Assembly: GCA_016795185.1 (NCBI GenBank)
Contig: JAEUIF010000468.1
Span: 1 to 14,093 of the forward strand
Length of the DNA stretch: 14,093 nucleotides
Reading direction: 5' to 3'
Source: Planctomycetia bacterium
Lineage (GTDB): Bacteria > Planctomycetota > Planctomycetia > Gemmatales > Gemmataceae
Shown here: positions 1 to 14,093 of the stretch, in pieces
How the letters are laid out: the number at the start of each line of letters is the position of its first letter
How positions within the stretch are numbered: the stretch's first letter is position 1
Position numbers and translations under genes: made by a program
The notes under the pieces: generated by a model
The model's input: the letters and a program-made list of their open reading frames with translations, nothing else
Database searches by the model: none
Told to the model about the DNA's origin: nothing

Positions 1-1
1 C

Positions 2-130
2 GTCGGCGGTACCAAGATGAAGATTCACAAGGCGGCCGTCGCCCGCCTGTTCGAGAGCAACGACCAGGTGCTCGACGCCGAGGAGATTTACACGCTGGCC
101 CAGGGGAGAGGGGAGAAATTCGGTTGGTAG
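2..130 (+). CDS. 3' end of an unidentified CDS that starts upstream of the window (...GGTKMKIHKAAVARLFESNDQVLDAEEIYTLAQGRGEKFGW*)
   Basis: Open frame from the window edge to TAG at 128-130. It converges on the minus-strand gene that ends at 145. No family recognised. Confidence 0.3.
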   Translation, partial: VGGTKMKIHKAAVARLFESNDQVLDAEEIYTLAQGRGEKFGW

Positions 131-144
131 CCCCTATGTCCTCG

Positions 145-1344
145 CTACCTCCCGGCCAGCACCGCCGCCAGCCGTTGCCCGACGATCTCCGCCTGGCCTG
201 GTTCCAGCATCCAGGTTGAAACCTCGATGCCGTCGGCGATTAGAGGCCGCACTTCGATCTTCGGTTCTCCCTCGCGTAGCTGTTTCACGACCTCGGCCGG
301 TTTCCGCAGGCTCACGTCCCAGGTGATGCGCAGGTGCGGCACGCGGTTGGCGATGGGCGGCACAAAGGTTTCGGTCTTCACGCCCTGGACCTTGCCGACC
401 GCTGTAGCGATGGTCCGCACGCGCGCTTCCCATTCCTTCCAGACGGCCGCGTGGTCTTCCTTGAGGTAGGCTTCCAGCGCCGCCCACATGCCGACGATAT
501 CTTCCTTATCCACCTTGTTGGTGCGGCCGATGGAGTCCGTGTGCGGGTTGTTGTTCAGCGCTGCGGCCTCGATCAAGTCCTTGCGGCCCAGCAGCAAGCC
601 AGTACTCTGCGGGCCGCGCAGCCCCTTGCCGCCGGAAAAGGTCACGAGATCGTAGCCCATCTTGAGGAAGCGCGACAGGTTCTCGGCGGGCGGAATCTCG
701 GCCGCCGCATCGTTGAGCGTCGGCACCTTCAGCTTCCGGCCCAGCTCCGCGAACTCCTCGACGTGAATCTTGCCGATGGGATCGTTGTCGTTGAAGAACA
801 GCATCAGCGCGGTGCGTTCGCCGACGGCTTTCTCCAGGTCCGCCCGCGACTCCACTTCAATGAGTTTGACGCCGACATTGCGAACGGCGTGGTCGTAGCC
901 GTAGCGGTGCGCCTTCTGGATGATGACTTCGTTCTTCATCCCTGCTGTGTCCGGTAAGCGACGAATTTTCTCCGCGTCCTTGCCCGCCACGCAGGCCGCC
1001 GTGGCGAGCGTGAGGGCCGAGGCCGCGCCGGCAGTCACCAGCGCCGCCTCGCAACCGGCCCGTGCGGCGATGCGCTGGCCCACCGCCTGATGCAATTCGC
1101 CCAGGTTGACGAACTGCCGGGACGCCGACTGCATGGCCTCCAGCACTTCGGGACGCGGCAGCGAACCGCCCAGCGTGGTGTAAGTGCCCGCCGCGTTAAT
1201 CAGCGGCCGGACGCCGAGTTCGCGATACACGTCGCGCCCGCCCGGAGCCGCCGCCTGCAACGACGGAGCCAACCATTCGAGCAGCGGGCCAACGCCCGGC
1301 AAACAGAGCAGCGCCTGAATGAACCCACGACGATGGGGGTGCAT
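145..1344 (-). CDS. SelA-like PLP-dependent enzyme (L-seryl-tRNA selenium transferase family) with Tat signal peptide
   Basis: 399-aa ORF with an N-terminal twin-arginine motif (HRRGFIQALL). The motif VTFSGGKGLRGPQSTGLL resembles the PLP-lysine region FSGDKLLGGPQ of SelA-family enzymes. GGAG lies 7 nt upstream of the ATG at 1344 on the minus strand. Confidence 0.68.
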   Translation of the reverse strand: MHPHRRGFIQALLCLPGVGPLLEWLAPSLQAAAPGGRDVYRELGVRPLINAAGTYTTLGGSLPRPEVLEAMQSASRQFVNLGELHQAVGQRIAARAGCEAALVTAGAASALTLATAACVAGKDAEKIRRLPDTAGMKNEVIIQKAHRYGYDHAVRNVGVKLIEVESRADLEKAVGERTALMLFFNDNDPIGKIHVEEFAELGRKLKVPTLNDAAAEIPPAENLSRFLKMGYDLVTFSGGKGLRGPQSTGLLLGRKDLIEAAALNNNPHTDSIGRTNKVDKEDIVGMWAALEAYLKEDHAAVWKEWEARVRTIATAVGKVQGVKTETFVPPIANRVPHLRITWDVSLRKPAEVVKQLREGEPKIEVRPLIADGIEVSTWMLEPGQAEIVGQRLAAVLAGR

Positions 1345-1373
1345 GCGAAGACTCCGTGGTTGTCGCTTTTCCG

Positions 1374-1437
1374 AAGTTCGTAGTTCCGCCTTCAGGCGGC
1401 GAGTCGCTCGACCGCCTGAAGGCGGAACTACGAACTT
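1374..1437. repeat. Perfect 26-bp inverted repeat (AAGTTCGTAGTTCCGCCTTCAGGCGG / CCGCCTGAAGGCGGAACTACGAACTT) with a 12-nt spacer; a long stable hairpin
   Basis: Arms at 1374-1399 and 1412-1437 are exact reverse complements. The spacer CGAGTCGCTCGA is itself partly self-complementary. It sits between the stop of the 1461-2987 gene and the start of the 145-1344 gene (both minus strand). There is no U-tract on either side, so it is not a canonical intrinsic terminator. Confidence 0.9.
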
Positions 1438-1460
1438 GAATCCGGCTCAAACTTTGAGTG

Positions 1461-2987
1461 TCACGCCAGCGCCGCCCGCGCCCGCTTCACCAGTTCGTTG
1501 TCGCGGTCCTGGGTGCCGTGCAGGTTGAACATGCTCGACGCCAGGAAGCGATTGCGCAGCGCCGGCGTCGCGTGATAGAAATCCTCCAGCGCGGCCGAGC
1601 TAAACTTGTAATCGTGCGAATCGCGGCCTTTGAGAAAGATCAAACGTCGCGCGGCCGTCATCAGGGCCTGCGGGTCGGCGTCGGGCTGTTCGAGGTAGGC
1701 CAGCGTTTTCCGGGCGGCGGCCAGCCGGTCCTTGCTGACTTCCGTCAGCACTTCCTCGATCGCGCCCGGGCCGCTCGCCTGCGGCTTGAGGGCTTCCAGG
1801 GTATCGAGCTTGAGGTCGTCGCGGACTTGGCCGCGCTTCTTCATCGCCTCACGGAACATCGGCAGGAAAGCACCGGCTTGCAGCAGCAGGAAGCGACGAG
1901 TCTCATCGTTCGCGGAATTCTGGAAGCCGAAATACAGAGCGTTCGCCGTCGTGACCGTGTGCAGGCCGACGATGCCCGGCTGACGCATCAGCAACTCGCC
2001 GGCCCCGAGGAAGATGCCGTCCCACACGGAGTCCGGATCGACTTGCTTGTTCAGCAAATCCACGATCTGCTCGGAAACGTCGGCCGGCGAGCCGGTGCGC
2101 AACGTGGACAGGAAGCTCGCGGATGCGCTGGGGTCGGCCTTGCCGCGCTGCCAGTGGGCACGAATCTTCGCGAGCCGTTTGAGGTTGTCGCGCCCGGGTC
2201 GATCCTGTTCGGCGTCGCGCTGGGCGGGTTTGTCGCCCTCGTGGTCGAGCAGGCCGAACGCCAGCGAACGCATGATCGGCTCCGCGTGCCGCCAGCCAAT
2301 GGTCTGCAAGGTCCGCCAGGCATTGGCCACGTAGATGGCCTTGTGGCCGATGTCGCGAAAGTCGCGCGCCCCGAGCCGCCAGAACGCCTCGATGACCTCG
2401 ATGGCCCCGGCGTTACGGACGAACGAGGCGATGGCGCGGTCGGAGCCTTCCTCATCCCAGTTCCCCATCGCTTCGAGGAACCGCTCCCGGGCCTGATGCC
2501 CGGCGGGCAGCTTGGCTTCATCCACCGGCGGCATCGACCAGTTGCCTTCCTGGCGGTTGCGCTCCTGCGAGTTCTTGAAGTAGTCGAGCGACCAGAACAA
2601 CGGCAGCCAGCGGTCGCTGTCCGGAGCCGCCACGGTCGCCAGGTGCGCGGAGTTGACCACCAGCACCGCATGGAACTTGAAACCGACCGGCCGGGGCCGA
2701 ATGCCGCGCACGCCCGCCAGCATCAGAGCGGACAGCAGTTCCTGATAGGTCGTGCCCTTCTTGATCTTGTCGCCCACTGCTTCCAGCAGACGGTTCTGCG
2801 GCGTGTCCTCGATGAGCCGGACCAGCGGCTCGATGTCCGGGCTCAGTTGCACCTTGCCCGGCGCGGCCTTGACGTCGTCGGCCGAGAGCACCGGAAGTCC
2901 GCGCAGAAAAGCAAAGTCGCCCAGGCCCGCGACCGCGGTGGTTTGCAGCGAGCGACGAACGAATTCACGTCGATTGATGCGAGACAT
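1461..2987 (-). CDS. Tat-exported protein of unknown function
   Basis: 508-aa ORF whose N-terminus, MSRINRREFVRRSLQTTAVAGLG, is a typical twin-arginine signal. GGAGGG lies 7 nt upstream of the ATG. Family not recognised from sequence alone (possibly one of the Planctomycete DUF families). Confidence 0.6.
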   Translation of the reverse strand: MSRINRREFVRRSLQTTAVAGLGDFAFLRGLPVLSADDVKAAPGKVQLSPDIEPLVRLIEDTPQNRLLEAVGDKIKKGTTYQELLSALMLAGVRGIRPRPVGFKFHAVLVVNSAHLATVAAPDSDRWLPLFWSLDYFKNSQERNRQEGNWSMPPVDEAKLPAGHQARERFLEAMGNWDEEGSDRAIASFVRNAGAIEVIEAFWRLGARDFRDIGHKAIYVANAWRTLQTIGWRHAEPIMRSLAFGLLDHEGDKPAQRDAEQDRPGRDNLKRLAKIRAHWQRGKADPSASASFLSTLRTGSPADVSEQIVDLLNKQVDPDSVWDGIFLGAGELLMRQPGIVGLHTVTTANALYFGFQNSANDETRRFLLLQAGAFLPMFREAMKKRGQVRDDLKLDTLEALKPQASGPGAIEEVLTEVSKDRLAAARKTLAYLEQPDADPQALMTAARRLIFLKGRDSHDYKFSSAALEDFYHATPALRNRFLASSMFNLHGTQDRDNELVKRARAALA

Positions 2988-3156
2988 GGAAGCGCCCTCC
3001 GGGAAAGGTTCGGTCGGAGACGGCTACACGGGAACCTCAGCATTATACCCACGCGCTCACGGCTACAGCTAGCCGCAGGGTGGCACGTCCTCGGTACTCC
3101 GAGGGCGTGAGAACCGCTGCACCATTCCCAAACTTCAACAATGAAAACGATGTCCG

Positions 3157-4662
3157 CTATTCTTGCGCACTGGCTGGGGCGGTCGTGCCATTGGCTTCCG
3201 ACCGTCGCGCGCCGAACTGGTCCGCCAGCGCGAGTACGCTGGCCAGGAAACCGGCCAGGCCGTCCCCTGGCGCGCCGTCACCGCCGATGTGGACCGAACG
3301 CAGTTCGTCGGGTTTGGGCAGCGTCGCGGCGATCTCCGGCAGCCGGGCGATCAACTGCGCTTGCAGGTGGGCGGAAGATAGGTCGTTGTCGAGGGCGCGG
3401 CGCTGCTTCTCCACGCCCAGGTCGCGCTCGTGGCGAGCGGCGGTTGCCTCATGGACCAGGGTCTCCGTCTGGAGCCGCGCCGCGGTGCGCGAGCGTTCCA
3501 GTTCGGCCCTGAGCTGTTCCAGTTCGGCTTGCTGGCGCAGGGACTGCAACTCTTGCTGCACGCGCCGGCCTTGCACGTCCAGTTCGTGCAGCGCGCGTTC
3601 CAGCTCCGCCTCGCGCCGCGTCTTCTCGGTGGCCGTCTGTTCGACCAGGGCGCGGCGCGCGGTCTGCTGCTCGATGTCGAACCGTCGGACTTTCTCGCTT
3701 TCCTCGCGGTCGAAGCGCTCGCGCTCCTGCTGGCTGCGGACGTCGGCCAGGCGCCGCTCCACTTCCAGTTCCGCGATTTCCCGCGTCTGGCGGTTGTGCA
3801 GTTCCTGTGCGGCAATTTGCTGCTGGGCTTCCAGTTCCGCCAGGCGGGCCAGTTTTTCGCGGTCGGCCCGGAACGGCTTCTGCAAGTTCTCCCAGACGCG
3901 CGTGGAACTGACTACCGCTTCCTTGATTTGCACGGTAACGATCTTCAGGCCGAGCCCCGTCGAGCGGTCGGCGGCCTCGTCGCCCTCCGCCACCGCCCGC
4001 AGGCGGTGCGTCAACTCGGCGATGATCGGCTGCTTGTCGTTGAGGATGGCGTCGATGCTCATGGTGGCCACCTTGTCCTTGATGGCCGCTTCCGCCTGTT
4101 CGCGCAGCTGCACCTTGACGATGCGCATGCGGTCGCCGGGGTCCGAGAAATCGAGCCGCCGGTAGGCCGTCTTCACGTCGTCCACCACCCACTGGACGTA
4201 AGCCTGAACCAGCACTCCCTGGCGTTCGGCGCAGATGCAACGAGCGTTGATGAGCAGAGTTTGCACCGCCGCGGGGATAATAAGAAAGGCATCGGTGGCG
4301 GGACGGTAGTGGAACGAAAGGCCCAGCCCGATGTTGATGGGCTCGGCATGGCCCCGCCGCGTGTGGACGACATAGACATTGGGCGCGACGACGACGGTTT
4401 TCCAAAAGCCAAAGCCGGTAATGCGATAGTCGGACGGCACAATGCCGGCGGCGCCGCCGGCATCTCGGGGTGCCTCATCCTCAATTCCTTTCATCCCCTT
4501 CTTGAACTCGACGATTCCCTTGGCAAGCTCGCGTCCGATCCCTCGCGTGGCGATCTGTACTGGCGCCGGCGGAGCCGGCTGATGCCGAGGTTGCAGGTCG
4601 CGCTCGACCTGGGCCTGTTGATTCATGACCTCGTTGAGATAACTGTTGGCTTGCTCGATCAT
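3157..4662 (-). CDS. SPFH/band-7 domain protein, flotillin-like (YqiK/FloT-type) with a C-terminal Glu/Ala/Arg-rich coiled coil
   Basis: The SPFH core (YRITGFGFWKTVVVAPNVYVVHTRRG ... IVTVQIKE) is followed by an EAELE/RREAELER-type heptad-rich region and a flotillin-like C-terminus. Start is chosen at the internal ATG (4660-4662, codon 26 of the track ORF) because GGGAGAA sits 6 nt upstream; the track ORF runs to 4737. Confidence 0.7.
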   Translation of the reverse strand: MIEQANSYLNEVMNQQAQVERDLQPRHQPAPPAPVQIATRGIGRELAKGIVEFKKGMKGIEDEAPRDAGGAAGIVPSDYRITGFGFWKTVVVAPNVYVVHTRRGHAEPINIGLGLSFHYRPATDAFLIIPAAVQTLLINARCICAERQGVLVQAYVQWVVDDVKTAYRRLDFSDPGDRMRIVKVQLREQAEAAIKDKVATMSIDAILNDKQPIIAELTHRLRAVAEGDEAADRSTGLGLKIVTVQIKEAVVSSTRVWENLQKPFRADREKLARLAELEAQQQIAAQELHNRQTREIAELEVERRLADVRSQQERERFDREESEKVRRFDIEQQTARRALVEQTATEKTRREAELERALHELDVQGRRVQQELQSLRQQAELEQLRAELERSRTAARLQTETLVHEATAARHERDLGVEKQRRALDNDLSSAHLQAQLIARLPEIAATLPKPDELRSVHIGGDGAPGDGLAGFLASVLALADQFGARRSEANGTTAPASAQE

Positions 4663-4756
4663 GATTTGTTCTCCCGAGAACCGAGGTGCCCTATCTGGGT
4701 GTGGACTCGCCCGCCAACAGGTATGAGTCGGGAACACGCGAACGGGTTCGCGATGG

Positions 4757-5836
4757 TTACCGCTTCAGCCAGCGATCCAACCAGTCGTAAGCGACCTGGC
4801 GCACTTCCGACGGGAAGTTATGGTCGCAATCGGGGTAGCTGGCGCTCAGCCGGTCGCCCGCGCCGAGCAGTTCATAGACCGGCCGGGCGGCCCGGATGCA
4901 ATCCTTGACGCCGTCGGGATCGAAGTTGTGGTCCTTCACCGGCGCGCTGGCCAGGAAGGCGCGCGGCGCGAGCGCCGCCGTCACCTCGGTGAAATCGAAG
5001 GGCACCTTCTCCGGTTTGAGGTCGTAAACGGTACGAAGGCGCGGCATGTAGCCGTCGTGGCTCCAGCCCTTCAGGTCGCCCTTCATGTATTTCGGAAAGC
5101 TGCAAAAGCCGCAGTTGGAAACGATACAGCGAATGCGCGGATCGAACGCGGCCACAAACATGCTGTTGTGCCCACCTAGCGAATGGCCGATGACGCCGAT
5201 GCGTTTGGGATCGACTTCCGCCAGCGACTCCAGCAGATCGACGCAACGCATGTGGTTCCAGATGCCCTTCATGGTCGCGCTGACGTAGCCGTGCTGATAG
5301 GGATCGAACTGGTACTCGCCCATGTTGACGTAGTCCGGCGCGAGCGTCACGTAACCGCGTTCGGCCAGGTGGACGGCATAGGCCCGGTCTTCCTTCGGCC
5401 CCAGGCCCACCGCCACGCCTTTGCCCAGGTCGCGGCTGGTGGGGTGCAGGCACAGCACGGCCGGCAGCCTGCCCTTCGCGTCGAGCGGGATCAGCAAGTA
5501 AGCCGGCAGCCGATCGCCCTTCTCGACTGCGAGGGTAAGCTTGCGGCGCAGGTACTTCTCCATCTTCACTTCCTCGACGACTCGCACGTCGAGCGGCACC
5601 TTGCGACTGTCGTCGGGCAACGGCCCCATCACCTGCTGCATGTTCGCCAGGATGTGCGCCCGCCGCTTGGCCCAGTCGTCCGCGCTGCGGACCGGATGTT
5701 CTTTGTTGTCGGCGTCGCGCCAGACAAGGAGCTTCGTTTTGTCGGGATAGGTCGGGGTTGTTTGTGCCAGGCCGCTGCCCGGCAGCGCGGCGACCGCACC
5801 CAGACTAACGAGCAGCAACCTCGCGAATGGCTTCAT
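4757..5836 (-). CDS. secreted alpha/beta-hydrolase (dienelactone hydrolase / acetyl esterase-like), Sec signal peptide
   Basis: GHSLGG nucleophile elbow (GxSxG) in an alpha/beta-hydrolase-like context. The signal peptide MKPFARLLLVSLGAVAALPGSGLAQ begins at the internal ATG (5834-5836), which has AGGAG 9 nt upstream; the track ORF extends to 5896. Confidence 0.62.
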   Translation of the reverse strand: MKPFARLLLVSLGAVAALPGSGLAQTTPTYPDKTKLLVWRDADNKEHPVRSADDWAKRRAHILANMQQVMGPLPDDSRKVPLDVRVVEEVKMEKYLRRKLTLAVEKGDRLPAYLLIPLDAKGRLPAVLCLHPTSRDLGKGVAVGLGPKEDRAYAVHLAERGYVTLAPDYVNMGEYQFDPYQHGYVSATMKGIWNHMRCVDLLESLAEVDPKRIGVIGHSLGGHNSMFVAAFDPRIRCIVSNCGFCSFPKYMKGDLKGWSHDGYMPRLRTVYDLKPEKVPFDFTEVTAALAPRAFLASAPVKDHNFDPDGVKDCIRAARPVYELLGAGDRLSASYPDCDHNFPSEVRQVAYDWLDRWLKR

Positions 5837-5889
5837 CGGGCAAGGCTCCTTGTGGTAGAATGCGCGCAGTCTGCCTGCGAGGACCAAAC

Positions 5890-6156
5890 ATGGCAAGTAA
5901 ACTCTCCGCCCCGAACGACGCCGTTGAAATGTTCCACCGGTTGGTGGAACCGCGCAACGGCTAACTCACCAAGGCTGCGGCGCGCGTCATCCTCGGCTGG
6001 ACATTCGGGGAAGAAGATCGCACCCGCATGAATGAACTGGCCGAGAAGAATCGAGCGGGCGAACTCACGGCGGAGGAGCAAACCGAGTTGCACTGCTACC
6101 TGCGCGTGGGGAGCCTTCTCGATCTGCTGCACTCCAAGGCGCGCTTGAGCCTGTAA
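5890..6156 (+). pseudogene. small ORF (24 codons) with good RBS, followed after an in-frame TAA (5962-5964) by 63 further open codons in the same frame; possible interrupted small gene
   Basis: GAGGA lies 6 nt upstream of ATG 5890. The frame reads MASKLSAPNDAVEMFHRLVEPRNG*LTKAAARVILGWTFGEEDRTRMNELAEKNRAGELTAEEQTELHCYLRVGSLLDLLHSKARLSL*, with no alternative start near the beginning of the second segment. Confidence 0.3.
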
Positions 6157-6204
6157 CGGCAGGCCACTCGATCCAGCCCTGCCAAATCGCCGGTTGGCCT
6201 CAGT

Positions 6205-6455
6205 TCCGGAGCCCCGGAGGGGCGTAAGCGCTGTAGCCCACGGCGCGAGCCGTGGGACAACGATCCCAACCACACCTCAGCCCCGGCGGGGCGGAAGATA
6301 GTCCCAAACGGTTGCTGCACAAGCGAGGTGTCGAGCACGACGAGCCCTGTTCGCGCTGCTGCCTTTCGCCCCTCCGGGGCTGGGTGCATCGAGACGTTCC
6401 GTTCCCACGGCTTGCGCCGTGGGCTACCGTGCTATCGCCCCTCCGGGGCTAACAC
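6205..6455. repeat. Cluster of REP-like GC-rich palindromic units: 15-mer AGCCCCGGAGGGGCG (x3, both orientations) and hairpin CCCACGGC-NNNN-GCCGTGGG (x2); two 47-bp copies in inverted orientation (6210-6256 and 6404-6450)
   Basis: 6210-6256 reads agccccggaggggcgtaagcgctgtagcccacggcgcgagccgtggg. The reverse complement of 6404-6450 is agccccggaggggcgatagcacggtagcccacggcgcaagccgtggg, about 85% identical. An extra 15-mer copy lies at 6367-6381 and a variant cagccccggcggggcgg at about 6279-6295. All lie in the 3' intergenic region before the stop of the 6499-9528 gene. Confidence 0.8.
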
Positions 6456-6498
6456 AGCTTGCGACGCGCTCCAGCCGGGCGTCATTGGTCACTGTAAG

Positions 6499-9400
6499 TC
6501 ACTTCCGCCCCGCCACTCCCAGCAAATACGCGATCACATCCGCCAGGTCTTGCTTGGAGAGTTGCTTTTCCAGTTCGTCGGGCATCAGCGACTTGACCGT
6601 GGCCTGGATCTCGTCGATCTCGCCGCGCAGGATGGTGTCCTCCGCTTTCTCGGCCCGGCGCAGCGTGATGCTGCCGGGGGCGTTGACGGCCAGGATGCCC
6701 GTCAGGAAGCGGCCGTTCTTCGTTGTCACCACGTAGTTCAGGTAGCGCGGATCGACCTCGCGGCTGGGGTCGAGGATGTCGATGACCAGCCCTTCCGGAG
6801 TCTTGGTCTTCAGGGCCGCCAGCAGATCCGCGCCGACCTCCGCGCCTTCGTTCTCCAGGCGGTGACAGACGCTGCAATTCTTCTTGAAGACCGCCTTGCC
6901 ACGCGGCGCGTCGCCGGCCAGGTCCAGAGCGGTGCGGTAGTCGTCGATGACCTTCTGGCGGTCGCCGGTGGTGCGGGCGGCGAAGAGTTGTGCGACGCGC
7001 TTGCGCACCTCGGCATCCGGATGCTTGCGCAGCAGGTCCACGCGGGCGGCTTCGATCTGCCCTGGCAATACCTGCTTCTTCTCGACGGCGTCGAGCAGCT
7101 GCCGCACCCGCTCCGGCCGGCCGAGCAGGGCTTCGACGGCTTCGCGGCGCAGGTCGGGCGGGTAGCTGTTCCACGCAGCCAGCAGCAGGTCGGCGATCTT
7201 CGGGCTGTCCTGGGCGGAGAGAGCACGCACGGCGGCGAGCTGCACTTCCGGTGGGTGCTGCGGCGCGAGCAAGCCCGGCAACACATCGCCGCCGACGGCG
7301 AACGGCCCGACGCCCAGCAGACGCACGGCGGCGAGCCGTTCCGGCAGCGGTTGCTTCTCGTCGCGTGCCGTTTGCGCCGCCCGCTCGAAGAACGGCCGGG
7401 CCTTGCCAACCGCTTCCTTCAGTGCGGGTGAGGGTTCTTCCCAAAGCTTGCGCAGGGGCCGCTGGGCGATTTGCAGTCCTTGTCCCAGCCCGTCCAGCAC
7501 CGCCAGTTGCCAGGCGGGACTGACCGAGTCACCGCCAAGCAGCGTCAGGGCGCGGGCCAGGTCGGCATCGCTGTTGCTCGCGCCGATCAGCGTGGCCAGT
7601 CGGACCACGAATTGCCGTTCCTCGGCGGTCAGGTTTCGCACGAACTCGCGATCCTGGCTCAGCGTCGCCAGCAGGTCCGGCGCCTTGCCCTTCGCGGAGC
7701 TGAGGATCGCCAGCTGGAACCAGGATTGGCCGGCGTCGCGCCGCGCCAGCTTGGCCAGGGCCGTAGTCAATTCGGGAGCATCGGCCGCGCCCAGGGTGAA
7801 GGCCAATTGAAAGCGCACCCGCGCCTGGGCATGGTCCACCAGCGGCGTCATGCTTTGCCGCAGCGTCGCCGATGCGGCCAGTCGGTCCTCGGCCAGCCGC
7901 AGCGCTTGTTCGACGACATAGGGGTTGGCGGCTTTCAGGTTGGCTTCGATCAGTTCATCGTCCAGGGCCTTCAGGCCGTGCAGCGTCCAGAGTGCGTGCA
8001 TGCGGCCTTGGCCCGCCGGCACGCGGTCCAGCACCTTGTCTTCGCGCGCTAGCTTCTTCAAGGGCGCGACGGCGGCCTGGTCGTGGCGTTCGATCAGCAG
8101 CCGCTGGGCGGTCAGCCGTCGCCAGCTGTTTGGGCTGCCCAGCTGCTGGACCAACTCGGCGGCCGATGCCTTGCTCAGGGCGGGCAAGTGCTGCGGTTGC
8201 TGGGCGTCGCGCGCGAGCGTTTCGGGCACGATGCGCCAGATGCGGCCGCGCCCCCGGCTATCCAGGTTCAGCTTCTTTTTGATGTCGTCGGGCAGCGATA
8301 GCGGCGTCTCAATGGCTTCGCGGTAGAAATCACAAACGTAGATCGCACCGTCGGGACCGATAGTCAGGTTGACGGGGCGGAACCAGTTGTCGGTGGAAGC
8401 CAGGAACTCGCAACCCTCATCGGCCCGCTTGGCGGTGAAGATGCTGCCCTGATCGATCAAGATATCCCGATGGATCAAATTGTTCGCCGGCTCGCAGACG
8501 AAGCTCTGGCCGTAGTATGCCTCCGGAAACAGCCCGCCGTTGTAGACCACCGGACTGCACGCGGACGTGATGAAGCCGCCCGGCACCAGTTCCGTGGGCG
8601 AGAAGCGCTTGGAGTCCGTCCCGTCCTTGCGGCGCGTGGTGCGTTCGACGCGCCAGCCTTCAAACGGACTGATGCGATGCACCTGGCAGGCCGCGCCGTG
8701 GTCGGGAATGTCGATGGTCACGGCAGGTACGGCCAGCGCCGGGTTGCGGCGCAGGTAGTGGTCGGACAGCACAATCTGCCGGAGGTGCTGGCTGTTGGTG
8801 GCAGTGAACCAGTGCTGTCCGTCGTCGGCGGCCAGGCCGAACTGCCCGCCGCCGCTGGTCGGTTCCAGGCTGCCCGGCCGCGCCGGCTGGAAGCGGATGC
8901 CCCGGCCCCGCAGCGCCACGCCCGCTCCCAAGCCGTCGCCCGTGATGGTGCCGCCCTTGCCGCCCGCATTGGCGTAGACCCAGTTGTCCAGGCCCCATTG
9001 CAGGCTGTTCAGCAGCTGCTGAATGTTGTCGAGATCGAAGCCGGTGTAGAGGACTTTCTTTTCGTAGCCCTTCGCGGTCTTCTCGAAGTAGAGCAGGTCC
9101 GGAGCGACCGCCGCCAGCAGCCCGCCCTTGTACGGCATCACGGACGTGGGAAAGCGCAGGTTCTCGGCGAACGTGCTGCTGCTCTCGTAGTAGCCGTCAC
9201 CGTTCTTATCTTCGAGCAGCTTGATCTTGCCCGTGGAGATGTCGCCGGTGCCGAGGCCGCCGTTGGGATAGCCGCGCATCTCGGCGACATACATCCGGCC
9301 GTCCTCGTCGAAGGCTAGCGCCACCGGATCGACGACTTCCGGTTCGGCGGCGACCAGTTCGACCTTGAAGCCCTTGAGGATGCGGAAGGTGGCCAGTTCT

Positions 9401-9528
9401 TCGCGCGGCGACAGCGGCCCAGCCGGCGGGTCGCTCGGCTTGTCGGCGGCGGAAAGCAGGACCGCGCCGCCCGTGAGCACCAGCAGCATCAAACCGCGCG
9501 CGAGCAATCCGAAACGCGACATGGCCAC
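6499..9528 (-). CDS. Planctomycete/Verrucomicrobia-type large exported protein: N-terminal putative membrane-bound dehydrogenase (beta-propeller) domain, central HEAT-like repeats, C-terminal c-type heme-binding domain (CSVCH)
   Basis: Signal peptide, then FRILKGFKVELVAAEPEVVDPVALAFDEDGRMYVAEMRGYP, which is typical of the Pirellula/Verrucomicrobium dehydrogenase-domain family. The C-terminus has GKAVFKKNCSVCHRLENEG, a CxxCH heme motif. The start may be GTG at 9528 or ATG at 9522. Confidence 0.75.
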   Translation of the reverse strand: MAMSRFGLLARGLMLLVLTGGAVLLSAADKPSDPPAGPLSPREELATFRILKGFKVELVAAEPEVVDPVALAFDEDGRMYVAEMRGYPNGGLGTGDISTGKIKLLEDKNGDGYYESSSTFAENLRFPTSVMPYKGGLLAAVAPDLLYFEKTAKGYEKKVLYTGFDLDNIQQLLNSLQWGLDNWVYANAGGKGGTITGDGLGAGVALRGRGIRFQPARPGSLEPTSGGGQFGLAADDGQHWFTATNSQHLRQIVLSDHYLRRNPALAVPAVTIDIPDHGAACQVHRISPFEGWRVERTTRRKDGTDSKRFSPTELVPGGFITSACSPVVYNGGLFPEAYYGQSFVCEPANNLIHRDILIDQGSIFTAKRADEGCEFLASTDNWFRPVNLTIGPDGAIYVCDFYREAIETPLSLPDDIKKKLNLDSRGRGRIWRIVPETLARDAQQPQHLPALSKASAAELVQQLGSPNSWRRLTAQRLLIERHDQAAVAPLKKLAREDKVLDRVPAGQGRMHALWTLHGLKALDDELIEANLKAANPYVVEQALRLAEDRLAASATLRQSMTPLVDHAQARVRFQLAFTLGAADAPELTTALAKLARRDAGQSWFQLAILSSAKGKAPDLLATLSQDREFVRNLTAEERQFVVRLATLIGASNSDADLARALTLLGGDSVSPAWQLAVLDGLGQGLQIAQRPLRKLWEEPSPALKEAVGKARPFFERAAQTARDEKQPLPERLAAVRLLGVGPFAVGGDVLPGLLAPQHPPEVQLAAVRALSAQDSPKIADLLLAAWNSYPPDLRREAVEALLGRPERVRQLLDAVEKKQVLPGQIEAARVDLLRKHPDAEVRKRVAQLFAARTTGDRQKVIDDYRTALDLAGDAPRGKAVFKKNCSVCHRLENEGAEVGADLLAALKTKTPEGLVIDILDPSREVDPRYLNYVVTTKNGRFLTGILAVNAPGSITLRRAEKAEDTILRGEIDEIQATVKSLMPDELEKQLSKQDLADVIAYLLGVAGRK

Positions 9529-9571
9529 CCCTTGTATTGGCTTGCTACAGCAGTTTGCGACTGAATGGAGC

Positions 9572-9620
9572 GGTCCGCACAGCGGACCATACGGTATTCT
9601 GTAGGGTCCGCTGTGCGGAC
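9572..9620. promoter_or_regulatory. Pair of 7-bp-stem hairpins GGTCCGC-ACA-GCGGACC (9572-9588) and GGTCCGC-TGT-GCGGAC (9605-9620), mutually inverted, flanking a palindromic ATACGGTAT centre; candidate operator or terminator structure
   Basis: Seen directly in the intergenic region between the 3' end of the 9678-11036 gene and the start of the 6499-9528 gene. Confidence 0.4.
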
Positions 9621-9677
9621 TATTCCTCCGTGTGGTCCATCAATCAGCGAACCGCGCCAAACCGTAAACGGTTCGGG

Positions 9678-11036
9678 TTACTTGGTCAATTCGTGGACCT
9701 TGGCGACGATGCGTTCCTCGATGGCGGGCGACCACTTGGTCGGGAACCCGTAATAAATCATGGAGGAATCCGCCTCGTAACCGCCTTCTTTCAAGACCCG
9801 CGCCGACGGGATGTAGGCCATCACGTCGTTGGCGTAGGCCGTCACCCAGACTGGCGGGCCGCCGCTCAGTTCCTTCTTCAGCCGCAGGGCGTAATCGACC
9901 ACCACTTCGCCGCCCAGCCCGATCCACAGCAGGTCGTTGCCCAGCCGCCAGACCTGCACCGGGTAGTGGGGATAATGATCGTCGAGCTTGCCCTTGGTTT
10001 CCAGCGTTTTCAGCAGGCGCGTCGCGCGGTTGCGCAGCGCCAGGTTCTTGCTCAGGGTATCGGCCGTCAGCTGGTCCTTCGAGGGCAGTTCGCCCAACGG
10101 CAGCGTCACCGACGCCAGTTTCGCCTTGAAGGGACCGCGCACCGGCGACATCGGCTTGCGCAGCACATCGCCGACGGCTTCCGCCAGCCCCCGGCCGTGC
10201 GTCTGGGCATGTTCCACCTGGCCGCGCGGCTGCGGGTTGGCGTCGCCCGCGCAGCCGGCCCAGAACAGGGCGACCGCGCCCGGATGCTTCGCCTCCAGGT
10301 CGGCCTGGGCGAAGCCCGCGTAGTCGCCGCACCACTGGTAAAAGTTCAGCGTGGTGTTATGGCAAGCGTAGCCGAAGACCACCGCCCGCAGCTTGCCCTC
10401 GGGCGTTTCGACCTTCAGCACCGGGACATCGTGATCCACGGGACCGGCCGGATCGCGCAGATTGATGACGCCCTTCGGCGATGCCTCGCGCCGGTTCATC
10501 GCGAAACGAATGGTGCCCTTGCCGTGCGCCAGCCGCGCGGGCCGCAGGTCCTTCAGGGCCGCCTCGACGACCTCCACCATCCAGCGGTGCAGTTGCTCGG
10601 TGTAGGCTTCGATCTTCTTCGCGTGCTCCGGCCCCATCGGGTACATGTCGGCCAGGTTCTCGCGCAGCACCGGCCCGCAGTGGGTGTGCGAACTGGTGAG
10701 CATCAGGCGCTCGCGCGGCAGCCCGGTGCGTTTGCGCACCTCCTCGGCCACCGGCTCCGCCAGACTGCGCGGGAAGCCGATCAGGTCGCTGGTCAGCAGG
10801 ACCAGCTTGCCCCCGGCGGCGTCTTCGAGGGCCACCGCCTTGAGGAACAGGTCGTGCGTCTTGCCCTCGGCCGGCTTGGTCCGGGAGGCGTAGCCGGCCA
10901 TCCACAACGGCTCCGACGGTGTGACGACCTTCACCGCCACGCCGGCCTTGAGGGCGGACTCGTCGGCCGCGCGGACCGGCAGCAGGGCCAGCAGCGTCAA
11001 GCACAGAGCGATGCCTGTCGCAAGGCAGCGGGACAT
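9678..11036 (-). CDS. secreted neutral/alkaline (non-lysosomal) ceramidase-like hydrolase, N-terminal domain type
   Basis: The signal peptide MSRCLATGIALCLTLLALLPVRAADE starts at the internal ATG (11034-11036), which has GGGAG 8 nt upstream; the track ORF runs to 11165. The region AGVAVKVVTP..WMAGYA...LMLTSSHTHCGP matches the GKADITG..VGMMGYS...ATHTHSGP layout of neutral ceramidases. It is shorter than the Pseudomonas enzyme and lacks the C-terminal tail domain. Confidence 0.6.
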   Translation of the reverse strand: MSRCLATGIALCLTLLALLPVRAADESALKAGVAVKVVTPSEPLWMAGYASRTKPAEGKTHDLFLKAVALEDAAGGKLVLLTSDLIGFPRSLAEPVAEEVRKRTGLPRERLMLTSSHTHCGPVLRENLADMYPMGPEHAKKIEAYTEQLHRWMVEVVEAALKDLRPARLAHGKGTIRFAMNRREASPKGVINLRDPAGPVDHDVPVLKVETPEGKLRAVVFGYACHNTTLNFYQWCGDYAGFAQADLEAKHPGAVALFWAGCAGDANPQPRGQVEHAQTHGRGLAEAVGDVLRKPMSPVRGPFKAKLASVTLPLGELPSKDQLTADTLSKNLALRNRATRLLKTLETKGKLDDHYPHYPVQVWRLGNDLLWIGLGGEVVVDYALRLKKELSGGPPVWVTAYANDVMAYIPSARVLKEGGYEADSSMIYYGFPTKWSPAIEERIVAKVHELTK

Positions 11037-11520
11037 GGCAGGACTCCCGAAAATGGTTCGAGGTCGGTTGGCAACGCGGACGGAAAGGTAAACCCCCGTC
11101 CGGGCACGGAGTCGCAGGGAGAGTCCATCCAGGCCGGTCAGTGCCGCCGATTGGATGGGGGGCATCTACCGACTACCCTCCGTGCCAAGAAAAATCCGGC
11201 TGGCACCGAGCCTCAAAAACCCCAATGTTTTGCCACTGCGCGCCAAAATGCGTTTCCCGCCAGACTCCCCTTGAACCGCCGCACCTCGATTTGGCAGGAT
11301 GGCGGCTGCGGAGCGCCCGGGGCTGCCCGTGATGCGCCGCTCGCGGCTTCGCCGGGCGCGCTTCCCTCGGGCCGCGCCACCCGCCAGCTGGCATCCGCCT
11401 CCGTCCGTGCTACAATTCGCTGGTTCCACGACTCCACCCCGGAGTTCGCCCGTGACGGCCGTCTCCCAGCCAACCACCGTGCCCTCGCAACCCCGGTTGC
11501 TCGACCGGGTCCGGTAGGCC

Positions 11521-12444
11521 TTGCGCGTCCGGCATTACAGCCTGCGCACCGAGGAAGCCTACGTCGCCTGGATCAGACGCTACATCTACTTTCACCACAT
11601 TCGCCACCCGGACGCGATGGGCGCGGCGGAGATCAACGCCTTCCTGACCGACCTCGCCGTCAACGGCCGGGTCGCCGCCTACACCCAGTCCCAGGCCCTG
11701 TGCGCCTTGCTGTTCCTGTACACCACCGTGCTCGAACGGCCCTTCGGCGAGCTGGGCGATGTCATCCGGGCGCGCCGGCCCAAACGCTTACCGGTGGTGC
11801 TGACTCGGCCGGAAGTGCTCCGCGTCCTGGAGCACCTGACCGACACGTATCGCCTGATCGGCCGGTTGCTCTACGGCAGCGGCCTGCGCCTGATTGAAGG
11901 CTTGCGGCTGCGGGTCCAGGACGTGGATTTCGGCCGCCACGAAATCACCGTGCGCCAGGGCAAGGGCGACAAGGACCGTCGGACCATGCTGCCCAGCTGT
12001 ATTGCAGCCGACCTACAGGCGCACATCGAACGGGTCCGCGCGCTGCACCAGCGCGACCTGGCCGAGGGGTACGGCCGGGTCTACCTGCCGCACGCGCTGG
12101 AGCGCAAGCTGCCGCACGCGGCTGCCGAGTTCGGCTGGCAGTACGTGTTTCCAGCTGCCCGGCGCTCGCGCGACCCGCGTTCGGGCGCGGTGCGACGCCA
12201 CCACGCCCACGAAGCGGCCATTTCGCGCGCCCTCACCGACGCCGTCCGCCGCTCCGGTATCCGCAAGCGGGCGACCAGTCATTCCTTCCGGCACAGTTTT
12301 GCGACGCACCTACTGGAAGCCGGCCACGACATTCGGACGGTGCAAGAACTACTCGGCCACGAAGACGTAAGTACCACGATGATCTACTGCCACGTACTGA
12401 ACAAGGGCGGCCTGGGAGTGCCCAGCCCCCTGGACGGGTTCTGA
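11521..12444 (+). CDS. intI: tyrosine recombinase with IntI-specific insertion (integron integrase-like); TTG-start ORF whose conserved N-terminus lies upstream of an in-frame TAG (11515-11517), see findings
   Basis: The [19 protein letters not shown] and [14 protein letters not shown] motifs are present, along with the IntI-specific insertion [37 protein letters not shown]. The catalytic-region motifs RHSFATHLL and [16 protein letters not shown] are also present. Similarity to IntI1/VchIntIA across the whole length is strong and recognisable from memory. Confidence 0.92.
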
Positions 12445-12595
12445 GCTGCGCAAGTATCATTATGGTGTTATTTTGCGCGGATTTTGCAGACGTTATGATT
12501 GTAATAATTTAACATCAATAGACTTGTGTTAATTCTCGCCGGCTGGGAGCAAAGAGTGTTATTTTGCGCCGGCGCAAGATAAACACATGTTAGGC
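12445..12595 (+). other. putative attI site and cassette-promoter region: AT-rich (~40% GC) with two 14-bp direct repeats GTGTTATTTTGCGC (12465-12478, 12556-12569) and core site GTTAGGC (12589-12595), followed by a second core-like GTTAAAT (12596-12602)
   Basis: Seen in sequence. The layout parallels attI1, where two GTTA-containing IntI-binding direct repeats sit upstream of the GTTAGGC simple site. Confidence 0.5.
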
Positions 12596-13207
12596 GTTAA
12601 ATACAACCGAGGCTCAACGATTGGACGCATGGGACCGACTCCGAGCGCTATTTGACACCGATGATGGCGGGTTGTATGACATCCGATTAACGGGCCTTGG
12701 TGAAGCAAGTTTGGTAGCAGCATTTGAGTTCATTCGATCCCGCTCAAAGGTTACGCCGGATGCATTGTTTTGGCACACGACCTTGCAAAAGGACGAGCGA
12801 GTGGCTGACCACCCAGATGCGCCTCGGCTTGTGGCTCAGGGCATAGCCGAACCATTTCATGTGCTCGCGTCTAGTCTTGAGTTCGCCGGCGCCATCATCC
12901 CGGATTTGGGTGTGTTCGTTTGGCCGGATGAGTTGACGTTGGACTACCGCATGGGACCAGAGTGGGATCGACCGCAACTCATCGCGTTATTTGAATTGCT
13001 ACGGCAATTGGTCGCCGTCTCAGATGGCGGAGTCGGATTGGGCCGGCACGTTCTGCCGCAGGTGGACGCCGAATTTGTGCGCGAGTGGCGGGCATACTGT
13101 CAGGTATGCGGCGAAAACGCCTAACCAACCGTTGCACCTGACGCGGCGGCATTACGGTTCTTCAGAGTTCAACGTCTCACCAGCCGCCGCGCAGGTGAAC
13201 GGTAGCG
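12590..13207 (+). mobile_element. gene cassette 1 (from G|TT of attI core to G of attC1 R')
   Basis: Bounded by GTTAGGC (12589-12595) and GTTCGGC (13207-13213). It contains one ORF and attC1. Confidence 0.65.
12621..13124 (+). CDS. cassette-encoded hypothetical protein (167 aa), ~50% GC, TTG start
   Basis: GAGG lies 8 nt upstream of TTG 12621. GC content is clearly below the ~67% host average. The TAA stop falls inside the attC R'' box GCCTAAC. No family recognised. Confidence 0.6.
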   Translation: MDAWDRLRALFDTDDGGLYDIRLTGLGEASLVAAFEFIRSRSKVTPDALFWHTTLQKDERVADHPDAPRLVAQGIAEPFHVLASSLEFAGAIIPDLGVFVWPDELTLDYRMGPEWDRPQLIALFELLRQLVAVSDGGVGLGRHVLPQVDAEFVREWRAYCQVCGENA

Positions 13208-13213
13208 TTCGGC
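13119..13213 (+). other. attC site 1 (95 bp): R'' GCCTAAC ... R' GTTCGGC, imperfect palindrome
   Basis: gcctaac-caaccgttg-cacctg-acgcggcggc ... gccgccgcg-caggtg-aacggtagc-gttcggc. The arms pair with single-base bulges (extrahelical bases). It opens with the same GCCTAAC as the aadA1 59-be. Confidence 0.7.
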
Positions 13214-13756
13214 CAAGAGAGGCTTCCCGTGGGGTTCAGGTTCCGGGGCTTCTTCTCGGACGCCGATGAAGCCGCGATGGCTGCGGCGGTAAGCCGCTGG
13301 CCGTTCTGCACGGCCAAGCCCGTCGTCGATCCGTTCCGCGGCTTCGGCCTGCGTGCCCCGGACCCCGACCGAGAGGCCGACTCCGACGAGGAGTACGAGC
13401 GACTGCTGGAGTTGCCGTTCGCGGTGGAGCGGGGCTTGGCGGAGTTCAGCCTGGGGTTCCCGGACGCGACGTTCGTGTTCATCGACGCCGATTGCGTCGG
13501 CGGCACCTGCGTGTATACCGGGTTCGTGGTACGAGCCGGTGCGGTCCACCTGAGCGTAGCGGACGTGCAGCCGGGGTCGGAGCCGTTGCAGCGACTCCTT
13601 CAGCCGCTCGGTGTGCAGCTACGGTCCGGCTACTTCGCGCCGTTCACACGCGGGTACTGGTAGGCGGCCGAACCAGGCGCTGCAGCAGACGGCGGGGGCA
13701 TGTAGGTTTTCCAGGGTCACAGCTCACTCGGCCCCCGCCGCTGTTGAGCTTGGTCG
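13208..13756 (+). mobile_element. gene cassette 2
   Basis: Runs from TT of attC1 R' (13208) to G of attC2 R' (13756). It contains one ORF and attC2. Confidence 0.6.
13229..13663 (+). CDS. cassette-encoded hypothetical protein (144 aa), GTG start
   Basis: AGAGAGG lies 6 nt upstream of GTG 13229, and the ORF starts 16 nt after the attC1 R' box. An alternative ATG is at 13277. No family recognised. Confidence 0.5.
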   Translation: MGFRFRGFFSDADEAAMAAAVSRWPFCTAKPVVDPFRGFGLRAPDPDREADSDEEYERLLELPFAVERGLAEFSLGFPDATFVFIDADCVGGTCVYTGFVVRAGAVHLSVADVQPGSEPLQRLLQPLGVQLRSGYFAPFTRGYW

Positions 13757-13762
13757 TTCGGC
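13667..13762 (+). other. attC site 2 (96 bp): R'' GCCGAAC ... R' GTTCGGC (perfectly complementary boxes), imperfect palindrome
   Basis: gccgaac-caggcgctgcagcag-acggcgggggc ... gcccccgccg-ctgttgagcttggtc-gttcggc. The L''/L' G5/C5 cores pair and the arms carry bulges. Confidence 0.65.
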
Positions 13763-13780
13763 GGCGGAAGCGGAGTCGCG

Positions 13781-13960
13781 GATGGACCCATACCGGCAGC
13801 TCGCGGCGGGTCCCAGGACGGGGTCGCCGCGCCGGTTCGTGGCCCCCCGGTCCTGGGGCCTCCCGTCCCCGGCCCGCTCCGCCGGGGGGCACGGCTCAGC
13901 GCGTTCAGGGGCGACCGGCGGTGACGGCCGAACCACCGCGTTCAGCTGCCTCCTCTAGCC
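13781..13960 (+). CDS. possible small cassette ORF (59 aa, low complexity, Arg/Gly/Pro-rich)
   Basis: GGAG lies 6 nt upstream of ATG 13781. The stop TAG at 13958-13960 lies just after an attC-like start (GCCGAAC 13927-13933). This could be a spurious high-GC ORF. Confidence 0.2.
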
Positions 13961-14056
13961 CGCATTTCTCACCAGAATAAGGAACCGGCTTGCTTCCGGA
14001 GCGTCAAGTGATTGTAGCCGCAGTCACTTGCGTTTCCTGGAAGGAGCAAGCCGGTC

Positions 14057-14093
14057 ATGACACAGTGTAGCAGCCCGCCGTTGACTTTTCACG
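14057..14093 (+). CDS. 5' end of an ORF running off the window (MTQCSSPPLTFH...)
   Basis: AAGGAG (14041-14046) lies 10 nt upstream of ATG 14057. The SD is embedded in the right arm of a long hairpin (13984-14055). Confidence 0.3.
   Translation, partial: MTQCSSPPLTFH

Follow-up and report, generated by a model that had tools for sequence, protein, structure and literature searches.

The window considered here, meaning the whole 14,093-nt stretch of DNA that was analysed, comes from a Gemmataceae-like genome and holds, between the convergent stop codons of two genes (6156 on the plus strand and 6499 on the minus strand), a 241-nt composite of repeated hairpins at 6210-6450 to which no strand is assigned. 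A first-pass annotation of the sequence had described REP-like palindromes in a convergent 3' intergenic region, and the element is indeed extragenic at exactly such a place. The right neighbour (6499-9528, minus strand) encodes a 1009-aa PVC-type heme-binding/membrane-bound dehydrogenase-like protein that is 89% identical to two JGI metagenome proteins (P0001/P0002) and about 66% identical to proteins of Gemmataceae MAGs; the gene stops 48 nt short of the element. The left neighbour (5890-6156, plus strand), whose stop lies 53 nt away, has an ortholog of 97 aa in the syntenic relatives discussed below, is interrupted by an in-frame TAA at 5962-5964, and is a probable pseudogene.

Two kinds of hairpin make up the element. 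The first, H1, is a 20-nt hairpin of the form CCCACGGC-4nt-GCCGTGGG with two copies, starting at 6237 and 6404, and the second, H2, is the 15-nt AGCCCCGGAGGGGCG, which when matched as written has four copies, at 6210 (plus), 6279 (plus, one mismatch), 6367 (minus) and 6436 (minus). The left unit (6210-6256, minus strand) consists of an outer H2 hairpin, H2a (6210-6224, minus; GCCCC-GGA-GGGGC, with the boundary dinucleotide AG), a 9-nt linker and, in plus-strand reading, a GTAG foot with its H1 hairpin CCCACGGC-GCGA-GCCGTGGG (6233-6256). It is followed by a 22-nt left-arm spacer (6257-6278, no strand assigned) and by an inner left H2 with the loop variant GGC (6279-6293, minus), the equivalent of the H2 of a truncated second unit. 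Beyond a 73-nt centre (6294-6366, no strand assigned), the position taken by a Y1 transposase gene in full-length elements, come the inner right H2 (6367-6381, plus), a 22-nt right-arm spacer (6382-6403, no strand assigned) and the right unit (6404-6450, plus), composed of H1 at 6404-6423, CTAC at 6424-6427, the linker and H2a at 6436-6450. The full order is H2-9nt-GTAG-H1-22nt-H2-[73 nt]-H2-22nt-H1-CTAC-9nt-H2, with a GTAG foot at both H1 copies and six hairpins placed symmetrically about 6330, an inverted doublet like those of REPINs and BIMEs.

The cluster is real and far from chance. Four matches to AGCCCCGGAGGGGCG compare with 0.20 expected, and four or more were seen in 0/200 shuffles, while CCCACGGCNNNNGCCGTGGG, which starts at 6237 and 6404, has two matches against 0.03 expected and was equalled in 0/200 shuffles, so that chance palindromes are excluded for both hairpins. 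The earlier description of units recurring in both orientations is borne out by these counts, and its two 47-bp copies, said to be about 85% identical as reverse complements, come close enough to what was measured, namely arms of 48 nt (6210-6257 and 6403-6450) that are 90% complementary and 145 nt apart. Both stems are wholly paired in each copy of the unit in the window. No further copy of H1 or H2 was found elsewhere in the 14 kb. The mirror symmetry of the whole cluster, and the fact that the 241 nt, folded as one strand, form a single long hairpin (RNA fold -172 kcal/mol, z -9.9; DNA fold -97 kcal/mol, z -10.6), had been missed at first pass.

A structure so extremely stable on either strand, and so close to the stop codons of two convergent genes (48 and 53 nt), could have its main role at the level of the transcript, as a terminator that works in both directions without a U-tract or as a stabiliser of 3' ends, with its repetitiveness incidental, and such effects are reported for enterobacterial REPs (PMC3733652). 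A search of both strands between 5700 and 6800 returned 0 terminator-like sites, by which an intrinsic (Rho-independent) terminator is rejected and the broader proposal is left with no terminator consensus to point to. Furthermore, one of the two neighbours is the probable pseudogene described above, the orthologous gene pair works without the element in both syntenic relatives (L232 and L233, 89% amino acid identity), and a role in the transcript would account neither for the Y1 genes associated with the units nor for the conservation of NTAG and CT, both of which are described below. A transcript-level main role is accordingly judged unlikely, and it is compatible, as a secondary effect, with the mobile-element reading developed in what follows.

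The same relatives show how variable this spot is. The element is absent at the orthologous site in both, and no repeat unit occurs anywhere in their 27 kb; the orthologous spot carries an HNH-endonuclease gene in L232 and only the first codons of an HNH gene in L233. Because this HNH gene polymorphism occupies the same spot, the comparison with an empty site is not a clean one.

The 47-nt unit formed by H1 and H2 is Acido-Lenti-1, Rfam family RF01687. In cmscan the right unit (6404-6450, plus) scored 38.6 bits (E 7e-6), above the family gathering score of 37, and the left unit (6210-6256, minus) scored 36.9 bits, just under it; a weak partial match also covers the inner right H2 (6352-6381), and R1, a model of our own, gives 45.2 bits for the left unit and 48.4 bits for the right. 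The likeness extends through the whole 46-47-nt unit, from the 8-bp hairpin with its CU..CG loop, GGCUA and the linker of about 8-9 nt to the 3' part with CG, a 5-bp hairpin with a UUC/UCC loop and a terminal CU. Acido-Lenti-1 was judged to be probably an RNA acting in trans, known from Acidobacteria and Lentisphaerae and at times found near group II introns (Weinberg et al., 2010, PMC2864571), and a 2026 preprint, which gives its function as unknown, suggests that it might regulate protease genes in Tannerella. Rfam lists an sRNA gene of unknown function, whereas the window holds an inverted doublet of the unit in a Gemmataceae-like genome. The 2010 seed of 89 sequences contains two copies from Rhodopirellula baltica, and GTAG-tagged REPs of Planctomyces and R. 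baltica appear in a 2013 catalogue (PMC3733652), so the first-pass statement that such elements have not been characterised in Planctomycetes does not hold. The seed also contains clustered copies with periods of 69-74, 110-115 and 192 nt, and the shortest of these resemble the 69-nt distance from H2 to H2 in the window.

How far the unit has spread was surveyed with patterns of the H1-H2 junction. A degenerate version matched 32 stretches in IMG/VR, and a stricter one matched at least 118 eight-kb blocks of species-representative genomes. Most of the matches listed in the latter are from Acidobacteriota; the planctomycete ones listed are from Pirellulales, Isosphaeraceae, Gemmataceae, Frigoriglobus, Schlesneria, Phycisphaerae and Brocadiaceae, and the others listed are from Verrucomicrobiota, Lentisphaerae, Chlamydiae, Desulfobacterota, Ignavibacteria/Kapaibacterium and Bacteroidota. 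The mirror composite H2-H1-H2-centre-H2-H1-H2 is present in at least 30 of the fetched loci, with lengths of 120-241 nt (mostly 173-217 nt), and these loci come from at least five phyla, including Acidobacteriota, Planctomycetota, Verrucomicrobiota, Desulfobacterota and Bacteroidota. No match to the window element was found among plasmids. Copies are sparse, since sampling yielded five further sites in 666 kb overall and none in 107 kb of Planctomycetota loci, a density well below that of classical REPs, which reach about 100 or more copies in a host genome.

Units also form exact tandem arrays elsewhere, with periods of 68, 73 and 89 nt, in which the spacers are repeated together with the hairpins at 96-99% matches, and it is because such arrays exist that the inner H2 can be read as the start of a truncated second unit, which explains the 69-nt spacing. 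A CRISPR array had been considered as well; the window arrangement is mirror-like and the arrays elsewhere repeat their spacers too, and this candidate was rejected.

Both stems covary. A gapless alignment of 116 units, whose rows were pre-selected for pairing, has changes on both sides of 12 of the 13 base pairs (278 cells), an independent set aligned by model has them in 9 of 13 (157 cells), and the covariation score was reached by 0/500 shuffles in either set. The two outer H2 hairpins of one element are often unlike each other, therefore selection acts on the local hairpins and not solely on the long palindrome. Such covariation, together with one Rfam match above the gathering score and the rating given to the motif by Weinberg et al., is what speaks for the element being one or two small trans-acting RNA genes with hairpins that work as RNA. 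However, covariation in a palindrome is equally compatible with hairpins of single-stranded DNA, and the remaining observations fit an RNA gene poorly: the units form mirror pairs on opposite strands, with the order '-+' (H2 outermost) found 28 times and '+-' twice under strict detection, they occur in the exact tandem arrays just described, and at 58 of 80 loci they stand inverted on the two sides of a transposase gene (see below). At the window itself, no promoter-like consensus was found at the element, the terminator search was equally empty, and two close syntenic relatives lack the element altogether. Considering in addition that the spectrum of mismatches prefers the strand antisense to the Rfam model, it is hard to maintain the small RNA reading, and I regard it as quite improbable.

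That strand preference was obtained from 184 unique units collected under a strand-symmetric detection rule. Their non-Watson-Crick positions comprise 21 A.C/C.A, 8 G.T/T.G and 10 other combinations, mostly transitions, and the preponderance of A.C over G.T (21 vs 8; binomial p = 0.024) is a modest effect among related, non-independent copies. An excess of A.C on the Rfam sense strand means that wobble pairs are tolerated on the opposite one, the strand that reads 5'-(G)TAG-hairpin, and this modestly suggests that the better-paired strand, antisense to the Rfam model, is the one in the orientation of a REP/RAYT (TnpA-REP) substrate. The foot of the family as a whole is NTAG, with TAG nearly invariant and a variable first base, and GTAG is found in 54 of the 184 units (29%). 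TnpA-REP acts on single-stranded REPs, which it cuts at C|T on both sides of the hairpin, and the last two bases of GTAG help it to select its site (PMC8266576); because of this cleavage preference, the invariant CT dinucleotides that follow H1 and H2 would be candidate cleavage sites. Outside the terminal CT and the outer H2, no conserved sequence was found across loci, and direct repeats at the borders were as frequent as in shuffled sequence, so no target-site duplication was detected. The lack of both a target duplication and a conserved outer sequence fits HUH single-strand transposition.

These borders bear on another possibility, that the element is a conventional MITE, i.e., a DDE-type insertion sequence that has lost its interior and kept its terminal inverted repeats, or else that it was left behind by an inverted duplication at the site, in which no dedicated enzyme took part. 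The arms do look like long terminal inverted repeats (48 nt, 90%), and in at least 6 of 30 composites the symmetry continues for 10-20 nt past the outer hairpin, as an inverted duplication would give. However, target-site duplications are not above chance, on which ground a MITE of a DDE transposon was rejected despite its TIR-like arms; the arms consist of modular hairpins whose stems covary independently and whose outer H2 often differs from one arm to the other; and the one gene that recurs between the arms encodes a Y1/HUH protein, not a DDE transposase. IS110-family transposase genes do lie within or beside the repeats in four loci, and these are insertions into the element; IS110-family elements are known to target REPs. 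A conventional MITE or duplication scar is thus very improbable.

The gene between the arms was encountered in the loci fetched first, where 3 of 150 encode a Y1/HUH protein and each of these genes immediately adjoins units; at L033 and L093 the Y1 gene (PF01797) is exactly central in the composite. In the reverse direction, an alignment of the three Y1 proteins retrieved 80 metagenomic loci with relatives 45-93% identical, in which units were located by a covariance model built from the units and flanks were scored within 200 nt. A minus-strand unit upstream together with a plus-strand unit downstream was found at 58 of the 80 loci. Of the others, 8 have one flank on a contig that does not extend over the opposite side, 11 have a single flank only, and 3 have no flank. 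The inverted pair at the 58 loci stands 40-60 nt from the start and stop codons; the median gap is 52 nt on the start-codon side and 49 nt on the stop-codon side, and the background at more than 400 nt from the Y1 gene is 10 units in 184 kb, all of which makes the association of the units with Y1 genes a tight one. Approximately two thirds of the arms that flank a Y1 gene also carry the inner H2, most commonly 35-40 nt from H1, and the distance is 38 nt in both arms of the window element. I did not find this link between RF01687 and a transposase in the literature accessible to search; Rfam notes only the proximity of group II introns.

The arrangement is not confined to metagenomic contigs, as plasmid3 of the isolate Persicobacter sp. 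JZB09 (CP012861.1) has it too, at about 286.85-287.28 kb, around a Y1 gene whose product is 35% identical, and the arm sequence is dispersed over 9 places in this 632-kb replicon and 13 in a related replicon of 1.07 Mb. Searching plasmids with the Y1 proteins returned only distant relatives of at most 35% identity, one of which, from Bernardetia, has a different inverted repeat, and no Y1 relatives were found in IMG/VR. A query with the high-GC protein of locus L204 returned names from Verrucomicrobia, Bacteroidetes and KSB1 and no planctomycete homolog, and profile searches of the window, the 27 kb of the two relatives and about 107 kb of repeat-bearing Planctomycetota loci revealed neither a Y1 gene nor a remnant of one (E > 1 for the 73-nt centre). 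The first-pass annotation had proposed looking for an associated RAYT (IS200-like) gene, and such a partner does exist, in other genomes; it was not found in the window, in the two relatives or in the planctomycete loci searched, and it is of the IS200 type and not a RAYT.

The enzyme class rests on several comparisons. The three Y1 proteins match PF01797 and score 71-77 bits with the IS200/IS605 model NF033573 (cutoff 55), and only 21-37 bits with the RAYT model NF047646 (REP_Tyr_transpos; cutoff 80), and their best solved relatives are the TnpA proteins of ISHp608 (IS608) and ISDra2 (E 2e-6 to 5e-6); the associated enzyme is IS200-type and not a classical RAYT. The signature Y---Q--HH, present in 70 of the 74 recovered Y1 proteins, which are about 150 aa long, is diagnostic for TnpA-Y1 subclass 1.2 (Quentin et al., 2018, PMC6006769). 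The proteins are assigned to that subclass by signature only; they also resemble it in length, closeness to IS200 transposases, low copy number and a behaviour unlike that of insertion sequences, but subclass 1.2 is generally without terminal secondary structures and mostly cyanobacterial or from Bacteroidetes (PMC6006769), whereas the genes found here have inverted two-hairpin flanks, and the contigs that carry them are for the most part Acidobacteria-like, from Verrucomicrobia or of other origin.

As for the behaviour of these genes, three groups of Y1 loci (L155/L158/L159, L212/L227 and L033/L151/L154) are syntenic and show as much divergence in the flanks as in the gene, and two pairs (L189/L197 and L182/L215) have only the element of about 600-700 nt in common, at about 90% identity and in different contexts. 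That many loci are syntenic points to a gene that is resident or domesticated and does not transpose often, and since other loci share the element alone, resident plus mobile behaviour is suggested.

Taken together, the cluster is likely a gene-less, non-autonomous REP-like DNA element, the counterpart of the Y1-carrying element found elsewhere. It would be an inverted doublet of the Acido-Lenti-1 unit in which each arm carries, beyond that unit, the H2 of a second, truncated one. If the TnpA of IS200/IS605 and TnpA-REP are a guide, a cognate Y1 protein acting in trans would recognise H1 and its (G)TAG foot when the DNA is single-stranded, and probably H2 as well. This protein may cut and rejoin the DNA at the invariant CT/AG dinucleotides that bound the units, and units, doublets and tandem arrays could be copied or moved in this way. 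In addition, the strong hairpins may secondarily affect the two convergent transcripts.

The closest systems for comparison are the REPs and REPtrons with their RAYT genes (PMC2817692, PMC3479197, PMC8266576), which likewise have a GC-rich hairpin outside genes, a (G)TAG foot to it, a Y1/HUH gene bracketed by inverted copies, dimers and clusters as in BIMEs, an invariant CT beside the hairpins, a position between convergent or co-directional genes, and Y1 loci some of which are syntenic and apparently inherited vertically. The earlier label of REP-like fares well on this comparison in part through other genomes, where inverted units flank Y1 at 58/80 loci, at L033 and L093 and in Persicobacter, and in part through the window, where the 5' GT[AG]G foot stands at H1 and the location is extragenic; an enzyme of the RAYT class is what does not fit. 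The Acido-Lenti-1 unit differs from a REP in being bipartite, with two different hairpins 12 nt apart, and in its NTAG foot, and the Y1 proteins differ from RAYTs by passing NF033573 and failing NF047646. The sampled density of the units, moreover, would amount to tens of copies per genome and not hundreds. Bertels and Rainey in 2011 reportedly described REPINs as two inverted REP units that form one long hairpin, a pair considered to be what replicates. Compared with these, the window element measures 241 nt, of which the centre takes up 73 nt, and each arm has 1.3 units, and in other loci the outer hairpins differ so that the long hairpin is not always kept.

Similarly, the paper on TIRtrons and their TIRYT proteins (Di Nocera et al., 2013, PMC3733652) describes Y1 genes with long inverted flanks, some of them 'double palindromic', and moderately abundant repeats as dimers and clusters, with Acidobacteria included. 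However, the acidobacterial proteins given there carry the RAYT-type motif Y..NPV and the clade here carries Y---Q--HH, and on this comparison of protein motifs the proposal that the two are the same clade was rejected. The IS200/IS605 elements and the gene-less PATEs share the catalytic family (a Y1/HUH enzyme, at other loci), hairpin-based ends and the lack of a target duplication, but they have asymmetric hairpins in direct orientation and a target tetra- or pentanucleotide, whereas the ends here are inverted and no conserved target is present.

A wider proposal, to which I would give slightly better than even chances, is that the entire RF01687 family serves as the DNA recognition module in an undescribed REPtron-like system with an IS200-type, subclass-1.2-like (Y---Q--HH) Y1 protein, and not as a small RNA, with the window holding an orphan Gemmataceae doublet. 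If this is true, the RF01687 system would extend over at least eight phyla, with a bipartite substrate and partial residence at syntenic loci, and would be intermediate between the IS200 insertion sequences and the domesticated RAYT/REP systems. The finding at the window itself is a modest one, that is, a catalogued motif in a new host lineage at a variable spot between two genes. For those who annotate genomes, hits to Acido-Lenti-1 would be read as a repeat or the scar of a mobile element and not as a regulator, and the little-studied Y---Q--HH clade of Y1 proteins gains a candidate DNA substrate. The finding also adds a two-hairpin, low-copy system to the range that lies between IS200 elements and domesticated REP/RAYT systems.

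The intergenic spot that holds the hairpin composite in the window (6157-6498) differs in content among the window and its two syntenic relatives, L232 and L233, with an intact HNH endonuclease gene of 142 aa lying downstream of a 97-aa gene in L232 (6333-6786), a remnant of only the first ~13 HNH codons in L233 (5964-6016), and the composite in place of the HNH gene in the window. The 97-aa protein and the HNH endonuclease look like a small two-gene module. The ortholog of the 97-aa gene, present in both relatives, adjoins the composite in the window (5890-6156, + strand), where it is 8 codons shorter at its end and carries an in-frame TAA (5962-5964) at a position occupied by Arg/Asn in L232/L233; it is probably a pseudogene, or else a sequencing error lies behind the stop. 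Two long ORFs elsewhere in the window, of 786 aa (9537-11897, + strand) and 508 aa (1461-2987, - strand), had no Pfam match at E <= 0.01, and L232 encodes two counterparts of the latter protein in tandem, each of 508 aa (8361-9887 and 10009-11535).

Among the 30 composites compared across phyla, inverted symmetry runs 10-20 nt past the outer H2 hairpin into what was expected to be flanking DNA in at least six (L020/L021, L067, L068, L091, L099 and others), and this could mean that the element is longer in the lineages concerned, that it inserted into a target that was itself palindromic, or that it arose by inverted duplication. REPs elsewhere are targets of IS110 elements. Since genes for IS110-family transposases (PF01548 + PF02371) are located within composites or immediately beside them in four independent loci (L061, 2201-3532; L039, 3591-4694; L170, 1215-2312; L176, 2371-2673), splitting the composite in two of them, the evidence suggests that these hairpins too are an IS110 target.

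The unit, H1 plus H2, also occurs with a spacer in exact tandem arrays, one on each side of a single Y1 transposase gene in L182 (2073-2499, 6.3 x 68 nt; 3091-3431, 4.6 x 73 nt) and another in L124, a Planctomycetales MAG (5946-6239, 3.3 x 89 nt); a CRISPR-like reading of these arrays was ruled out because their spacers are identical.

Elements made of Y1 plus arms bear signs of both vertical residence and movement. They occupy syntenic positions in three groups (L155/L156/L158/L159, L212/L214/L227 and L033/L151/L154), in which the flanks have diverged as much as the element itself (~75-79%), and in L189/L197 and L182/L215 only the ~600-700-nt element is common, at ~90% identity and in unrelated contexts. 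L033 has, ~70 nt to the left of its full-length element, a second right arm (H2-spacer-H1-H2; 5330-5440 compared with 6046-6160), and the ~35 nt after this arm resemble the sequence following the element's own right arm; local duplication or insertion beside an older copy is suggested.

On a Bernardetia sp. plasmid (L234, NZ_CP147018.1), a Y1 gene of 35% identity, which bears an IS200/IS605 transposase annotation, has on each side two copies of a ~30-nt inverted repeat, AAGCTGCGTAGCTGCGTAATATTTGTAGAAAT (1886-1968 and 2492-2564); this repeat is unlike the Acido-Lenti-1 unit and is not matched by the Acido-Lenti-1 model. The repeat with which the Y1 gene family is paired appears to vary from lineage to lineage.

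Follow-up and report, generated by a model that had tools for sequence, protein, structure and literature searches.

Treponema denticola carries a chromosomal integron that has been termed "unusual" or "reverse" (Coleman et al., 2004, as relayed in PMC3607928 and PMC4909258). An earlier note on the DNA analysed here, a stretch of 14,093 nucleotides that makes up a whole deposited contig (hereafter, the window), had proposed an integron of this Treponema type, and we find the comparison apt (PMC3607928, PMC4909258, PMC4889954). Both elements are chromosomal and have cassettes mostly of unknown function; however, T. denticola belongs to the Spirochaetes and the window to the Planctomycetota, the two integrases (IntI) are likened by layout rather than by sequence and, unlike the T. 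denticola integron, that of the window has an integrase gene (intI) with a premature stop and two complete cassettes in view. Since the group of inverted IntIs is paraphyletic according to Cury et al. (PMC4889954), a common origin with the Treponema integron is not established. Rhodopirellula baltica has also been listed (PMC3108266), integrons have been reported in Planctomycetes (PMC4889954), and an inverted-IntI sub-clade that includes Planctomycetes has been described among the integrases of soil and freshwater integrons (PMC8352920). The window shows no qualitative difference from this sub-clade, with which it shares host phylum, habitat signal, orientation and the presence of a taxon-typical attC family.

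We consider it very likely that the window carries a chromosomal integron of inverted-integrase ("reverse") type, from a Planctomycetia bacterium. The features described in the earlier note were found where it had placed them, far above chance, and the Planctomycete host that it suggested agrees with the deposition of the contig in a Planctomycetia metagenome-assembled genome and with an encoded PVC-type haem protein. Orientation, host phylum and clade are already on record, and what is known of integrons is unchanged: the window integron is a new sequence of an unusual layout that has already been described, and is a further well-delimited instance of a type, the reverse integron, that has been little studied. 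Its features are as follows.

11388-11416, + strand: candidate intI promoter (CTGGCA, 17 nt, TACAAT, with TG upstream) from a consensus scan
11452-12444, + strand: intI, the integron integrase gene, in the frame from GTG 11452 to TGA 12444
11515-11517, + strand: in-frame TAG at intI codon 22, from reading of the frame
12431-12460, + strand: candidate cassette promoter, Pc (TGGACG, 18 nt, TATCAT), from a consensus scan
12445-12595, + strand: attI region, 42% GC, with direct repeats, a palindrome and a core site
12590-13207, + strand: cassette 1, with an ORF at 12621-13124 (167 aa, JNM56_13425)
13119-13213, + strand: attC1 (R'' GCCTAAC, R' GTTCGGC)
13208-13756, + strand: cassette 2, with an ORF at 13229-13663 (144 aa, JNM56_13430)
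13667-13762, + strand: attC2 (R'' GCCGAAC, R' GTTCGGC)
13757-14093, + strand: incomplete third unit, with a half-site, a hairpin and an ATG whose frame runs off the end

Profile searches placed the recombinase among the integron integrases, with a score of 461 bits for TIGR02249 (cut-off 265). The XerC and XerD equivalog cut-offs were not reached (TIGR02224, 132.6 against 335; TIGR02225, 121.3 against 330), the XerC, XerD and XerA models giving 121-148 bits, all under cut-off, and the claim that this protein is IntI and not XerC/D is therefore upheld. Homologues from Planctomycetia and Gemmataceae with 70-80% identity are annotated as integron integrase, and the closest deposited IntI is 80% identical. 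When compared with the Vibrio cholerae integrase VchIntIA (PDB 2A3V), IntI aligned over its full length (E 3e-88, VchIntIA residues 13-318), with the fold matching end to end and the alignment unbroken across residues 188-241, so that the IntI-specific extra segment is present. The residues W219, P232 and H240/H241, which contact the extrahelical bases (EHBs) of attC, are kept, whereas VchIntIA W157 is Arg in the window IntI, as in IntI1. The catalytic R, K, H-x-x-R, H and Y are all present, match their VchIntIA equivalents and are invariant across the homologue alignment (A2). The candidate intI promoter lies 36 nt upstream of GTG 11452; the scan that yielded it found 3 sites against 0.4 expected, as matches to a consensus from which planctomycete promoters may differ.

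The intI frame is not intact, since the TAG at codon 22 interrupts it, and the longest open frame extends from TTG 11521, the next possible start, to 12444 (307 aa). In alignment A2, the position of the TAG is occupied by Gln in the nearest homologue (P0001), and the peptide QPRLLDRVR upstream of that position is conserved. A full-length IntI is probably not made at present from the window copy, which would yield at most an N-terminally shortened form from TTG 11521, and, given the TAG, the integrase of this copy may be inactive. The alternative that the integron is fully functional, either because the TAG at 11515 arose in sequencing or consensus calling or because the 307-aa protein is active, is plausible, although we lean somewhat against it. 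The frame from 11521 covers positions 9-314 of the 315 in TIGR02249 and aligns with VchIntIA from residue 13, itself a Met; the catalytic and attC-contacting residues are all intact; intI has a host-like GC3 (0.85) and no lesion other than the TAG; and the annotated start of one homologue (P0062) sits only four residues before the TAG position. However, a start at TTG 11521 would lose or cut off the motif LLDR(V/L)R, which lies upstream of the TAG position and is kept in 13 close homologues, and the protein collection includes, from this contig, both cassette proteins but no IntI product, which suggests a pseudogene call by the depositor's pipeline. Moreover, intI decay has precedents, both in the relative L207 and in the literature (PMC4889954). 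Exact-protein look-ups of IntI, of ORF1 read from ATG 12630 and of P0001 gave no match. An error in assembly or consensus calling could account for the TAG, which lies upstream of 11705, where the independent contig L204 begins. Reassignment of TAG as a sense codon was ruled out, because a SelA-like gene and ORF2 on the same contig terminate at TAG. The stop bears on the activity of IntI, and not on the identity of the element as an integron.

Downstream of intI, the earlier note had pointed to an AT-rich, attI-like region, and the spacer at 12445-12620 does have a GC content of 42%, compared with ~67% in its flanks, together with a core site, GTTAGGC (12589-12595), that lies 145 nt past the intI stop, fits GTTRRRY and forms the first cassette junction. 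Upstream of the core are direct repeats (GTGTTATTTTGCGC at 12465 and 12556; GTGTTAATTCTCGC at 12526) and a palindrome, TTATTTTGCGCC/GGCGCAAGATAA, at 12559-12582. [quoted passage not shown] Four relatives (L081, L082, L083 and L207) have a common attI plan of distal repeat, palindrome, CTAAT-type box and GTTCGGC, located ~115-185 nt past the intI stop. Since BLAST of the window attI region against the loci retrieved for comparison gave no similarity, the conservation of attI is one of architecture and not of alignable sequence. This attI consensus and the attC family could seed recombination assays, which have hardly been done so far on IntIs of the inverted clade.

In this element, intI, both cassette ORFs and the top strands of the attC sites share the + strand, and attI comes after the intI stop; the cassettes thus lie downstream of intI with their top strand on the intI strand, as had been claimed. 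The same layout, from the 3' end of intI through attI to the cassettes, occurs in the closest relatives (L081, L082, L083, L075 and L207); relatives occur in soil and freshwater metagenomes. Using strict site calls and a strand-calling method validated on classical arrays, we compared 84 loci and found sites to the left of intI on the opposite strand at 67, to the right on the same strand at 10, to the left on the same strand at 1 and to the right on the opposite strand at none. A neighbor-joining tree of the 84 IntIs, a set with no Treponema IntI, placed the window in a clade of 12 leaves in which all orientable members (9/9) have the same-direction layout, and the orientable loci outside this clade are all classical. 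Among the matches listed, classical soil and freshwater IntIs are 57-66% identical to that of the window. Furthermore, over 11705-13694 the window is matched at 100% identity by an independent Logan assembly (L204), and therefore the junctions between the intI 3' end, attI, cassette 1 and cassette 2 are confirmed. It is thus very improbable that the window holds a classical integron, with divergent intI, in which a local inversion or misassembly has recently turned the integrase gene around. Cury et al. (PMC4889954) report an isolated inverted intI from Acinetobacter baumannii 1656-2, in a class 1 integron, so that single events of this sort do occur, and IS110 transposases are present in the related array L082, yet the order and the conserved attI plan recur in relatives, orientation follows IntI phylogeny, the junction is identical in two assemblies and no IS or inverted-repeat scars were found around intI.

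For the attC sites of the inverted-integrase integron, we used a covariance model (CM R1) built from 43 attC sites, all from other contigs and with the window sites excluded. Both hairpins that had been proposed as attC-like were recovered by this independent model in a strand-specific manner: attC1 scored 74.8 bits (E 4e-18) on the + strand and 22.7 bits on the minus strand, and attC2 scored 91.2 bits (E 2e-22) and 25.4 bits, respectively. With filters off, no further position in the 14 kb, on the + or the minus strand, reached E<0.01. In each site, the R''/R' boxes are followed by an unpaired spacer and then by three stems, of 3 bp, of 6 bp and a long one, which are parted by the bulges at positions 16 and 23 and capped by a variable loop. 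The top-strand bulges are single bases in both sites, G at 16 and A at 23. This arrangement is canonical for extrahelical bases and agrees with published attC geometry (PMC5027507), and bulges at exactly these two positions are present in 115 of 164 related sites that could be assigned to a strand. Since the bulges are on the arm that bears AAC in the + strand, the minus strand is the "bottom" strand. Across the family alignment, 93.8% of cells form pairs, compared with 74.9% when shuffled and 25-46% when partners were slid, a percentage that was partly selected for because the hairpin filter by which the 43 sites were chosen demanded bulges at 16 and 23; compensatory changes occur in 18 of 26 pairs. 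The family is homogeneous, occurs on at least 120 contigs from soil and freshwater and includes sites in L081 and L083 to which attC2 is 89-91% identical.

Comparison with well-studied attC sites showed both likenesses and differences. The V. cholerae VCR is, like the window sites, ~95 nt long with extrahelical bases; it has G at position 16, the usual base, and three EHBs, whereas the window sites have C16 on the bottom strand and two EHBs (16 and 23), and the V. cholerae intI is divergent from its array while that of the window points toward it. Two EHBs and a 6-bp stem between 16 and 23 are also features of attC(aadA7) (PMC5027507), although this class 1 site is ~60 nt long and those of the window are 95-96 nt. 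Rfam 15 gave no attC match in the window. The sole Rfam 15 matches there were to Acido-Lenti-1 RNA, away from the attC sites.

The cassette ORFs end 0-3 nt ahead of, or within, the GCCNAAC...GTTCGGC hairpins. Searches with PADLOC, Pfam and NCBIfam gave no match for the cassette ORFs or for small minus-strand ORFs, and the statement that the cassette proteins have no recognisable function stands as regards sequence families; it does not hold for protein 1, in which a CdiI-immunity-like fold is recognisable. Cassette 1 has a foreign GC3 and showed no BLAST similarity to the loci retrieved for comparison; a homologue of its ORF occupies another array position in L205 and L206. The protein of cassette 2 has 34 homologues, and its model gave no PDB fold match at E<0.1. 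When cassette 2 was compared with a cassette of L207, 75% similarity was found to start exactly at the GTTCGGC core (13207 = L207:9979), the sequence upstream of the core being different. While the hairpins are GC-rich, palindromic and situated after stop codons, like terminators and REP elements, and the cassette proteins belong to no Pfam or NCBIfam family, the reading of the locus as no integron at all, i.e., an Xer-like or phage-type tyrosine recombinase beside small genes with REP-like palindromes or terminators, is hardly credible in the face of the IntI-specific model score and VchIntIA alignment, hairpins that lack a T-tract and that terminator prediction did not pick up, attC features that extend to AAC/GTT boxes, 16/23 bulges, covariation and a strand asymmetry of 50-66 bits, and homology to the L207 cassette that breaks at the GTT core.

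From established integron biology, the IntI of such a reverse integron would bind the folded bottom strand of attC and double-stranded attI, with one strand exchanged between G and TT and the junction resolved by replication. New cassettes would enter at 12589/12590 and would leave through attC x attC recombination; those of the window could still move by means of another IntI acting in trans. The cassettes, presumed to have no promoter of their own, would be transcribed from a promoter located in attI or at the intI 3' end, for which the site at 12431-12460 is a candidate, and/or by read-through from intI. The candidate Pc overlaps the intI stop codon and resembles the sigma-70 consensus, the planctomycete consensus being uncertain. 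Read-through from the intI promoter into the cassettes would be possible solely in the same-direction layout. It is conceivable, though we think it unlikely, that intI, attI and the first cassettes form one transcription unit, that the conserved palindrome just ahead of the GTT core (12559-12582 in the window) is an operator or attenuator at that junction and that the uniform C16 of the bottom strand reflects a co-evolved pocket in IntI. If a single transcription unit were true, cassette and integrase expression would be coupled in the same-direction clade; if the co-evolved pocket were true, the lineage would have a cassette-recognition specificity of its own.

Beyond attC2, the contig continues for 331 nt, and the window contains two complete attC sites. 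The segment at 13757-13926 has 79% GC and no ORF. The only attC-like content beyond attC2 is a third R''-L''-like half-site, GCCGAACCACCGCGTTCAGCTGC, at 13927-13949 (12 bits, E 0.14 with CM R1); its partner R' was not found before the contig end (L'-R' being approximately ...CAGCTGAACG...GTTCGGC). Insertion of an IS110 element or a group IIC intron into a third attC was considered, prompted by the IS110 genes of L082, and found no supporting similarity or transposase signal. BLAST of the tail (13763-14093) against the loci retrieved for comparison showed no similarity, and the metagenome collection contained no exact match to a 40-mer taken from the contig end. In practical terms, the intI of the window may be dead and the size of its array is not readable from the contig. 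Sedentary chromosomal integrons have ~20 or more similar attC sites and are fixed in a species; the chromosomal neighbours of the element and the host-like GC3 of intI are suggestive of this kind. Downstream of the half-site, a 72-nt hairpin occupies 13984-14055, and ATG 14057 opens the frame that runs off the contig end. In the relatives L205 and L206, arrays extend over at least 10 kb.

The reading frame from GTG 11452 to TGA 12444 (+) was found by translation to encode a tyrosine recombinase. Its open part (TTG 11521-12444, 307 aa) scored 461 bits with the NCBIfam model TIGR02249, "integron integrase" (cut-off 265), whereas the XerC, XerD, and XerA models gave the product 121-148 bits, below their cut-offs, in agreement with the earlier note's claim of an IntI. 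Pfam placed both a SAM-like N-domain and a catalytic domain in the product. Among solved structures, it aligned without a break to Vibrio cholerae VchIntIA (2A3V residues 13-318; E 3e-88), the runners-up being XerA and XerC-like recombinases at no more than 96-98 bits. The product has the catalytic R, K, H-x-x-R, H, and Y and also keeps the VchIntIA residues holding extrahelical bases (W219, P232, H240/H241). The best-matching database proteins (70-80% identity, 320-335 aa) are named as integron integrases of Planctomycetia, Gemmataceae, or Fimbriiglobus.

The earlier note had missed an in-frame TAG at 11515-11517, codon 22 of intI. The peptide 5' of it, QPRLLDRVR, matches PKLLDRVR, conserved among 13 close homologues, and since Gln takes the place of the TAG in the closest homologue, we infer that a single CAG-to-TAG change probably lies behind the stop. 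Two other genes of the contig end in TAG as an ordinary stop. The protein collection has entries 100% identical to both cassette proteins of this contig and none for its IntI, as would fit with the depositor's pipeline having called intI a pseudogene. Thus, a consensus error may affect intI; otherwise the gene is either freshly inactivated or expressed from TTG 11521 in a form ~23 residues shorter. It may be inactive. Coverage by L204, an independent assembly, begins at 11705, 3' of the TAG.

Since Rfam has no attC family, the attC sites were tested in three separate ways. A simple scan for NNNNAAC...GTTNNNN hairpins returned, right of intI, only 13119-13213 and 13667-13762, and nothing comparable left of it. 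A 20-mer derived from the second site was then searched in metagenome contigs and matched at least 120. Among hairpins of these and other relatives to which a strand could be assigned, 115 of 164 had, on one arm, bulges of a single base at precisely positions 16 and 23. In the bottom strand of attC, the one that is recombined, extrahelical bases are known at positions 16 and 23/24, with a 6-bp stem between, on the arm that faces AAC (PMC5027507). Both window sites show the 16/23 bulges on the AAC arm of the + strand, which is therefore the top strand, and the - strand the bottom. Finally, a covariance model was built from an alignment of 43 non-redundant sites, all from other contigs. Pairing cells in this set, which was pre-filtered for hairpins with 16/23 bulges, reached 93.8%, vs. 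74.9% when shuffled and 25-46% with partners slid; both-sided changes occurred in 18 of 26 pairs. Nowhere else in the window did the model reach E < 0.01, and it recovered both sites that the earlier note had proposed, so the note's own refuting condition for them was not borne out:

13119-13213 (+), attC1, 74.8 bits, E 4e-18 (- strand, 23 bits)
13667-13762 (+), attC2, 91.2 bits, E 2e-22 (- strand, 25 bits)

At position 16, 111 of 115 sites of this attC family (L081-L203 and the window) have an extrahelical G in the top strand and so C in the bottom strand, the one recombined; the usual bottom-strand base there is G (PMC5027507). C16 was also found in L018 and L030, both classical arrays.

The 176 nt that separate the stop codon of intI from the first ORF have 42% GC, in a contig of 67% GC, and the following features:

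12465 and 12556, identical 14-mers GTGTTATTTTGCGC, 91 nt apart
12526, copy of GTGTTATTTTGCGC with three mismatches
12559-12582, 12+12 palindrome, its left arm formed by the proximal GTGTTATTTTGCGC copy
12589-12595, canonical core site GTTAGGC, six bases past the palindrome

Since 12 of 200 shuffled sequences also gave at least three such matches, the number of repeats is by itself weak evidence. BLAST gave no alignment of this region to those of the related loci L081, L082, L083, and L207. A common plan is found in all five, ~115-185 nt past the intI stop in the relatives: a distal repeat, ~95 nt later a palindrome, then a CTAAT-type box, and then GTTCGGC (L081, L082, L083, L207). By analogy with attI1, we infer a putative attI site with accessory IntI-binding repeats.

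Orientation was counted from strict site calls in 84 loci, each turned so that intI was on the + strand:

Left of intI, opposite strand (classical), 67 sites
Right of intI, same strand, 10
Left of intI, same strand, 1
Right of intI, opposite strand, 0

Proteobacterial classical arrays gave the expected orientation, which validates the method. A neighbour-joining tree put every same-direction locus into one 12-leaf clade (the window, L081-L083, L075, and acidobacterial, gemmatimonad, and nitrospiral relatives), and all orientable loci outside it were classical. The covariance model also placed same-strand downstream sites in L075, L082, L083, and L207. Since same-direction loci are confined to one clade and recur in relatives, the layout is a lineage trait. 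The claimed orientation of intI toward its cassettes is borne out, with + strand attC sites right of intI. Local inversion or misassembly is ruled out by the single-clade layout and by L204, which reproduces the window junctions at 100% identity. One locus, L197, has an odd layout, downstream of intI yet on the opposite strand.

Comparison of loci indicates that each window cassette is a discrete unit. Cassette 2 and a cassette of L207 share 75% identity, the likeness beginning exactly at the GTTCGGC core (13207 = L207:9979) with unrelated sequences upstream, and the cognate attC follows in both loci. A homologue of ORF1 (74% protein identity) sits mid-array in L205 and L206, whose arrays, at least 10 kb long, consist of short ORFs all on one strand, with ParD/ParE, SUKH, and HNH cassettes among them. 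GC3 is 0.60 in cassette 1, 0.87 in cassette 2, and 0.83-0.87 in intI and host genes. Since one attC family adjoins both classical and same-direction intI genes (L089 and L125 vs. L146, L165, and L183; 51-55% and 58-63% identical to the window's intI, respectively), both layouts seem to share a single pool of cassettes. Decay and invasion among relatives are shown by L207, where intI is cut to residues 155-328 with a frameshift (8901-9421), and L082, where two IS110-family transposase genes lie inside the array (8170-10960).

The same-direction arrangement is already known. In Treponema denticola integrons, described in 2004, intI is transcribed toward attI, as in the window, and such elements are named unusual or reverse integrons (PMC3607928, PMC4909258). 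An "inverted integron-integrase group", first regarded as monophyletic, was later found paraphyletic (PMC4889954) and is also described as a sub-clade of soil/freshwater IntIs (PMC8352920). Integron-bearing phyla on record include Planctomycetes, for which a specific attC model exists, and intI pseudogenes are known. Therefore, the element belongs to a known kind; the observation is confirmed and the earlier note's interpretation supported.

The window spans the entire 14,093-bp contig, which up to its end holds two complete attC sites, attC2 being followed by:

13757 onward, ORF-less, highly self-complementary stretch, 170 nt, 79% GC
13927-13949, attC-like R''-L'' half-site, E 0.14, with T and C, not G and A, at the bulge positions
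13984-14055, 72-nt imperfect hairpin with perfect 11-nt outer arms ACCGGCTTGCT/AGCAAGCCGGT

The half-site had no 3' partner before the contig end, and none of these features matched the fetched loci. A possible reading of 13757-13949 is a terminal attC that has degenerated, or else a cassette lacking an ORF. The hairpin covers GGAAGGAG, a ribosome-binding-like motif directly 5' of ATG 14057, whose reading frame runs past the contig end. This hairpin may serve to control translation, or it may be a piece of an unrecognised mobile element.

Promoter calls of the integron were consensus matches only. Ordinary chromosomal genes, listed here, flank the integron; each of the relatives examined has different genes upstream of intI:

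145-1344 (-), SelA-like PLP enzyme
4757-5896 (-), glucuronyl-esterase-like hydrolase
6499-9528 (-), PVC-type CxxCH haem-binding protein with DUF7133
9678-11165 (-), neutral-ceramidase-like protein

The intergenic gap upstream of the haem-binding gene contains all matches to Acido-Lenti-1 RNA (RF01687; gathering threshold 37 bits), two of them full-length and in opposite orientation:

6210-6256 (-), full-length, 36.9 bits
6352-6381 (+), partial third copy
6404-6450 (+), full-length, 38.6 bits

What the first reader, a model, noticed from the sequence alone, without database searches (positions are those of the whole stretch)
11452..11523. intI reading frame interrupted by an in-frame amber codon exactly where IntI1 has a Glu
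The frame GTG(11452)...[29 protein letters not shown] aligns with IntI1 ...[25 protein letters not shown]. The TAG at 11515-11517 therefore splits a conserved N-terminus that is about 21 codons long. The upstream GTG has a GGAG RBS 7 nt away. Three readings are possible: a recent nonsense mutation (GAG to TAG), re-initiation at TTG 11521, or amber suppression. The first would make this an IntI pseudogene, which is common in chromosomal integrons. A pseudogene would mean a frozen array. Readthrough would be unusual.
Basis: partly seen in the sequence, partly recalled or inferred. Interest (0 to 1): 0.6.

Follow-up and report, generated by a model that had tools for sequence, protein, structure and literature searches.

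The report
Integron integrase gene with early stop
A single premature stop codon near the start of an otherwise intact integron integrase gene in a planctomycete genome most likely makes it a recent pseudogene, which is a common and well-documented fate for these genes.

Summary
TAG at 11515-11517 is in frame with GTG 11452 (GGAG 7 nt upstream) and with the 307-codon ORF TTG 11521..TGA 12444. Reading through it gives a full-length integron integrase (TIGR02249, 468.9 bits). All 120 closest homologs carry P[KR]LLDR[VL]R-x-A[CL]RVRHYS across the site, and the window encodes [19 protein letters not shown]. None starts at RHYS.

TAG is an ordinary stop here: two Pfam-supported genes and one cassette ORF in the window end in TAG. 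No tRNA gene lies in the window, and the mRNA around the codon shows no special structure. The rest of the gene is intact, so the lesion is a single, apparently recent nonsense substitution.

The ancestral codon could be CAG or GAG. The column is variable, and the closest homolog (80% identical) has Gln.

The window is a contig of a Planctomycetia MAG. Its deposited annotation appears to give intI a locus tag but no protein. The "frozen array" inference is too strong, because that intact homolog probably comes from the same MAG.

I could not check read support, and no close ortholog covers the site.

Verdict: an ordinary intI pseudogene (a third or more of chromosomal intI genes are inactivated). 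Low interest.

The parts
11388..11416 (+). sigma-70-like promoter candidate for intI (CTGGCA, 17-nt spacer, TACAAT with TG extension)
   Evidence: 9 of 12 consensus matches. Three sites were found in 11100-12700 against 0.2 expected from shuffles. It sits 36 nt upstream of GTG 11452. This is a consensus match only.
11441..11444 (+). Shine-Dalgarno-like GGAG, 7 nt upstream of GTG 11452
   Evidence: Duplex with the anti-SD is -6.1 kcal/mol at proper spacing, comparable to other genes in the window.
11452..11514 (+). native 5' end of intI: 21 codons (VTAVSQPTTVPSQPRLLDRVR). The last 8 encode the start of the conserved first helix.
   Evidence: GC3 is 0.90, like the rest of the gene.
11515..11517 (+). 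premature in-frame amber codon (TAG) at codon 22 of intI
   Evidence: It lies opposite IntI1 E22, VchIntIA E11 and P0001 Q19, in the middle of the first helix of the modelled homolog.
11518..12444 (+). remainder of the intI reading frame. The listed ORF runs from TTG 11521 to TGA 12444 (307 aa). The catalytic residues R, K, H-x-x-R, H and Y and the IntI-specific insertion are intact.
   Evidence: The 307-aa ORF covers TIGR02249 profile positions 9-314 of 315 at 461.4 bits. Its alignment to VchIntIA (2a3v) has E 5e-90, with a single one-residue gap.
12431..12460 (+). promoter-like site at the 3' end of intI, reading into the cassettes (candidate Pc)
   Evidence: TGGACG, 18-nt spacer, TATCAT. 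Consensus match only.
12465..12596 (+). attI-like region. It holds direct repeats GTGTTATTTTGCGC at 12465 and 12556, a variant copy at 12526, and GTTAGGC at 12590-12596 as the candidate crossover site.
   Evidence: 2 exact copies against 0.06 expected. GC drops to about 0.51 here. The assignment as attI is by analogy and was not tested.
12621..13124 (+). cassette 1 ORF (167 aa, no Pfam family, GC3 0.60)
   Evidence: Deposited as MBL8794903.1, hypothetical protein JNM56_13425.
13119..13213 (+). attC-like site 1 (GCCTAAC ... GTTCGGC, imperfect hairpin with bulged bases)
   Evidence: bottom strand folds at -32.1 kcal/mol, z -6.8. Also.
13229..13663 (+). cassette 2 ORF (144 aa, no Pfam family); it ends in TAG
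   Evidence: Deposited as MBL8794904.1, JNM56_13430.
13667..13762 (+). attC-like site 2 (GCCGAAC ... GTTCGGC)
   Evidence: The alignment with attC1 has 77% mean column identity. The fold z-score is only -1.8.

Best explanation
This is the integrase gene (intI) of a chromosomal integron in a Planctomycetia MAG. A single base substitution has turned codon 22 into an amber stop.

Transcription from the upstream promoter-like site and initiation at GTG 11452 would give only a 21-residue peptide. The 307 codons downstream have no start codon with usable signals that would preserve the first helix. The gene is therefore a pseudogene, or at best severely attenuated.

Everything else in the gene is intact, so the lesion looks recent. 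The ancestral codon was probably CAG (Gln) or GAG (Glu).

The consequence is that this integron cannot move its own cassettes. Its attI-like site and attC sites remain available to an integrase supplied in trans.

What is shown: the stop, its frame, the homology across it, normal use of TAG as a stop, and the integrity of the rest of the gene. What is inferred: loss of activity, recency, and the identity of the ancestral codon.
For: (1) Homology runs across the stop. All 120 closest homologs have P[KR]LLDR[VL]R-x-A[CL]RVRHYS and the window has [19 protein letters not shown]. TIGR02249 and PF13495 both begin at residue 16, upstream of the stop. The 307-aa ORF only begins at profile position 9.

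(2) Expression signals point to GTG 11452, not TTG 11521. A promoter-like site lies at 11388-11416 and GGAG lies 7 nt before the GTG. TTG 11521 has only an AGG abutting it.

(3) The AlphaFold2 model of the 80%-identical homolog P0001 (mean pLDDT 81.9) puts the first helix at residues 13-23 (LLDRVRQALRV). The stop corresponds to Q19, in the middle of the helix. A TTG-initiated product would keep 3 of its 11 residues.

(4) TAG is a normal stop in this genome. The SelA-like gene, the Band 7 gene and the cassette 2 ORF all end in TAG. The window holds no tRNA gene. The RNA around the stop shows no unusual structure (z -0.48).

(5) There is no other lesion. The catalytic R, K, H-x-x-R, H and Y residues and the IntI-specific insertion align to VchIntIA. 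Five of 153 highly conserved columns deviate. Two of these deviations are shared with P0001. Of the other three, one search shows Gln in VchIntIA at the K156Q column and Lys rather than Ser at the S77Y column; that IntI1 has Ala at the S235A column rests on IntI1 sequence recalled from memory.

(6) The deposited annotation agrees. The contig's proteins are MBL8794897-4904. There are six locus-tag steps but only five protein accessions between JNM56_13395 and JNM56_13425. Neither the 307-aa nor the 275-aa product exists in the collection.

(7) The prior is high. Nearly one third of chromosomal intI genes are pseudogenes (PMC2426708). 43-46% are predicted to be inactivated, especially where LexA control is missing, as in Planctomycetes (PMC3108266). 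Inactivating mutations close to the intI1 start arise quickly under selection after integron acquisition (PMC3510236).
Against: No reads were available and no orthologous sequence from a close relative covers position 11515, so the base call itself is unverified. The two near-identical Logan contigs stop at 11239 and restart at 11705.

The 307-aa ORF loses only 8 of 315 profile positions. I found no experimental data on N-terminal deletions of IntI, so loss of activity is an inference.

The stop lies 3 nt before an in-frame TTG, so termination followed by re-initiation cannot be excluded. The absence of any further decay is equally compatible with a product that is still under selection.
Confidence: 0.75

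Rival explanations
1. The TAG is leaky. A low level of integrase is still made, either full-length by near-cognate readthrough (for example Gln insertion) or lacking the first 23 residues by termination and re-initiation at TTG 11521. On this reading the stop acts as an attenuator of a costly enzyme rather than as a knockout.
For: TTG 11521 lies 3 nt after the stop and is in frame. The downstream 307 codons show no second lesion and no clear excess of damaging substitutions. The ORF still scores 461.4 bits against TIGR02249. Integrase activity is costly and selection favours lower activity (PMC3510236). For class 2 integrons, intI2 activity can be recovered by suppressing its internal stop (PMC2426708).
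Against: TTG 11521 has no properly spaced Shine-Dalgarno sequence. No RNA structure flanks the stop. The removed residues L-L-D-R-x-R are present in 114-119 of 120 homologs and form most of the first helix. No relative shows the TAG to be conserved. An intact downstream ORF is also what a very recent knockout looks like.
Confidence: 0.12
2. The TAG is not the true sequence of the organism. It could be a consensus or assembly error, or a minority allele fixed in the MAG consensus, in which case the integrase is intact.
For: The window is a metagenome-assembled contig. The gene carries only this one lesion. In an independent Logan assembly of SRR30217687, the contigs break on both sides of the intI 5' region, at 11239 and 11705. 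Local variation is one possible cause of such breaks.
Against: Single-base substitution errors are uncommon in consensus assemblies. The flanks agree between the two assemblies (100% over 1990 nt and 99.8% over 1634 nt). The prior for genuine intI inactivation is high, at 30-46% (PMC2426708, PMC3108266). Contig breaks have many other causes, including k-mers shared with the paralogous intI.
Confidence: 0.1
3. The gene naturally starts at TTG 11521 (the upstream helix being dispensable), or TAG is decoded as an amino acid in this organism.
For: The ORF lister gives TTG 11521 as the first start after the stop.
Against: None of the 120 closest homologs starts there and all encode the upstream motif. 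The upstream frame matches the family consensus at 8 of 8 positions. Two Pfam-supported genes and one cassette ORF in the window end in TAG, and no suppressor tRNA is in the window.
Confidence: 0.02

Closest known systems
intI pseudogenes of chromosomal integrons (surveyed across bacterial genomes; prevalent in Xanthomonas)
   Same: An integron integrase inactivated by an internal stop while the cassette array remains in place. Reported for nearly one third of chromosomal intI genes (PMC2426708) and for 43-46% in a later survey, where it correlated with loss of LexA control. Planctomycete LexA does not recognise the E. coli-type box (PMC3108266).
   Different: The host is an uncultured Planctomycetia MAG. 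There is a single lesion, very early (codon 22), in an otherwise intact gene.
intI2* of class 2 integrons (Tn7 family): ochre codon at position 179
   Same: One nonsense codon in an otherwise intact intI. It is thought to explain a stable cassette array, and rare alleles without the stop encode an active enzyme (PMC5559693, PMC2426708).
   Different: The intI2* stop (TAA) is mid-gene and yields a 178-aa fragment. It is fixed and widespread on a mobile element. Here the stop is TAG at codon 22, yields a 21-aa peptide, and is seen in one lineage only.
Experimentally evolved intI1 knock-outs in Acinetobacter baylyi (Starikova et al. 2012, PMC3510236)
   Same: [quoted passage not shown] The integron here is also lineage-specific at its locus: relatives at 92% and about 84% nucleotide identity lack it.
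   Different: Those were frameshifts observed in the laboratory. Here the lesion is a nonsense substitution, and selection for it is only inferred.
Integrons with intI transcribed toward the cassettes (Treponema denticola type)
   Same: intI and the cassette ORFs and attC sites lie on the same strand, with the attI-like region downstream of intI. The atypical layout is described in PMC3607928.
   Different: This concerns the context, not the stop codon. The closest relatives from Planctomycetes and Acidobacteriota share the layout, so it is a property of the clade.

Membership tests
Integron integrase (IntI; TIGR02249) | Score above the curated cutoff of the integron-integrase profile | tested here: met
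   468.9 bits with the stop read through and 461.4 bits for the 307-aa ORF, against a cutoff of 265.
Integron integrase (IntI; TIGR02249) | Tyrosine-recombinase catalytic residues R, K, H-x-x-R, H, Y | tested here: met
   GLRL, QGKG, HSFRHS, LGH and IYCH align to the corresponding VchIntIA (2a3v) motifs. The assignment of catalytic roles comes from established knowledge of the family.
Integron integrase (IntI; TIGR02249) | IntI-specific additional segment between the conserved patches (ALERK..P....W.Y.FP) | tested here: met
   [23 protein letters not shown] aligns to VchIntIA LPTALKEKYPNAPYEFRWHYLFP without a gap in this segment.
Integron integrase (IntI; TIGR02249) | Adjacent attI site and attC-bounded cassettes | tested here: met
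   Two attC-like imperfect hairpins with RYYYAAC-like and GTTRRRY-like ends lie at 13119-13213 and 13667-13762. An attI-like AT-rich region with direct repeats and GTTAGGC lies at 12465-12596. No dedicated attC covariance model was available.
Integron integrase (IntI; TIGR02249) | Uninterrupted reading frame encoding the complete N-terminal SAM-like domain | tested here: not met
   TAG at codon 22 falls inside PF13495 and TIGR02249 profile positions 1-8. The locus is therefore an intI gene by descent but not an intact one.
Bacterial pseudogene by nonsense mutation | An in-frame stop inside sequence homologous to intact family members on both sides | tested here: met
Bacterial pseudogene by nonsense mutation | The stop codon is decoded as a stop in this organism | tested here: met
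   Two Pfam-supported genes and one cassette ORF in the window end in TAG.
Bacterial pseudogene by nonsense mutation | The base call is supported by reads, and no active product is made | not testable with these tools
   No reads were available. The Logan contigs miss 11240-11704. Activity needs an experiment.
Programmed stop-codon readthrough / recoding | The stop is conserved among diverged relatives, or a recoding signal flanks it | tested here: not met
   None of 120 homologs and none of 80 related loci has a stop at this column. No stable local RNA structure was found. No strain-level relatives cover the site, so conservation within the lineage is untested.

The most novel reading that the evidence does not exclude
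The early amber codon is kept as a translational attenuator. Rare near-cognate readthrough (Gln would restore the residue seen in the closest homolog) or re-initiation at the TTG 3 nt downstream would supply trace amounts of integrase. That would keep the enzyme's cost low in a host that lacks E. coli-type LexA control of intI. It would also explain why the downstream 307 codons show no decay.
Probability: 0.06. Interest if true: 0.5.

Novelty: new member of a known kind. Interest (0 to 1): 0.15.

Why it matters
It matters little beyond annotation. This is one more example of the well-known tendency of chromosomal integrons to lose their integrase, here in an uncultured planctomycete. The integron is specific to this lineage at its locus, and the lesion lies close to the start codon, as in laboratory evolution experiments.

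In practice the locus should be scored as an integron with an inactivated intI, not as an intact one starting at TTG. The array should not be assumed immobile, because the same MAG probably encodes a second, intact integrase.

Tried and rejected
(1) Looking for the source or a strain-level ortholog covering the TAG.
- The genome contigs protein scan gave a best hit of 72%.
- The metagenome contigs exact DNA pattern with N at the T gave 0 hits.
- The metagenome protein scan gave a best hit of 69%.
- Exact-product look-ups of the 307-aa, 275-aa and 72-aa ORFs and of P0001 were all not on record.
- A second protein search with the N-terminal 142 aa gave nothing above 82% identity.
- Ten guessed partial products of a hypothetical Logan contig spanning 11210-11734, with Q, E or the stop, were not in the collection. 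These negatives are uninformative.

(2) Using neighbouring genes to reach orthologous loci. This found near-identical Logan contigs that stop short of the TAG. It also found relatives at 92% and about 84% identity that lack the integron altogether. No orthologous codon could be read.

(3) A test for decay at conserved columns. The excess was mild (5 deviations against a mean of 1.97, with 11 of 120 homologs as deviant). It largely dissolved once lineage-shared substitutions and substitutions seen in other IntI proteins were removed. It is not evidence either way.

(4) My first attC regex with ungapped complementarity missed even the window's own sites. I replaced it with a fold-based scan.

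(5) Literature on N-terminal deletions of IntI. I found only that N-terminal extensions such as an MBP tag are tolerated (PMC2095811). The VchIntIA structure paper is not held. One literature query was badly chosen and returned irrelevant papers.

(6) Rejected: genetic-code reassignment or pyrrolysine-type recoding.

(7) Rejected: a natural start at TTG.

Full report
**Observation**

The coordinates are exact. GGAG lies at 11441-11444 and GTG at 11452. TAG at 11515-11517 is 21 codons downstream in the same frame. TTG follows at 11521, and the frame stays open to TGA 12442-12444.

With the TAG read through, the 330-residue product matches NCBIfam TIGR02249 'integron integrase' at 468.9 bits (cutoff 265). 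Profile position 1 falls on residue 16. Pfam finds PF13495 at residues 16-99 and PF00589 at 117-316. The solved VchIntIA structure (2a3v) matches at E 5e-90.

BLASTP places the TAG opposite IntI1 Glu22, and VchIntIA has Glu11 there.

**Does the stop interrupt ancestral coding sequence?**

Yes. I aligned the 120 best homologs from a 5.8-billion-protein collection (all 314-503 aa, mostly Gemmataceae and other Planctomycetia). Every one carries P[KR]LLDR[VL]R-x-A[CL]RVRHYS. The window encodes [19 protein letters not shown].

The residues just upstream of the stop are close to invariant: L 119/120, L 118/120, D 114/120, R 118/120. No homolog begins at RHYS.

The TAG column itself is variable (A 34, H 33, E 21, Q 15, D 6, R 3). 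The closest homolog, P0001 (80% identical), has Gln. Among 80 related loci where the motif could be located, 15 have a codon one step from TAG: GAG 9, CAG 4, TCG 2. The ancestral codon therefore cannot be named. A CAG-to-TAG transition is at least as plausible as GAG to TAG.

Only the last 8 of the 21 upstream codons are conserved. The first 13 are variable across the family.

**Is TAG a stop in this organism?**

Two Pfam-supported genes in the window end in TAG: the SelA-like gene at 145-1344 and the Band 7 gene at 3157-4737. The cassette ORF at 13229-13663 does too. The window holds no tRNA gene. The mRNA from the presumed transcription start to 11600 folds no better than shuffled sequence (z -0.48). 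Nothing suggests recoding.

**Which start is the native one?**

A sigma-70-like site with a TG extension lies at 11388-11416 (CTGGCA, 17-nt spacer, TACAAT). GGAG lies 7 nt before GTG 11452, with a duplex energy of -6.1 kcal/mol, similar to other genes in the window. TTG 11521 has only an AGG directly abutting it, at an unusable spacing.

A 307-aa product from TTG 11521 would begin at profile position 9 of 315 and lose 7.5 bits. An AlphaFold2 model of P0001 (mean pLDDT 81.9) places the first helix at residues 13-23, LLDRVRQALRV. The stop corresponds to Q19 in the middle of that helix, and a TTG-initiated protein would keep 3 of its 11 residues.

I infer that such a protein would be poorly made and impaired. 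No experimental data on N-terminal truncation of IntI were found; only N-terminal extensions are reported as tolerated (PMC2095811).

**State of the rest of the gene**

There is no second stop or frameshift. The catalytic R, K, H-x-x-R, H and Y residues and the IntI-specific segment align to VchIntIA.

The window deviates at 5 of 153 columns that are at least 95% conserved. The homolog mean is 1.97, and 11 of 120 homologs deviate as much or more. Two of the deviations (N80S, T313C) are shared with P0001. Of the other three (S77Y, K156Q, S235A), one search shows that VchIntIA has Gln at the K156Q column and Lys rather than Ser at the S77Y column. That IntI1 has Ala at the S235A column rests on IntI1 sequence recalled from memory. 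This is not evidence of decay. The lesion is single and apparently recent.

**Context**

intI is transcribed toward its cassettes. Downstream of it come the following features:
- An AT-rich attI-like region (GC about 0.51). It holds direct repeats GTGTTATTTTGCGC at 12465 and 12556, a variant copy at 12526, and GTTAGGC at 12590.
- A cassette ORF at 12621-13124.
- An attC-like hairpin at 13119-13213 (bottom strand z -6.8).
- A second cassette ORF at 13229-13663.
- A second attC-like site at 13667-13762.

The same 'intI toward array' layout appears in the closest relatives from Planctomycetes (L001, L002, L005, L006) and Acidobacteriota (L029, L051). A Rhodanobacter locus (L023) has the attC-like sites on the 5' side of intI. 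This atypical orientation is known from Treponema (PMC3607928).

**Source and deposited annotation**

Exact look-ups show the window is a 14,093-bp contig of a MAG labelled 'Planctomycetia bacterium'. Its proteins are:
- MBL8794897.1 (145-1344)
- MBL8794898.1 (JNM56_13395, 1461-2987)
- MBL8794902.1 (ceramidase-like gene)
- MBL8794903.1 (JNM56_13425, cassette 1)
- MBL8794904.1 (JNM56_13430, cassette 2)

Between JNM56_13395 and JNM56_13425 there are six locus-tag steps but only five protein accessions. One tag therefore has no protein. Its most likely position is JNM56_13420, between the ceramidase-like gene and cassette 1, which is intI annotated as a pseudogene. This is an inference from the numbering. 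It is consistent with the 307-aa and 275-aa products being absent from the collection.

**A probable second integrase**

P0001 is an intact 327-aa integron integrase, 80% identical to this one. Its accession is MBL8795874.1, it has the same organism label, and it lies on an 8,621-bp contig. That accession is 972 numbers after this contig's proteins. It is therefore probably encoded in the same MAG.

This is an inference. I could not fetch the contig, and bins can be chimeric. If it holds, the cassette array is not necessarily frozen, because an integrase could be supplied in trans. More than one fifth of integron-bearing lineages carry more than one intI (PMC2426708).

**Relatives**

A Logan assembly of SRR30217687 contains essentially the same strain. 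One contig equals window 9606-11239 at 99.8%, and another equals 11705-13694 at 100%. The 465 nt between them, which hold the TAG, are not covered. Guessed partial products were not found.

More distant relatives are colinear with window 1461-11116 but have unrelated sequence beyond. They contain no intI. These are L163 at 92% nucleotide identity and L162 and L164 at about 84%. The integron is therefore specific to this lineage at this locus.

**Interpretation**

The best explanation is an intI pseudogene created by one nonsense substitution (confidence 0.75). It fits the literature:
- Nearly one third of chromosomal intI genes are pseudogenes (PMC2426708).
- 43-46% are predicted to be inactivated, in correlation with absent LexA control. 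Planctomycete LexA does not use the E. coli box (PMC3108266).
- Functional integrases are costly, and knock-outs close to the start codon sweep quickly after integron acquisition (PMC3510236).
- The classic parallel is intI2*, with its ochre codon at position 179 (PMC5559693).

Two rivals remain open. Leaky expression by readthrough or by re-initiation at the TTG 3 nt downstream has confidence 0.12. A consensus error or minority allele in the MAG has confidence 0.10. A natural TTG start and amber decoding are contradicted by the data (0.02).

One further consequence follows from the co-oriented layout. An early stop leaves about 930 nt of untranslated intI mRNA. That could reduce read-through transcription into the cassettes by polarity. 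A separate promoter-like site at 12431-12460 could drive the cassettes independently. This is inference only.

**Verdict**

The feature is real and ordinary: a new member of a known kind. Interest is low (0.15). Three of its claims are not: the specific ancestral codon, the extent of N-terminal conservation, and the 'frozen array' corollary.

Noticed in passing
window 11452-13762: intI is on the same strand as the cassette ORFs and attC sites and is transcribed toward them. The attI-like region lies downstream of its stop codon. This is the atypical Treponema-type layout. The closest planctomycete and acidobacterial relatives share it (L001, L002, L005, L006, L029, L051), while a Rhodanobacter locus (L023) has the attC-like sites on the 5' side of intI.
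   Followed up: partly
window 12465-12596: Three direct repeats lie between intI and the first cassette: GTGTTATTTTGCGC at 12465 and 12556 (0.06 expected by chance) and a variant at 12526. A palindrome lies at 12559-12582 and GTTAGGC at 12590. This resembles the accessory integrase-binding repeats of attI sites.
   Followed up: partly
protein P0001 (MBL8795874.1; contig not retrievable): An intact integron integrase, 80% identical, carries the same organism label and a protein accession 972 numbers after this contig's proteins. It is probably a second intI in the same MAG.
   Followed up: partly
window 11117 onward; loci L162, L163, L164: There is a synteny break. Relatives at 92% and about 84% nucleotide identity are colinear with window 1461-11116 but have unrelated sequence and no intI beyond. 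The integron is therefore lineage-specific at this locus.
   Followed up: yes
loci L161 (window 9606-11239) and L165 (window 11705-13694): A Logan assembly of run SRR30217687 contains essentially the same strain (99.8% and 100% identity). Its contigs break on both sides of the intI 5' region. The three mismatches cluster at window 9857-9879.
   Followed up: partly
window 6404-6450 (+): Rfam Acido-Lenti-1 sRNA motif, 38.6 bits against a gathering score of 37. It lies in the gap between the hydrolase gene and the DUF7133/cytochrome c gene, both on the minus strand.
   Followed up: no
window 12621-13124: The cassette 1 ORF has GC3 of 0.60, against 0.79-0.87 for the surrounding genes and 0.87 for cassette 2. 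This suggests a foreign origin. Neither cassette ORF matches a Pfam family.
   Followed up: no
window 13770-14093: After attC2 comes a very GC-rich stretch with several inverted repeats (13804-13865) and a 72-nt nested hairpin (13984-14055). The hairpin lacks the RYYYAAC and GTTRRRY ends of the two attC sites. No convincing ORF is present. It could be an ORF-less cassette or another structured element, and the window ends before it can be resolved.
   Followed up: no
one search hit list: Many database proteins that match the IntI N-terminus are short (130-247 aa) and carry only the SAM-like domain. This suggests that truncated or fragmented intI genes are common among environmental relatives. 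Contig ends probably explain some of them.
   Followed up: no

Follow-up and report, generated by a model that had tools for sequence, protein, structure and literature searches.

The window analysed here, a stretch of 14,093 nucleotides from a Planctomycetia bacterium, carries an AT-rich island immediately 3' of an integron integrase gene, raising the question of whether this island is the attI site of the integron and, if so, where the first cassette begins. To our knowledge, no part of an integron is less conserved or less well annotated than attI, and the IntegronFinder-type tools that we are aware of detect intI and attC sites but not attI, so that chromosomal arrays often have their first cassette wrongly delimited. 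An earlier note, made from the letters of the window, had named the region a candidate attI, in agreement with a cassette boundary that lies in GTTAGGC and with a layout that recurs in nine distinct relatives. Taken as a whole, the observations are best explained if 12445-12595 is the attI of a sedentary chromosomal integron in a Gemmataceae-like planctomycete, with its repeats serving as accessory integrase sites, a reading that we regard as quite likely.

The integrase gene and the cassette array comprise the following features.

11452-12444, + strand: intI, the integron integrase gene (TIGR02249 at 461 bits against a cut-off of 265, profile positions 9-314 of 315)
12589-12595, + strand: R box GTTAGGC, with the predicted crossover between the G at 12589 and the TT from 12590; end of attI and start of cassette 1
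12590-13207, + strand: cassette 1, with an ORF at 12621-13124 (167 aa) and most of attC1
12596-12602, + strand: GTTAAAT, cassette 1 sequence that the relatives do not have
13119-13213, + strand as top strand: attC1, from GCCTAAC (R'', 13119-13125) to GTTCGGC
13208-13756, + strand: cassette 2, with an ORF at 13229-13663 (144 aa) and attC2
13667-13762, + strand as top strand: attC2, from GCCGAAC to GTTCGGC, with extra bases on its 5' arm

The gene to the left of the island is an integron integrase. Besides its profile match, it aligns with Vibrio cholerae IntIA (VchIntIA, 2a3v) over 305 residues with an E-value of 2.9e-88, an alignment that takes in the IntI-specific insertion and the conserved active-site motifs, and its best protein homologues (67-80% identity) are annotated integron integrases from Planctomycetia, Gemmataceae and Fimbriiglobus MAGs. 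The frame that opens at GTG 11452 is broken by an in-frame TAG at 11515-11517, with the remainder of intI intact; the longest intact ORF starts at TTG 11521 and aligns from VchIntIA residue 13. In the relatives, the TAG position is occupied by Q, A, E or H within the motif LLDRVR-x-A(L/C)RVRHYS. The TAG could reflect a pseudogene, a restart at TTG 11521 minus about 22 codons (GTG 11452 to TAG), or a sequencing error. A promoter-like site with an extended -10 (CTGGCA-17-TGcTACAAT) at 11388-11416, about 36 nt before the probable GTG start, is a candidate PintI. The 5' neighbours of intI are large non-cassette genes, including those for a ceramidase-like protein and a PVC-type haem-binding protein, the latter pointing to a planctomycete host, and no attC was found 5' of intI in the window.

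The 5' end of a cassette consists of the six bases past the crossover (TTRRRY), which are complementary to the R'' of its own attC. Cassette 1 starts with TTAGGC, the exact complement within its R'' GCCTAAC, and cassette 2 starts with TTCGGC, complementary to its R'' GCCGAAC. Thus the A at 12592 belongs to cassette 1 and the crossover falls between 12589 and 12590. The relatives can be aligned with the window up to the GTT and begin to diverge past GTTCGGC. These alignments show where incoming cassettes would be expected to join, namely between the G and the TT of GTTAGGC (12589/12590). The earlier note had allowed that the first-cassette boundary might map elsewhere in related genomes, and we found their junction at the same GTT. 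It had also described GTTAGGC and GTTAAAT at 12589-12602 as tandem cores; the positions and the boundary in GTTAGGC are right, but GTTAAAT is cassette sequence, absent in relatives, and not a core.

The direction of the array follows from its attC sites. The bottom (minus) strand of attC1 forms a fold of -31.2 kcal/mol (z -5.7) in which two bases bulge out of the R''-L'' arm; this is the polarity of a recombinogenic bottom strand, so that + is the top strand and the cassettes run with intI. The polarity of attC2 is the same, and its sequence is nearly identical to those of the attC sites of two relatives (L081 and L082). Since the + strand carries intI, the two cassette ORFs and the top strands of the attC sites, the integron is of the chromosomal 'reverse' type. 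Neither cassette ORF has a match among Pfam or NCBIfam profiles. Cassette 1 differs in GC content (0.57, versus 68% for cassette 2 and 65% for the window) and has the R box GTTAGGC versus the clade-typical GTTCGGC, and is probably of foreign origin as judged from its composition and R box. Several cassettes, in L082, L171, L081 and the window, start with TTCGGCGGCGGAGG(G), a conserved 5' end in which a GGAGG Shine-Dalgarno-like motif stands shortly before the ORF. Past attC2, the stretch 13757-14093 holds another GCCGAAC (around 13930) and an AT-richer part with inverted repeats, which may be a third cassette or an attC running off the window.

Reverse (inverted-integrase) integrons are known from Treponema, Chlorobium phaeobacteroides and the planctomycete Blastopirellula marina (PMC6557892, PMC3607928, PMC4889954), and they are paraphyletic (PMC4889954, PMC8352920). 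Like those of Treponema denticola, C. phaeobacteroides and B. marina, the present integron has a chromosomal array with homogeneous attC sites, and its host is a planctomycete as in B. marina; unlike them, it belongs to a separate IntI lineage from Gemmataceae and Fimbriiglobus MAGs, with integrases 67-80% identical to that of the window. The attI of Treponema has been described with L and R boxes only (PMC4909258), and in the reverse-integron literature we found no description of the two-module repeat layout set out below. The site adds a further example to a known class of element, attI, and does not define a new class.

A comparison with the attI regions of related planctomycete integrons, which the earlier note had proposed as a check, gave the same layout in nine distinct relatives. 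The attI sample consists of ten distinct sequences, the window together with L081, L082, L164, L166, L167, L169, L170, L171 and L172; the closest homologue (P0001, 80% identity) has no contig location and stands outside this comparison. The IntI proteins of the nine relatives are 67-73% identical to that of the window, and the ten loci are mutually 65-91% identical. All ten have chromosomal genes 5' of intI. On the 3' side, eight of the ten show small + strand ORFs, same-family attC sites or a first-cassette junction (in L170, the junction and an IS110 gene only), and in L169 and L172 the sequence is seen up to attI. IS110-family transposase genes lie in or just past the cassette arrays of L167 (6749-8969) and L170 (4563-5984).

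Adding L168 brings the clade to 11 distinct loci, five of which have attC-like hits, all 3' of intI and of + polarity by a crude detector. This home-made attC detector is insensitive, having missed attC2 at the working threshold and found it at a lower one, and served for tallies of side and polarity only. Among the matches listed at 67% identity or less, at least 33 loci have attC-like hits 5' of intI only, with 42 of 48 hits in the opposite (classical) polarity, and at least nine have them 3' of intI only, the reverse type. The presence of both orientations agrees with the reported paraphyly of reverse integrons. We found no attI modules in the 3' flanks of these more distant relatives (L001-L162, among the matches listed from genome and metagenome contigs), nor in the 3' flank of intI in L168, where IntI is 72% identical. 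In L168 (4970-5250), a DUF433 gene starts 52 nt past intI and is followed by a small overlapping ORF; L168 may be an integron that lost its attI.

The attI interval begins at 12445, directly after the end of intI at 12444, and contains the following features to the left of the R box.

12448-12478, + strand: module 1, with an inverted arm GCGCAAG at 12448-12454, a 19-nt interior between the 6-nt arms GCGCAA/TTGCGC, and the repeat copy M1 (GTGTTATTTTGCGC) at 12465-12478
12526-12539, + strand: degenerate third repeat copy GTGTTAATTCTCGC, with 3 of 14 mismatches
12526-12543, + strand: extended third copy GTGTTAATTCTCGCCGGC, with 15 of 18 matches to 12556-12573, 30 bp before M2
12556-12569, + strand: M2, a direct-repeat copy identical to M1, which supplies the left arm of the palindrome in module 2
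12559-12582: near-perfect palindrome TTATTTTGCGCC/GGCGCAAGATAA, made up of M2 and the L arm
12572-12586, - strand: putative L arm of the simple site, whose reverse complement GTGTTTATCTTGCGC is an inverted repeat copy with one extra base

The 14-bp direct repeats and the AT-rich island reported in the earlier note were confirmed. The copies at 12465-12478 and 12556-12569 are exact, with a start-to-start distance of 91 bp, and an exact 14-bp direct repeat in a 176-bp region arose in 1 of 5000 mononucleotide shuffles and in 0 of 5000 first-order Markov simulations. The GC content of 12445-12620 is 0.42, compared to 0.654 for the whole window and 0.673 for intI. This low GC had been taken as a hint of horizontal acquisition, which we do not uphold: the attI interval is lower in GC than its flanks in all ten genomes, by 4 to 26 points, and so its composition is no argument for such an origin. 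The motif GCGCAAG(T/A) does recur as had been noted, but its starts are at 12448 and 12572 instead of 12447 and 12573, each having been off by one. Three points are new with respect to the earlier description: the third degenerate copy, the arrangement of the repeats and GCGCAAG motifs into two dyad-symmetric modules, and the L arm as an inverted copy of the repeat. The third copy has no equivalent in the relatives, in which the next-best match on the + strand has five or more mismatches; part of module 2 may have been duplicated locally to produce it.

Because M2 abuts the L arm tail to tail, the two together form a palindrome. Aligned from the crossover GTT, the ten module 2 sequences need no gaps (alignment A1) and give the consensus GTGTTAG-TTGCGC-NN-GCGCAATCTAATAACAA-GTTCGGC. 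In the eight loci whose arm is of the GCGCA- or ACGCA-type, GCGCAA lies 11 nt from the GTT, and in all ten the right arm stays in register with the GTT. The sequence of the arms varies, with the two sides matching each other: left and right read GCGC/GCGC in most loci, GCAA/TTGC in L166, GCC/GGC in L167, CTGCGC/GCGCAG in L172 and GATT/AATC in L170. Over the whole alignment, 87% of the cells in the palindrome are paired versus 27-45% when the arms are slid, five of 11 pairs have changed on both sides, and the covariation score was reached by none of 500 shuffles.

In nine genomes module 1 is 31 nt long, and in the tenth, L172, it measures 32 nt (alignment A2); the head of the repeat lies inside its interior. 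Its arms are 85% complementary versus 13-52% when slid, three of six pairs have changed on both sides, and they carry the same substitutions as the arms of module 2. In the window, L167 and L169, module 1 starts 3-5 nt past the intI stop codon, and among the ten loci this distance reaches 75 nt; the spacer between the modules is variable and without conservation. We also considered module 1 as a second simple site (in L164, the reverse complement reads ...CTAAC-GGAC-GTTGCGC), and discarded this since the GTT is not kept and is CTT or ATT in other genomes.

In all ten genomes, a second direct copy of the genome's own module 2 repeat sits in module 1, with 0-4 of 14 mismatches, and repeat copies are usually closer to each other within one genome than between genomes. 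This within-genome likeness points to concerted evolution. The window and L171 are 88% identical in module 2 and near-identical in module 1, with IntI proteins 70% identical. Across all pairs, module 2 identity is correlated with IntI identity (Spearman 0.65), the pairs being non-independent and the p-value indicative only.

From the L arm to the R box, the relatives read TAATAAC-AA-GTTCGGC and the window ATAAAC-ACAT-GTT, which would fit an L box, with a spacing that varies from 2 to 4 bp. At 12582-12588 of the window, the triplet in register with the AAC of the relatives is CAC, and its AAC lies 2 nt further 5', 4 bp from the GTT versus 2 bp in the relatives. The alignments show a conserved anatomy for the attI of the clade: an R box, a putative L arm at a distance of 2-4 bp on the left, M2, and, about 90 bp upstream, M1 with its inverted arm. 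The window's own copy of the integron may be inactive or decaying, since intI is interrupted by the TAG, the L-box AAC is replaced by CAC and a further, degenerate repeat copy is present. Despite the TAG and the CAC, its modules are intact.

The closest parallel to this anatomy is attI1, for which we used a 59-nt reference that is 100% identical in at least 5000 plasmid records. attI1 consists of a simple site and two direct repeats, IntI1-binding domains favouring attI1 x attC (PMC3146285, PMC8946536), and such direct repeats are absent from most environmental attI sites (PMC3146285). The window and attI1 have in common a crossover in GTTAGGC, a direct repeat that contains GTTAT and a further repeat copy upstream. 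From the GTT of the inner repeat to the crossover G there are 32 bp in attI1 (DR2) and 31 bp in the window (M2, GTT at 12558), and from the inner repeat to the end of the L box 29 bp in both. The L-to-R stretch is TAAAACAAAGTT in attI1 and TAATAACAAGTT in the clade consensus, both with an A-rich L arm, putative in the clade, ending in AAC a few bp to the left. By these spacings, M2 is the apparent positional equivalent of the DR2 of attI1. The earlier proposal of an attI1-like simple site with upstream direct repeats is thus borne out by M2-L-R distances close to those of DR2-L-R and by the second copy in all ten genomes.

The two sites also differ in several respects. Here intI is directed towards attI, whereas in the attI1 case it points away; the repeat is 14 bp long instead of 7 bp; and the inner copy abuts the L arm to give a 22-24 bp palindrome, unlike in attI1. 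The outer copy, M1, is 90-120 bp from the simple site and has an inverted partner of its own, compared to 19 bp between DR1 and DR2. Outside the core the sequences are unrelated, and integrase binding in the present case is predicted by analogy. In half of the relatives the repeat lacks the GTT (GTGAT...), unlike the attI1 DRs, which counts against an attI1-like accessory-site reading, as do the remoteness of M1, the absence of the modules in the close relative L168 and the signs of decay in the window's copy. The environmental attI families (Elsaied et al. 2011; Nield et al. 2001) also have a simple site beside intI and a first-cassette junction at GTT, but are mostly without direct repeats, whereas here the repeats are kept across the whole clade.

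We infer that one protein, most likely IntI, binds the L arm as well as the repeat copies, because these elements are locked to the crossover register, change with the integrase lineage and are alike within each genome, and because co-evolution between attI and IntI is known (PMC8946536). The repeats are likewise predicted to be integrase-binding domains because the L arm carries their sequence in inverted form and all copies evolve in concert. By analogy, M1 and M2 would act as DR1 and DR2 do in attI1, as accessory sites that hold the integrase beside a double-stranded simple site, and the integrase so held would promote attI x attC recombination, by which attC sites folded as bottom strands are integrated. 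Transcription of the cassettes may come from intI read-through or from another promoter.

The two modules have a fixed internal geometry, covary between genomes and are separated by about 100 bp. A different role for these modules, if bound by integrase, would be an architectural one, as a device of a soil/freshwater IntI lineage in which an IntI-bridged DNA loop sets the topology of attI or a palindrome-bound integrase gates read-through into the first cassette. We consider this doubtful.

The repeats and palindromes might otherwise be transcription signals, with M1 and M2 supplying the extended -10 (TGnTAnnnT) of a Pc, or the dyads serving as operators of a dimeric regulator that controls read-through from intI. 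The repeat does read TGTTATTTT in the window and L171, TGATAGATT in L082, TGTTAGATT in L166 and TGTTAGGTT in L170, which would place a -10 about 23 nt before the crossover, and there is no terminator-like site between intI and cassette 1 on the + strand. The TG and the A at position 2 are, however, kept in only five of the ten genomes, and no -35 is conserved in position; the TTGACC of L081, L082 and L164 is 4 nt from the candidate -10. More generally, no sigma-70-type -35/-10 pair upstream of the crossover is positionally common to more than five of the ten genomes, a weak negative as planctomycete promoter rules are poorly known, and the best match in the window (TGGACG-18-TATCAT, 12431-12460) is not kept in the relatives. 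The Pc that the earlier note had placed in the island is therefore unsupported rather than refuted, and read-through from intI, for which the lack of a terminator-like site leaves the way clear, is equally possible as a source of cassette transcripts. An operator of a global regulator would not be expected to drift from GCGC to GCAA, GCC or GATTGA while IntI stays about 70% identical, and a recombination site accounts better than a promoter for a geometry that is fixed relative to the crossover GTT. We judge transcription signals to be an unlikely explanation of the modules.

It is distinctly improbable that the inverted arms are maintained as nucleic-acid hairpins, whether as a 3' stem-loop for termination or stability of the intI mRNA (module 1), an insulator or ribosome-blocking hairpin ahead of cassette 1 (module 2), or DNA cruciforms. 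The compensatory changes that maintain both sets of arms fit a hairpin equally well, a point against the integrase-site reading; the single strands of 12446-12595 fold better than shuffled sequences (z -3.0 and -3.9), and module 1 starts close to the intI stop codon (3-5 nt in the window, L167 and L169). Independent hairpins, however, would leave unexplained both the likeness of M1 and M2 within each genome and the 88% identity of module 2 between the window and L171. Neither stem is followed by a T/U tract and no terminator-like site was called, the loop of module 2 is 2-4 nt only, and an Rfam scan of 12200-14093 at E-values up to 1 gave no family match.

Finally, that the island is a decayed cassette, attC remnant or AT-rich spacer, with the true attI in another place such as the classical position 5' of intI, can for practical purposes be set aside: ATTTAAC (12508-12514) and GTTAGGC (12589-12595) do make a weak minus-strand R''/R' pair and intI is disrupted, but the 5' flank of intI holds non-cassette genes without attC, the layout is kept in nine distinct relatives, the repeat in the window is far beyond chance, and the bulge polarity of the attC sites puts the array on the + strand from 12590. 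The minus-strand attC itself (ATTTAAC...GTTAGGC) was ruled out by that bulge polarity, by the direction of the ORFs and by conservation in relatives.

Read as an attI with predicted accessory integrase sites, the locus provides a sequence-level attI definition for this planctomycete reverse-integron clade, comprising the crossover, the L arm and the two repeat modules, from which exact first-cassette boundaries can be drawn. It also suggests that attI1-like accessory repeats, as predicted here, are not restricted to class 1 integrons, and it makes natural covarying variants available for testing IntI-attI co-evolution. No new mechanism is revealed; the significance is modest, and the main use lies in annotation and in IntI-attI co-evolution studies.

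Repeat-plus-palindrome layouts were also seen by eye in distant integrons, both reverse (L075, L158, L005/L089) and classical (L074, L059, L159). Repeated GATTAGGC- or TTTAGGC-type motifs and a palindrome before the GTT crossover occur in L075 (4925-5090), in the 3' flanks of L158, L005 and L089, and in the 5' flanks of L074, L059, L159 and L027. For example, L075 has TTTAGGCTGTGAG-N-CACAGCG twice and L074 has AGACATCATCTTGATGTCTAATACAGGGTTAGGC. This arrangement may be common to the soil/freshwater IntI lineage as a whole.

Follow-up and report, generated by a model that had tools for sequence, protein, structure and literature searches.

Two attC recombination sites with a GTTCGGC core at the probable start of a planctomycete-type sedentary integron

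Introduction

The closest described counterparts of the elements analyzed here are the attC sites (59-base elements) of integron cassettes, such as that of aadA7, imperfect palindromes with the order R''-L''-loop-L'-R' that carry AAC and GTT triplets. The extrahelical bases of these sites, restricted to the R''-L'' arm, occupy positions 16 and 23/24 and flank a 6-bp stem; on the bottom strand they are usually G and T (Nivina et al. 2016, PMC5027507). The triplet positions of the R boxes are the best conserved, GTTRRRY being a consensus rather than a requirement (Cury et al. 2016, PMC4889954). Taxon-specific sedentary families, including the Vibrio VCRs and those of Xanthomonas, have an attC type common to the cassettes of related hosts, and 11 taxon attC models, among them models for Planctomycetes and Acidobacteria, have been described (Ghaly et al. 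2021, PMC8352920). Finally, in the inverted integrons known from Treponema, intI and the cassettes lie on one strand with attI 3' of intI, and the inverted integrase group is held to be paraphyletic (Cury et al. 2016, PMC4889954).

Analysis of a 14,093-nucleotide stretch of bacterial DNA (the window) revealed two elements near its end, attC1 (95 nt, GCCTAAC...GTTCGGC, 13119-13213) and attC2 (96 nt, GCCGAAC...GTTCGGC, 13667-13762), both on the + strand. Like the aadA7-type attC, they are imperfect palindromes with AAC/GTT triplets and a 6-bp stem flanked by extrahelical bases 16 and 23, they lie directly after a cassette ORF and their predicted crossover is at G|TT. Unlike the aadA7-type attC, they have G:C at position 4 rather than A:T or an oppositely oriented G:C (GTTCGGC versus GTTRRRY), they have C, not G, as bottom-strand base 16, they are 95-96 nt rather than 60 nt long, their distal stem is GC-rich and 9-10 bp in length, and their loop sequence is family-conserved. 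We propose that the region is very probably the start of a chromosomal (sedentary) integron composed of intI, attI and at least two complete attC-ended cassettes, with GTTCGGC as its lineage core.

Results

Anatomy of attC1 and attC2

Both sites were identified by folding, by a structural detector and by a covariance model, and the strings, coordinates and lengths proposed for them in the initial annotation proved exact. In attC1, the R'' box GCCTAAC (13119-13125) is followed by stems at 13128-13133/13198-13203, 13135-13140/13192-13197 and 13142-13150/13183-13191, with unpaired bases G16 (13134) and A23 (13141), a loop at 13151-13182 and the R' box GTTCGGC at 13207-13213, of which the TTCGGC part belongs to cassette 2. 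In attC2, the R'' box GCCGAAC (13667-13673) is followed by a central spacer (13674-13678/13750-13755) and stems at 13679-13681/13747-13749, 13683-13688/13741-13746 and 13690-13699/13731-13740, with unpaired bases G16 (13682) and A23 (13689) and the R' box GTTCGGC at 13756-13762.

Bottom-strand folding, which had been suggested as a check, recovered the extrahelical bases and the central spacer. In both sites the extrahelical bases lie at positions 16 and 23, on the 5' arm only, with a 6-bp stem between them, which is the modal geometry among the relatives (83/147 sites). On the bottom strand they are C at 16 and T at 23; C at 16 is a minority form in relatives (41/147 sites), the usual base being G. 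The central spacer comprises 5/6 nt in attC2 and 2/3 unpaired nt in attC1, where it is almost fully paired because of an ACC/GGT pair, and the variable loops are about 31-32 nt. The attC2 stem between the extrahelical bases (13683-13688/13741-13746) contains one G.T, equivalent to a bottom-strand C.A, and the attC2 fold was modestly better than those of shuffled sequences (z -2.3).

The AAC triplet of R'' and the GTT triplet of R' can pair in both sites. Across their full length, the R boxes of attC2 pair at 7/7 positions and those of attC1, as read in situ, at 6/7. As the initial annotation had noted, the R' box departs from GTTRRRY by a C at position 4 in both sites as read in situ; a departure from the consensus at this position was found in 8/131 sites of relatives. 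The RYYYAAC-type starts assigned to the two sites fit GCCTAAC, whereas GCCGAAC, with G as its fourth base, does not fit and exactly complements GTTCGGC. Thus the boxes of cassettes 2 and 3 (C at R' position 4, G in R'') fall outside RYYYAAC/GTTRRRY, and those of cassette 1, GCCTAAC/GTTAGGC, conform to it. The sequences described earlier as GC-rich L cores are genuine inverted repeats (13142-13150/13183-13191 and 13690-13699/13731-13740) but are not L boxes; they make up the distal stem, which lies past the second extrahelical base, and the "a" that leads each of them is A23 (T on the bottom strand).

Statistical and structural support for attC identity

With a covariance model trained on 36 related sites from outside the window, the + strand scores were 98.7 bits for attC2 (E about 2e-24) and 75.9 bits for attC1 (E about 3e-18), versus 22.5 and 27.1 bits, respectively, on the - strand. 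The next-best match across the 14-kb window reached 15 bits, and the scores of attC1 and attC2 are on par with those of family members from other genomes. The structural detector, which allows a free central spacer, as was needed to pick up attC2, detected 153 oriented sites across integrase-bearing loci totalling 1.06 Mb, versus 1 in block-shuffled controls. In a family alignment of 39 sequences, 96.3% of cells were paired versus 80% in shuffles and 22-47% with slid partners, the covariation score was 0.351 versus 0.092, and double changes occurred at 10/17 stem pairs; columns 16 and 23 were conserved and unpaired. A search of Rfam over 12400-14093 returned nothing, even at E up to 10, and a terminator T-run was not found at attC1 or attC2. 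We conclude that attC1 and attC2 are genuine integron cassette recombination sites of a known system.

Cassette boundaries and the attI region

The attC sites lie at the 3' ends of ORFs in a same-orientation array that adjoins intI (11521-12444) and an attI junction at 12590. Cassette 1 (12591-13207, + strand) consists of an ORF of 167 aa (12621-13124) and its attC, with a GC content of 57% versus 66% for the backbone, and cassette 2 (13208-13756, + strand) of an ORF of 144 aa (13229-13663) and its attC. Both ORFs are on the + strand, and attC1 and attC2 begin at or just past their stops at 13124 and 13663. Searches of the two products against Pfam, NCBIfam and PADLOC gave no family match. The call of the cassette 1 ORF recurs in an independent Logan assembly (L081), and the two cassette ORFs together matched only a 1990-bp Logan contig, which is identical to the window and breaks inside attC2; SRR30217687 also contains this sequence.

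Cassette 3 starts at 13757 with TTCGGCGGCGGAAG... on the + strand, and its segment 13757-13950 has 79% GC and lacks a convincing ORF. A third R'' box and 5' arm, GCCGAACCACCGCGTTCAGCTGCC (13927-13950, + strand), can pair with the 3' arms of both attC1 and attC2 and gave a partial match of 11 bits to the covariance model; an 11-nt sequence, CGGCCGAACCA, is common to attC2 and the 13757-13950 segment. No matching 3' arm was present before the window end, beyond which the array runs on. The tail (13950-14093) showed no sequence similarity to the IS1111-attC-type elements of the array at locus L203.

The attI region (12445-12596, + strand) is AT-rich (41% GC) and contains direct repeats of GTGTTATTTTGCGC at 12465-12478 and 12556-12569, a degenerate copy at 12526-12539 (all + strand), a palindrome at 12556-12586 and a crossover box, GTTAGGC, at 12590-12596 (+ strand). 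We infer that crossover occurs between 12590 and 12591. The layout of a palindrome, 2-5 nt and then GTT was also found at L202, L204, L205, L206, L208 and L151. A weaker attC-like match at 12507-12602 (ATTTAAC...GTTAAAT) was dismissed because it arises from the repeats and the palindrome of attI.

Since crossover takes place at G|TT, the last six bases of an R' box are those of the next cassette. The R' box proper to cassette 1 is the canonical GTTAGGC at 12590-12596: GCCTAAC pairs with the cassette 1 start at 7/7 positions, and in extended form G|TTAGGCGTT (12589-12598) complements AACGCCTAAC (13116-13125, the end of the cassette 1 R'') perfectly over 10/10 nt. The start of cassette 2, TTCGGC, likewise matches its own R'', GCCGAAC, 7/7. 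For the same reason the initial argument from an R' box shared by the two sites fails for attC1, whose TTCGGC belongs to cassette 2. Elsewhere, among 80 informative neighbouring sites, the R' read at one site pairs perfectly with the R'' of the next in 57 and with its own R'' in 4.

Integrase gene and the possibility of a decaying integron

The integrase gene, intI, is a 307-aa ORF that starts with TTG (11521-12444, + strand) and lies on the same strand as the cassettes. Its product matched TIGR02249 at 461 bits (cut-off 265) and the VchIntIA structure 2a3v over residues 1-305 (E 2.9e-88), and it contains the IntI-specific extra segment, aligned to VchIntIA 207-241. Applying the VchIntIA numbering to this alignment, we take the tyrosine-recombinase catalytic residues and the equivalents of W219, P232, H240 and H241 to be present; in the alignment of the IntI clade these four equivalents and 5/6 catalytic positions are invariant. 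The IntI relatives found in a scan of the genome collection all had 57-66% identity and came from many phyla. Exact-protein look-ups gave no match for the window IntI, for its closest homologue (P0001) or for a ceramidase-like protein of the window. By extrapolation from the established integron mechanism, the window IntI may still be active in recombination.

The full-length reading frame is not intact. A remnant of the intI 5' end (11479-11518, + strand), ..VPSQPRLLDRVR, is followed by an in-frame TAG (11516-11518) in place of a conserved Gln, where five aligned homologues read LLDRVRQA. The stop may thus have inactivated the enzyme or shortened it at the N terminus, in which case the cassettes would rely on an integrase in trans. 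This stop, together with a third attC seen only as a 5' arm and the mismatch in the attC2 stem between the extrahelical bases, raises the possibility that attC1 and attC2 are true sites turned relics, in a decaying integron whose cassettes have become fixed chromosomal genes. We consider such decay possible but rather doubtful. Both sites retain every structural feature and score like the family members of other genomes, the ORF resumes 3 nt downstream of the stop and is only about 12 residues short of crystallized VchIntIA, and in the alignment to that protein we read the catalytic residues and those of the extrahelical-base pocket as intact. Furthermore, the single TAG could be a sequencing error, lying at a spot outside the coverage of the L081 assembly, and an integrase encoded elsewhere can act on attC sites in trans.

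A GTTCGGC/GCCGAAC attC family beside the closest integrases

A metagenome scan with the common 5'-arm pattern identified at least 120 loci. Among the 141 matches listed, 75 were complete attC hairpins, mostly 93-101 nt, and the commonest boxes were GCCGAAC (39) and GTTCGGC (27); the proposed search for further GCCGAAC...GTTCGGC units was thus answered by more of them, in arrays. Those at L151, L166 and L140 are uniform for GCCGAAC/GTTCGGC. attC1 is 90% identical to L140:1256-1352, and attC2 is 91% identical to L204:11967-12062 and L206:11605-11701 and 89% to L205:11512-11609. GCCTAAC, the R'' of attC1, occurs in 13/50 close family members. In other arrays the family attC sites adjoin different ORFs.

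Among the closest IntI homologues (69-80% identity) are proteins named Planctomycetia, Gemmataceae or Fimbriiglobus. Seven loci were fetched for the closest IntI clade (IntI 69-73% identity), and all seven carry the GCCGAAC/GTTCGGC family, with GAAC/GTTC in nearly all of their attC sites. At six of the seven, an attI junction reading GTTCGGC or GTTCGCG follows a conserved palindrome, and the junction of L151 also reads GTTC. L202, L203 and L208 are from assemblies labelled Gemmataceae or Planctomycetes, and the neighbouring genes at L205 (DUF1501/PSCyt2/PSD1) are, we assume, typical of planctomycetes. The presence of the family beside the closest integrases, together with model scores of 98.7 and 75.9 bits, places attC2 and attC1 within it. 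The lineage-specific attC family suggested at the outset was borne out by these loci and by the homogeneous metagenome arrays, and GTTCGGC/GCCGAAC is the standard core of an attC family, and of attI junctions, in a planctomycete-type lineage.

BLAST of attC1 and attC2 against 80 genome loci of IntI relatives found no family members, and against 72,556 plasmids it returned two chance-level 30-nt matches for attC1 and none for attC2, suggesting an attC family without trace in known mobile integrons. Literature searches returned, by title, only routine class 1 integron surveys for GTTCGGC with integron, and no match for Gemmata with integron and attC. The window also encodes a ceramidase-like protein and a PVC-type haem protein. 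From the latter and the labels of the IntI homologues, the host is probably a planctomycete, a GC-rich bacterium.

As in the taxon-specific sedentary families, the attC type of the window is common to the cassettes of related hosts and occurs in arrays. The VCR-like arrays L029, L058, L054 and L039 show 80-99% within-array identity, whereas attC1 and attC2 are 72% identical and are two sites only. As in the inverted integrons, intI and the cassettes of the window are on one strand with attI 3' of intI, a co-oriented layout shared by 7/7 closest-clade loci and by L005, L023 and L024. In contrast to the inverted group, the window integrase shares 57-66% identity with integrases of the ordinary divergent layout from many phyla. 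L151, which has a divergent layout and an IntI 56% identical to that of the window, carries the same attI palindrome and attC family, in agreement with the paraphyly of the inverted group.

The GTTC at the attI junctions of six of the seven clade loci and of L151, and the GAAC/GTTC in nearly all clade attC sites versus a C at R' position 4 in only 6/131 sites at 79 loci of more distant IntI relatives, could reflect an altered substrate specificity, leaving the clade partly orthogonal and poor at exchange with GTTAGGC-type integrons. We regard this as unlikely, because cassette 1 of the window (GCCTAAC/GTTAGGC) sits at the attI of the window, mixed arrays are common (L085, L154, L196 and L089 hold both types), TTAGGC follows the first attC of L206, GCCTAAC recurs among the close family members, and a neutral compensated change inherited by descent accounts for the pattern equally well. 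In a broader form, the clade would constitute a partly self-contained recombination system whose IntI co-evolved with the G:C beside the crossover triplet in attI and attC alike, with the conserved palindromic attI next to the crossover and, in the clade nearest the window, with the co-orientation of intI and cassettes; this too seems improbable, and if true, it would bias or limit the exchange of cassettes with ordinary GTTAGGC integrons.

The window contains 15 copies of GTTCGGC where 4.6 would be expected, so that the heptamer alone is weak evidence for an attC. Despite this over-representation, and despite 134-nt perfect palindromes at L151 that have the same ends and lack extrahelical bases, it is highly improbable that the two units are some other palindromic repeat (a REP-like element, a terminator or a miniature transposon end) with AAC/GTT ends by chance, since they lie directly 3' of intI and attI, each after an ORF stop, with asymmetric bulges exactly at 16 and 23, R boxes in the shifted register of cassette junctions, neither terminator T-run nor Rfam match, and relatives that form arrays beside integrases.

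Discussion

The analysis establishes the anatomy of attC1 and attC2, the family to which they belong, its covariation, the limits of the cassettes and the association with a lineage; recombination at the two sites is what the established integron mechanism would predict. In single-stranded DNA the bottom strand of each attC would fold into a hairpin made up, from the base outward, of the paired R box, a short unpaired spacer, a stem with C16 and T23 flipped out six bp apart, the GC-rich distal stem beyond these bases and a loop about 30 nt long. The shape of this hairpin would be recognized by the integron integrase, which would cleave the AAC of the bottom strand between its A and C, a point that would correspond to G|TT on the top strand, at 13207|13208 and 13756|13757. 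The cut strand would then be swapped with attI (12590|12591) or with another attC, and cassettes would thereby be excised or inserted as circles. GTTCGGC/GCCGAAC contains a compensated G:C where an A:T usually stands beside the conserved GTT/AAC triplet.

Our findings leave the understanding of how integrons work unchanged. They show that GTTRRRY/RYYYAAC is too narrow for environmental lineages, such that searches enforcing this consensus would miss the GTTCGGC family, and that, in an array, each R' box as read has to be credited to the cassette downstream of it. The locus adds a well-documented sedentary integron outside Proteobacteria, with its attC family, attI architecture and cassette boundaries, and the family model and conserved attI palindrome could help to trace the origins of cassettes in soil metagenomes.

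Structure of the two attC sites

Analysis of the forward strand of the window revealed two integron attC sites whose coordinates and box sequences are exactly those of the initial annotation: attC1 (13119-13213, 95 nt, GCCTAAC...GTTCGGC) and attC2 (13667-13762, 96 nt, GCCGAAC...GTTCGGC), with GC-rich inverted repeats at 13142-13150/13183-13191 and 13690-13699/13731-13740, respectively. The GTTCGGC heptamer alone is weak evidence for such sites because it occurs 15 times in the window, compared to 4.6 copies expected. The complete units are not due to chance. An attC covariance model (R1), trained on 36 related sites with the window excluded, gave + strand scores of 98.7 bits for attC2 and 75.9 bits for attC1, compared to − strand scores of 22.5 and 27.1 bits, and its scan of the 14 kb gave no other match above 15 bits.

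Folding and a bulge-aware stem alignment showed that both sites share one hairpin plan. An R box of 7 nt is followed by a short spacer and a stem of 3-6 bp, which leads to an unpaired position 16 (top-strand G, bottom-strand C); a 6-bp stem then separates this base from an unpaired position 23 (top-strand A, bottom-strand T), beyond which come a GC-rich stem of 9-10 bp and a loop of ~30 nt. All of the unpaired single bases lie on the ORF-adjoining arm (3′ on the bottom strand). The same arrangement has been described for attC, in which position 16 is usually G, a conserved T lies at 23/24 and 6 bp separate the two (Nivina et al. 2016, PMC5027507). The sites depart from the usual attC in having C in place of G at position 16 of the bottom strand, as well as in a nearly closed spacer in attC1 and one G.T pair (bottom-strand C.A) within the inter-bulge stem of attC2. 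In our own collection from integrase-bearing loci, the unpaired 16/23 pair is the commonest pattern (83 of 147 sites), and a bottom-strand C at position 16 occurs in a minority (41 of 147). The bottom-strand fold on which the initial annotation had made its proposal depend contains the spacer and the extrahelical bases at 16 and 23. Since the unpaired base at 23 precedes the GC-rich stem, the repeats that had been labelled L cores are instead the distal stem, and their leading "a" is an extrahelical base.

The proposed stems showed strong covariation in a 39-sequence family alignment, with 96.3% of cells paired, compared to 80% in shuffles and 22-47% when partners were slid, and with double changes in 10 of 17 stem pairs.

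Cassette boundaries and ownership of the R′ box

Each site closes a cassette with an ORF on the + strand that ends at or just before the attC (cassette 1, 12621-13124; cassette 2, 13229-13663). Neither ORF matched a Pfam, NCBIfam or PADLOC family, and an independent assembly, Logan contig L081, gave identical ORF calls and breaks inside attC2. GC content is 57% in cassette 1 (12591-13207), 68% in cassette 2 (13208-13756) and 66% in the backbone, a contrast between cassettes that is consistent with different cassette origins.

Integron cassettes are inserted and excised by a crossover that falls between G and TT, and therefore the last six bases of an in situ R′ belong to the next cassette. At other loci, the R′ of site n was perfectly complementary to the R″ of site n+1 in 57 of 80 informative neighbour pairs, compared to just 4 in which it complemented the R″ of its own site, a result that holds despite a bias of our site detector towards own-pairing. 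Cassette 1, which starts G|TTAGGCGTT, a sequence that complements its own AACGCCTAAC perfectly over 10 nt (inverted repeat I19), has canonical boxes (GCCTAAC/GTTAGGC). Cassette 2 starts with TTCGGC and carries GCCGAAC; cassette 3 also starts with TTCGGC, and a third GCCGAAC lies at 13927. The non-canonical box is thus that of cassettes 2 and 3, and the earlier inference of a family from a shared R′ was mistaken for attC1, whose TTCGGC is that of cassette 2. Likewise, the RYYYAAC-type start attributed to both sites stands for GCCTAAC and not for GCCGAAC, which breaks this consensus in a manner that exactly compensates GTTCGGC.

Many cassettes of this family start TTCGGCGGCGGAGG (window 13208-13230 and 13757-13776; junctions of the related loci L204-L208), placing a Shine-Dalgarno-like GGAGG a few bases upstream of the start codon, for example in L206; the leader of window cassette 3 is TTCGGCGGCGGAAG.

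Integrase gene and attI

The integron integrase ORF (11521-12444, +) scored 461 bits to TIGR02249 (cut-off 265), and its product matched the crystallised VchIntIA with an E value of 2.9e-88. Within region 11479-11521, an in-frame TAG (11516-11518) replaces the Gln of LLDRVRQA found in all five aligned homologues, and a 307-aa ORF restarts three bases past it at TTG 11521. The stop points to a pseudogene, an integrase with a shortened N terminus or an error in the sequencing, and this copy may or may not work. By our own reading of the VchIntIA alignment, the 307-aa ORF retains the catalytic residues usual for such enzymes, along with counterparts of W219, P232, H240 and H241, four residues that we take to make up the pocket of the flipped-out base in VchIntIA.

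The 146-nt spacer 3′ of the integrase ORF is AT-rich (41% GC) and contains, as its first element, GTGTTATTTTGCGC-like motifs present as three direct repeats, then a 31-nt palindrome (12556-12586) and, two bases past it, a GTTAGGC box (12590-12596). We read this arrangement as attI. The layout of palindrome, few bases and GTT recurs in six related loci, after or before the integrase gene, and the palindrome centres vary yet remain self-complementary (GCGCCGGCGC, GCGCAGACGC, GAATGGGTTC, GCAAAATTGC). An attI alignment (A6; window 12465-12596) revealed a conserved GGTGTTA..TTGCGCG motif close to the intI stop and a palindrome of 25-31 nt placed 2-5 nt upstream of the crossover GTT, which may serve in integrase binding, regulator binding or a folded attI. 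In locus L207, a DUF433-containing gene pair (10969-11723) lies between the integrase stop and an attI-like junction, AGCTAATCAATG|GTTCGGC, a string found twice in L203 (6537, 13358).

Distribution of the attC family

The closest integrase proteins are 69-80% identical, and several are source-labelled Planctomycetia, Gemmataceae, Fimbriiglobus or Planctomycetes. In all seven loci examined from the closest clade (IntI 69-73% identity, L202-L208), the cassettes share the strand of the integrase, and their attC sites are of the GTTCGGC/GCCGAAC family; the window layout, with a co-oriented integrase and attI past the 3′ end of intI (11521-13762), is the same in all seven, and six have GTTCGGC or GTTCGCG at the attI junction that follows the conserved palindrome. 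Sites in L204 and L206 share 91% identity with attC2, and a site in L205, a locus whose DUF1501/PSCyt2/PSD1 neighbour genes we take to be planctomycete-typical, shares 89%. The planctomycete-labelled IntI homologues, together with a PVC-type haem protein (TIGR02604) encoded in the window, indicate that the host is probably a planctomycete. Integrases that share the orientation of their cassettes were already known and are paraphyletic (Cury et al. 2016, PMC4889954), and attC types specific to a taxon have been published, a Planctomycetes model among them (Ghaly et al. 2021, PMC8352920). Locus L151, whose IntI is 56% identical, shares the attI palindrome and the attC family, yet its layout is the usual divergent one.

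Among 79 more distant loci from many phyla (IntI 57-66% identity), R′ position 4 was A in 110 sites, G in 13, C in 6 and T in 2, and no site was more than 68% similar to the window sites. A metagenome scan for the common 5′-arm pattern found at least 120 loci; 75 of the 141 matches listed were complete attC hairpins, mostly of 93-101 nt. Among these listed matches, the commonest boxes were GCCGAAC (39) and GTTCGGC (27), one site was 90% identical to attC1, several were 83-84% identical to attC2, and homogeneous GCCGAAC/GTTCGGC arrays included those of L151 (5 sites), L166 (4) and L140 (3), units of the kind that the initial annotation had proposed to look for. The analysis supports the initial annotation in taking both sites as genuine attC from a family specific to the lineage, and each of the two checks that it proposed gave a positive result. 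The suggested likeness to superintegron repeats was too strong: attC1 and attC2 are 72% identical, whereas sites within VCR-like arrays in our sample are 80-99% identical.

L151 also contains two identical 134-nt near-perfect palindromes (7209-7342 and 9177-9310) with GCCGAAC/GTTCGGC ends and without extrahelical bases at position 16, one being the first unit after attI; these may be attC variants or another element using the same ends.

Window tail and other elements

The last stretch of the window (13927-14093) holds a third GCCGAAC, at 13927-13950, whose 5′ arm resembles the family and which lacks a 3′ arm. Beyond it GC falls to 55%, and a strong 74-nt hairpin with 11-nt perfect arms (13983-14056) precedes an ATG at 14058 (MTQCSSPPLTFH...) that has a GGAGG-like site upstream and a reading that runs off the window end. 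Possible readings of this half-site are an attC that has been interrupted, one that is very long, or the end of the array.

In L203, from a Gemmataceae-labelled assembly, two IS110-family (DEDD) transposase genes (8170-10960) lie within the integron array, both copies flanked by a 181-nt direct repeat (96%). The adjoining family attC (9384-9470) is 5′-truncated, lacking the R″ box, and its R′ is cut exactly after GTCG. Certain IS1111-family elements target attC ends (PMC11187229). The window tail showed no similarity to L203. Elsewhere in the window, an Rfam match to Acido-Lenti-1 RNA (6404-6450, +; 38.6 bits, gathering score 37) falls between ORFs 6096-6389 (−) and 6499-9528 (−), called divergent.

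Mechanism and implications

The analysis showed the hairpin plan with its covariation and strand asymmetry, the limits of the cassettes, the attI junction and a link to one integrase clade. By the established integron mechanism, the attC bottom strand would fold and be bound by IntI, which would cut it at AA|C and exchange it with attI or with a second attC, and replication would then resolve the junction. [quoted passage not shown] 2016, PMC5027507). Our literature searches found no paper spelling out the GTTCGGC core. Five assemblies (L081, L204, L205, L207, L208) stop inside or just past their first attC sites, L081 within attC2, which looks like an effect of repeated attC on short-read assembly, so that GTTCGGC-family arrays are probably under-represented in databases. 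In sum, this integron front end with two attC sites is a clean, well-supported, yet ordinary result, and the GTTCGGC core amounts to a minor compensated change that leaves the GTT/AAC triplet untouched.
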